Assembly (NCBI RefSeq): GCF_032191835.1
Contig: NC_083241.1
Span: 36,022,001-36,086,000, forward strand
Length of the DNA: 64,000 nt
Source of the DNA: Heteronotia binoei
Taxonomy: Eukaryota
Reading direction: 5' to 3'
The position numbers and the translations under genes were made by a program. Below, piece by piece: positions 1 to 64,000 of this stretch (its first letter is position 1; every line of letters begins with the position of its first letter). A model generated the notes under the pieces. The model had not been told where the DNA came from. It saw only the letters and a program-made list of their open reading frames with translations, and searched no databases.

Positions 1-1239
1 CTGGAAGAGCTGGCGGATGATGTAGGATCCACCACATTCCACATCTGTGTGATCTGATCACAGCCCTTCTGATTTCTGGATTTCATATTGTCAGAGTCGT
101 CTGTCTGGACGAGCATTCTTTAAGCCACGAAGTTCCCAACCTGGCATACAAACATCTGGTTATTTTCTTTTGCACAGCACAAGTAAGGATATTACATGAA
201 CAGCACTAGACAGGAGTTGACGGTGGATTCAGAACCTTTAATTATACACCACTGCCTGCTCTCCCAGGGTCTAAAGCTGCCTTGCTATCAATTGACACAT
301 CGCAGACGTTCTGAGCTCTTCATAGCCGCGTGATCTTTTGTTTGATGGATCGGCCTCTGTCTAGCAAGTGGCAGCTGCCTTTTCATTAAAAGCTACGTTT
401 GAAATACTTCCACATGGCATATTTGGACTTGAAATGTCTTGTTCTTACCGCTGTATGAATAGGAGAGACCAAGATGTGTTCAAGGCAGTTAATAGCAGCT
501 ACAGGCTGCTCATTTTTCTCCATACAGGCTGCACCCCTGTGACCCTGTACTTAAAATTTGTGCAGACTATTGCTTGCTGAGGTTGCATGTAATGGCAGCC
601 CATGTAGGAGAATGTGCATGAACCCAAAGGCTTATCCACGCAGTACCAAACTGTAGTTTGGCATTTCATCGCAACTGCACCATTCAAAAAGAATACAAAT
701 TGAAAGATCTCCCAACTTTGCAGGGGTCTTTTCTTTCAGGAACCAGTGTTCTACCCAAGTTTAAGTATTCATCCTCAGCATAGCTCTTGTTTGGGCCAAA
801 TAACAGCTTGAGAAAACGTTGAAAAATGGAAACAAATACAAATGTAGTGGTTGTGTTTACACGTTGTGATAAACGGTGGTTTGTGCAAAAATCCCCCCAA
901 AAAACAAAAAATCCTTCCATGTCTAATCTACCAGATATGAGTAATAAATCTCTGCGTTCAAGTCTGTTTGCTTCTGGCTTCCTGTCTGCTTCCCAGCCGA
1001 ACGTACATTTTCCTGACACAATTGGATCTGCCGCTGCTCAACAAACTGTGGTTTGTGAACGCAGCTGTTGCAACACATCAAAATTAGTACCAACTGTGGA
1101 TAACAAACCAAGTATAAACTCTAATTTGAAATCCCAGACCATATTTGCTGGACAGTTTTCATTCAGATGTTACAACTAACTGCAGGTTGATCAAACCGTG
1201 GTCTGTAAGCAGTGTATCTCTGTGTCCGAATGCAGCTAA

Positions 1240-1790
1240 TATGGGAATTATACAGCTGATGATGAAAATAATTGAGATTGTAGAGGGTTTCTGTTTCTTG
1301 GCTTCGTCATCAACCAAAAAGGAGACTGCATTCAAGAACTCAGGGGTGAGTCCGGGAAGGTCAGCCATGAAGCCGCTAAAAAAGATTCTTAAGTGTAAGG
1401 ATGCGTCACTGTAGATATAGATCAAGATAATTCATGCCATAGTATTTCCTGTTACCATGGATGGGTGTGAAAGTTAGACAGTAGAGAAAGCTGACAGGAA
1501 GGAAGTTGATTAATTTGATTGTGGCATTGGAAGAGAGTTTTACAGATACCATGGACCGCCAAAAAAGGCAAATCAGTGGGTTGTAGATCAGATCAAGCCT
1601 GAACTCTCCCTAGAAGCTAAAATGTCTGAGACGATTGTACTTTGGTCGCATTTTGAGAAGATGAGAGTCACTGGAAAAGACAATAATGCTAGGAAAAGTT
1701 GAAGGTAACAGGAAAAAGACCCACCATGAGGTGAATTGACTCAAATCAATTGCAAAACCTGAGCAACTGGTTGGCCACTGCGTGAGGCTA
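1240..1790 (+). mobile_element. RTE/BovB-clade LINE 3' fragment
   Basis: Frameshifted peptides IEIVEGF.FLGFVINQKGDC, KILKCKDASL, WKRVLQIPWTAKK and SLEKTIMLGKVEG are typical of the RTE ORF C-terminus. Confidence 0.85.
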
Positions 1791-2307
1791 CCACTCCCCA
1801 GAGCAAAATTTGTTTACTTGTTTATGAATTAAAATACTTATACCCCACCTTTCTGTTGGGCTGAAGTTAGAAGCTTTTCTCCGATCTAAGGAGCTTTTAT
1901 CCAACTTAAGCAGCTTGTACATTGGAGGAAAAGCCTCTTAAGTTGGCAGAAGACTTTTTAGGCAGGAGGGAAGGGTGTTTGGAGAATAGTTGCATCCACC
2001 ATCAGTGGAAAGAAGTGGCGACAAGCTCCTTGGCGTCTGGGCTGCTAAATGGTATGCTGCAATGGTCCAGGTTTGGCCACTGGGCCACCAGTTAATGATG
2101 CCTACCCCAGAATATTGTTCTAGCAAATCTTACTTTGGAGATTTCTTTCCAACTGTGCAGCTGTGCCCTTGGTCACTAATCTTAAGATACCCCTTGCATC
2201 ATTTGGAAAGGCAGAACGTAGGAGAAGCCATGAGAGGGGCCATGGCTCAGTGGAAGAGCCTCTGTTTGGCATGCAAAAGGTCCCAAATCGAATCCCCAGC
2301 TAAGGAT

Positions 2308-2817
2308 CAGGGGTGTCCAAACTACGGCTCGGGAGTCACATGTGGCTCTTTCACACACATTGTGTGGCTCTTGGAGCCCCCACCACCCTGTTGGCTGGCG
2401 TAGAGAAAGCATTTGTCACTTTAAATCACTTCGCCAAACTAGCCAGTGGCTTCGAGAATGCATTTAAAGTTAAAGTTGCTTTCTTTCCACATCTACCTCC
2501 CTCCTCTCTTCCCATCTATTTGTCTTCCTCCCTTCCCACCTACCTCACAGGGTGTCTGTTGTGGGGGGAGAAGATTTAGGAGATTGTAAGCCGTCCTGAG
2601 TCTCTGATTCAAAGAGAANNNNNNNNNNNNNNNNNNNNNNNNNNNNNNNNNNNNNNNNNNNNNNNNNNNNNNNNNNNNNNNNNNNNNNNNNNNNNNNNNN
2701 NNNNNNNNNNNNNNNNNNNNNNNNNNNNNNNNNNNNNNNNNNNNNNNNNNNNNNNNNNNNNNNNNNNNNNNNNNNNNTCTATTTGGCTCTTACGTTAAGC
2801 AAGTTTGGCCACCCCTG
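2308..2817. mobile_element. hAT MITE (CAGGGGTG ends) spanning N-gap 2619-2777, nested in a tRNA SINE
   Basis: TIR-like ends. Internal sequence shared with 13373-13869. Confidence 0.75.
2619..2777. other. assembly gap (N-run)
   Basis: 159 N. Confidence 0.98.
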
Positions 2818-3637
2818 TAGTAGATTATCTGAAAGACCTCTGCCTGAGACCCAATAGAGCTGCTGTCAGTCTTAGACAATACTGATCTTGACACACCAAG
2901 GGTCTGATTCAGTATAAAACAGCTTCATGGTCGTTCATCCTTCACGTGGACCAGTTGTGTGTGGTGTGAATTGACCATAGAGGACTTCCTACTCTGTCAG
3001 ATATCTTTCCTGTGTATCTTTTAAAAAAGCATTCTCAGTCTCTGTAGTAGTCATGATTTAGTTTTTAAAAATTGCAATCTGGGGGGCATGTGAGGAATAT
3101 GTAGGGGTTGTGCATAGAAGCTCCCTAGATTTTAGTTTCTGCAAGCTCTTTGGGACTTGCAGCCTGAATTCTCACCTCCCCCCCCCCCCCCGCTTTTAAG
3201 TGTCTCTTGGCTGCTGTCAGCATTCATTCCTCATTGGTGCATGGTGGGTAGATAATTTAACCATTTTTTGTTAAGTATTTTGGGAATCCCACAAGGATAG
3301 TGCATGGGTGTCCTCATTTTGCTGTTTTTATGGATGGCAAGTGCAGCTAGTGGTCAGAGTGTCAGACTAGGACCTGGGAGAACCAGGTTCGAATCCCAGC
3401 TCTACCGTGGAAGCTTGCAGGGTGACCTTGGGCCAGTCGCACACACTCTGCCTAACCTGCCTCTCACAAAGTTGTTGCGAAGATAAAATGGAGGAAAGAG
3501 AACAGTGGAAACTGCCTTGGGTTGCCGTTGGGCGAAATGGAGGAAGTCAGTTGGCAGAACAGCCAGTCACTTTACTGTTAAACTATATGTATTGTGGTTT
3601 TGTTTAACTAATTTTTTTTTTTAAAGATACCTTTAAG

Positions 3638-3819
3638 TAGGGTTTTTTTTGTATCAGGAACTCCTTTGCATATTAGGTCACACACCCTTGATGTAGCCAA
3701 TCCTCCAAGAGTTTACAGGACTCTTAGTACAGGGCCTACTGTAAGCTCCAGGAGGATTGGCTACATCAGGGGTGTGTGGCCTAATTTGCAAAGGATTTCC
3801 TGCTACAAAAAAAGCCCTG
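3638..3819. mobile_element. palindromic hAT MITE
   Basis: Near-perfect fold-back over its whole length. Perfect 8-bp TSD CCTTTAAG (3630-3637, 3820-3827). Confidence 0.92.
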
Positions 3820-4698
3820 CCTTTAAGATCAGTTTGAAATAATACCTTTTATGTAGGTGATGGATAATTAAGAACATGCCTGGACTTCTCTGCACCCCAG
3901 TCCCTCTATTCTTTTGTATTATATATGCCCCCCCCACTCCAGCTGTTGAACCATCTTGTATAGCCTGTTAATGTCTTCTCCATGCCCCCTGAATTCTGCA
4001 CAGCAGACAGGGGAAATTTGCAAGATCAGTGCACATGGAATTGTTTTCATCGGGGTGTGTGAAATCCTTTCTTAACTCTTCAGAACGTCCTTTTGGGGTT
4101 ACTGCTTCATGCAGTAGTGCAGTAGAAGTCCCAGGAAGACCCTTGTGTCTCCTGAAATGTTGTCTTTGTGGCCCCATTTTTGTTTGTGATGACCAAAAAG
4201 CCTTATGTTCCTCCCAGAGGGTTGGAGACTTGGAATTTTACGTTGGTCTGTTAGAGCGTGTATTGTAAGCATCTTGCCTTCCTGAGGGACCCATTTTTTA
4301 ATAACTGTGATCATGGCTGCAATCTCCAAGGTAATGCATCTTGTAGGATGTGACTCTTTGGTACAGTTTCTTCAGAGAGAAGATCAAAGTGTACTAATAA
4401 TAGGCTAAAAATGGGAGCAGTTAATCAGATTATTCTGGAATTCAGATGAGAACTGAATGTAAATCGTGTAGGCTTAGTATGACAATCCTGTGTTTGTAAC
4501 GGGGAAAATTAAGACAGGAAATCGTTAGACCAAGGATCTGTCTTACACAGCGCTTCCATAGACTCACAGATGGAGTGCAGTGGAACTTGCTGTTGGTTAT
4601 CCCTGCGTTTCGTTATCTGAGGGATACAGCCTCTAAGCGTAGAGGCTCTCTTTCAGTTTTCATGGCTTACAACCACTAATTGACTTATGCTTCTAGTG

Positions 4699-5213
4699 CA
4701 GGGGTGGGGAACGTCAGGCCCGAGGGCCGTTTATGGCCTTCGAGATCACTTGGTCTGGCCCTCGAGGCTTGCTGGGCCGAGCCCCCCCCTCTCTCATGGC
4801 ATTGTGAAGGTATGTGGGTGCCTTTAAAGGTCTGCTGGAAACAGCTGAAGGGTGGCAGGGGTGGGGGGTGGGAGCCAGCTACCACCAGTTCAGTTTGCAC
4901 ATGATTATCTCAGATGGTGTGGCCTAATATGCTAATGAGCGTGAGTCCTAATATACTAATATTAGGGGATGTGATCTTATACGCCTGGACTTAGATATTT
5001 GCCTAGGGTGGCGGGTCAGTGTACGCGCGCGCTGAATTAGGCTCTCCCCACATGACTTCAAATAGAAAAACAATTATTTGCATTAATTTTGCCCGCCTGA
5101 ATCGTTCTCCCTCGACGGAGCACTGTTTTTTAAGTTGATAATTTTGTATGACCCGCAAATGATGTTCTAAATATCTAAATGGCCCTTGGCAGAAAAAAGG
5201 TTCCCCACTCCTG
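4699..5213. mobile_element. hAT (Charlie-like) MITE
   Basis: TIRs CAGGGGTGGGGAAC / GTTCCCCACTCCTG. Perfect TSD TTCTAGTG (4691-4698, 5214-5221). Confidence 0.92.
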
Positions 5214-5655
5214 TTCTAGTGTAACATGTTGGGAAATCTTTCTTTACTTTTGGGAATGCCTCCTTTTTTTCTCTTCCTGCTCTAAGGAGGCTCCTGGGTG
5301 TTAAGAGTGAGACCCAGGTTCAAGTCCACATTCAAATTGATTCTGCATTAGCTTTTGTCCTGGTCTCGTTCTTGATTCTCATGTTTGTGCAGGGCAGAAA
5401 ACATGCAGTCCCACTCCAGAGATGCCAATGCAGAATCCAGGAAAAAGAGTTGCCATAAGAACCCTGCACAAAAGGGAGGCAAATGCTAAATGCGAGTCAG
5501 TCTCAGTCATAAGGCTTACTGGATGCGATTGACCAACCCCACTCTCCTCTCTCCGCCTAGCCTGCCTCTCAGAATGGTGATGGCAGAAAGCCCTGTTAAG
5601 TGACAGCTGACTTATGGTGACAGCATATAAGGTGTATAAGGACCTGATATATTTT

Positions 5656-6158
5656 GTCATAAGTCGCAGCTGACTTATGGCCACCCTGTAGGGTTCTCAA
5701 GGCAAGAGATGTTCAGAGCCGGTTTGCCATTTTCTACCTCTGCGTATTGACCTTGGACTTCATTGGTGATCTCCCTTCCAGATACCAACCAGGGTTGACC
5801 CTATTTAGCTTCCAAGATTTGACAAGATTGGATGACCTGGGCCATCCAGGTCACAGCAAACAAACAAAGGTGGTTTGCCCACTGCCTGTCTCTGCATATT
5901 GACCCTGCACTTCCTTGGTGGTCCCCTATCCAAGAACTAACCCAGGTCAAACCTGCTTAGCTTCCAAGTTCTGATGAGATCAGGCTAGCTTGGGCTATCT
6001 AGGTCAGAGCAAATAAACAGAGGTGGTTTGCTGTTTTCCCCCTCTATGTAGTGCCCATGGACTTCCTTGGTGGTCTTCCACCAAAATATTAATTGGGGCC
6101 AACCCTGCTTGGCTTCCAAGATCTGGTGAGACTGGCTTAGCCTGGGCCATCCAGGGCA
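5656..6158 (-). repeat. three tandem 5S-rRNA-headed SINE copies
   Basis: Pieces at 5656-5856, 5866-6008 and 6021-6158, each containing the reverse complement of a 5S-like GAAGCTAAGCAGGG...GGTTAGT..TTGGAT core. Confidence 0.75.
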
Positions 6159-6249
6159 GGGGCAGGGTAGAAGTGGATGTGTGCTGTCCTGAGCTCCTTG
6201 CCAGAAGGGTGTGATAAAAACCAAATAAATACACACCAGATGTGGAGAT

Positions 6250-7053
6250 AGGGATGGGCACAAACCAAATTACAAACCAGAATCCCAGGTCATGGTTTGT
6301 GAACCTGGTTCGTACCATACCTCTCCAAGCCCACATTGACCTCCCAGATGGTTCATGTCAACAGACGCACTGGTGCTAATGGCAGGGCTTCGAGAAGGCA
6401 TTTTTAATATCTTTAAATGCCTTCTCCAAGTGGCAGCGCAGCTTGCAAAAATAATTTTAAATGGTTTTTGCAAGCTGCCATGGCGGTGTGACTGAACATG
6501 TGAACTGGGAAGGCAAATGCCTTCTTAATTCACTTGTGAGTTGCACCATGGTGGTGGCACAACTCTGTGAGCCAACTAAGAAGAAGATGATGATATTGGA
6601 TTTATATCCCGCCCTATACTCTGAATCTCAGAGTTTCAGAACAGTCACATTCTCCTTTACCTCCCTACCCCTCCCCAACAGACACCCTGTGAGGTAGGTG
6701 AGGCTAAGAGAGCCCTTACGGCAGCTGCCCTTTCAAGGACAACTACAAAAGCTGTGGCTGACCCAAGGCCATTCCAGCAGGTGTAAGTGGAGGAGTGGAG
6801 AATCAAATCTGGTTCTCCCAGATAAGAGTCCGCACACTTAACCACTACACCAAACTGGCTCTCAAAGGCATCTTTCTCCCCCCTCCATTCTGCTGGCATC
6901 AAGGAGCTGCTACCAGCAGAAGGGAGAGAAGATCCATGAACCTCATGAACCTAAATTGATTCGCAAAGCAGGGGAGGTTCATGCCGATTTGTGAGACCTC
7001 ACAAACCACAAACTGGGACAAACCTCCATTTTCCCAGTTCATGCCCATCCCTA
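6250..7053. mobile_element. MITE with TAGGGATGGGCA TIRs, interrupted by a Squam3-like SINE
   Basis: Inverted 12-mers at 6250 and 7042-7053. No clean TSD. Confidence 0.6.
6578..6862 (-). mobile_element. Squam3-like tRNA-headed SINE with L2-type tail
   Basis: Minus-strand A-box TGGTGTAGTGG, B-box-like GATTTGATTCTCC and tail GGGCGGGATATAAAT..(TCT)n. The family name is from recollection. Confidence 0.85.
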
Positions 7054-7344
7054 GTAGAGATATCTACAGCCTTCTCAGTGGCTCCCAATTTATGGAACTG
7101 AGAGTCTTACTTTTGGATATGGTTCTTGGTGGCAGAAAGTGCTATCAAGTCACAACTGATTTATGGTGACCCCATAGGACTTTTGAGGCAAGAGATGTCC
7201 AGAAGCATGTGCTATTGTTTGCTTCTGCATTGCAACTCTGTAATTCCTTGGTGGACTTCTAGCCAAATACTAACCAGGGCTGACCCTGCTGAACTTCAAG
7301 AGGTCTGATGAGATCAGGCTAGCCTCGGTCGTTCAGGTCAAGGT

Positions 7345-7550
7345 CAGTGTTCCCTCTAAGCTGAGTTAGTGTGAGCTAGCTCACAGTTCTTTAACCTCCG
7401 GATCACACATTTTTGTCTTAGCTCAGGAAGCATGGTCTCAGAGCAAATGAATTTATGCAGTAGCCAAATTGCTCCCTTGCAACTTCAATGTCAGTAGCTC
7501 ACGAAGTAGAATGTTTGCACAAAAGACTCCACAGCTTAGAGGGAGCATTG
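7345..7550. mobile_element. hAT MITE (CAGTGTTCCCTCTAAG family)
   Basis: TIRs; 6/8 TSD; same family as 26610-26803. Confidence 0.85.
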
Positions 7551-8774
7551 GTCAGGGCATATGGTTTTTAGCAGTTTCCATGACTAGTACTTTCTGCTGA
7601 TGCTTCTGTCCCAGGACTCATTCCCAGCAAGCATTGTATGGGTGTTGCTTGTCCATTAGGTGTCTCTGTACGAGTGTGTTTCAAAAGCCACCCAAAGGGA
7701 TGAATGAACCACAGTCTCGAAGCTTAAAAGCATTTCATGACATTGTGCTTATTGAAAAGAGTCGCTGCTCTTTTGGTCTCCTAAAATAATCTGATTGGAG
7801 AGGAATGAGGATAACCTGTCATTTTTCTTTTTTAGTAAATTAATTAGGAACTGGTTTCCTTCTGAAACGCATTCTTTTGTGTCTCAAACAATGATCAAGT
7901 GATTCCTACAACACGTTTCTTATATTTTGCCTGCTACTTTCAAGAGAATAGCAACTCAGTCCTTGTAATGACATATTCTCTTTTTTGCAGTTGTGCCCTC
8001 TTTTTCTGTGCTTCCCGAACATTTTCTTTAGCTTCTTTGCTTCTCTTTTATACATTACCCAAATAACTAATGAGTCAATTAACTCCATTTAGGCTTTGCT
8101 AATTGGGGCATGATCAGGCTTTCACAACTTGCTTAATTGTGAAAACTTGATCGTGCCCCAATTAGCTAAGCTTATTCCATATGCTCATGCGAATGCTGAA
8201 AATCAATAGCTTTTTATTTTAAGGCGTTACTTGTTTCTATCCTGAGAAGAGCCAGAAAAAGCAACAAAGGTTCAAGACACAATTTGAGCAAGCCCTTAGT
8301 ACGGCAAGCCATTGTAAAATAAGACAAATGGTCTGAAATCTGATAGCACCTTTTTCAGTGGTGAAAGAGAAATAAAACACCTTGGGGTCTCATAACTTTC
8401 TGTTAAGCATCAGTTGCTGTGCAAGAGAAAGTTTAACTTGTGGCACATAAATAAATATAGGGGATACACTCAGAGGAAGTGCTTTGCATTCTGGTCTGTG
8501 GCCCCCCCATTAAAGGATTTCAGCTAGCGGGTGTTAAGAAAGATCATTCTCTGTGGCATGAGGTCATAGAGAGCATCTGCCAGTCAGAGTGGGCGATAAT
8601 GAGAAAGATGGACTAACAATTTTTATAGCCTTCTCTTCCTGTTGTGGATCCTACTCCTGTGCCAAAAAGCTTTGGCAAGGTAGTGAGAGCCCCACCACAC
8701 ACACACAATTTGTAACTCTGCAATTCTTAAAAGTCTTCAAGGCTTTCTGAGATCTGACTTTGGCAATCCTCCCT

Positions 8775-9012
8775 GGCCAGCGTGGTATAGTGGTTAAGAG
8801 CGGTGGACTGTAATCTGGAGAACTGAGTCTGATTCCACACAAAGCCTGCTGATTGCTCTTGGGCCAGTCATAGTTCTTTCAGAACTCTCTCAGCCCCACC
8901 TTCCTCACAAGGTGCCTTTTGTGGGGAAAAGAAAGAAAGGTGGTTGTAATCCACTTTGAGACTCCTTGGGGTAGAGAAAAGTGGGATATAAAAACCCAGG
9001 TTTTCTTCTTCT
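8775..9012 (+). mobile_element. Squam3-like SINE
   Basis: Same family. Further copies at ~3335-3565, 26070-26220, 28207-28470, 51640-51845, 62645-62862 and 63330-63497 (all +), and 13880-14025 (-). Confidence 0.75.
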
Positions 9013-9080
9013 ATCAAAAGTTTTGTATTGGTTCTTGCAGCTCCCTGTTTATGATGTGTGGGGAGGAGAAGGGGAGAGAG

Positions 9081-9576
9081 TAGGGTTGTCAGGTCCAGTG
9101 CAAGAAATATCTGGGGACTTTGGAGGTGGAGCCAGAAGCAAGGTTGTGACAAGCATAATTGAACTCCAAAGGGAGTTCTGGCCTTCACATTTAAAGGGAC
9201 CACACACCTTTTAAATGCCTTCCCTCCATTGGAAATAACAAAGGATAGGGGTGCCTTCTTTTGGAGCTCATAGAATTGGACCCCCAGGTCCAATCCTTTT
9301 GAAACTTGAAGGGTATTTTGGGGAGAGGCACTGGATGCTGTGCTGAAAATCTGGTGCCTCTACCTAAAAAAACAAACAAAAAAAACGCCAGTCCCCCCAG
9401 AGCCCCAGATACCATTGGATCAATTCTCCATTATTCCCACAGGAATCAGTCTCCATAATGGAGTGCCCAGCAGACGTTTCCCTCCCCCCCCCCACACTTT
9501 CTGATGACTCTAAAACAGGGGGAGGGCCTCCAAACTGGGGCATTCCCCTGCCTCCACCTGGGGATTGGTAACCCTA
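9081..9576. mobile_element. hAT Blackjack-like MITE (TAGGGTTG(C/T)CA ends)
   Basis: TIRs at both ends. Internal sequence shared with 16195-16600. Confidence 0.8.
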
Positions 9577-10003
9577 AGAGAAAGAGATAGCAGAACGACA
9601 ATGTATATGTGTGCTGGTGGGACTTCTTTGCACTGTAATCTTTGCATAGTCTGCTGCCTGCCTCCTCAAACTTCTCATGGTATGTCTCCTACAAAGTGGG
9701 TTGCCAAGTGAGAGTGTTGAGATTCCTTTCTATTCCTCTTTAAATGTAACTTCCCACGAAATTTGTGTTGGGAGGGGTGGATAGGCTCTGAAGAGTTGTT
9801 TGAACGTTTAGCAACAAGCAAAATCACTCATGAGAACCTTGTTTGCGAGATGCACTGAAGTGGAGTGATGTGCTGCTGTGCTCTCACCTCTGAGAAGGAA
9901 GCAAGCAAGTTCCATCCTAAACAGAGTTCCACCCTTCTAAGTCCACTGCAGTTAATAGCCTTAGGAGGAGTGAAACGACAGAAACTAGCAGCGATATCAG
10001 TCA

Positions 10004-10870
10004 TACCATCTCAGGTTCATACTCCTGTTCATCTAATGTGATTTATGTCATCTTGTGTCAGCAATGCCCTTCCACCTTCTACATTGGACAAACAGGCCAG
10101 TCCTTACGACAGATAATAAGTTGACATCAGTCTGACATTAGAAACCACAGCATTTAAAACCCAGAGGGGGGGGAATGGCATTTTAACCTTCCAGGACATT
10201 CAGTTGCTGACCTAAGAGTAGCAGTTCTCTTACAAAGGAATTTCAAAGAGAGACTAGAAAGACAGACAGCTGAATTGCAACTGATAATGGAACTCAAGAT
10301 GATACATCCTCCTGGACTGAATCAAGACTTAGATTTTCCTCCTCATTACCAATGTTGGTTTCCCCACACCTACCTGCATATCACACCTAATCCCATCATG
10401 CTTACTATTGTCATTCACCTGTTATTGTCATTTGCCCGCTATTGTCATGTGCTAACTAAAATTGCTCCACACTCTCCAAAATGTAATTATAAACAGATGG
10501 ACTCACATACCTCTGTGCTTTTGAATGAGGCAGCAGACATCACAAATCCATCTTGGCCTCCCCCTCTGACAATGCTGGCCTCCGACTAGCCCAAACTGAG
10601 CATCATTGTTGAGGCAAACCCACTCTGACTGTTGTTTTGATAGTAACATGATTTTAATTAATTAAATTGTACTGATATTGTGTGACTTGTAAACCTGCCT
10701 TGCGCCCACTTGCGGGGAGGGTGGGATAAAAATAGAAGAAAATAAATTCTAGCTGTATCTGAAGAAGGGAGCAGTCACTCACAAAAGTTCCTAACCCATT
10801 ACAAATTTTGTTCATCTGTAAAATGCTACTTGGAGTCTTGGGTTTTCCACTGCTACAGACAAACACAGCT
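10004..10870 (+). mobile_element. Penelope-like element 3' fragment: GIY-YIG endonuclease + pseudo-LTR remnant
   Basis: Translation from 10005: SNVIYVILCQQCPSTFYIGQTGQSLRQ...HFNLPGHS...ELQLIMELKMIHPPGLNQDLDF with two in-frame stops. Degenerate hammerhead-like CTGAAGAAGGGAG...CTCACAAAAG at 10759-10788. Confidence 0.85.
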
Positions 10871-12045
10871 TGATCTATTGCCATGAGGGGTAAAGCTGTT
10901 TGGGTCTGGGTTAGCACTGGAAGGTCACCTAAAGCCAGTGATTACTTAGTCCCCGTAATATGTAAATTACCATGCAGGCCCAGACTAGCCCAATCAGTTC
11001 TTAGAAGCTAAGCAGGGTCAGCCCAGGTTAGTATTTGGGTGGGAGACCACTAAGGAAGTCCAGGATAGCTAAGCAGAGGCAGGCAATGGCAATCCACCTT
11101 CATTCATTTCTTTCCTTGAAAACCCTATGGGATAGTCATAAATTGGCTGCAACTTAATGGCTTTTTCCATCACATGAACACATGAATTTGTCTTATACTG
11201 AATCAGACCCTCAGTCTGTCAAAGTCAGCATTGTCTACTCAGACTGGCAGTGGATCTCCAGGGTCTACAGCAGAGGTCTCTCAGATAACCTACTACCTCA
11301 TCCGCTAAATTGGAGGTGCAAGGCTTTGAACCTGGGACCTTCTGCACTGATCCACGGCCTTTACCACCAATGTGTAGATTCTCCCTTGTCTCAGCACTGC
11401 ACAGCAGTTAGCAGTCAAACCTATCTTGGAGTTTGCTGACCTCAGAAGTTGAAAGCAGAGTTGCACCTCTGAATTCAGTGATGTGCAGTAAGCCACGGAG
11501 ACCATCTGAAGCATAAGGCAAGAGATTGAATGCTACAGTCGACTGAATTGCTTGATCTAGCTAAGCAAATGAGTTACCATATGGGGTGCCCATAAGAAGG
11601 AGATGTAGCTGTTTGCAAATGTAGTGTCTTAAAAAGCGAGGCCATTTGTCATCAAAGCTGAACTAAAAAGTGAGTTGTGTTTGAGATAAGGTCGCTGTAT
11701 TTCATATTAACCTGGTGCCGTTATGCAGCTGGCCTTTGAGAGATATATTTCATGCTACAACTTCATTCATACTAAATGCATCCTTCCCAGAATGGTGCCC
11801 ACAAGTGTTAATGATTGATGGAAAGTAACTCAGAACTAGCAGATTTCATTTCCAGTGCTGTGGCTTTTCATACAAAGGTCTGTGGATTTTTTGGCGTTTT
11901 GGTTGCTGCTTATTGTATTTGACATCCCTGAGGTGGCTGAGAAATGCTGAAGTCTGGTCATAAGTAAAAAAAAAAGTGCTTTATGTGATGCTAAACCATC
12001 GCCCCCCCACCCCAGCATTGCATTATTTACAATATGTGGCAGCTT

Positions 12046-12290
12046 TAGGATGATGTTAAATTGGAGTTGATGTCAAGGGTTACCAACACTCCAGATGGTG
12101 GCTGGACATCTGATATTACAACTGTTCTCCAGGCGGAGACCAGTTCGACTGGAAAATGTGGTTGCTTTGAAAGGTGAACTCTATGGTACTGTATTCCATT
12201 GAAGTCTCTTAACTCTGCAAATTCCACCCTCCTCAGGCTCCATCCCCAAAAATCTCCGGGTACTTCCCAACCCAGAGTTGGCAACCCTAC
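12046..12290. mobile_element. decayed Blackjack-like MITE (family also at 35152-35760 and ~61530-61745)
   Basis: TTGGCAACCCTA right end and shared internal sequence. Confidence 0.55.
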
Positions 12291-13372
12291 AACTGTCACA
12301 GGGGGAATGTCCCAGTCTGTTTCTGGGATGGCTGTGACTGAGTTTAACATTTCACATACACCTTGCTGCACATCTATTCACTGATTTCTTGCATGATTTG
12401 GCCCTTAGCGCTACGCTACCTCTTAAATGTAAGATGAAACCACGCAGTTAAGTCCATAATGCTTCCCCACTTAATTCAGTTGTCCAACATTAAATAGCAG
12501 TTATCTTAAAATGATACACTCATTAGGTAATGTGAGTTCCTTGCCTCTCCTCCTTTCTAATCAGTCATTGAATATTCTTGCTGCAGTTTGAACTATCTTT
12601 CTTTGTCATAACCTTAACTCTAACTCCATCTCCAGTATAGCTGAACAGATCAGTTTTGGGAGATGTTAAAATCTAGAAACATAATGAGAGTTACCGAGAT
12701 TTAATACAGATGGGTTAATGAACGCTAGCTAATTTCTATCTGTTGTTAGAATTTCTCGGTTTCTCCTTAACCTGGCTTGAAGGCAAAGGTTATAAATAAC
12801 ACAGAACACTGAGTGTTTTACTTCATTCTCCCAAATGTGAGGGGAAGAATGCCGGGTGGATTTGATCTGTGTCACTTTTCAGGCATGGCTGGAAAAAAAA
12901 TGCTGCATCCAAATGCGCGCCCAAAGATTTCTCATTTCAGTTTTCCTTTGATCCTTCGCCAGATTAATCTGTAGGTGTTAGATCTCCTTTCTGTGCAGTT
13001 AATGTTATATCAGAATAGCTTCCATTTTATTAGGGTTCTGCAATGGGAGAAATCCACGCCTGTATATATAATTCCACAAACATGTAAGATCTATTGTTTC
13101 TCCAAGCAACAATTGCTGTTCCTTTCTGAAAGTTTTTTTGGGGAGGTGGGTTAGGAAATTCTGCTGCTTCTAAAGCTTAGAGTAGCGTTCCCTAACATTG
13201 TGGCTTTGGGCACCATATTGCCCCCTGCTATTTCCCTTGGCATCCATCAGGCTTGGTACCCACTAGGCACGTAGGGCTCATTATTGGCTGTTCTCATTCA
13301 TATGAAAGGGTTTTCCATTGGAGGATGAAGAGGACTGGGTAGGCGTCTGGTCTTTCCTTAGTCAGTTTAGAA

Positions 13373-13869
13373 CAGGGGTGGCCAAACTTGCTTAACATAA
13401 GAGCCACATAGAATAAACAGATGTTTGAGAGCCGCTAGGCAGGGCTCTTTCACACATATTGTGTGGCTCTTGAAGCCCCCACCACCCTGTCAGCTGGCTT
13501 GGAAAAGGCATTTCTGTCTTTAAATCACTTATTTTAGTTGGGTTGGAAAATGCATNNNNNNNNNNNNNNNNNNNNNNNNNNNNNNNNNNNNNNNNNNNNN
13601 NNNNNNNNNNNNNNNNNNNNNNNNNNNNNNNNNNNNNNNNNNNNNNNNNNNNNNNNNNNNNNNNNNNNNNNNNNNNNNNNNNNNNNNNNNNNNNNNNNNN
13701 NNNNNNNNNNNNNNNNNNNNNNNNNNNNNNNNNNNNNNNNNNNNNNNNNNNNNNNNNNNNNNNNNCTCACTCCCTCCACTGAAACATCTGATGTTCATGT
13801 CTTCCAGCTATCAAACATCTGATGTTTATTCTATGTGGCTCTTGTGTTAAGCAAGTTTGGCCACCCCTG
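13373..13869. mobile_element. hAT MITE spanning N-gap 13556-13765
   Basis: TIRs CAGGGGTGGCCAAACTTGCTTAAC / GTTAAGCAAGTTTGGCCACCCCTG. Confidence 0.8.
13556..13765. other. assembly gap (N-run)
   Basis: 210 N. Confidence 0.98.
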
Positions 13870-15672
13870 GACTAGGGAAACCTGAGTTCAGTCCCCTGTT
13901 GGTCACTGGGTGATGATGAGCTGCTCACGTTTTCAGACAAACCTACTTTGCAGGCTTGCTGTGAGGATAAAGTGAAGAGGGGAGAACTGTGTAGGCTGTT
14001 CTGAGTTACGTGGGGGAAGAGAAATAAAAATGTCATGGCTATCCAAGAGAAAAGGATTGAAAGGTGTTGTTCTGTTTTATTTCTGTCCTGTCCTTCCCGC
14101 AAGTGGGCTCAGGGTGGGTTACAACATAAAATTCACAGCAATAAAACTTGCTGCAAAAAACTTTTAACCCTTAGAACAATATGACAGTCTGAAGAATCAT
14201 TTCACAGTGTTGCAGCACTGTATAACAAAGAAAAGAGAGTCCAGAGCCTTTAAAAATTCTCTGATGGTACAGACCAGAGTAGCATCATAGTCCAACAACC
14301 CAACAATTTACAGCAAATTGTGGGAGCAGAAAGTAGGGGTTTGTACAGGATATTGTATTGGTTGGGGAAAGAGTAGGCCTCTCTGTCGACAGTCAGAAGA
14401 GAGAGTTGGAACTCAGGGCTCTGGAATGGGAAAATTGCATATCATCAATCAGATTATTTTTAAAATGTTCTGCTTTCAATTCCACCTTTTCTTTCATATT
14501 ACACAGAATATAGTGTAAGACCTGGGCTGTGAGTTCTGCTGGGGGAAGGATAACTCTCTCTCTTTTCTTTAAAAAAAAATGGAAATGCAAATATTTGTGT
14601 TGCGTAACTGACCCCAGGGGCAGAGTTTGGAAGCAAGTCTAAACAAACAAACCACCAGGCTTCATTCCGGAACTTTGAAAATGCATTCCCATAAAAAGTG
14701 ATCTCCTGTGCTTGTGTTTTCCCCTCTTCCCCCTCGGGGTGAACATGCAGAGGTTGTGCCAGAACTAGACCTCAAGATTCCAGTCCTAAAATTCATGGCA
14801 ACAGAACAAATCCACACGCTGAGGTTCCTTAACTTCCAAGAAACTAAACGAGAAGCACAGTGATGCCTGCTATCCTAACATTAACCCTGTTCCACTTCCA
14901 GGTGTGAAGGGAACGCTGTTCTTCGCCGGAAACCTGCTCGTCTGGTAAATTAAAGAGCCGCATGGTGCTTGACAAAAACTTGCAATGAGCCTCAAAAGCA
15001 TTCCACTTTAGATCGAAAGAGGGCGGATACATCTAGTGAATTAATGGGAGTCTTCTGCAGCTTTAGGTGAGATGCCCAAATCCAAGGTTACCGCTATACT
15101 GCAAAGGTACAGTAACCTATGCTTCTCAGTGGAGTTGGGTCTACGGGGATTGGCAATACTGGATTTTGTTTTTTGATCCTTTAAAGTTACTTCTCATTTG
15201 TGATGTCTAAAACTTGACTGACAGCATCCTTTTCTGACTAGCTTTTTTCTTTTTCCAAAGAGCAGCGGATGCCTTTCAGACAACAAAGCTAACTCGTGGT
15301 GGAAATGCTTTTCACCCATCCTTGCTCTTAATGTTTGAACTGGACCTTGCTACCTTATTTTTGTGGTGTCTGTAGTCCTTAGGAGTAATAATTAATGTGT
15401 ACTCCCATTTATCTTCTCATCTACAGCTTGCTGTAGTTGATATAAGAGTCGCTTTGGAGTATTCTTTTCTTTTCTTGTAAATGTCTATTATTTGTAAACC
15501 CCTGACCCGCGTGGCCCAGGCTGGCCTGATCTTATCAGATCTCAGAAGGTCAGCCCGGGTTAGTACTTGGGTGGGAGACCACCAAGGAAGTCCAGGGCTG
15601 TTATTGAGAGGTAACCAATGGCAAACCACCTCTGAGGATCTTTTGCCTTGAAAACCTTACGTCAGCTGTGAC

Positions 15673-16004
15673 CAGGACTTTTTTGGTAGAAAAAGCCCAG
15701 CAGGAACTCATTTGCATATTAGACCACACCCTGATGTCACCATTGTTTCACATAGGGCAGGGATGGCCAATGGTAGCTCTCCAGATGTTTTTTTTGCCTA
15801 CAACTCCCATCAACCCCAGCCAGCTTGGCCAATGGCTGGGGCTGATGGGAGTTGTAGGTAAAAACATCTGGAGAGCTACCATTGGCCACCCCTGACATAG
15901 GGCTTTGTTGTAGAAAAAGCCCAGCAGGAATTCATTTGCATATTAGGCCACACCCCTGACACCAAGCCAGCCGGAACTGCGTTTCTGCTTTAAAAAAAGC
16001 CCTG
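15673..16004. mobile_element. hAT MITE (TSD GCTGTGAC) containing a second palindromic hAT MITE 15758-15894 (TSD ACATAGGG)
   Basis: Both 8-bp TSDs are perfect (15665-72/16005-12 and 15750-57/15895-902). Confidence 0.9.
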
Positions 16005-16194
16005 GCTGTGACTCAGCAGCACTTTCCACTGATATTATATGCAAATATAAATTGTCCTATATACCCATGGGTGCAATTGTTCTTGGAGGTCCTGCAGATT
16101 TTTGTTTTCTTGTTAACGTCTTTGGATCATGGGATGGCTTTATCCTCACAGAGCTAACCTATTTCCGTTTTCTTTCTGAATGGGCAGATAGGAG

Positions 16195-16600
16195 TAGGGT
16201 TGCCAGGTCCTAATCAAGAAATACCTGGGGACTTTAGGGGTGGAGCCAGGAGACTTTGTGATAAGTGTGATTGAACTCGGAGGGAAGTTCTGGCCATCGC
16301 ATTTTATATGCTTTTCTTTCATTGGATATAATGGAGGATGGAGGCACCTTCTTTGAGGCTCATAGAATTGGACCTCCTGGTCCAATCGTTTTGAAACTTG
16401 GGGAGGCACCAGATGCTAAGCTGAAAATATGGTGCCTCTACCTCAAGAAAACAGCGCCCCCCTCAGAGCCCCAGAAACCCATGGATCAATTCTCCATTAT
16501 ATCTTATAGGAACCGGTCTCCATATGTAATGGAGTGCCCAGCTGACATTTCCCTCTCCCCCACACACTTTATGATCCTCTGCCCCCAACTGGGGGATTAT
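16195..16600. mobile_element. hAT Blackjack-like MITE, right TIR lost
   Basis: TAGGGTTGCCA start; colinear with 9081-9576. Confidence 0.75.
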
Positions 16601-17007
16601 ATATGTAAACAACCAATAGATCTTCTTCGTGGTCTCTGTGCATCACACTGATGGGAGAAGGCGCCGGCGCCGATCACGATCGGTAACTTCAAAGCCACGG
16701 ATTTCCACGCCCCCGTCCTGGTGTGCATGCGCAGGCACACACACACACACACCCCCCCACGCGCATGCTCACCGGGACAGGAGCGGACATCCCGCCAGTT
16801 CTCTGAGATCAGTCAATCTTCGCTACGGTTGGTGGATTTCTTCATAGCGTTCGTTGGATTTCCAGAGAGGAATTTCTAGAGACTTTGACTTGCTATTACA
16901 TCGTCCGTGAGTGGGGAGAAAAAGGGCGTTCGTTATTTTTCCAACTTCCAGTTTCCCTTCCCTTTCCCCCCCACCTCCTCTCCCCCTCACCCCCGCGCTT
17001 TCCGCGC

Positions 17008-19275
17008 ATGGAAAAGCGCTGGGGATTTTTCAAACGGTGCAGGAAGTGTGGCAGCAAAATCGCACCTCCGGACGGCCACACCCTGTGCCTGCTTTGCCTG
17101 GAAGAGACGCACAAGTCAGACTCTTGCGCCCACTGCGCTAAGTTTTCCAGGCAAACGAGGAAAAATCGAGCGGCTCGTCTTGCCGCAGCCTTGATGGAAC
17201 AAGCGCTGTCCCCTCGCAAAATGGCGGCTTCATCGGAGAGCGTGCCAAAATCTTCGATGTCGGTGGTCGATACCGACAAGACCTCCTCCGACGCCGATAT
17301 GCCCCTAAAAAGACCGGGCTCGGCTTCAACGTCGGATACCTCTACACCAGCAAAGAGGTCCAAGGAAGTTAAGGGAGCTTCTTCGGAGCCGAAGAAGAAG
17401 GCGGATAAGCTGAAACATTGCAAAACCGCTCTTCGCTCCTCTCCAAAGTCTCCGCCGCACCCGACAGCGCTGGTTGTTCCACCTTTAAAGCTGTTTGCTT
17501 CTCCACGCCATCGACCGAGCCCACCGATGCTAGAGTCGATGTCGACGCAAATCGCAATCTCGTCCAGACTCCGACCGCGATTTAGAAGCAGCACAACGGT
17601 CAGGAAGAGAGGACAGTCCTGCAGACCTTATACAGGTAGAGGACGGCTCTCGGGATCGGTCCGACAGAGCCCAGCGGGACCGATCTCGGAGTCCTTATAG
17701 AGTTCCCCCCTCAATCTGAGACGTGAGCCAGTGAAAAGCGATCGCTCTAAAAGCTCGCAGCGGGACCAGTCTTGGAGCCCTCGACATCGACGAGATTTCC
17801 GGGTATCGAGAGACAGATCCCCAGATGACTGCTCCCCCAGAAGACATCGGGAGAACTCCCCATTGCAGAGGGCACCACCACCACTGCCATGGGATCAACG
17901 CCGATGGCAATATCTGTATGGATCATGTCCAATGCCATCGGTGTTTCCATGGTTTCCCCCACGCCAGACGGAGTGGGATCAGCGCTCGGAAGCGTCCTAT
18001 CGATCTAGGACATCCTACCGGCCTCAGAAGCACACCCCGTCGGCATCGATGTCAAAGCCTCCGACAGAGGAACCCCACAAGAAAAAGAAGTCCCCACGCC
18101 CTCCAGTCCAGGAGGTCACAACCCCCGATCCTGGTCGGGATAGAACATCTCAACCTTCTGAACAATCAGAATCCCCAGTAGGCTCCCCGGGGTCGACAGA
18201 AGGGTCAATACCGGAAGAACAAGGGGTGCTATCGTCTCCGGAGGAGCAATCACCATCCAACAAAGTGGGTGAGGATCAACCTATCTCCCCCTCGGAGGAC
18301 TTAAAATCATATGGGGACCTGATAAAGAGAATGGCACAGTCCCTGTCTCTTACAACGGTACAGCCTCAACCTATCATCACGGACAGCGTGTTCGACATAG
18401 TACAGAGGGACACATCAACAGCGGTCGCCTTCCCCCTGACAACGGTACTACTGCACACGGCAAAGGCGTCGTGGGACAAGCCTGCGTCCACACCTATATC
18501 CTCACGCAGGCTTGATCACATGTACCGTATACAAGAATCTACAGCGGACTTCCTTTTTAATCACCCCAAGCCAAACTCAGTAGTGGTAGCATCATCATTG
18601 AAAGCGAGGAAAACCCATGCTACCCCCCCAGACAAGGAAGGCAAGAAACTTGACAGTTTGGGACGACGGGTGTACTCGGCGGGTGCACTGGGGCTGAAGG
18701 TGGCGAACTACGCTGCATGTATGGGGCGATATCAATACGCCTTATGGGACCAACTGTCCACATTGCTACCAGGACTTCCGGAGCAGACTAAGAATGCCAT
18801 CCGGAAGATTCAGAATGAGGGCATGGCATTAGCCAAACAACAGTTGAACTCCGCGAAACATGCTGGCGACATTGGCGCAAAAACCCTCACGACAGCTGTC
18901 ACACTGAGGAGACATTCATGGCTCAGATCTACAGCGTTGCAAGCTGACACCCAGGCATACGTTGAGGATTTGCCATTTGATGGTAAAGGGCTGTTCAGTG
19001 CCAATACCGATACAGTATTGCAAGAAATGGATAAAAGCATCAGAACCTCCAGGAACTTGGGAGTTCCAGCCTCGTCCTGGCAGCAGAGCAAGCGACCATG
19101 GTCAAGACCTTGGATTAAAAAGCCATTCCCGAAGCAGTCAGGGGAACAACAACGGAGGCCCAAAACTGGGGCTCCCTTTGCTAAGAGCCAGTACAGCACT
19201 AAGTCCAAATACTCCCCGACCTCTTCGCAGTCATCTCGCCAGAAGGGAAACAGGCAACCCAAGCAGGGCCTTTGA
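17008..19275 (+). pseudogene. DIRS copy A ORF1 (gag-like): N-terminal Cys/His finger, low-complexity linker, conserved C-terminal domain
   Basis: ATG at 17008 (MEKRWGFFKRCRKC). ORFs 16885-17700 and 17731-19275 are in the same frame, separated by a TAG at 17698-17700 (single stop or compensating frameshifts). Ends KQGL*. Confidence 0.85.
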
Positions 19276-21172
19276 CTGTCCTTCCCCATATTTCTCCCTC
19301 CCCTCCTGTCCTTCGGACCGTACCCGGCTATGGCCTTTCTACCAGGCGTGGTCCACAAAAACAACAGATGAGTGGGTGTTATCGATAGTCCGGGTGGGCT
19401 ACCTGATAGAGTTTCAACAGGAACCAGAGGTTCCAACATTCGTCTACACAACCCCGTCACCAACGCTCCAAGAGGAGGTGAACGCCTTGCTCTGGAAAGA
19501 GGCCATAGAACTGGTCCCGTCGGACCAATTGAGACTGGGTTTCTGTTCCTGTTACTTTGCGATCCCAAAGAGGGATGGAGGCCTGCGTCCCATCATGGAC
19601 CTTCGGGGTCTCAACTTCTACATACCACATCAAAAGTTCCGAATGACTTCCTTGCCCAACATACTTCCGTTGCTGAATCCAGGAGATTGGATGGCCACCC
19701 TAGACCTGCAGGATGCTTATTTTCATATAAGCATCCATCCATCCCACAGAAAATTTCTCCGGTTCGCCATCGGGACTATGCACTATTAGTACAGAGCCCT
19801 GCCCTTCGGCCTGTCTACAGCCCCCAGGGTGTTTACAAAGACAATGGTAGTGGTGGCGGCTCATCTCAGATTACAGGGCATAGCGATATACCCATACATC
19901 AACAACTGGCTGCTGGTGGCCAAGTCAGAGGCCAGGCTCCTACAGCATATTTCCGCTACCCTGACCCTTCTGCAGAAGTTGGGGTTACAGGTGAACACAA
20001 AGAAATCTTGTCTACAGCCCTCTCAAAGAGTTCAGTTTATCGGGGCGATCTTGGACACGCAGGTGTGCAGGGCGTTTCTACCCGAGAAGCGGGCAAAGGA
20101 CATTATAGACCTGATACAGGTATTTCAGAGAAACCACACGGTCACCGCTCTTCAGGTGCAGCGTCTACTGGGCTTGATGGCATCCACGACAGCGGTGCTA
20201 GTCTTTGCCAGGTTCCACATGAGGAGCCTTCAGTTGTGGTTCATGAAGCACTTCAGGTGTGGGGAGGACTCCCCTCTACGCAGATTCTCCATTCCAAGGG
20301 AGGTTTTAGTGACTCTTCGGTGGTGGCAGCACAAGCGCAACCTACTAGAGGGAGCGCCGTTCTACAGGGCACGCCCAACAATAACCTTGACCTCGGACGC
20401 GTCCCTGTGGGGATGGGGCGCGCATGTGGATGGACTATGTGTGGGCGACAGATGGCCCAAGGACCACCTACAGTACCATATCAACTTCCTGAAGCTTCTA
20501 GCGATTCATCACGCTATTATTTCCTTCAGGCCGTTGCTAGCAGATCAGACAGTGGCGATTCTGACGGACAACACCACAGCACTGGCCTACATAAACAGGC
20601 AGGGGGGCACGGTGTCCCGGAAGCTCTGTTTTCTAGCGTTACGCATTTGGGAGATCTGCAGAGAGATGAGCACGTATCTGACAGCGGCTCATCTTCCGGG
20701 CGAACAAAACGTGTGTGCGGACTTTCTCAGTCGGAGAGGGGCGTCCCTACACGAATGGGAGCTCAATTGGAGTTTCCTTCAACCGGTCTTTCAGGAGTGG
20801 GGGACGCCGGAGATAGACGTCTTCGCCACCCACGAAAACAGGAAGTGCAGAAGATTCTGTTGCCGAGGGGGGAGAGATCCACTGTCACTGGGGGACGGCC
20901 TCCTGCTCCAGTGGGACCGTCGTCACGTGTACCTGTTTCCCCCAATCCCACTAATCACGCGGGTAGTACAAAAACTATACAGGGAACGCCCGAGAGGGAT
21001 TCTGGTCACCCCATGGTGGCCCAGGCAACACTGGTTTGCCCCCGTTCTGCAGCTGTCCGAGGGCATCTTTCACCACTTTCCCTCAGTGCCGGACTTACTG
21101 TTCTCCCAACAGGGACTAATAGTCCACCACGATGTTCCACACCTAAAACTGACGGCGTGGAGGATCAGGTGA
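19271..21172 (+). pseudogene. DIRS copy A pol: reverse transcriptase, RNase H, adenine-methyltransferase-like domain
   Basis: RT motifs KRDGGLRPIMDLR, LDLQDAYFH and YRALPFGLSTAPRVFTK; RNase H motifs TSDASLWGWG and TDNTT; MT motifs DVFAT and YLFPP. One in-frame TAG at 19787-19789, and YxDD reads YINN. Confidence 0.92.
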
Positions 21173-22188
21173 ACCCGCTGTCGGCAAGGGTTCAGCATGT
21201 TATCCTTAACTGTAGAAGGAAGTCTACGAGAAAATCGCATGCCTATAAGTGGACACAGTTTGTTCAGTTCACCTCTGGTGGCGGGGGGGACCCGGCGAAA
21301 ATGGGCCTCCCCAGCATTCTCGACTTTTTGCTCTCCTTGCTAGACAAGGGATTGGCAATATCCTCCATTAGGGTTTACTTGGCCATCTCAGCCAACCATG
21401 AACATATCGAAGGCCGATTGGTGTTTGCGCACCCCACCACAAAGAGTTTTCTGCGGGGCTTGGCGCGGCTGTACCCCTCTGTTAGGGACCCTACTCCGTC
21501 TTGGGATTTACCGGGGGTCTTGGAGGCCCTCATGGGGAAACCCTTTGAGCCTATGGCCTCGTGCTTCTTGCAGTTATTATTGTGGAAGACGGCGTTCCTG
21601 GTGGCTATTACCTCAGCATGGAGGGTTGGGGAGCTGGCGGCATTGTGATGTGATGACCCCTACCTTCGTTTCTGGCCAGAGGGTGTGTGGTTGCGCCCAG
21701 ATGTGACTTCCTTGCCCAAAGTGGTGTCCTCCTTCCACTTGAACAGAGAAATTTGTTTGCCAGTCTATTTCCCGAACCCGGCTACGGATTCGGAAAGGCG
21801 GCTTCATGCTCTAGACGTAAAGCGGGCACTCTCCTTTTACTTACACAGAGTGGGGCCCTCGCGGAAGGACCCTAGGCTTTTCGTCTCCTACGCCTCTGCC
21901 TCTTTGGGGCAGAGAATCTCGTCGCAGAGACTATCGAAATGGTTGACAGAGACGATTAGGCTGTGTTATCTACTGCGGAAGCGGCCTCTTCCAGGGCCTA
22001 TTAAAGCGCACTCCACAAGGGCAATGGCGACCTCAGCTGCATTCATGAAGGGAGTGCCATTGCGAGACATTTGTAAAGCAGCTACCTGGTCCTCCCCGCA
22101 TACGTTCATTAAGCATTATGCGTTGGACCTTCACTGGAGGCATAGTTCGTCTGTGGGCCATGCAGTTCTGCAGTCGCTCACCTGTTGA
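19372..22188 (+). pseudogene. DIRS copy A ORF3: long frame overlapping pol, ending in the tyrosine recombinase (domain ~21170-22188)
   Basis: ORFs 19372-21648 and 21685-22188 are in frame across a single TGA at 21646-21648. YR motifs: SAWRVGEL, AHSTRAM, ATW, KHY. Confidence 0.9.
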
Positions 22189-24474
22189 CGGACCGTGCAA
22201 CCCTCCTCCAGGTAGGCTGTTAGCTTGCTATTCTCCCATCAGTGTGATGCACAGAGACCACGAAGAAGATAAACAGGTTTCCTACCTGTAACTGATGATC
22301 TTCGAGTGGTCATCTGTGCAGTCACACTACCCGCCCACTTTCCCCACTGCTGCTGGTCCGTCCCAGGGGCTCATGCAGCGGTCAGAAGGAACTGGCGGGA
22401 TGTCCGCTCCTGTCCCGGTGAGCATGCGCGTGGGGGGGTGCCTGCGCATGCGCACCAGGACAGGGGCGCGGAAATCCGCGACTTTGAAGTTACCGATCGT
22501 GATCGGTGCCGGCGCCTTCTCCCATCAGTGTGACTGCACAGATGACCACTCGAAGATCATCAGTTACAGGTAGGAAACCTGTTTTTATAGTGACCAAATA
22601 ACTAAGATGTAATTCATGGAATAGCAAACATCACAAGAAGCATCATTTAGAGGTACACAATCAAAATAAATAATTCTTCCACCAAGGAGTCCTGACGGGC
22701 AGGCAGTCGACTTAAAAGGTCCTGCTTCGATTACTCTTCCAGCATAGGGTGCTCCATGAATCATTACAAAAGGCGTCCAAATTTAAAATGAATTTGCAGC
22801 AATGTTTTCAGTGCATTTCGCAACTGCTTAAATGCTTTCAATGAATAAATGAGAACTCGAAATCTCTCGTGTGATTTCAAACCGGCACTTCGCTCAAAAA
22901 CGGCTCAAGGCCGTTTTCCTCCCCCTGCACACTTTCTGACCCTCTACCCCCAGGTGGGGCTTGGCAACCATAGATAGGGGATAGTTTGAGGTTTATTTCT
23001 CTCCCACCTCCCCTTGTGCATAAGAAAATTTGCTTTGAGTGCACCTAAGGTGCATGGGCCTTGAGCTGGATGGCCCCTAGGCTAGCCCAGTCTCATCAGA
23101 TCTTGAAAGCTAAGTAGTCTTGGCCCTGGTTAGTCTTTGGATGGGAGACCTCCAAAGGGTTGCTACGCAGAGACAGGCCATGGCAAACCACCTCTGTCTG
23201 GTCTCTTGCCTTGAGAAACCCCACGGGGTCATCATCAGTCAGCTGTGATTTGGAGCCAAAGAAAAAAGGTTCATGAGACTCATCGAGGAGAAATGAAGCA
23301 CAAGCTTTCAAGTCTCACAGTGTCCCTAAAGCACAATATTTGGTCTGGCAAAGAGCTTAAGGGAATGTGGGTAAACGCATGTACTCCGCCAGCCTCCCGC
23401 TATCTGCTCCAGATACACAAAGAGCTCAGTTCAGCAGCACAGAGCGTTATCGGCAGTCAGAGGCCTTGGCCCAGAATGTTTGAAGTGCATTTGTGCCACC
23501 CTCCCCCCCCCCCCCCAGTTCTCAGTGAATGCATTTCTATCGCTTTTAGATTAGAGCACAGATGGAGTGAGACTGTGTCATCAAAATTCTTCTTGCGCTC
23601 CGTAAGCGAGCAGGATACAGAGGAGCATTACGGAACTTTTGTTGTTATGCACGAGCGTGGCACATCCACACTTTTTTTTTTTTTTTAGCATTTCTGAGGT
23701 TCTTTCCAAAAAAAGAAACCATGTTTGAGTTGCTGAACGCAGCCACCTTGGCTTTTCTTTACTGAACGTTTCCAGCCACAAACAAGCCGCTGATCTGAAT
23801 TACGACCTTGCCTTCTGACGGAGTTACACATGTATAAATTGCAGAAGAGGAACATCGGAAGTCTTTTGTGGAGATAAATTGCCTTTTCCCCTTCCCCGTG
23901 GCCAAATGTAACCACAAAACAAGCCTCAAGGGCTTGATTGCTTACTATCCTAAGTCTCCTCCACCCCTTAAGAACAGCAAGTCCCACATTCTTGGGACCG
24001 AGAAACCGGTAGTCTCCTGCATTTGCGTTCCTTCCTACTGAAATCGACACACCTTGCCCCGAAGTGCATTGGCAAGCACTAACGCAAAAGCCGTCTGTAC
24101 TTACGTAGAGATAGCGAATGCACTCTCCTGTGTTTGTCTTGGAGTGGCTGGTGACTGCAAACGCCTGTTGAGCTTTCAGGAGGTCAGAACCTTCTTGTGT
24201 GTGTTTTTAAAGTGCCAACTGGGACGCGTGGTGGTAAGGCCCTACAGGAAAGAAAATTAGCCGCCTAAGGTTCTGTTTTGGACACATCCTCCAGGTGGGT
24301 TCTGTTCTGTGTTCCTCCCCCTTTCCATTGTTAGGGGAGGGAGGTACTTTTTTTTTGCCTTTGCAATATCGCTCTGAAGCGCAAACAGGAGATAAGGGCA
24401 AAAAAAAAAAGAACAGAAAAAGAAAGGCCACTTGCTTCTGATGAATGGGCGTTTATTTGGCAACTCTTCTCTGC

Positions 24475-24680
24475 CTTGACATTGATTGCACAGGCTAACT
24501 AGATCTCATCAGATCTCAAAAGCTAAGCAGGGTCAGCCCTGGTAAGTACTTGGATGGGAGACCACCAAGGAAGTCCAGAGTTGCGGTATAGTGGCAGGCA
24601 ATGGCAAATCCCCTCTAAACATCTCTTGCCTTGAAAACCCTACACAGTCTACCATAAGTCATCTACAGCATTTTACATGC
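24475..24680 (+). mobile_element. 5S-rRNA-headed SINE with RTE-like tail
   Basis: GATCTC..AAGCTAAGCAGGGTC.GCCCTGGT..GTACTTGGATGGGAGACC matches vertebrate 5S boxes A-IE-C. Followed by GGCAATGGCAAA..CCTCT..TCTCTTGCCTTGAAAACCCTA. Other copies at 7129-7344 (-) and, on +, 10972-11170, 15500-16030, 23065-23262, 25310-26030, 50660-51110, 51105-51335, 52667-52860 and 56065-56275. Confidence 0.8.
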
Positions 24681-25474
24681 ACCCTTTCCTGCCTATTTAA
24701 AGTATTCCCAGATCATCTTGAAAACTCGTCCACCCATCCATAAGTTTACTTACTTTTTACCATCTTTTTGCCCCTTTCTCCCAAGAAGTTTCTTTCAAGT
24801 CACGTGACAGTCACATCTGGGCTCATTTGGTCTCTGCACCCTCCCAGCCATCCACACATTTGATGCAGAGGTGGGGGGGTTTGTTAAAGAGCCACCAGAG
24901 CTGCTCCTCCCTCTCTGTGGGTGGCGGGGGTGGATGGGTGACAATACTGGCTCTGCATGCCGTATGAACAGCTGCAGGGTGTAGGAATAAATCTGGCCTG
25001 ATTTCTTTGTACTGCTTGGACTCGAAACACCTGTTGTCTCCCTCCTCGTGTCTCCCTGCTGTCCCTCTGCATGGTGAGTGCCGTGCCGGTTTCGGTGCTG
25101 CTGTCATAAGGAGTCCCTACATAGCTTTTTGCTCCTGTCCTTTCTCCATGGATGGGCTCTTGTTCAGCGGCAACATGTGTGCTCCAGAGGCTTGAGGATA
25201 TAGTAAATGAGATGCCAGAATTTTTTTTGGGGGGGAGGGTGTCCATTGTCTTGTCTGATAAAAATAATAGAGGGCTAAAAACCCCCAAAAAGAGCTCCCT
25301 TCAGGCCCTTTTGGCCCTGACCTGGGCTAGCCCAATCTTGTCAGATCTTAGAAGCTAAGCCAGGTTGTCCGTGCTTAATATTTGGACGGGAGACCACTGA
25401 AAAAGTCCATTGTCACTACAGAGACAGGCAATGGCAAACTGCCTCTGAACATCTGTCGCCTTGAAAACCCTATG

Positions 25475-25967
25475 TAGAGGTGTCAAACATGCATCCTGGG
25501 GGCCAAATCAGGCCCCCAGAGGGCTCCTATCAGGCCCCTGAGCAACTGACTCTTGTCTCCCCTCTCTTGTTTCCTTCTGCATCTCAGCTTGCTTTGCCAG
25601 GCTCTGTCAGTCACACAACAGAGCTACTGAGCCAAGCCTCTCTTCCTTCTATTGACTGAGGCTCCTCCCCCCCCCCCACCAGTCCCTGGGGAATGAAGGA
25701 AAGAGCTTCCTTTGCCCACTTCCCTGGCTCCAATGGAAGAAATAGAAAGAGAGCACCTTAAAGACCAATGAGTGCTCATGTTTTAAGTTTAAAGAAAACC
25801 CCAAACATTTAATCGTGTTTGTCTGTGTTCTTTAAAAAGTTTAAGTCCCTGCTACCTAATCTTAAATAGGTACGCACATGGCCCAGCCCAACACAGCTCA
25901 GCCTGGCCCGACAACGTCTCGTTTATGTCAGATCTGGCCCTCATAACAAATGAGTTTGACACCTCTG
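25475..25967. mobile_element. hAT MITE nested in a 5S-headed SINE
   Basis: GGTGTCAAAC / GTTTGACACC TIRs; same family as 37769-38403. Confidence 0.85.
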
Positions 25968-26609
25968 CCCTACAGGGTGCCCATAAGTCATCTGCGACTT
26001 GACGGCAAAATGTATCGGGTCCTTTTGCGCTTTCTGACCACATATATATATTTACTTACAACGTACATACTACCGGTGTGGTGTAACGCGTAGACTGTCG
26101 GACCAGGACCTGGGATGATCGGGTTCAAATCTCTTGCTCAACCATGGAAGCCTGCCAGGTGACCTTGAGTATGTCATAATCTCTCAGCCTGTCCTTCCTT
26201 CACAAGGTTGTTTCACAGGGTAGCCTTGTGGGTCTGTTTCATGTAGCGGTGGCCACGAGAGAGAATGCACATGTACTGGATTTATTGGAAACGGGGGCCA
26301 GCATCTGTAGGTCTACATTTGCACCTGGGGTAGTACCTTGGCAGAAGCTGCCTATTCAGTTAGTTGTGCAGTTTTGCCACAATATCAGTATATAGTTTTG
26401 CAAATGAAGTTGTTGAGCTTTCTTAATGTACCATCACTTGCTGTTATTCCCAGGGGCATCCTCAGCCCGGTTACCCCCTTCTGCGGGCAAGCTATAGGAA
26501 TTAAAAGCATCTTCTTTTACACTGTAGGGCTGTGAGAAAGTCTTCCAGTATGTAACCTGGGTTGTGACTCCCTCGCATTCACCCTACAAACAGTATGAAA
26601 CATTAGGAC

Positions 26610-26803
26610 CAATGTTCCCTCTAAACTGAGTTAGTGTGAGCTAGCTCACAATTTTTTAGCCTCCGGCTCACACATCTTTGTCTTAGCTCAGGAAAAATGG
26701 CCCCAGAGCAAACTACTTTATGCAGTAGCTCACAACTCTAATGCCAGTAGCTCACAAAGTAGAATTTTTGCTTACAAGACCCCACAGCTTAGAGGGAACA
26801 TTG
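26610..26803. mobile_element. hAT MITE (CAATGTTCCCTCTAA family)
   Basis: Perfect TSD ATTAGGAC (26602-26609, 26804-26811). Confidence 0.92.
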
Positions 26804-27983
26804 ATTAGGACGTGTGGGTATGTAGAGACTAATGTTCATAATAGCCCTAAACTGACAGGCTGAGAGGTTGTGATGGACTCAGGGTCACCTGGCAGGCTTC
26901 CATGGTTAAGCAAGAGATTTGAACCCGGCCATCTCAGGTTCCTAAACTAATCAGCCTGGACCAAAGATGAATAGTATTTTCCTGCTTTCCTTTAAGCAAT
27001 CTCTCTCCCCATCCCCCACCGCCCTCCACCTATCTGCAAGAGCAAGATTGCTTCTGGCAAAACAAGAAGGGCTAGTCAGTCTCTCGCTGCAGAAACCTCT
27101 CCAATGTCACTGTGGATTTCAGCTAAGGCAAGTGGAACCTTTCCATGTCCTGCAACCTTTCCGTGTTCTTTCCATTCACTGGAAGCAGCTTTTTGGGAGA
27201 GAGAGGAGGAATGGAGCTTGGAGGACCTCAGCTTTGTCCTCTGTTGTTCCAAGCAGGGAAGAAGAAGGCTCAAACTATCTTTTGCTGATGTAGGCAAAGG
27301 ACAAGGAATACATCAGTAAACACCATAGCAAGGCTGTTCACTCTAAGCAGTTCCTATGCCAGCCATGTACCATAAATGCAAGGTTCTTCTTTGTGGTCTT
27401 TTTGCATTGCACTGATGAAAGTTGTGCCTGCGCAGAGCACTGATTTGGGAACTTCGAGAGCAGAGGGCCCTCAAATGTTTTGAGCCCATGTGTACTTCTG
27501 CAATTTTGAGGGATTTTCATAACAGCCATAAACTGACAGGCTGAGAGGTTGTGATGGACTCAGTGTCACCTGGCCTCCCCAAAAAGAGTTTCTGCAGGAG
27601 GCGGAGCCAAACAAATGGCTACCATTGGAGGTGGAGCCAAGTGGAATCCTCCATGTCCTCTCACCTGAAAGGAAGAAAAGCCTGGAGGGAAAATGGAATC
27701 ATACACTGAATAAGGGAAAGCCCAGGTGCTTACAAGTCCTCCTGATCTTCCAATGGAAAACACCTTCACTTGGATGAGGGTTGCCAATAACAATGGCCCC
27801 ACCCACTTTCTGAAAAGCTCATTGAGTGCTAAGTAAAGTGCTGGCACCCATGGGTACCTCGTTGGGGAATCCTGTTCTAGAGTTATGTAGGGTTGCCTTT
27901 CGTTCATGCTTATGGTTTAACATGAAACTTCACTGCCAAGTTCAGTAATAATTTGGCTTACATTTTCCCCCCTTCTTTTACAG

Positions 27984-28081
27984 AAACCATTCTCTGTGAT
28001 GCTGGTCGTTCATGACAGCGGAGCTGGATATAGCTAATCAGGTGCTGCTGTGGTTGCAACTTCCAACATGACCAATCCTCA
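27984..28081 (+). CDS. TMEM266: TMEM266 first coding exon (UTR 27984-28067; ATG at 28068, MTNPQ)
   Basis: Pyrimidine tract + CAG acceptor at 27981-27983 and GTAAGT donor at 28082. ATG ACC AAT CCT CA joins in phase to G CCT CCT of the next exon, giving MTNPQPPIDGG, which matches my recollection of the TMEM266 N-terminus (MTNPQPAIEGG). Confidence 0.88.
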
Positions 28082-28685
28082 GTAAGTGCTGATAAGAAGA
28101 AACTATGGAGCTTGGGTTTTGGTGCTATGTGAACAGTCTTGACTGCAAAATGTCCTTTTTTATAGGGTCTTCTACACCTATGTAAGAGCTTCCCAGTTCA
28201 AATTGGGAGCCAGCGTGTGCTATAGTGGTTAAGAGCAGTGGATTCTGTTCTGGGTAACTGTGTTTGATTTCCCTTGCTTCCACATGAAACCAACTAAGTG
28301 ACCTCGGGCCAGTCATGGCTCTCTCAGTGTTCTCTCAGCCCCAGCTATCTCACAGGGTGCTTGTTGTGGGGAAGGAAAGGAAGGCAATTGTAAGCCACTT
28401 TGAGACACCTTAAGGTACACCTTAAGAAAAGAGACACCTTAAGAAAAGCAGGCTATAAAAAACCTTCTGTTCTTCAGCAAACTGAGTCTGTGAATAAAAA
28501 TTATCAAATATATGTTCTTGTCATTGAAGTGCTAGAGTCTAAGTGCTGTTTTATGTATTTATCACTTTGGCCTGGAAGCTGGAGAAATTATTTAATTATA
28601 AATCATGAAATGAATTTCAGACCTTTCTGTTTTTCTTCCCACTCATCCACCTCCAACATGCATATATCGTCATCAGTGTTCTTTC

Positions 28686-29005
28686 TAGGGGTTTGCAAAG
28701 AACAATGGTATTTTGGGGGTTCAAGTATATTGAACCCCCAAAATATCGGTATTTCTGGATATTCCTGAATCTCAATACCAGTATGGAATTCAGATTACGG
28801 AAATATTCAGGAAACCTGAATTTCTTTGGCTCCGTAATACCCTATAGAGACCATAGTCCCTGTATTTTGAGGATTTTCAGATCTTGGCCATTTTGGTTAG
28901 ATAAACAGTATCCGAAATCTAAATCCAGCTTAATCAATACCTGAAAAATACCAAAGTATTTTCCAGGTAATTTTTCAGCTTGGATTTAGCCGAATGCACA
29001 TCCCC
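28686..29005. mobile_element. decayed MITE (TAGGG..TGCA / TGCACATCCC ends) with internal CCGAA/TTCGG-like repeats
   Basis: Imperfect TIRs. Confidence 0.5.
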
Positions 29006-30736
29006 AGTTTCTACTAAGTATCTGCTTCCCATAATGGGCTTTTCGCAACATACTGGGTTAAGTTTCACATTGAGCATTCTGAAAATGTGTGTTCTGATTG
29101 CCTTTTTTCCTTTCCAGGGCTTTGTTCTCTGTCTTTGTTTCAAACACTCCTGCCACATACAGCGGGACAGACCAGGGGTCTGCAACTTGGTGGCTCTGGA
29201 GCTGAATGTAGCTCAAGAATTTTGATCACCTTCTTTAGAGAGCAGTCAGTGTAGTGACTTCAGTCAAATTGTAAAGGCAACAATGGAAACAAGGCAATTC
29301 TTGCCACTGCTTCCATCAGAAAAAAAGTATATCTTTCCAGCCGCTGTATTATTTGGGGGAGGTGATATGAGCAAAACAGAGTGCAGTATTTCTACAGAAC
29401 GGAGCAAGCTCTCCTGCATTACCAGCAGAGAGATCTATAACTGCGTCCCAGCATGATTCGGAGGACAGACGTTTGCCTGAATAAATGGGAATCTATCCCA
29501 TCCCTGCTGGGGTGTAGTATGCCAAATCTCCTCTAAGGTCCTTTCCTCCATTCCATTGGATATAAAATACCAAACGAGCAATAATGTATGGGAGTGTTTT
29601 GTCATCATGGTGTAGTGCTTCCAGACACGCGAATCTCTGGAACCATAAGCATCTGGAAAACAATGTTGCTAAAAACGGGGATTTTTTGTTAATTAAGAAC
29701 ATGAGAGGAGCCCTGCTGGATCAGACCAAGTCCAGCATTCTGTTTGCACAGTGTCCAACCAGCTGTCTTCAGGAAGCCCATCAGCGGGAAGACTGTAATA
29801 GCATCCTCCCTTCCCTCCTGCCCGTAACCTTCCTGAACTTCTATAAAGAGGGACACTATCTCTGGTACTGGAGGAAGTAGATATTCATTATGCCTGTTAG
29901 CCATTGAATGCCCCTACCATCTGTGAATTTGTCCACTTCCTTTTTCAAGCCTTCCAAGGTATTCATTGGAATGTTCTTCCCCTGCTTTTCTTCCCAGTGG
30001 TGACCCAAAAGTGGCTGGGGGGGGGTGGGAATGCAGTTTGAATAAACAGAAAAACAAAAAGTGTAATAAACTACATCCTCAGCTGACCCTGGATCCGCTA
30101 AGCTGGGCTGGTCAAAACCAGCAGTTGAAATCTTGGGCCAAGAGCCTTTGGATTGCCTCTGGTCATGTCCAGGCTTTAATATCTGCAGCAGAAAGGGGGA
30201 GAGATGCCTAGCATGGATTGTATGGTTTTAATACTTGCAACAGGAAAGGGGACAGAAACCCAGTGCAGATTGTATGTAGCTTGCAGGCATGATCCCCAGA
30301 AGTCCCCCCTCCCCCTTGGTAGAAGAACCTCTGGCCACTCCTAGGTTTTAAGGCCTCTCCAAGCAGTTTCCAGATAGAGGTCCAGCTCCCCAAGAAGAGA
30401 TCCCAAACCTATGGGCAACCAGTAATGGGGATGTAATTCCGAGGAGAAGAGTAGCAAACAAAGATGCTGAGGCATGTGCCTGTAGGGGCAGCATCCAACC
30501 TGGAGCCCCCGAAAGCGGGCAGGCCCCCAGATGTGGTCCTCTCTCCCACTCTCCTGTTCTTTATGACATGTAGCGCTTGAAGTATTTTAACAGTTTGAGG
30601 GAGGATGCATCAGCCTGCTAGTCATCAAGCTTATTCGTATAACTAGCCTGGTTTAAGTCAATTTGAATTCTGCTGCTTGCCATTCTCACTGATTACATGT
30701 TTCTCTCCCCGCCCTGTTTTGTTTGCTCTTTGACAG

Positions 30737-30925
30737 GCCTCCTATAGATGGTGGAGTTTCAGAAGTGGAAATAATTTCGCAGCAAGTAGAAGAAGAGACC
30801 AAAAGCATAGCGCCTGTGCAGCTTGTTAATTTTGCTTACCGGGATTTGCCACTAGCTGCAGTAGATCTGTCCATAGCAGGTTCTCAGCTCTTGTCAAATT
30901 TGGACGAGGAGTACCAAAGAGAAGG
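30737..30925 (+). CDS. TMEM266: TMEM266 coding exon (189 nt; QPPIDGGVSEVEIISQQVEEETKSIAPVQLVNFAYRDLPLAAVDLSIAGSQLLSNLDEEYQREG)
   Basis: TTTGACAG acceptor and GG|GTAAGT donor. The peptide is nearly identical to recalled human TMEM266 N-terminal cytoplasmic sequence. Confidence 0.95.
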
Positions 30926-32635
30926 GTAAGTGCCAAATGACTATTTATTTAAATACCTTTTCTGTAGCTTGCTTTCCAGTGCTCTGAAGATAGCTGGTAC
31001 CTTATTAAAATCTGCATCTTCTAAAGGCAAAGCGTATTCTCACTAAAGTTCTGTGGGCTGAAGTTCTGCCGAAACTGCTGTCGTCAAGGGTAGGTGGTTT
31101 CTGCAACTGCATCTTCTTAGCTGGTCTCTGATGGTTTGCAGGCAATTTAATATTCATCTCCCCACTGAGCCTGTCCTCTGAGTAGTTTTAAAAAAAAAAC
31201 CCAAATCCTCTGTTCAGGGAATAAAAGTGCTAGATGACAGTTTTCTGTCTTGACTGTGTTCTTACCTTGAAAGTATAGAATAACCATTGTGTTGAACTTC
31301 TCCACCCCACCCCTGCTGCTAATGAAAATCAGTGCTAAAGGCCAGGGATGTAAAAAGGAATTTATGACTTCCATTGTAGATCAGACAGTGGTGGTTTTGT
31401 GTATTTGGGTAGGTGGAAATCAGAATTGTGAAGATCACAGGATGGAGCGGAGGTGACTTCTGTTGCCCCAGCCCTCAGAAGGTCGGACCAGAACCAGTTG
31501 ACTGAAATAAAATCAAAAGTGTTTTCGACTAAACACTAGGCAAAGGCGAAATGGCTGTCTGACAACAACACTGATTCTGCGAGCTTAGGCAGACCGTGAG
31601 AGCGAGGGCAGGAAGGGATGAGTCAGTGCTGGGCTCCCATGGCCATTTCCTTCATGCCCAAGGTAACGCTGATCACCGCTTTGTGGTCAGTAAGGAGTTT
31701 TCCTACAGGCCAGATTGACCAGGGATCCTGCAACTTTTCCCCTTCCTCTGGGCATAGATTGGGGGTCCCTGGGGGAATGCGTGAGGAGGTAGTTGTGAAT
31801 TTCCTGCACGGTATAGGGGCTTGGAGTATATCACCCTTGAGGTTCCTTCTTTCACAGTGTTTCAAACGGTGAAATCTCAAGTTAAAGCATCTCAGTCCTG
31901 TATTACACCTAATAAGAGCCCTGCTGGATCAGACCAGTGGTACATCCAGTACAGCATCCTGTCTCACACAATGGCCAAGCAGTTCCCCATGCAGGAGAAT
32001 GAGTTAGAAATAAGGTATTAGAATGGACTGCACCACTTGAGATGGTGGGTGGCATACTGTGGAAGCCCGTGTTTTGGACTGCTCCCCTATAGAAATAGCT
32101 CTTTTCAAGGAGGGAAACAACACAGCAAGCAAATATGAATGTGCATGTGTGTGTGCTTAAAAGTTTTCTCTCTGCCGTGCTGGCTTTCTGTTTGCATGGA
32201 CTTTTTAGTGAAAAGAAATATTAAAAGCTGGAACCCATTAACCTGCAGGCTGAAGTGGTGCGGTTCATTCTACCACCTTGTTGCAGAAGGTCCCTGCCAT
32301 CTCCATTTGAAAGGGGATCAGTTTCTAGGTGATGTGAAAGAATGTTTGGATCCATCCCAGTGGGAGGAGGTGGTGACAAGCAGGTGCTCACAGTTTTTGC
32401 TCTCTTTGGGGCAGTCAGAATTTGCTACTTGGCATCTGGGCTGCTAGATGGGATGCCGCAGTGGTCCAAGTTTGCCCGCTGGGCCACCAGTTAACGATGC
32501 CTATCCTAGAATATTTGTTCCAGATACGCCAGTTTGAGGATTTCTTTCTAGCTGTGGAGCTGTGACTTCAGTCATTATTCTTAAGATCCCCATTGCTTAT
32601 TGTACTACTCACCATTTGAAAAAGCAGAATGTGAA

Positions 32636-32840
32636 AGGGGCTGTGTGGCTCAGTAGAAGAGCCTCTGCTTTGCACGCAGAAGGTCCCAGGTTCAATCCCT
32701 GGCATCTCCACTTAAGGACCAGGTAGTAGGTGATGGGAAAGACCTCTGCCTGACACTCTGGAGAGCTGCTGCCTGTCTGAGTAGACAGTACTGACCTTGA
32801 TAGACCAAGGGTCTGATTCAGTAGAAGGCTGTGTGATGTG
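32636..32840 (+). mobile_element. tRNA-headed SINE, second family (GGCTCAGTAGAAGAGC...GGTTCAATCCC head)
   Basis: A/B boxes and GGTCTGATTCAGTA tail. Other copies at 2236-2930 (+, split by a MITE), 11181-11385 (-), 40203-40510 (-) and 42013-42095 (-). Confidence 0.8.
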
Positions 32841-33180
32841 TGTTCTCCTGTATGTATAAACCAGCCAGCCTCATATAGCAGAGCTGAGAGGCAGCAAGTC
32901 TTCCTGATGGTTATTGGCAGTCGGTGTAGGTAGTGCTAGCGGTCAGATTCCATTAAAAAAAAACCCAAGATCCCGTCTTCCAATGCGTTTTGCAAGGGCA
33001 GTAACACAAGCTTACAGTGTCCAACCGCAGTTTGCTTTGTAGTACTTAAGCCTCCTGTGTTATTAACACAAGTCTAAACCAACCTGCTGTTTTACTGGGG
33101 TGGACCTAGGCCTTCCTCCAAGTACCCTTCCACCAACTTAACTGACTCTTTCTCTAATGGGAAGTCCAGTTACATTAGAG

Positions 33181-33446
33181 CAGGGGTCCTGAGCGTTTTG
33201 AGCCTGCAGGCTCCAGAGCCAGCCACAAAAAGGCAACCACAGCTTACCTTCAATCCTACAGTAAAGCGAAAGCTGCTGCCCAAGCAACTTTTTAAAAAAC
33301 ATCTACACAGCCAGTAAAATCTCGAATGGCCTTTCAAGCTGAAAGCCCCACCTGGCCACTCCCACTGATCTAAAAACACTTGATGGGCACCAGCAAAGGT
33401 GTCAGTAGGTACCATAGTGCCTATGGGCACCACATTGGGGTCTCTG
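33181..33446. mobile_element. hAT MITE
   Basis: CAGGGGTCC / GGGGTCTCTG ends; 7/8 TSD (CATTAGAG / TATTAGAG). Confidence 0.75.
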
Positions 33447-35151
33447 TATTAGAGGAAGGCTTCAAACGTGAGCCAAAAGGGTATCAGTGTTTTAATAAAT
33501 AAACTTTGCTCAGTGGAGTGGGAGGGCAGGTATAGGATCCACTCCCTCTGTCGTATAAATTTCACCTTCTACCATGTTCCTTTTTCCTGTGAACAGTAGT
33601 GTATTGTCACATTGCCCTTTCATTCCCCCCCGCCCACCTCCCCAGTCTGGATTCATGGCTTCCTACCCTAAGAATATAGCTTCTTTTGCCCTGGCGTTTT
33701 CTTGAGGTGCAGATGGCCCCAATCTTTGCTTTGTTTGGTGATTTGGCTTCAGTCTGCATTTCTAACTGATAGCCTTTGTTCAGCAAGATGCAAGCAAACC
33801 GATTGAGTTGGACACGTGCCCGTCCACAGAAGCTGGGACATTGTCGACTGCACTTGTTGAGGCTGGGGTTCCCTAAAGCTCTTAAGCTTATGGCTGGCCA
33901 TCTAGTCTCTTGGCATGTCTTCCGCAATCAGCTACTGTTCTGACTTCCTTTTCTTAACTAAATTACAGAGCAGGCAATTGACTTTTGTCCGCAAGGCCAG
34001 CTAGGTTTGATGGGATACCAATTAAGGTATGGCACAGAGTCTTGGCTTGCGATGTAATCGTCTATTTAAGCCTGGACGTCGTCGACAAGCGAGAATGAGA
34101 TCGCTGAACTTATTTGGCAATCTCTTCCTTTAATTGTACGCATGAAGGCTAAGCGAGATCATGTGAAGACTGGAATGAGGTCTCTTTCCTATGTCGCTAG
34201 CGTGAATGTGTGTCATCTTCTCTTTTTGAGACCCTTGCTCCCAGCTTTTCGTTCTGGGTGCCTTGGTTCAGCACAGGTTGCTAGACAGACGATGACAACT
34301 GAATCAAAATAAGACGTAGAGGGACAACAGTCTCTGTGACCTTGACTATAAATGAATTCAGCAGTGCTTGACTTGATTAATGCTCCCATGCTCACCTAGG
34401 CTTAGTATTCTTGAATTCTCTGCTGTGCACTGTTGATGTGGATGGTGGTGTGACTAGAAGCCCTCCTCACTGACAGTTGCTCGTAGGATGGATTCCCTCC
34501 TTCAGGTATCCTAATTCTGTTGAATTCCCATTGCACGATGTCTTAGTAGTAGATTCCTCTTGCCTAGAATTGGAAGCTGTTCCAGAGGGGAACCAAACTA
34601 TTTGCTAGACAGCTCAGTTTTATTTTGTCTTATTCTGAACTCCTTCTAACTTTTACAAGGCATTCTGTATCCACCAACCTCTCCCTTAAGAACATAAGAA
34701 CGTAAGAGAAGCCATGTTGGATCAGGCCAATGGCCCATCCAGTCCAACACTCTGTGTCACACAGTGGCCAAAACAACCCAGGTGCCATCAGGAGGTCCTC
34801 CAGTGGGGCCAGGACACTAGAAGCCCTCCCACTGGTGCCCTCCCCCACAAGCACCCAGAATACAGAGTATCACTGCCCCATACAGAGAGTTTCGACGAAT
34901 CTTTCTTCTCTCCCCATTCCTACCATGACTGCTGCTTCAGCAACAGACTCGTAGAAGTGGGTGGGCAGAGAACATTTGTTTGCGCATCCCTTTCCCCAGT
35001 GCCTGAGCTCACCCTTCGAAATACAGTTCTTGGGGAGTCTGATACTGATATGTACTACAAGGCACTACAAGGACTACATTTCCCAGGGGTGCACTGCCGC
35101 AGTGCCCCTCTAGTGAGGCAAAGGGAAATGGGGCATACAGAGAGAGTCTTT

Positions 35152-35760
35152 TAGGGTTTACAACAGCCTCAGAGTGTGGTCTGGAGTTCTCCCAAAATTA
35201 CAGCTGATCTCAATTGTATAGAGATCAGTTCCTGTGGAGGTACTGGCAGCTTTGGAGGACAGACTTTGCAGCAGAGGTCCCCAACACGCCATGGCACCTG
35301 CTGACACCTCTTCTGGTGACCACCATGTGTATTCTAGTAAGTGGGCAGGGCCAGGTAGCACTTTTGCCCAGCAAGGCTTCTGATGGACCATTGGAGATTT
35401 GATTGGCTATGTAGATTTCTTTTTTAATGTTGCTTCGGCAGCAGCTGCCTCCACAGCACAAGGACCTGCACTGTGTTACTGGGTGTAAGCTGTGGCAGTC
35501 ATGCTGTAGCTGGCTCCGCCTCCAGCCAGTTATGTAATGGTTCCCAAATTTTCTTAGTTTCACAGAGATTAGCATCTCTCAGTCTGGCTGATAGTGTATC
35601 TATTTTGTTGCTGCGCCCACCATGCCATATCAGAATTCCAAATGTGCCTACAGGATTAAAAAAGGGCACGCCTGCATCTCTGCTGAGCTCTCCTCCCCTT
35701 CCCAAGCTGCATCCACCCCAGACTCCATCTCCAAATCTCCAGATTAGTTGGCAACCCTAG
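35152..35760. mobile_element. Blackjack-like MITE containing a second MITE (35272-35674) that contains an 82-bp L1 piece
   Basis: Outer TIRs TAGGGTTTACA / TTGGCAACCCTA. Inner left end is the reverse complement of 33380-33446. Confidence 0.65.
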
Positions 35761-36685
35761 ATTCTCTGCCTGCTTAGCAGCTAGTGAGTCAACTGTAGTG
35801 TAATGGGATGGACAAGAGTGACGTTCTTCTCTGGCTCTGATAATGCAGTAAGGGGTTGTGATGTGTTCACCTTTGTATCGGAGATGGCATTACAAGCTGT
35901 CAAAACTCATAGTATATGGAACATGAGTTCAACTGGTATGTCTCAGAGTGGCAGCAAAAATCGTTTTTCGCAGAGGAGGAGAAGAAATCCTCTGAATCCC
36001 GCTTGACAGTTGCCTACTCCCAAGCTGAAGTTCGCTGCATGTCTTCAAGGAACAAGCTTTGCTCTGAGCCCCAGATCCATTTTCCCCGACTGCTGGTGTC
36101 ATTCCGGTTTTCCTTGACAACACCGGAACTCCAGCTGACCTCACTATTTACTTTTATTGATCAATTTCAAAAATGCATCAACTGCCTTTTCCAAGAAAAT
36201 TGCCCAATGTGATGCACAATAAAATACATGAAGCCAGCACAGTAAGATGTTGTAAAACCAGATGACAAGCAAAAAACAAGCATAAAAAAAGAGTATGAAA
36301 ACAAAGCAGTGTGTAATTGGCCTTATGGGATCAAACCCAATAGATGGAGGAGGAGAGAGGTACAGGCCTGCTATTTCCTTGATGGTTGGGTTGAAAAGGC
36401 TTTTTGAATTGTTTCAGGTTTTTAAAAATCTCGCACTGTCATCTTTGTTCAGATCGGGGTAAAAGCTTTTGAAAAGCACTATGCTCATTTGCTGCCTGAG
36501 TACTGTTTGAAGAACAAAGTTCCATCACTTTTTTAAAAAAAATAATAATAAATGGGATCTATATTCTTATGTTATAGATCCGGAAGTAATTTTTTGATGG
36601 CCTGAACACTGTGTTCCTCCAGGATCTTGGCGCTGCTTGTTCTTTGTAATCATGTTAATTGTGCTATTGGTACTAGGTCAGCTAT

Positions 36686-36960
36686 GGAGTTCAAGAAGCT
36701 CTTGGAAGATGGTAGAGTTAGTAGATTAGGATGTTTCATACGGTAGCTGTGTTGGAGTTCAAGAAGCTCTTGGAAGATGGTAGGGTTAGTAGGTTTAGAA
36801 TGTTTCACAGGGTAGCTGTGTTGGAGTTCAAGAAGCTCGTGGAAGATAGTAGATTTAGTAGGTTTAGAATGTTTCAGAGGGTAGCTGTGTTGGAGTTCAA
36901 GAAGCTCTTGGAAGATGGTAGTTAGTAGGTTTGGAATGTTTCAGAGGGTAGCTGTGTTGG
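36686..36960. repeat. minisatellite, four units of 67-69 bp
   Basis: GGAGTTCAAGAAGCTC starts at 36686, 36754, 36823 and 36892. Confidence 0.92.
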
Positions 36961-37768
36961 TCTGCGGTAGGACTGTTAGATTTTAGACTGTTAGTTTTCC
37001 AATTCACTGATGGCATGGTGGACAGGCAGCTGAGGTAGGCACACACAATAAATCATGCTTCCAACTATTTATTTGAAGATGAGTTTCTGTACTCATAAAA
37101 TAAGTTTATTTCCTAAAACCATTTGAGTCAAAGTGACTGTGGATAGAAACTATCGCTCCGGGCCTTGGCTTTCCAAAAAGTTCGTAATTAAAAGTTAGCC
37201 TTGTTAACCTGGTGGAAGATTCTTCTGCCAGCAGAAAAGGGCTTTCCCTATTTGAGTGAGAGGCCTGGTTGACTTCTGGGGCACAGTTTTGAGGGACACA
37301 GCAGGCTGTGGGGCAGATGTGGGAGAGACAGGAGAAGTTCAGTTCTACAAAGCATCAATCTACCTGTACTGGATGGGCTCCGTTGTCAGTTGAAGGACTA
37401 AAGTTGTCCTGAGTAATTTTCTGGTTGACTAAAGGCAAAAAAAAAAAAAATTATTGCATGATTGCCTTTTTTCCTCTCCTTCTGGTAACTGTAGCCTGAA
37501 TGTCATGAGTTTGCTCTGTAAGGAGCTTTCGTGCCTAGTGTGGATGGGTGGCAGTGCTCAAAAGGTCTTCATATCTAGTTCTGTCATCACTATTGGTTCA
37601 TGTTCATCAAAGGCTCATTGGGTGTGTGCTACCAGTTGTATCTCATCACTCTTTGCCATTCTTTTCTTAATTCAGAAAAAAACCCTAAAGCACTTGATTT
37701 TGTACTTGCAGTCCCTAACAGGCCTTACCCATACATGTGGTGTTGAGATGCCAGCGTTTCCTCTAAGC

Positions 37769-38403
37769 CAGGGGTGTCAAACATGCAGCCCCGGGGGCCA
37801 ATCAGGCCCTCGGAGGGCTCCTATCAGGCCCCTAAGCAACTGGCTGTCATTTGCTTCCTTCTCCCTCTTTCTTCCTTCTGCATAACAGCTTGCTTTGCCA
37901 TTTGCTTCCTTCTCCCTCTTTCTTCCTTCTGCATAACAGGCTTGCTCAATCACATGGGAACTGCAGAACGAAGCCTCTGTTTTCTCCATTGTCTGAGACT
38001 CCTCCCTTGGGGAGGAAGGAGGGGAGGGAGAGCTTGCTTTGCCAGGCTCTCTCAATTACACAGCAGAACTACTGAGCCAAGCCTCTCTTCCTTCTATTGA
38101 TTGAGGCTTCTCCCCCTCCTGGTCCCCAGGGAAGGAAAGAAAGAGCTTCCTTTCCTCAGTTCCCTGGTGCCCATGGGAGAGATACAAAGAAAGCACCATT
38201 AAGACAAATGAGTGCTAATGTTTTAAGCATGCTTTATTTAAAAAAAAAAATCTTTGTGTTCGTCTGTGTCCTTTATAAAGTTTATATCTCTGCTGCCTAA
38301 TCTTAAATAGGCACACACATGGCCTGACCAGAGATGGCTCAGCTCAACAAGGTTTCATTTGTGTCAAATCTGGCCCTCGTAACAAATGAGTTCGACACCC
38401 CTG
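37769..38403. mobile_element. hAT (Charlie-like) MITE with an internal tandem duplication (~37848-37945)
   Basis: Perfect TSD CTCTAAGC (37761-68, 38404-11). Confidence 0.92.
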
Positions 38404-38615
38404 CTCTAAGCTGTGTATGTGTGAGCAGTCCTTCATTAACACAGGAAGCCCCTTTCAGCAGCAGTCTGGAGTTGCACAGAGTCTTGCACTGCCCATTCCC
38501 TGTTTTAAGATTACAGCAGTTATATTCTGTTCAGGATGTAAACTGAACTGCTCAGTGGGGGGGAAATAGAGGGAGCATTGGTGGGAACTCATGTGGTGAC
38601 TAGAGCAACATGGCT

Positions 38616-38885
38616 AGAAGAAGATATTGGATTTATATCCTGCCCTATACGCTGAATCTCAGAGTGGTCACAATCTCCCTTATTTTCCTCCCCCACAACA
38701 GACACCCTGTGAGGTGGGTGAGGCTAAGAGAGCTCTGACAGCAGCTGCCCTTTCAAGGACAACTCCTACAAGAGCTATGGCTGGCCCAAGGCCATTCCAG
38801 CAGCTGCAAGTGGAGGAGTAGGGAACCAAACCCAGTTCTCCCAGATAAGAGTCCCCACACTTAACCACTACACCAAACTGGCTCT
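38616..38885 (-). mobile_element. Squam3-like SINE
   Basis: Colinear with 6578-6862. Confidence 0.85.
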
Positions 38886-39589
38886 CTAGAAAATCATAAG
38901 GGTGTACATTTAGTATGCACCTTTTGAATTCTTTAAGTTTATCCTGGCTTTTCCGAGACAAGTCCCTCCTCAGTTGCTTCATTCTCATTTCCGAAAAGCC
39001 CCTTTTTTGTCAGTTAAGTATCTATTTATGCCTGTCCATCCTGTTAAGGTGGCTTTGTTTCTTAGATCTGGTGGTCTGCAAGTCTTAACTGAGCCAGGCT
39101 GTGTACCTGTTAATGTGTCACAAAGCTGCATGCTGCAGGAGTATAGCTTCTCTTTTTTTCCAAGTCAAGGAAGCGGAAACAGTGACAGCTGTTAGCAGCT
39201 TGAGTCGAAGTGTCTGTAGTGGCTTATTACCAAAAGAAATATGGTAATCTTTTCCTCACTCTTGTTCAGCGTTAAGCATTCATTTAAACACCACTTCATT
39301 ACAGAAAGCGTCAGCTGGTAACAGATTGGCTTTGTGTGGAGACAAATATCAAAAGATGTGCTTTCTCTCCCTCCACCCTTCCTTTAAAGTAGCATTTCCT
39401 GACCTTTCCTTCACAGTACATTTTTAAAATATTTCTGCAATTTTTGTACAATATTGTGCACCAAATATAAGCATCAATCTCCTTATCGCTGAGAGAGAAC
39501 AGCAAGCAGTTATTACTGTACAGTTATCCCCCCCCAAAAAAAGAACTCCAGATGTATGAGTTTATTTAATAAAATTATATCCCACAACT

Positions 39590-40510
39590 CGCATGAAGCT
39601 GCCATATACTGAATCAGACCCTTGATCCATCAGTGAAGAAGAAAATATTGGGTTTATATCCCGCTCTCCACCCTGAGTCTCAGAGCGGCTCACAATCTCC
39701 TTTCCCTTCCTCTCCCACAACAGACACCCTATGAGGTGGGTGGAGCTGAGAGAGCTCTCCCAACAGCTGCCCTTTCAAGGACGGCTCTGCGAAGAAGATG
39801 ATGATATTGGATTTATATCCTGCCCTCCACTCCGAATCTCAGCGTCTCAGAGCAGCTCACAATCTCCTGTATCTTCATCCTCCACAACAGACACCCTGTG
39901 AGGTGGGTGGGGCTGAGAGGACTCTCACAGCAGCTGCCCTCTCAAGCATAACCTCTGCCAGAGCTGTGGCTGATCCAAGGCCATTCCAGCAGGTGCAAGT
40001 GGAGGAGTGGGGAATCAAACCCAGTTCTCCCAGATAAGAGTCCGCACACTTAACTAGTACACCAAACTGGCTCTTAGTAAACAGTCAAAGCAAGAGCTTT
40101 GACTGACTCAGGGCTATTCCAGCAGCTAGCTGCAAGTGGAGGAATGGGGAATCAAACCTGGTTCTCCCAGAGAAGAGCCCATGCACTTAACCACTACCAC
40201 AATATCAGCTTTGTCTACTCAGACTGGTAGTGGCTCTCAAGGGTTCTCAAGCAGAGGCCTTTTACACCACTCACTTCCTGGTCCTTTTACCTGGAGATGC
40301 CAGAATTGAACCTGGGCCTTCTGCATGGCAAGCAGAGACTCTATTGCAGAGCCACAGCCCCTCACTTAACCACACACTTGAACCCATGTGACGCTGCCTT
40401 ATACTGCATCAGACCTTTGATCTGTTAACATCATTGTTGTCTGTTTAGGCTGGCAGCAGTTCTCCAGGGTGTCGGGCAGAGGTCTTTTGTATCACCTACT
40501 GCCTGGTTGC
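39590..40510 (-). repeat. head-to-tail SINE cluster (three Squam3-like and three other tRNA-SINE pieces)
   Basis: Squam3-like pieces at 39634-39792, 39793-40073 and 40090-40198. Second-family pieces at 39590-39632, 40203-40355 and 40385-40510. All on the minus strand. Confidence 0.8.
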
Positions 40511-40533
40511 CCATTTTATCCTTTACAAACATT

Positions 40534-41950
40534 CTTTTTTTTCCGGATTTAATAGGTTTATTAGATTTTGAGGTACAACGTATGGGGGAGGGGAATGAAA
40601 GGGAAAGGGAAAGGGAAGGGTACTTGAATATAAAAAAAAAAATGTGTAATATTTCTACTTATACAATGCTCAATTCATATCATCATTAGTATCTATGATC
40701 TTATAATATTCACTACAAACAGATCTTCTCATTTAATAATACAATACAATAGTCCTTAATATCTCTTGAAGCTCCTACTAAGAAAAGAATATAATTATGT
40801 ACGGCAAAAATTTTCATAAATTACCTTGCTTGACTTATTTTGGAAGTTTATGTATCACAACATAGCCAGTTATATAATGGTTCCCAAATTTTCTTAGTTT
40901 CACAGAGATTAGCATCTCTCAATCTGGCTGATAGTGTATCTATTTCTGCAAATTCTAAAAGCTTAGATATTAGTTCCTCTTTTCGTGGTATTTCTTGACA
41001 TTTCCAGTATTTGGCATAAATTATGTTAGCTGCAGTCATGGCATGTATTAAAAATAATTTCGTCTGTCTGGAGTAATCTTCTGGTAGTATATTTAATAAA
41101 AAGAGTTCTGGTTGGAATCTAATGTGTATATTCAGAATCTTTTGTAGTAGCTCATGGACCATCTTCCAATAAGTTTTGGTTCTGTCACATAACCACCAGA
41201 TACGGTAAAAAGTTCCAATTGCATTTTTGCATTTCCAGCATTTGTTTGACATATTATGATACATTTTTGCTAATTTGTCTGGAGTGAAGTGCCATCTATA
41301 AAACATCCTATATATATTTTTTCTTTTAAGTTCATTGATCTGGTCATTTTTATATTGCATTTCCAGACTTTCTCCCAAACTTCTAAATATGTATTATGAC
41401 CTAAGTTTTGGGCCCCCTTGACCATGCAGTCTTTAACTATCTCATCTTGCATCTTTAAGTTTAGAAGAAGATTATAAAATTTTATTAGCTTTGTTTCTGG
41501 TCCCAACACTATCTTGTCAAAAGGTGATTTATCTTTAGCAAAGCCTATCGTTTTGTCTTTTGCAAATCTGGATTTGATTTGTAGCTTTGTCCACCAGCCT
41601 AGTATGATCTCTTGTTGGCTTAGTTCATCATCTGTCTTTCATTCATCTAAGTCAGAAAGAAGAGAGTCATATCTCCATATTTTTTGGAAGCCCACCAAGT
41701 TCGGTTGTGTAAATGCTTCTGTGGGAAAGACCCACTTCGGAATTTGCATTTTTGGGGTTTTAACCAACTCCAGACCTGAAGTAAAGAGCTTCTTATTTCA
41801 TGATTTTTGAAGCTTTTGTAGCTTTCTGGTTTTCCATACCAAACATTCTTTACAACGTTCTTCCCACCTTCTTATTAGAATAACAGAAACTCCATTTCTC
41901 CTCGAGCCTGACAATGGGAGCTTTTACTCTCAAAAACTCTTGTTGATCTC
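40534..41950 (-). mobile_element. 5'-truncated L1-clade LINE (ORF2 C-terminus + 3' UTR + poly-A)
   Basis: ORF 40848-41378(-) has the Cys-rich CWKC...GTFYRIWWLC motif typical of L1 ORF2 C-termini. AATAAA and an A-run on the minus strand near 40534-40562. Confidence 0.85.
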
Positions 41951-42361
41951 TAAGGCGTTACTGGGCTTGAATATAACTGTTTTCCTACACAGCTCCTCTC
42001 CGAAACGGCCTGCTCCATTTTAACTGGAGATGCCAGGGATTGAACCTGGGACCTTCTGCATGCAAAGCAGAGGCCCTTCCACTGAGTCACTGCTCTTCCC
42101 TTTAATCTCAGCGAGTTTACAGCTTCTGTCATCCTTAACTGTGCAAATCTAAAAATCAATAAGATTGTTCAATTACAAGCAGTCACCATTAGAACAAATA
42201 AAATTGAAGGTGATCAGCCTTACACCCATAATTTCACATGAATCTTGTGCTGGCTATTTCAGACTTAAAATCTGATGAACCGGCTCCCAGAAATGCCTGG
42301 AGTTCAGGAAACTTGACCTTTTGACCATATCACCATACAGAAGCTGCTGTGAAAATGTCGT

Positions 42362-42424
42362 GATGCGGCATCACCCCAGAGTCGGAAACGACTGGTGCTT
42401 GCATAGGGGACTACCTTTACCTTT
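42362..42424 (+). mobile_element. Sauria SINE 3' fragment
   Basis: Matches the reverse complement of 50779-50840, ending TACCTTTACCTTT. Confidence 0.8.
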
Positions 42425-42905
42425 TTATCTATCAGACAGAAGGAACTCAAGTTTAGCTTTTTCTGGAAGGCCTGAAATTTTTTCAATTAATGGGGTGATG
42501 ATCTTACGATCTTCTTCGTGGTCTCTGTGCTTCACACTCATGGGATAGAGCGCCTGCACCGATCCCCGAATCGGTACCTAAAAAGCCCGGGATTTTTTCG
42601 CGCTCGGCACCAACGGGCATGCTCAAGGATCCCAGTGCGCATGCTCACCGGCGCCAGCACGAGGATCCCGCCAGTTCCTTTCTGACCGCTGCACTGAGAG
42701 GATCTCCTTTCGTGTCCCCGGTCGGTAAAGTAATCTTAGGATTGCCTTTCTTGTTGTATATAGCCTGTTTGTTATTTTTGTAGCGTAGTTAGTTGTTTGA
42801 TAGTTAGTGTTGTAAAAAAAAAAATGTTGGACTTGCCCTTCGGGGCCCAGTTTTCCCCCGTTTTTCCCCTCAGACACTTTCCTGGGTGGTTTTTCCTTGG
42901 CGTCT

Positions 42906-45392
42906 ATGGAAAGACGTTGGGGGTTTTTTAAGAGGTGCCGCTCCTGTGGGAAGAAGATTGCCCACCCCCCGACGGCCATTCCCTCTGTCTCCTTTGTTTG
43001 GGCGAGGGACATTGTGTGGATTCTTGCTCGCACTGCCTGAGTTTTTCCAAACAAACTCGCAAGAATCGAGCAGCAAGGCTTTCAGCTGCGTTTGTTGAGT
43101 TGGTGCTTCTTCCTCAAAAGATGGCATCGGGCCCGTCGGTACCAATGGGAGAGGCTGTGGCCCCGACAGTCACATCGACCGATACATCGCCGATCAGGAC
43201 CCAGATGCCAGTCGAGTGCGGGCGTTCCACAAAGTGACCTTCTGAAGGGTCAGTGGACACCCCAGCTAAGAAGCGTCGGGATGACTCGGGGACCCAATCA
43301 TCCGCACTGAAGAAGGTGAAATCTAAGGAGAATCGGAAGAAGAGATCGTCCTGCACTCCTTCCCCTTCTCATGACGCTTCAACATCGATGTCGACCGCTC
43401 CACCGAGGAAGATCTTGGCATCCCCAAATCGTAGCCCTTCGGTGTTGAGAGGCAGTGCTTTGCAGCAGTTGCGTCTATTGGCATCGGAGCAAGAGATCGA
43501 CCTCACTCAGTGCTCCCATTCTTTGGGGTCGAGGCGTCGCAGTGAGAGCGACTCTGTCTCGGAGGTGGAGGTGGAGGTGTCGGCACCGATGGAGCCGTTG
43601 GCACCGCTGGATCAGGCAAGAAGTCGGAGAGAGCTGGAACCGACCACTGTAGCTCGCCACTTCCCACCGCTTCCACCGTGGGAGCAGCGCCAGTGGCCTC
43701 CCTACGCCTATCCAGTGGTACCCCCCTCGGGAGTTTGCAGACTGGGACCAGCAATCCGAGGCATCCCATATGTCGAGGCTTTCCCAGCATTCTAGGCGGC
43801 GTCCCTCAGCATCGATGTCCGTCCTGCCCAAAAGACACGGCGTGGTGGTGGAGGAAGTCCAGCCTGGGTCGTTGGTGTCGATCCGGTTACCCATCAGAGA
43901 GTCAAGGCCGGTGTTCTCGGAACATTCTTTGAGGAGAGAGTCTTCATCGTCGGACTGCAAGGTCAGTACCGATGATCCAGACAGGGCTCTGGAACCTTCG
44001 CCAGTGTCTCATACCACTGAGGATCTTCCCATTTCACCATCGGAGGATCTAAAGTCATATGGGGATCTGGTGAAGAAGATGGCACTCTCCCTCTCTCTCC
44101 CGGTGACACAACCGCAACCCGTTGTGGACGAAACCGTATTCGACATCATGCAGCAGGATACATCTACAGCGGTTGCCCTGCCTGTTACGAAGGTCATCTT
44201 ACAGGCAGTGAAGGAGCCCTGGACAAAGCCTGCTTCTACACCTGTGTCATCAAGAAGGTTGGACCACATGTACCGCATCCAAGAGGCCGGTGCTGAATTT
44301 CTCTTCACGCATCCAAAGCCCAATTCGGTGGTCGTATCCTCCTCGTCAAAGGCCTGCAAGATGCACTCCTCTCCACCAGATGAGGGAAAGAAGTTGGACA
44401 ACGTTGGGAGGAAGTTTTACTCTGCTGGGGCGCTGGGAGTAAAGGTATCTAACTATGCTGCGTGCATGGCTAGATAACAATACTCAGTGTGGGAACAACT
44501 TACCCCCCTCTTGTCTTCCCTGAGTGAGGAGAAGAGGTCTGTTGCAAAGAAGTTGCAGAAGGAAGGCTTTGCTATGGCCAAGCAACAACTGGCTGCAGCA
44601 AAGCATATGGAGGATTTCTCAGCAAGAACCATCACTTCTGCTGTCTGCTTCTGCCGCCACTCCTGGCTCAGGTCAGTGGCCCTCCAGCAAGACACCAGAG
44701 CTTTCGTTAAAGATCTGCCCTTCAGGGCGAAGGCCTCTTCAGCTTGACCACCGACAGTGCACTCCAGGAAATAATAATAATAATAATAAATTTTTATTTG
44801 TATCCCGCCCTCCAAGCCTAGGCAGGCTCAGGGCGGCTAACAGCATTTCATAAAACATACAATGATAAATATAAACTTTAAATTTAACAAATATAAAACT
44901 TTAAGTTTAACGTCATTTAAAAACCAGTCAATATAATTAAAATTTTTATAGCTTAATCTGACAGTGACGATGGCATTTTTGACGCTAGTTCTGTCAGTTT
45001 ACAAAGTTTACACAATGACATAGGTCCTTAAATAGGACCGTGTTGGCGGATCCTTAATTAACAACCTTATTCAGCAGTCCGTATATGCTAGCTTGAAGAG
45101 GGTGGTCTTGCAGGCCCTGCGGAACTGATCAAGGTAAGCATATGGATAAAAGCATAAAAAATTCAGGAACCTGGATGTCCCGCCGTCTTCCAGAGCTACG
45201 AAACCAAAACAGTGGAACAAACCTTGGTCAAAGAAGCCATATCAAAAGTTCTCCCCGGAACAGCAGTGGAGACCTCGCTCTGCCCAACCTGAGAGTAGGT
45301 CCCCATACAGGGGGAACAATAGAAACCGCTACGCTTCTGCACAGACCACCGGCAAGTCCAAGGGCACTCACCCTCAAAAGCAGGGCCTTTGA
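42906..45392 (+). pseudogene. DIRS copy B gag (frameshifted; interrupted by L2 insertion 44771-45141)
   Basis: ATG at 42906 (MERRWGFFKRCRSC). Pieces in ORFs 42935, 43253, 43770 and 44487 are homologous to copy A gag. Ends KQGL* at 45390-45392. Confidence 0.85.
44771..45141 (-). mobile_element. 5'-truncated L2-clade LINE 3' end nested in DIRS copy B gag
   Basis: Reverse complement resembles the 3' end of the L2 at 50260-50540 and has an (ATT)n tail. It splits the gag sequence DSALQE|MDKSIK, which is contiguous (DTVLQEMDKSIR) in copy A. Confidence 0.85.
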
Positions 45393-47323
45393 CTTTCTGG
45401 TAGCACGCATCACCGTCCCCACTTCTTCTTCGTCTATCTACCTCCGCCCATTCCTGTCAGCCTGGGAGTCCATCTCTATGGACAGGTGGGCGCTTTCCAT
45501 CGTCATGGAAGGCTACAAAATAGATTTTGCTCAGATTCCAAACCAATCTGTGGTAATCACCACACACCCTTCCCCACCTCTGCTGGCGGAGGTGAGCAAC
45601 CTCCTACAGAAACACGCCATAGGACGGGTCCTGGTGGAGGCCAGGACGGGAGGCTTCTACTCTTGTTACTTCCTGGTTCCCAAGCAGGACGGGGGTTTGA
45701 GACCAATCATGGACCTTCGGAATCTGAACAAGTTTATTCTGTATCAGAAGTTCAGAATGTCCACTCTGCAAACAATTCTGCCCCTCATCAACCAAGGGGA
45801 CTGGATGGCAAAGCTGGACCTCAAGGATGCCTACTTCCACATCAGCATCCATCCTGCGTTCAAATGTTTCCTTCGGTTTGCAGTAGGTTCTCAACACTTC
45901 CAGTTCAAGTCCCTTCCGTTCAGCCTGTCCACTGCACCTCGGGTGTTCACGAAGATGATGAGCGTTGTGGCTGCCCACCTCCGGCTTCAAGGGATAGTCG
46001 TCTTTCCATACATCGACGATTGGCTCCTTGTGGCGGAGTCGAAGGAAAGTTTGTCAAACCATATTGCCACCACTCTTCGTCTTCTTCACACCTTGGGTCT
46101 GCAGGTCAATTTGGAGAAATCACACCTTACTCCATCACAGACAGTTCAGTTCATAGGGGCTTTGCTGGATACAAACCTTCATCGCGCTTTCCTGCATTAG
46201 CAGAGAGCGATGGACATTATCAACCTTGTCAAACTTCTGCAGAGTTGAAAGTGGGGCACGGCGCAGCAGCTGCAGCAGATGCTGGGGCTGATGGCGGCGA
46301 CTACAAGCGTGCTGATCTTTGCAAAGCTGAGGATGAGAGGCCTACAGCTTTGGTTTCTTCGTCAGTTTCGACCGTTAAGGGACTCACCTCGAAAGAGGTT
46401 TGCAATTCCACCTGTGACACTTCAAACACTGCAGTGGTGGAAATCAAAGGACAACATTTGTCAGGGAGCTCCCTTCCACCTACCTGTACCAACAGTGACG
46501 ATCACAACAGATGAGTCTTTATGGGGTTGGGGGGCCCACATGGACGCTCTGTTTGTGGGGGGCCCTTGGCCTTTGAAATTGACTCATTGCCATATAAGTT
46601 ACCTGGAATTGCTGGCAGTTCATTTTGCTCTTCAATCCTTCCCACCCCATGGTGGCGGGGAAGGTTGTTGCTCTGCTTACGGACAATACCACTACCCTTT
46701 GTTACATCAACAGACAGGGAGGGACAGTTTCTCGACGGCTCTGTGCGCTGGCACTGGAACTGTGGTCGGAGTGCCTGGACCACAACATATTTGTGAAGGC
46801 AGCGCATCTCCCAGGGGTGCTCAACCTGCAAGCAGACTCCCTCAGCAGGGGTGCGGCTTCCCCGTACGAGTGGGAGATACAGTGGCGCTTCCTTCAACTC
46901 GTGTTTCAGCTCTGGGGGTATCCTCAGGTGGACGTCTTTGCCACAGCCGAGAACCGGAAGTGTCCTCTGTTCTGCTCCAGAGGGGGCTCGGATCCAGAGT
47001 CGTTGGGAGACGGTCTGCTGTTCCCGAGGAAAGGTCGGTTCCTATATCTGTTCCCACCTCTGCCACTATTGACAAGGGTGGTCAACAAGATCGCAAGAGA
47101 GAGACCATGCTGCATCCTGGTGACTCCGTGGTGGCCTCGGAAGAACTGGTTCCCGATCTTGCTCCAACTGGTGAGGGGGGTGTTCTACCAGTTTCTGGCG
47201 GAACTGGATCTTCTGTTAGTTAAGGACGGTCATGTATTCCATCACAACGTGCCCCACCTGAAGCTGACAGCGTGGTTCATCGACCCTGTGAGTTCTCCAG
47301 CAGAGTCCAACACGTTTTCCTGA
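45388..47323 (+). pseudogene. DIRS copy B pol (RT/RNase H/MT)
   Basis: KQDGGLRPIMDLR, FPYIDDWLL (YxDD intact), TDNTT, DVFAT and YLFPP. Stops at 46198 and 46246, frameshift near 46640. Confidence 0.9.
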
Positions 47324-48308
47324 ATAGCAGGAAGCTGTCTACCCGCGCTTCTTATGATAGGAAGTGGCGGAAGTTTCTTCAGTTTTTAGTTGATCCTACA
47401 GTTTCGCCCCAGAGGGTGGGACTGCTGGTTATTTTTGAGTTTTTGTTATCTCTGGTGGATGCTGGCCTTGTTTTTTCCTCCATTAAAGTTTATCTGGCGG
47501 CAATATTTGCATTCCATGAACCAGTGGAGGGGCATTCAGTTTTTGCACACCCTCATTCTAAGAGATTTTTGAAGGGTTTGCTTAAGCTTCATCCTCCTTC
47601 GAGATCACCCCCACAGTTGTGGGATTTGACTCTAGTGTTGGACAGGCTGACTCGGCGTCCTTTTGAGCTGATGGCCACATGCTCGTTACAGCTCCTATCT
47701 TGGAAGACTGCTTTTTGGTAGCCATCACATCAGCACGCCATGCAGGGGAGCTCACGGCTATGTGTTGTGACTACCCATATTTAGCTTTTCAGGAGTCTGG
47801 AGTGTCCTTAGCTCCTGATATTTCCTTTCTCCCCAAGGTGGTTTCTCAGTTCCACCTTAACTTAGAAGTTTGGTTGCCCACGTTTTATCCTACACCTTCC
47901 TCGGATGAGGAACATAGGTTGCATGCTTTAGATGTTAAGCATGCCTTATTGTTTTATTTGAGTCGCTCCAAGAGTTTTCGTAAGGACCAGCATCTTTTTG
48001 TTTCTTATGCTGCTCCTAAGTTAGGTTCCAGAATCTCGTTTCAGCGGCTTTCAAAATGGCTCACTAAGACTATTAAACTGTGTTACTTGATGGCTAAGAA
48101 GCCGTTACCTGGGCCTATTCGTGGACACTCTACAAGAGCGATGGCGACGTCGGTGGCGTTCCTGAAAGGCGTTTCTCTGACGGATGTTTGCAAGGCTGCC
48201 ACCTGGTCCTCTCCGCATACCTTTATGAAGCACTACGTGCTGGACGTGCATGCTCAACAGAGGACTCGTCTGGGAGCTGCGGTGCTGCAAGCTGTTTCTT
48301 CCGGTTGA
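47272..48308 (+). pseudogene. DIRS copy B tyrosine recombinase
   Basis: Homologous to copy A YR (GHSTRAM, ATWSSPHTF, KHY). Frameshift near 47715. SARHAGEL has lost the Arg expected before (V/A)GEL. Confidence 0.9.
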
Positions 48309-49108
48309 CCGTCTTCCCGCCTCCAGGTATGTCTTGCTTGCTAATGTCCCATGAGTGTGAAGCACAGAGACCACGAAGAAGATAGACAGGTTGCTTACCT
48401 GTAACTGTAGATCTTCAAGTGGTCATCTGCGCATTCACACTACCCGCCCTCCTTCCCCACTGCTGACGGTCCCCCTCCAGTAGGGGCTTCCAGCGGTCAG
48501 GAAGGAACTGGCGGGATCCTTGCGCTGGCGCCGGTGAGCATGCGCACTGGGATGCCCACGCATGCCCATTGGTGCCGAGCGCAAAAAAATCCCGGGCTTT
48601 TTAGGTACCAATTCGGGGATCGGCGCAAGCACTCTATCCCATGAGTGTGAATGTACAGATGACCACTCGAAGATCTACAGTTACAGGTAAGCAACCTGTC
48701 TATCTGCCTTATAATATGGGCATATGAAAAACATGTGCTCTGTAGTCAACCTCAATTAACGGGTAAGTACAGAGCCTTTCTGTGTGTGTTGTATGTTGCT
48801 TACGACGACACTCTGTATTAATGATCCCCAAAATTTCTTTGACAGCCTTGCTCAGATCCTGCAACTGAGTCGATCCATCTCCCGGTGGGCCTCCCTCTTT
48901 TCTACTGCCTGCAACTTTTCTGTGATTGGTTTTTCCAGCAAGCCTTCTCAACTTTAAACAGGACATCTTTCTCATATGCACCTCCAACATTTCTTTCTTT
49001 CCTCCCGCCATCTAAAATATTTTCATAACACTTCTTCTATGCATGAAGCAGCTTCTAGAAATATATAGCAAATTCAAAGACATTATCATCTAGAAACTAC
49101 TTAAGATG

Positions 49109-50540
49109 ACGCTTCCATCCTAGACCCTTGCCAGTCCGGCTTTCGTCCAGGTCACGGGACGGAGACAGTGCTGGTCGCCTTGGCAGATGACCTCCAGCGG
49201 CATCTGGATCGAGGTGGTGTGGCGGTGCTGATGCTGTTAGATCTGTCGGCTGCGTTCGACACGGTCGACCATCGGCTACTGACTCGCTGACGTAGGGGTT
49301 AGGGGGTCAGCTTTACAATGGCTCTCCTCCTTCCTCGAGGGTCAGGGACAAAGGGTGGCAATCGGGGATGAGCTGTCCCAGAGGCGTACACTAGATTGTG
49401 GGATGCCTCAGGGAGCAGTTCTCTCACCGATGCTATTTAATATCTATATGCGCCCCCTTGCCCAGATTTCCCGGAGGCATGGGCTTGGGTGTCACCAATA
49501 TGCAGATGACACCCAGCTCTATCTGCTAATGGATGGCCAGCCTGACTGCGTCCCAGGGAATTTGGACCTGGCACTGCAGGTCGTGGCAACTTGGCTAAGG
49601 CTGAGTGGGTTGAAGCTGAATCCAACGAAGACAGAAGTCCTTTGCGTGGGTCGGGGCGCTTTGGGGAGGGAAATACCTCTCCCGGTTTTTGACGGGTCAA
49701 AAGCTTGGGAGTTCTACTGGAGCCTTCACTATCAATGGAGGCCCATATAGCAGCCACTGCTAAGTCAGCCTTCTTTCACCTAAGGCCGGCAAGGCAGTTG
49801 GCCCCCTTCCTAGAGCATCAGGACCTAGCAACAGTGATTCATGCAACGGTCACCTCGAGATTGGATTACTGCAATGCTCTCTACATGGGGCTGCCTCTGT
49901 GCCGAACCCGGAAGCTGCAGCTGGTGCAGAACGCGGCGGCTAGGCTGTTATTGGGGCCCCCAAAATGGGAGCACGTACAGCCAGGGCTGTGCGGACTGCA
50001 CTGGTTGCCAGTTACATACCGGAGTCATTACAAAGTGCTGGTTATTACCTTTAAAGCCCTATATGGCCGAGGACCTGCCTACCTGAGGGACCGTCTTTCC
50101 CCATATGAACCCCAAAGATCACTGAGGTCAGCAGGGAAGAACCAACTGACTATCCCTGCGCCGAAGGAGGCAAAACTACAGAGCACTCGCACGCGGGCCT
50201 TCTCTGTTGTAGCTCCACACCTATGGAACCAGCTCCCGGAAGAAGTGCGGGCCCTGCGGGACTTTGAACAGTTTTGCAGGGCCTGCAAGACCATCCTCTT
50301 TGGGATGGCCTTCACCGATTAAAAAGATAGAGGGACCTGCCTAAGTGACTTTCACCATCTGTTGAAATAGCACCAGAATGTTAATTTTAGTAATTTTAGA
50401 ATCTTAATTAAACTGTTAAACTAGCTATTGCTTTTAAATATTTATTGTATAATTTACTGTATTTGATTTGATGTTGTTAGCCGCCCTTAGCCTGCTTCGG
50501 CGGGGAGGGCGGGATATAAATAAAATGATTGATTGATTGA
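49109..50540 (+). mobile_element. 5'-truncated L2-clade LINE (RT C-terminal half + 3' UTR)
   Basis: QSGFRPGHGTET, LDLSAAFDTVDH, PQGAVLSP, QYADDTQ and SRLDYCN motifs with frameshifts. (ATTG)n tail. Direct repeat TTAAGATG at 49101-49108 and 50541-50548. Confidence 0.9.
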
Positions 50541-50778
50541 TTAAGATGGTAGATATTTTTTCCGTATAAATCAGGCAGCTATTCATGCCCAGTAGATCAA
50601 GAGCAAGCCAGCCCATCACTTTAAAGCTATCAGTACATTCTGGCCCATAACATTCTGCTGCCCTGACCCGAATGGCCCAGGCTAGCCCAGTCTCATCTCA
50701 GAAGCAAAGTAGGGTCAGCCCCAGACAATACCTGCATGAGTGACATCTAATGAAGTCTAAGGCTGCTATGCAGAGATA

Positions 50779-51060
50779 AAGGTAAAGGTAGTCCCCTGTG
50801 CAAGCGCCAGTTCTTCCCGACTCTGGGGTGATGTTGCTTTCACAACTTTTTACAGGATGGTTTGCCGTTGCCTCCCCAGTCATCTTCACTTTCCTCCCAG
50901 CAAGCTGGGGACTCATTTGACCGACCTCGGAAGGATGGAAGGCTGAGTCCACCTTGAGTCGGCTACCTGAACCCAGCTTCTGCCAGGATTGAACTCAGGT
51001 TGTGAGCAGAGAGCTTGAACTGCAGTACTGCAGCTTTACCATTCTGCGCCACTGGGCTCT
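50779..51060 (-). mobile_element. Sauria SINE, near full length, inserted in a 5S-headed SINE
   Basis: (ACCTTT)n tail and tRNA-like head. 12-bp TSD TATGCAGAGATA (50767-78, 51061-72). Confidence 0.88.
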
Positions 51061-52353
51061 TATGCAGAGATAGACAATGACGAATCATATCTGTATGTCT
51101 CTTGCCCTGAACTCGATGGTCCAGGCTAGCCCAATCTCATATCTCAGAAGCTCAGTCTCATCAGAGCTCAAAACCTAAGCAGGCCAGCCCTGGTTAGTAC
51201 TTGGATGGGAGACCACCAAGGAAGCCCAGGGCTGTGATGCAGAGGCAGGCAATGGGAAAACCACTTCTGCTCGTTTCTTGCCTTGGAAAAGCTCCACAGG
51301 GTCACCATACGTTGGCAGCAGCTCGATGGTACTTCTGTCTCACAAGACTCCTCAGAAATGCCCCTTGAAATAGAGTTGCAGTGTGAAGCTGGAGATCAGC
51401 CAGGGAGGGCTGAAATGGCTTAACATCACTAGTCCATCTGTCATCCTCAAGTACACTTTAATGAGCAGTCACTAAGCTTACTCTGTATGCCGTTGAATTT
51501 TTTCATAGAGATGGATGAAACTCTTGTTTTGTGGCATTTTTCTCCCCTCTCTCCATATACATAACTCCTGGCTGAGACTTCATTTCATGCATCTAAGGAA
51601 ATGGGCTCTAAAGCTCAGGCTTCAGTCAATCATTTAGTCCTCAAGCCAGTATTGTGTAGGGATTAGAGTATCAGGGAGACCCAAGTTCAAATCCCTGCTC
51701 TGCCAAGAAAGCTCGTTGGGTGACCTTGGGCTGCTCACACAGTCTAACCTACCTCACATGGTCCTTGCGAGGATATAAAGGAAGAGAGAATGACATAAGC
51801 CACTTTGAGTCCTCATTAGGGAGAAAGGTGAGACATAAAAGTAAATAGATAAGGAGCCTCAAGGTTTCTTTTTGTATTTTCTTTTTCTTCTTGTAAGAAT
51901 TTAGGGGAAGGGTCTTTGGCTGTTGTGGCCCTTAAAACTCCCTGACTTTTTGTATCAGTCTTGGAAGGTATCTGATGGATTTAGCAGGTGTCTGGTGACT
52001 TTTCCTCAGATCAGTGTGGCTCTGCAATGGTCTGTTAATTCTACCAATGTTAGATGATGCTAGCTTTTTATTTTTAGTCTGTTTTATATCGTCAGGCACT
52101 CTCAGTGAGTGGCAAACACAACCTGAGAATTCTTTAGTGCTTCCGTCAGAGCATATCCTTTGTCAGCATTGGAAACCCATCCCAGCTCCGCTGCTGTTCT
52201 CAACTTCTTGGCCAGACCGAGAGTCATGCAGTTGCATTGAAACTGAATTCCATTGTATCTGTAAAGGTATTCCATTATATCTGCAAATCTCTGCCCTCTG
52301 CTGTTCCTTGTGGGGATTTACTGTTAAAAATCAGGCGTGGGGGGGGGGGGCAC

Positions 52354-52635
52354 GAAGAGAAGAAGACTGCAGATTTATACCCCGCCCTTCTTTCTGAATC
52401 AGAGTCTCAGAGCGGCTTACAATCTCCTATATCTTCTCCCCCCACAACAGACACCCTGTGAGGTGGGTGGGACTGAGAGGGCTCTCACTGCAGCTGCCCT
52501 TTCAACGACAACTCCCTGTGATAGCTATGGCTGACCCAAGGCCATGCTAGCAGGTGCAAGTGGAGGAGTGGGGAATCAAACCCGGTTCTCCCAGATAAGA
52601 GTCTGCACACTTAACCACTACACCAAACTGGCTCT
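52354..52635 (-). mobile_element. Squam3-like SINE
   Basis: Colinear with 6578-6862. Confidence 0.85.
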
Positions 52636-52989
52636 CTCCTGTATCTAAAAATGATAGTAAAACACCCTGGACCTGGATAATCCAGGCAAGCTCGATCTTG
52701 TCAGACCTCAGAAGCTACGCAGGGCTGACCCTGGCAAGTACTTTGATGGGAGACCTCCAAGGGCTGGAACGCAGAGGCAGGCGATAGCAAGCCACCTCTC
52801 TGAAATGTCCCAACCCCACAAGGGGTTGCCAGAAGCCAACTATGACTTCCAGGTGTGCTTGCTCGTTCACACACACACAGAGTGGCTGTCCCCTCCACAA
52901 AATACAGAAACAGCAAAATAAAGCTGAGAGTAAACCATGATAATAAAACAAGGGAAACGAAGAAGCAAGAACAAAGTGCTATGGAAGAT

Positions 52990-53720
52990 CATTCACCAAA
53001 TCACGCAACTAGTTGGTGCACATTTTTGATAGTTAGGTATGAGTTTACAAATATGGGAATATTGGTGTAATAACAGATGCCTTCTAAAAAGATTGCCCGT
53101 GTATAAAATATATTTCTACTTCATATATCTCGACCCTTATTAATCCTCATAGTCCTTTGAGATACGTGGTGATAGGATATGCTGCGGAGGTGGAATTGAC
53201 ATAATGGGGCCCAAAGTCCATCAGAAAATCCATAGTTGATCTGGGGTTTAAACCCTGGCAACCTCCCAAGTCTAAGCCCAAATTTCTGCTGTAGCACTTC
53301 CTTGTAGCAGTCTCAGTTATGGAAATTTGACGGTGTTTGATCCAAAATTTCCAAAAAGTCTGGTTCAGTGGATGAGTTAAAGCTTTGACTCCTATAATGT
53401 CATGTAATGGCTTATATGTCCCCACAAACTGCAGTTTGTTAAAGAACTGCAGTTGGTTAAAGTTCTCTAATTCAGACATTGGGACAAGTTGCAGTTATAA
53501 ACTAAGGGCTTCCCATTTTAGGGAATCTTCTGTTGGAGGAGGACCAGGAGGGAAGAGGGGGAACATGGCTTATTCCTAACATCTGAATGCAGTAATTGTT
53601 TTTTTCCAGAAATGAACATCAAAATCTGGTTCATTAAATGTGGTCCAAGATTATGAAGGAGCATAGCCAAAACCATGGACTTAATCAGGTGGCTTGAAGA
53701 ATTGTTTGACCTTTCTTCAG
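52990..53720 (-). mobile_element. old, decayed L1-like ORF2 fragment
   Basis: Fragmentary peptides (LKKGQTILQAT, TFWKFWIK, C-terminal C..W-like remnant) resemble L1 ORF2 across frameshifts. Weak, by-eye call. Confidence 0.45.
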
Positions 53721-54831
53721 GCATTTGCTGCTGTTGTGGTTTAGGTGCACAAAGAACCTATCAGAGACGGGAATCCTTTAGTTGGGGAAAACAAGAGAGT
53801 GCTGTGGTCTCCCAGGTGTTTCCCAGCCTTGGCACTTGAAAAGCAGCTGTGCCGTCAGCATGTTTGTTTCACATCATGACAAAGTTGTGCGTGTACAGTA
53901 AGCAGAGTGGCTGTCCCCTCCACAAAAGTTCTCATTCTTTGCTTGAACAATCCAGTTGTGCAGTTAAAGTGCAACTCAGACAAATAAGAACATAAGAAGA
54001 AGCCATGTTGGATCAGGCCAGTGGCCCATCCAGTCCAACACTCTGTGTCACACAGTGGCCAAAAAACCCCAAGTGCCATCAGGAGGTCCACCAGTAAGGC
54101 CAGGACACTAGAAGCCCTCCCACTGTTGCCCCCAAGCACCCAGAATACAGAGCATCATGTGCCCCAGACAGAGAGTTCCAATGATAAGCTGTGGCTAATA
54201 GCCACTGATGGACCTCTGCTCCATAGCTCTGCCCTGAAATACATTTGAGTACACTTTACTGAATTTGGCGTCTATCATCCTGACATTGGGAGTGGGGGAG
54301 GATGGAGGTGAAAGGGTGCTGAATCCAGAGCTACGAGATGTCTGTGTGATAAGGAGTGGGAAAGGTGAGATATGGAACTAAAGCCCTGACCACTGGAAGA
54401 TCCCCCCACTCTTGCAGTGCTGTCCTAAGCGAGTCTGTTCAGTGATACTTCCTCCTAAGACCCTTTTCTAGACTTGCATGGTTGGTCACTGGACTTTCAG
54501 CAAACTTTACGCAAGACACCTCACATGCAACCATGTGGGTAATTGATTAGGGACTGGTCAGTCCTGCTGTTTATAGCTTATTTTAAAGTAGGATCCCATT
54601 ATGTAATTTTGCACCATTTAACATGTCATGTTAACACTTGTGTTCTGTTTCAGTTCTTTCTGGTTGGTTCCCGGGTTCTGCAATCCTGCAGCCTTGGTTA
54701 TTGAATGTCCCATTTTGTTGATTGTGCTGACTCAGTACACGTAATCTGCCTCGAAACCCTGTGAGAAAGGTGGACTAGACATCTTGTAAATAAACACAAA
54801 TAATTCACGAAAGCTTACACTATGGCGCATC

Positions 54832-55177
54832 TAAGGTTGCCAGGTCCCCTTGTCGCTCCAGTGGGGGGGATTCAGGGGGGGTTCTGAGATGTGCCCTACA
54901 TGATGATATCTCCCAGAAGTGATATCATCACGTCAGGGGCATTGCACAGTGACACTCTAGTTTTTGGACAAAGCTCTATGGTAAAACCAGCTTCAAACCA
55001 TTGAGTTTTGCCCTCAAACCAGAGCATCACTGCACAGTGTCCCCCAATGTGATGGCATCACTTCCGGGTGATGCCATTGTGTCAGGGACGTCATGCAGTG
55101 ACATCGCTGTTGGAGGGTGGGGAGAAGCCCTGAAAACTGGGGGGACCCCCACCAGGACTTGGGGACTGGCAACCCTA
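54832..55177. mobile_element. Blackjack-like MITE
   Basis: TAAGGTTGCCAG / CTGGCAACCCTA TIRs. Confidence 0.75.
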
Positions 55178-55595
55178 AACACATCTGTCCCTCTTGAAGT
55201 CCCCACGAGACCCTGCTTTTGACAGTGACTGACTGAGATGGGCATACCTCTAAAAAAGAAATGTGTGCCTTGTTATATGTGAAAGCTCAGATTCAGCAGA
55301 GATGTCAGGCTTTGTTCCAGGTAGAAAGTTCCGTGCTTAAAGGACAAAGCTATGGGGATATGAACTAATACAGTTATGCACATTATTCATTCCTGTGATA
55401 GTCCTTTTTGGGCTTCTGTAGCTTTAAAAAGTGTAACAGGGAAAAGAGCACTAGAACACAGTGGTTGCGAAAAAGAAAATGGACATGAGAGCTGCCAAAG
55501 ATTATTCTCTCCTTCCTTTATTTTCTGTAATAGTTGATTCGTTTGGCAGGTCAGGCCAAAGATTGTTCTCTCTGTTTCGCATGGAACTGCAAAGG

Positions 55596-55830
55596 GGTAG
55601 CTGTGTTTAAGTTTGCTGTAGCAAAATAAAACAAAAAAACCAGTGGCGTCTTAAAGAGGAACAACTGTGTATTTCAGCATGAGCTTTTGTGTGTCGTAGC
55701 ACACTTCCCCAGATATGTGGAAGGAGGTATGTGGAGGGACATAACCCTGAGATCTGTGAAATCCCTCCCCGTATTTCCCTCTGCATATCTGATGAAGAGA
55801 GTGGCAGCCCTCAAGCAAAGGCATTTCAAG
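55596..55830. mobile_element. Penelope pseudo-LTR remnants in inverted arrangement
   Basis: Minus-strand CTGGGGAAGTGTGCTACGACACACAAAAGCTCATGC and plus-strand ATCTGATGAAGAGAG...CCCTC resemble decayed Penelope hammerhead regions. Confidence 0.55.
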
Positions 55831-56662
55831 GGGAAATTACAATGGGAGATGGCTGAACTTTTGAGTTCATTCAGGAGTTCAGAACAATTATATTACCTTA
55901 CTACAGTTGCTGATTTTCATCCCCCTCTGCTCTTATCAAGCTGATTACAATACGCATAGTACCTCTGCATCCTTTACAAGCCCTCTTTACAACACCCTTC
56001 CCATCTTCTGACTAGGAGAAAAGGACTCGGAGATCTCCATTCCAACTCTTGTCGGGTGAAGGGATCCTGGCCTGGGCAGCCCAGGCTAATCTGATCTCAT
56101 CAGGTCTTGGAAGCTAAACAGGTTAGGCCTTGGTTAGTTTTTGGGTGGGAGACTTCCAAGGAGTACCTGGGCCGTAATGTAGTGGCAGGCAACAGCAAAC
56201 CGCCTCTGAATGTCTCTTGCCTTGAAAACCCTACTGGGTCACCATAAGTCAGTTGTGACTTGATGGCACTTGGCGCTACTACCGCCACTGACAAACGGGC
56301 AAATTAACAGTTAGGCCAAGTAGGCACTAGCCTATAGGCCCCCATACCTTTAGGGGCCCCGGGCGGCTTTTTCCCCTGGTTTTCCCCCCTGGTTGCAACC
56401 CTCCTAGCCTGCACGTGTAGCCAGCAACTGAGCCACCCTTTGCCTGACCTGCCTGGTGCAGCTGATGCTGGCGTTGTCGCCAAGTTTGCCTCTCTCTGCC
56501 TCTCCTCCGCAGCTTTGGCAAAGAGGATTTTGAGAAGGTGCCTGCAGGCTGCAGTAGGGACCACAGCTGACGGAGTGGCCGCTCCAATTCCGAGATAATC
56601 CGCGAGGAGGCCCCCAAGATTTTGACTGCCTAGGGACCTCCACAGGGTTTAATCCAGCCCTG

Positions 56663-56746
56663 CTGACGAAGGGAGTTTTGACTCTTGAAAGCTTATACTC
56701 TGAAACTCCTGTTGGTCTCCGAGGCGCTCCTGGATTCAAATTTATC
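56663..56746 (+). mobile_element. Penelope pseudo-LTR fragment with hammerhead core
   Basis: CTGACGA-A-GGGAG-TTTTGA-CTCTT-GAAA-GCTT-ATAC followed by sequence resembling the pLTR at 10759-10870. The 5' strand of stem I is missing. Confidence 0.7.
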
Positions 56747-57086
56747 AGAGGAAGCGAGCTCTGGCTCAGGAAGCTCTCAGTGAAGTCTTTAAGGGGCTGC
56801 TGGACTTTGTTTTATTCAGGTGCAAGTGCCCTCTTCAGGACACAGGCGTCAAGAGGACATGTGAGAATTCCGCAGGCCGACGGCTCAGAATATTCGAACA
56901 AGCAAACCACCTAAGAGAGCTTGATTAGAAGAATGACTAGAAAAGGGCCCGCAGTTCCTTCTGCTCCTGCAGACGTCTGAAGTCTTTCTGTCCTGTTGCT
57001 CTTTACCCATCTTCCTTTCTCTGTCTCTTTTCTTCCTGTACCCCCACCCCCTTCCTCAACCCCCTCCCCCTGTTTTATCTCTTCAG

Positions 57087-57241
57087 ATCTAACTGGCTTA
57101 AACCTTGCTGCGGGAGGCGAGCGGCTGTCTGGCAGGTATTTTTGCTCAGTGCGAGTCTCAACAGTTTCCTGGTAGCCTGTGTAGTATTGGTGGTGATTCT
57201 GCTGACTCTGGAACTCCTAATAGATATAAAGCTCCTCCAGT
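57087..57241 (+). CDS. TMEM266: TMEM266 coding exon (155 nt; GSNWLKPCCGRRAAVWQVFLLSASLNSFLVACVVLVVILLTLELLIDIKLLQ, S1 helix of the voltage-sensor domain)
   Basis: Long pyrimidine tract + CTTCAG acceptor and T|GTGAGT donor. The phase-2 join with the previous exon (GG|A) keeps the frame. Not in the ORF track because it has no start codon. I did not find the next exon inside the window. Confidence 0.95.
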
Positions 57242-59832
57242 GTGAGTAGCAGGCTTTTCTTTTTCCTGAAACTTTTGGTCAAATTTAGATGTGATGTTCA
57301 GGCTCACAGGGTGGGTTGGGGGCTCTAGGTTTGTCATAGAAATACCCTATAGAATATATGACTTGTGCGCTGTTCAGAATGTAGGGAGTCCCTGGGGTCC
57401 TGTAGATCGATTTCCAAGGCCAAAGTAATGTTATCTGCCGCTTCCCTCTGCCTGCTCCCTTTCATGTGTGCATTAGTATGTTTTCCATGTGGCACAGGCA
57501 TGGAGCTCTTAACGGATCTTTCTTTAACAGGATGTAGTCTGTGCACCGAGAGAGCGTGAGTTGTTTGTAAAGGATAATGCCAATGTTTGGGTTTGAAAGC
57601 CCAAGACCAAACCCAACCAAGGCTGTTGTTAGGGAAATGGGTACAGGGAGGTGTCAAACCAATGGCGTTCGGCCTTTCGTATCTTAACAGTCCAACAAAA
57701 CTCTGTGAAAGACCCTGGGTCCCACTGCGCTAGAAACCAGGCTTGCCAAATTTCTTGCCATGACACAGATGCAGCAGTGTCACTTATGGTTCCCCCACCA
57801 ACGACACTCTAGGAATTCCCCCAATTTCTATGGCCTTTACCATAGAGATGGGGAGGATTCTTGAAGCGTCACACCACTGTTCCCACCTCAGCTTTGTTAC
57901 AGCTGTCATTTCGGAAAGCCTTAAAACTGGCTTTAAAATTGAAAAATGATATCTCTATACATAATTTGGGTGGGCGGTTCTTGTTTGCAAAGGCAGCTCT
58001 TCAGGCTGCAGTTTAAAGACACAGAAGCAGTTCTTCATAACATCAGAGAAGCCGTGTTGGATCAGGTCAGTGGCCCATCCAGTCCAACACTCTATGTTAC
58101 ACAGGTGCCCATCAGAAGGTCCATCAGTGGCTCCAGAAGCTCCTCCCACTTTCCCCCCTCCCCTTCCAGGGACCAAGTTGCTATGGGTTACTACTCTTTG
58201 GAATGACTGTATGTTACGAGTTCCCATTTATCCAGACTGCTGTTTTATCTTTTAACATGCTTGTTTTCCAAAATGTTTGAACCTGTAGCATATTGGAGAT
58301 TTCCTTATAGTCGTGTCTGGTGTAAGAAACGCTGAAAAAACAAACATGAGTAAATAAAGGGGGCAGGGGAAACCCAACCAGGACTGATTTAAAGCAGATT
58401 TTAATCTTCTGTGTCAGAAATTAGGAATGATCTAGACTCTTGTATTGTGCGCTGTCTCTATTTTTCCCAGCATGCAGAGTGTTCCGTTAGCTGTTTATTG
58501 CAATATGTGCCCAACATGATTTAGATGGTAATGCTTAGAACTGCAGTTAGTGTTTAAATGAATAAGAATTTCTTTACCATTGACTGTTACTGTTGCCCGT
58601 CTGGGAATAATATCATACCTGAAATAATGCCATATCTGAAAATCTGTTGCTATATCCGGGCATTTAGCACCAGGTACATGGACCAATTTCCTTGCTTTTG
58701 TTTCCCTCAAGCTCCCCTCCTCCCCCCCCCCCCCCTTCGCAAACTCACATTTAAGCCTAGTGTGTGCCACAATTGTTTTCTGCAGCCAGGACTGAGTGGT
58801 GTGAAAATGCCCCCAGGGCAGAGAGCAGCTTCACGTTGTTAAAGGGTCGAGTGGTTTCCTGTGGTGGTGGTGGTAGGGGCGGGGGCTAAAGGAGATGGTT
58901 TTGCTGGTCATGGGATCATAACATTAGAGCCCCCCTTCGCATCTTTTTTGTTGCCAGTAGAACTGAATGGAATGAATAGTAAAGCCATAGGTTCTGGTGA
59001 CTCCTAGGTAACCATGTACATGATAAAAACAAGTGAGAGAAAAGGGGAAACATTTGCACTTAATGAATATGGTAATGAGATACTTTATAATGAGACCAGA
59101 CCAAATGTGTAGTTTCACTTGAACTTGTCTATCAGAGTATTTGTTGGACATATTCTACTGAATTCCAAAGTTAGCACTTCCTGTCTGCCTTAAAGAACAG
59201 GTGTGATACTGCAGTGTTTCTTTGAGGGTCATTAATACACTGGCTCCCAACCATTTTGGTATGGTGACCCACAAGTCCAAATTTACTTGGTATGGTGACA
59301 CATCCAAGGCTAGCCCAGGTTTTTTGGCAGTCTTGGCAAACTGTGACTTTGGCACCCATCTAGTTCAGCATTTCACGTTCTGCACTGGTTAACTTGATGT
59401 TTTTGAGAAACCAGGAACATCTCACAAATTGTGCATTGCTCCCACTGTGAACCCCAAACTAGTAGCATTCCAGCATACACATCCTTTGCATATGGAGGTG
59501 ACATTTCACCCTTCGACCACCGTCTCCTTCTATTGCACCCTCTAATCCCCACCAGAAATCTAAGAAACTCACTCTAGTAACCATCAAGATACATGTTACT
59601 GGACCAAAATGTATATACAGTGAAGGAAAAAACCCTAATACGTGACATATGTTTCCAGGATCAGCTCTTAGTTTCCAGGATACAAAAGAGAGTAATAGAA
59701 TGGATATTAGGGAGGTCTGACCCAGGACACACTTTGAGAGGTTTTGTGATCCACTTTTGGCTCCCAACGCACAGCTTGGGAAACACAAATACATCAAACA
59801 CCATCAACTGTACATGTACCAGCCTTTGTTAA

Positions 59833-60150
59833 GAGAATATAAGAATATAAGAGAAGCCATGTTGGATCAGGCCAGTAGCCCATCTAACACTCTGTGTCAC
59901 AGTGGCCAGAACCCAGGGGCCATCAGGAGGTCCACAGTGGGGTCAGAACTCCAGAATTCCTCCTACTGTTGCCCCCCCAAGCACCAAGAATACAGAGCAT
60001 TTCTGTCCCAGACATAATGTTCCTTCTATAACTTGTGGTTAATAGCCACTGATGGACCTCTGCTCTGTGTATATCTCCAATCCCCTCTTGAAGCTGTCTA
60101 TGTTTGTAGCCACCACCACTTCCTGTAGCTGTAAATTCCATGTGTGAATT
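59833..60150 (-). mobile_element. CR1-clade LINE 3' end
   Basis: Reverse complement of a (TTCTTATG)n-type tail followed by GCCATGTTGGATCAGGCC. Other copies at 29695-29960, 31905-31975, 34690-34885, 53987-54225, 58035-58200 and 62265-62510. Confidence 0.75.
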
Positions 60151-62900
60151 ACAATTTGGGTGTTCACATGCTGTGCCAAAGCAGTGACAACACCCAGCTG
60201 TCTACATACATTTTCTCATGATCTGTGCAGAGTTCTAGACATACATTTGTGTTCTGTTCTTGCATCTGTTCATAGTAACGCCATAGGTTCTGGTCACTCC
60301 CTGGTTCCAGGTGACCAAGTACATGGTAAAAACTGGTGACCCTGGAAGCCGATCCCCATTTAAATTTGGGGATACGTGGTAGAACACACAGGTGCACAAA
60401 TGCATACGCAGCTGGCTCTTGCTTGCTAGATAGGGGTAGAAAAGTTCAGATCATGAAAGTTTTGTGAAAATCCACCATCTTTTATGCTTACGTGAAGTTG
60501 GAAAAGGGCTCTTTAAACAGATGAGACTCTGAGGTATCTGCAGTATGGCTAGCTTATCTTTCAGGCTCAGAAATAACTTCAGGTCAATCTGCTTTTTTGC
60601 AGATCCCTTTTGGGGGGGTTTCCAAAGAATGGGAAATTTTCTGTGCCGTTCTAAGCAAAGTTACTCCTTGACTTAGCTTTGTCTAGAATGGCACCGTTAG
60701 TGTGTTGTGAAGTATATGTCAAATACACTGTGCTTCTACCCCCCCCCCCTGCTACATTTTAAAGCAAGTATTCATAAATACACTAGCTGTCATTGGGGCT
60801 GAAATTTAAAAACGGCCTCTGTGCAAAGGCATTGAACTTGCGATATATACACAAAATATTTTGTTAAAATAATTCAGTTATACCCTAGCAACAAATGATT
60901 TTAAAAATATGAAACGGTAAGAATGACTTTGAGCTCTCCTAGGTGAACCTGTATCAGGAAGAAGCTCTGTTTTCTTTCCTGGCTCGCTTCGTGCCTTTCA
61001 GAAAAACTCAAGATTTGCACAGACCGAAACCGTGCGAAGGACTGAAGCAGTCGGTTCTTTTTAATTAGGAGGCTTTTAGAAAGGGTTTTCTTGCATAGTT
61101 GATTTTTAATTAATCGTGCCTCTGCTCTTTGGTACGCCTAACAACATCCTAGCAGGGAAGAACAAACCTCTAGGTCCTGGAATCTGTTTATAACTTTTTG
61201 GCATTGTGTATGTCTTTGCGTGAACCACTAGTGGGCAGCCAGGCAATAGCTCATTCCTGGATTTCTTCCAGTGTAATGGTTAGATGGCTTCCATGCAGCG
61301 TTTGCCCTATTGCTTGATCAATCACAATGTTACAGAAAGGGTACAGCTTAGCTGGGGGTGGGGGGTGGGAAGAGATTGTGCTCTTAAGGGACCAGGGACT
61401 ATGAACAAGAATTCTGGGTTGTTGTTTTTTAAAGGTGTCATTAAACTTTAATTGAGGTACTTCTATCTGTTGAGTTTCCTATTCAGTCTAAATGGTTAAT
61501 ATGTTTTCAGCAAAAGCCTGGTGCTTTGAAGGGCTGCCAATGTCTAAGGAGAGCCTGGAGTTCTGGAATTACAACTGTTCTTTAGACTACAGAGATTGGT
61601 TCCCTTGAAGAAAAATGGCTGCTCTGGAGGGTGGACTCTAATGTGGCATTATACCCCACTAAGGTCCGTTCCCCAAACCCTTCCCTTCCCAGGCTTCATA
61701 TCCCCCCCAAAAAATCTCCAGGAATTTCTCAAACCAGAGCTATAGGAGGAGGAAGGAGGAAAAAGGGGAGGGGTGGAAGAGACAACATCTGTTCAAACTT
61801 GCTCCTAAGCTGTTTTGTCTCACGGGAGCTTATCATTATATAGCAAGAGTCAGATGTGTTTTCCATCACCTGCTTGTGTTGGCAGCTAGAAGCTTACGGA
61901 TGTGACTTTCACACATTGCAAAAGTCAGACCAGTGCTCATCTCCCGAGGGGCCCTTTGCACTGTGTAAAAACACACTAGTGAATCTGGTGGGTGGTAAGC
62001 AATATGCTTTTTTTAAAAAAAGGAAAACCCCAAGATTACTGTGTTCACCCACATCAGTGATGTGTGTATTCTCCAGGACTAAAAAAATACATTAGTCTGG
62101 AGACTGACTTTTTAAAAAAAATCCAAAAGCAATGTTGTCCCAGAACAAACTGATAAAGCAAGGTTCTGCCCAGCGCAGACATAATTTTGACACCCCTGCA
62201 AGCCACAGCTTGGGGCCTACCTTAGGTAAACTCCCTGTTCCATGCCACTGTGCATAATAACACAAGAAAAGCCCTTCTGGATCAGGCCAGTGGTCCATCT
62301 AGTCCAGCATCCTGTCTCACCAGTTCCTCTGGAGGTCCAACAACAGGGCAGAGAGAGGCAAAGCCCTTCCCCTGATATCACCTCCTGACTCTGGGATTCA
62401 AATGCTTAGTGCATCTGAATGTGGAGGTTCCTTTTTGTCGCCATGGCTAGTAGCCACCAACATGCTTATCCTCCATGAATCTGTCTAATGCCTTTCTTAA
62501 AGTAAGTACAAAGTCTTTCTCCTCTCAAAGTCTTAAACTTGGCTTTGCATTATGTACGCAGCAGCGCTAACTACGATTGCTGCTAATCGGGGTTCTTCAC
62601 CAGGTTTTAAGGCAGGGATTGGAGTAGGCTTGCAAACCCTAGTTTAAGAAGCCAGGATAGTGTAGTGATTGAAGTGTTGGGCTAAGACGTGGGAAATCCA
62701 GGCTTGAATCCCTGTTCTGCCATGGAAGCTTGCTGAGTGACCTTGGGCCACTCACATGCTCTCAGCCTCACCTTCCCCACAGGGTGGTGTGAGGATAAAA
62801 TGGAGGTGAGGAGGTAAGTGCTTCGGGACTGCATTGGAGAGAAAGATGGGATATAAATAAAGTAAATAAATGATAAGGAACTGGGCTAGCCACAGATGTG

Positions 62901-63177
62901 GAGGAGGAGGAGGAGATTGGATTTATACCCCACCCTTCACTCAAAGTGTCAGAGCAGCTTACAATCTCCTTCCCTTCCTCTCCCCACAACAGACACCCTG
63001 TGAGGCTAGCGGGGGTGAGAGAGCTCTGACAGAAACTGCTCTTGAGAGAATAGCTCTGCTGAGAACTTGTGACTGACCCAAGGTAACACCAGCAGCTGCA
63101 TGTGGAGGGACAGGGAATCAAACCTAGTTCTCTCATATTAGAATCCACACACTAAGCCACTAATACCAAACTGGCTC
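62901..63177 (-). mobile_element. Squam3-like SINE
   Basis: Colinear with 6578-6862, more diverged. Confidence 0.8.
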
Positions 63178-64000
63178 CCGGTAATGCAGTACTTCAGGAA
63201 AAGGTGGGATGAAGAAGAGAAATTCATGCTGGGGAGAGGAGGGTGGGGCAGCTGAGGCTGGCTCTCAGATGGAAGCGAGTAAGTCTGTATTTGGTCTAAA
63301 TGGGTGGTTTTTCTCCCAGTTTGCTTCCCAGTAGCTTTGATTCCCCAGTCCTCCACTAGCAGCCAACTGGGTGATCTTGGGTCAATTACATTTCTTTCAG
63401 AGCTGTTTTCTCAAGAGCAGTTCTCTCAGGGAAGGAGCTTGTAAACTGCTCTGAGACTTTGAGTGAAGGGTGGGGTAAAAATCCAGTCTCCTCCTCCTTT
63501 TTTCTGTAAACAAATGAATCCCATGTATATATTTCTAAGTTGGTACTAACAGTTTGCTACTTACATGGTTGTATCTGTATTGAGTAGGGACTCCTTTCAA
63601 GTTTACTCAAAAGAAATTGCACTGAAATGGATCAGATAAAGCTTTTGCATGGTTTGAAACTTTAGAATATGAAAATAGAACAAACATTTTACTTTCCTGT
63701 AAAAATAGCCAGTTTTTAATTTTGCTTACTGATGTAAGATTGCAAAAATACATCTAGAACAAGGAGCTTGGAAGATTTGCAAAATAAAAGCCCATCTCAC
63801 AATGTTCACATTCTGATTTGGTGGTTTGCCAGTAGCTTGTGATTCACTGCCGAATGACTCGCCGCCAAGGGCGAAGGCCGGATATTCCCCATCAACCGTA
63901 TGGATCCTCTCCGGAGGCTGCCAGTTAAAGGAAGACATTCGGCTGAATATATTTTGTCCAATTTTTTTTTCCAAATCATTCCCCTCCATTTCATGTTTGG

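What the first reader, a model, noticed from the sequence alone, without database searches (positions are those of the whole stretch)
19261..19277. Candidate three-way recoding site at the DIRS gag stop: CUU-UGA-C shared by two divergent elements
Seen: both DIRS copies carry the identical 17-mer AAGCAGGGCCTTTGACT (19261-19277 and 45378-45394) while the sequences on either side differ. In both, gag ends KQG-L(CTT)-TGA and the pol frame is exactly +1 (TTT GAC, reading S-R-A-F-D). The first ATG after this point in the copy A pol frame lies inside RT (PIMDLR), downstream of conserved pol residues, and the upstream in-frame ATG at 18980 has no counterpart in copy B. In the gag frame, copy B is stop-free from the TGA at 45390 to 46511. 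Copy A is stop-free apart from TGAs at 19369 and 21646, and runs to the recombinase end at 22188. Established: CUU UGA C is the bacterial prfB +1 frameshift site, Ty1 (CUU AGG C) and antizyme (UCC UGA) use related +1 shifts, and UGA followed by C is a leaky stop context. Inference: the two copy A TGAs are CpG decay of CGA, and one UGA could yield Gag (termination), Gag-Pol (+1 slip) and Gag-ORF3/YR (read-through). I do not know whether this has been described for DIRS elements; a literature check is needed.
Basis: partly seen in the sequence, partly recalled or inferred. Interest (0 to 1): 0.85.

Follow-up and report, generated by a model that had tools for sequence, protein, structure and literature searches.

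The report
Leaky gag stop in DIRS retrotransposons
Two decayed DIRS retrotransposon copies share a conserved island around the gag stop codon (CTT-TGA-C), and about 65 related elements suggest this weak stop is where ribosomes leave gag for the recombinase frame by read-through and probably for the polymerase frame by a +1 shift.

Summary
The 17-mer occurs only at 19261-19277 and 45378-45394, in two DIRS1-like elements that are about 60% identical. It is the longest exact match in their coding parts and it covers the gag stop.

Both copies are dead, with internal stops, indels and an insertion. I therefore tested the idea on about 90 related loci.

- **Read-through: strongly supported.** In nearly all intact relatives gag ends in one stop, usually TGA followed by C, and often by CTA or CAA. 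The same frame then stays open for about 980 codons, across all of pol, to the tyrosine recombinase. Synonymous shuffles of pol predict about 24 stops in that frame.
- **+1 shift into pol: supported indirectly.**
  - For: the substitution pattern changes from gag phase to pol phase at the stop. A third of the elements have no ATG ahead of the first conserved pol motif. A last codon of the form NTT is enriched about tenfold and is kept in three clades, including the window's clade.
  - Against: most families use other last codons, one close relative has AAC-TGA-C, and I found no stimulatory RNA structure.
- **Exceptions exist.** A few elements close the gag frame soon after the stop.

The three-way model is plausible but unproven. 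I found no description of it in the searchable literature.

The parts
16620..22584 (+). DIRS1-like element, copy A (decayed)
   Evidence: ITRs at 16643-16801 and 22389-22533. The ICR at 22231-22328 is complementary to both termini. Gag, RT/RNase H/methyltransferase and recombinase ORFs are present.
17008..19275 (+). Copy A gag frame, with an internal TAG at 17698-17700 and terminal TGA at 19273-19275
   Evidence: There is a weak Pfam LAP2alpha hit, as reported for DIRS gag (PMC9210276). The basic tail has almost no T at codon position 2.
19261..19277 (+). Conserved 17-mer. Last gag codon CTT at 19270-19272, stop TGA at 19273-19275, then C. This is the proposed recoding site.
   Evidence: The core GC-NTT-TGA-CT is shared by L001, L002, L087 and L090.
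19274..21172 (+). Copy A pol (RT, RNase H, methyltransferase) in the +1 frame, broken by TAG at 19787-19789
   Evidence: There is no ATG between the stop and the RT motif PIMDLR.
19276..22188 (+). Copy A ORF3 in the gag frame. A stop-free stretch overprints pol and is followed by the tyrosine recombinase (about 21190-22188). It is broken by TGA at 19369 and TGA at 21646.
   Evidence: Relatives carry sense codons at both positions.
42509..48705 (+). DIRS1-like element, copy B (more decayed)
   Evidence: ITRs at 42531-42691 and 48491-48651, with the ICR at 48347-48441. It has a roughly 390-nt insertion at 44750-45135, a 1-nt indel after 45142 and another near 46620, and several stops.
45378..45394 (+). 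Second copy of the 17-mer. Last gag codon CTT at 45387-45389, stop TGA at 45390-45392.
45391..47323 (+). Copy B pol in the +1 frame, with stops at 46198 and 46246 and a frame change near 46620
45393..48308 (+). Copy B ORF3/recombinase frame. It is open from the gag stop to the TGA at 46512 and is then broken by indels and stops.

Best explanation
The 17-mer is the fossil of a recoding hub at the gag stop of DIRS1-like retrotransposons.

In active relatives most ribosomes would terminate at a deliberately weak stop (UGA followed by C) and make Gag.

A fraction would read through the stop. They would continue in the gag frame through a stop-free stretch of about 700 codons that overprints pol. 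That stretch shows no amino-acid constraint of its own. They would end in the tyrosine recombinase, giving a Gag-spacer-recombinase fusion.

Another fraction would shift +1 at the stop. In the window's clade this would be peptidyl-tRNA re-pairing from CUU, UUU or GUU to UUU while the slow UGA sits in the A site. The product would be Gag-Pol, with the junction peptide KQGL-DCPSP in copy A.

**Shown:** the architecture, the stop context and the conservation.
**Inferred:** that ribosomes actually read through, that they shift at this codon, and in what proportions.

The two window copies are inactive.
For: **Read-through.**
- There is a single stop between gag and a frame that stays open for a median of 977 codons. 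That frame has a stop within 45 codons in 1 of 65 relatives and within 220 codons in 2 of 65. The third frame has a stop within 45 codons in 61 of 65.
- The ORF3 frame has no stop across the whole pol overlap in 61 of 64 loci. Synonymous shuffles of pol give a mean of 23.6 stops and a minimum of 4.
- The first ATG in that frame is scattered from 24 to 1641 nt after the stop.
- Stop contexts are the classic leaky ones: TGA-C in 39 of 63 junctions, TGA-CTA in 11, and CAA-TAG-CAA or CAA-TAA-CAA in two. The contrast with pol and recombinase stops gives Fisher P = 6e-15, not corrected for phylogeny.
- One locus, L021, has gag and ORF3 as a single 1626-codon ORF with no stop.

**+1 shift.**
- In 19 close pairs the substitution pattern is in gag phase up to the stop and in pol phase from +15 to +60 onwards.
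- Positions -2, -1, +3 and +4 around the stop are conserved above background.
- 21 of 60 loci have no pol-frame ATG before the first conserved pol motif. Where ATGs exist they are scattered.
- The last codon is NTT in 13 of 65 junctions against 2% in the preceding 30 codons (P = 3e-9). No NTT occurs at codons -2 to -4.
- NTT-TGA is kept in three separate clades of the pol tree.
- L086, from Anolis sagrei, keeps TTT-TGA-C although its gag frame is closed after the stop.
- L090 has GTT-TGA-C within a 16 of 17 match to the 17-mer.
Against: - No experiment, RNA data or peptide data were available.
- The slippery codon is absent in about 80% of families. They use CAA, TCC, AAA, AAG and others.
- L088, inside the window's clade, has AAC-TGA-C.
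- No downstream structure was found. Fold z-scores in the clade mostly lie between about 0 and +2, RNAalifold predicts no pairs, and there is no Rfam hit.
- The +1 phase of pol is not independent of the read-through constraint.
- L085 (Rhineura) ends gag with AAG-TAG-TAT-TAA. L085 and L086 close the gag frame for about 650 nt, so the recombinase can be expressed without read-through in some families.
- L007 and L045 have gag in frame with pol instead.
- The one difference between L090 and the window 17-mer is synonymous in the pol frame and non-synonymous in gag. This hints that the pol frame might be read a few codons upstream of the stop.
Confidence: 0.45

Rival explanations
1. Read-through only. 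The weak stop gates Gag against a Gag-spacer-recombinase fusion. Pol is made another way, for example by non-AUG or internal initiation, a spliced or subgenomic RNA, or a shift elsewhere near the stop. The NTT codon and the flanking conservation would tune read-through or the end of Gag.
For: The read-through signatures are superfamily-wide, whereas the slippery codon is not. L088 has AAC-TGA-C. The last two bases before a stop are known to affect read-through (my own knowledge).
Against: - 21 of 60 loci have no ATG for pol.
- The pol coding phase starts at the stop.
- L086 keeps TTT-TGA-C without an open frame 0.
- NTT is specifically enriched at the last codon.
Confidence: 0.25
2. +1 frameshift only. 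Gag-Pol is made at the shifty stop. The recombinase frame is entered later, from pol by a -1 event or by its own initiation, and its continuity with gag is inherited rather than used.
For: L085 and L086 have a long ORF3 that starts about 650 nt after the gag stop, so another entry route must exist in those families. ORF3 is -1 relative to pol throughout.
Against: - The first 220 codons after the stop are open in 63 of 65 relatives, although that stretch is otherwise poorly constrained.
- The stop context is the leakiest known.
- No canonical -1 slippery heptamer was found in L085 or L086.
Confidence: 0.12
3. No recoding signal. The 17-mer is conserved because two protein frames overlap there, or because of the Gag C-terminus, or by chance between two related copies.
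For: A run of 17 somewhere in about 5 kb at 60% identity is not rare (expected about 0.35 runs, my own calculation). The pol-frame peptide SRAFD is identical in winA, winB and L090.
Against: - The run sits exactly on the gag stop.
- The same core recurs in L001, L002, L087 and L090, inside otherwise unalignable sequence.
- The pol frame upstream of the stop shows no coding signature, and its openness is explained by local codon composition.
- Across clades no pol-frame residue before the F is conserved.
Confidence: 0.08

Closest known systems
DIRS1-like retrotransposons with a 'long ORF overlap' between pol and the recombinase ORF (Piednoel et al. 2011, PMC3266345)
   Same: Same element type and the same three ORFs. 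The long overlap of the recombinase ORF with pol is described there for half of 28 elements, including AcDIRS2 of Anolis.
   Different: That paper and the others I could read (PMC9210276, PMC7192593, PMC5633606, PMC3783388, PMC6681497, PMC2685390) do not say how pol and the recombinase are translated. They do not note that the recombinase ORF is in frame with gag behind one weak stop.
Gag-Pol stop-codon read-through of gammaretroviruses (MuLV), and the UGA-CUA and CAA-UAG-CAA leaky contexts of plant and animal viruses (my own knowledge)
   Same: A single leaky stop at the end of gag, followed in frame by a long ORF. The hexanucleotide contexts are the same in many DIRS families.
   Different: - The read-through product here would be Gag-recombinase, not Gag-Pol.
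- It passes through about 700 overprinted codons.
- No downstream pseudoknot was found.
Shifty-stop +1 frameshifting: bacterial prfB (CUU-UGA-C) and the closterovirus ORF1a/1b site proposed at GUU-UAG-C (my own knowledge)
   Same: The heptamer has the same form, NUU followed by a stop followed by C. The downstream ORF is in +1 and has no start codon.
   Different: - This is a eukaryotic retroelement.
- There is no Shine-Dalgarno-type stimulator.
- The site is not demonstrated experimentally.
- The same stop would also be read through.
Ty1 (CUU-AGG-C) and antizyme (UCC-UGA-U) +1 frameshifting (my own knowledge)
   Same: The Ty1 site has a CUU P-site codon and a gag-to-pol +1 shift. The antizyme site has a stop codon in the A site. 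Seven DIRS families end gag with TCC-TGA.
   Different: The A-site codon is a stop, not a rare sense codon as in Ty1. No 3' pseudoknot as in antizyme was found.

Membership tests
DIRS1-like retrotransposon | Pol with RT, RNase H and methyltransferase domains, and no protease or DDE integrase | tested here: met
   Pfam gives weak RVT_1, RT_RNaseH and Dam hits. Pol relatives match with E down to 1e-127.
DIRS1-like retrotransposon | Tyrosine recombinase ORF at the 3' end | tested here: inconclusive
   There is no Pfam hit. The ORF is homologous between copies and with the 3' ORF of relatives. Its position and the literature support calling it the recombinase.
DIRS1-like retrotransposon | Inverted terminal repeats plus an internal complementary region matching both termini | tested here: met
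Programmed stop-codon read-through | Leaky stop context (UGA-C, UGA-CUA, UAG-CAA) | tested here: met
   TGA-CTG and TGA-CTT in the window. TGA-C in 39 of 63 relatives against 7 of 106 control stops.
Programmed stop-codon read-through | Long in-frame ORF after the stop, kept open in relatives | tested here: met
   The exceptions are L085 and L086.
Programmed stop-codon read-through | Downstream stimulatory RNA structure (needed only for some classes) | tested here: not met
Programmed stop-codon read-through | Read-through product observed | not testable with these tools
   No expression or peptide data were available.
Shifty-stop +1 frameshift (prfB or closterovirus type) | P-site codon able to re-pair in +1 (NUU-U), with a stop in the A site | tested here: met
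   CTT-TGA-C in both copies. The codon is NTT in 8 of 9 clade members and in 13 of 65 junctions overall.
Shifty-stop +1 frameshift (prfB or closterovirus type) | Downstream ORF in +1 with no start codon of its own, with coding starting at the site | tested here: met
Shifty-stop +1 frameshift (prfB or closterovirus type) | Shift site conserved wherever the ORF arrangement is conserved | tested here: not met
   About 80% of families with the same arrangement have non-slippery last codons, and L088 has AAC.
Shifty-stop +1 frameshift (prfB or closterovirus type) | Trans-frame product observed | not testable with these tools
   No expression or peptide data were available.
Antizyme-type +1 frameshift | UCC-UGA site with a 3' pseudoknot | tested here: not met
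   The window has CTT, not TCC, and no structure was found. TCC-TGA does occur in 7 other DIRS families.

The most novel reading that the evidence does not exclude
Across DIRS1-like retrotransposons one deliberately weak gag stop acts as a three-way switch between termination, read-through and a +1 shift, and so sets the ratio of Gag, Gag-recombinase and Gag-Pol. The read-through path runs through about 700 overprinted codons that are selected only to contain no stop.
Probability: 0.4. Interest if true: 0.85.

Novelty: new variant of a known kind. Interest (0 to 1): 0.7.

Why it matters
DIRS elements have no protease, and nobody has explained how their three overlapping ORFs are translated. 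If the gag stop is a recoding hub, that explains two things.
- It explains why the recombinase ORF overlaps the whole of pol: the overlap is a passage that only needs to stay open.
- It explains how protein ratios are set from one RNA.

It would also be the first case I know of in which a single stop codon feeds two alternative extension frames. That gives the recoding field a natural system in which read-through and +1 shifting compete at one codon. The signature (a single weak stop, frame 0 open for about 980 codons, pol in +1) would also help annotate DIRS elements.

Tried and rejected
1. **A shift site or pol start well upstream of the stop.**
   - The pol frame is open for 40-145 codons upstream of the stop.
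   - Codon shuffles within 30-codon blocks reproduce this: median 74 against 86 observed, with only 6.6% of loci at P<0.05.
   - The cause is that the basic gag tail has almost no T at codon position 2.
   - Substitutions upstream are in gag phase only.
2. **AUG-initiated pol.** 21 of 60 loci have no candidate ATG, and the others are scattered.
3. **AUG-initiated ORF3.** The first ATG lies 24-1641 nt after the stop, yet the frame is open from the stop itself.
4. **Downstream stimulatory structure.** There was no signal in the clade, no consensus pairs and no Rfam family.
5. **Splice acceptor at CAG|G.** The sequence upstream is purine-rich, not a pyrimidine tract. This could not be tested with RNA data.
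6. **Canonical -1 slippery heptamers in L085 and L086.** None was found.
7. **Literature.** Goodwin & Poulter 2001/2004, Poulter & Goodwin 2005 and Poulter & Butler 2015 could not be read, so prior mention there is not excluded.
8. **Loci that could not be used.** The Varanus locus L003 was too decayed to use. Two look-ups returned no DNA.
Full report
**The observation**

The 17-mer AAGCAGGGCCTTTGACT occurs exactly twice in the window, at 19261-19277 and 45378-45394, with 0.03 matches expected by chance.

It lies in two DIRS1-like retrotransposons.
- Copy A spans 16620-22584 and copy B spans 42509-48705.
- Each has inverted terminal repeats and an internal complementary region that matches both termini.
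- Each carries gag, an RT/RNase H/methyltransferase pol and a 3' recombinase ORF.

The two elements are only 60% identical overall and 53% identical around the site.
- The 17-mer ties for the longest exact run in the coding part.
- All other runs of 17 or more lie in the 3' replication signals.
- By my own calculation, a run this long covering one pre-specified position has P of about 1e-3 at 60% identity.

Both copies are fossils.
- Copy A has a TAG in gag at 17698, a TAG in pol at 19787, and TGAs at 19369 and 21646 in the third ORF.
- Copy B has a roughly 390-nt insertion at 44750-45135, at least two 1-nt indels and several stops.

**Relatives**

The window holds only these two dead copies, so I collected relatives.
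- A pol search and contig look-ups gave L001, L002, L087, L088 and L090 from metagenome or read assemblies. They also gave L085 (Rhineura), L086 (Anolis sagrei) and L089 (Emydura).
- One metagenome scan gave 80 more DIRS1-like loci, L005-L084.
- Pol identity to the window is 35-59%.
- In the pol tree, winA and winB are sisters inside a 7-row clade with L001, L087, L002, L086 and L088.

**A shared architecture**

In 65 loci where both gag and pol could be found, pol is +1 to gag.
- Four more loci looked different.
- On inspection one of these four is standard and the others appear damaged.

Gag ends in a single stop and the same frame then stays open.
- The median open length is 977 codons, ending in the recombinase.
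- The gag frame has a stop within 45 codons in 1 of 65 loci and within 220 codons in 2 of 65.
- In the third frame 61 of 65 loci have a stop within 45 codons.
- Across the pol overlap the gag frame has no stop in 61 of 64 loci. Synonymous shuffles of the pol codons give a mean of 23.6 stops and never fewer than 4.

The long overlap itself is known (PMC3266345). The papers I could read do not describe its continuity with gag behind one stop.

**Evidence for read-through**

- The gag stop is TGA in 52 of 63 non-identical junctions, TAG in 10 and TAA in 1.
- The next base is C in 43 and G in 14.
- TGA-C accounts for 39 of 63 gag stops, against 5 of 60 pol stops and 2 of 46 recombinase stops. Fisher P is 6e-15, not corrected for phylogeny.
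- The next codon is CTA in 11 junctions and CAA in 7. Two loci read CAA-TAG-CAA or CAA-TAA-CAA. To my knowledge these are the classic leaky contexts of plant and animal viruses.
- The first ATG in this frame is scattered from 24 to 1641 nt after the stop, yet the frame is open from the stop itself.
- In 19 close pairs the overlapped part of this frame shows only the pol substitution pattern. It carries no amino-acid constraint of its own and merely avoids stops. This is what a translated spacer would look like. The non-overlapping recombinase part shows its own coding phase.
- L021 has gag and this frame as one 1626-codon ORF without any stop.

**Evidence for a +1 shift at the stop**

- In the same pairs, substitutions are in gag phase up to the stop and in pol phase from +15 to +60 onwards.
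- Positions -2, -1, +3 and +4 are conserved above background.
- The first conserved pol motif, (P)VGGRL..F...W, lies 18-170 nt after the stop. 21 of 60 loci have no pol-frame ATG ahead of it, and the ATGs that exist are scattered.
- The long open pol frame upstream of the stop is not evidence for an upstream shift. The basic gag tail has almost no T at codon position 2, and block-wise codon shuffles reproduce the openness.
- The last gag codon is NTT in 13 of 65 junctions against 2% in the preceding 30 codons (P = 3e-9). No NTT occurs at codons -2 to -4. CTT alone is 5 of 65 against 1 of 1950.
- NTT-TGA is held in three separate clades of the pol tree. One 8-row clade carries only NTT or TCC, and TCC-TGA is the antizyme heptamer.

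Junctions in the window's own clade:

| Locus | Last codon, stop, next base |
|---|---|
| winA, winB, L001, L002, L087 | CTT-TGA-C |
| L090 | GTT-TGA-C (16 of 17 match to the 17-mer) |
| L086, L089 | TTT-TGA-C |
| L088 | AAC-TGA-C |

- An alignment of six clade members shows the core GC-NTT-TGA-CT as an island in otherwise unalignable sequence.
- L086 keeps TTT-TGA-C although its gag frame closes after the stop. This points to a role other than read-through.

**Evidence against, and limits**

- About 80% of families with the same ORF arrangement have non-slippery last codons. L088 lacks the slippery codon inside the window's clade.
- The +1 phase of pol is not independent evidence. It follows from read-through plus the fixed pol/ORF3 overlap.
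- I found no stimulatory structure. Fold z-scores in the clade mostly lie between about 0 and +2, copy A gives +1.95, RNAalifold predicts no pairs, and there is no Rfam hit.
- L085 ends gag with tandem stops. L085 and L086 close the gag frame for about 650 nt before a long open stretch, so another route to the recombinase exists in some squamate families. I found no canonical -1 heptamer there.
- L007 and L045 have gag in frame with pol behind one stop, with the third ORF at -1. They are scattered in the tree and may be individual variants.
- The single difference between L090 and the window 17-mer is silent in the pol frame and changes Leu to Val in gag. This leaves open a shift a few codons upstream.

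**Conclusion**

- The read-through leg is well supported by comparison: about 0.75 for the families with the long overlap.
- The +1 leg is plausible in the window's clade: about 0.5.
- The full three-way model stands at about 0.45.

Nothing here is experimental.

In the searchable literature I found no account of how DIRS pol and recombinase are translated. The key older papers were not readable, so prior mention cannot be excluded.

Noticed in passing
L021:1446-6326: Gag and the recombinase ORF form one continuous 1626-codon ORF with no stop. A TGA sits one base out of frame at 3313-3315, in frame with pol.
   Followed up: partly
L045:371-5196 and L007:926-6162: Two intact-looking elements have gag in frame with pol behind a single stop (TAG-G in L045, TGA-A in L007). 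The recombinase ORF is at -1 and opens 43-105 nt before the stop. They are scattered in the pol tree.
   Followed up: partly
L085:4117-7039 and L086:4180-7107: In these Rhineura and Anolis sagrei elements the gag frame is closed by many stops for about 650 nt after the gag stop and then stays open for 527-758 codons. L085 ends gag with the tandem stops TAG-TAT-TAA. In L086 the recombinase is in yet another frame. How it is expressed there is unexplained.
   Followed up: partly
Pol stops of L001-L088: Pol ends with TAG in 41 of 60 loci, followed by C or G in 29. This is unlike the recombinase stops. It may reflect the overlapping frame or a further signal.
   Followed up: no
window:44750-45135: A roughly 390-nt insertion in copy B gag contains an (AAT)n run and many stops.
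   Followed up: no
window:49355-50322: Plus-strand ORFs carry a non-LTR (LINE-type) reverse transcriptase motif (...QYADDTQLY...), just downstream of copy B.
   Followed up: no
window:2619-2777 and 13556-13765: Two runs of N (159 and 210 bases). They were left untouched.
   Followed up: no
Gag tails of 65 loci, including window:19150-19272: The gag C-terminal tails are Arg/Gly/Lys-rich, often as RGRG repeats, with virtually no T at codon position 2. This alone keeps the +1 frame open upstream of the stop.
   Followed up: yes
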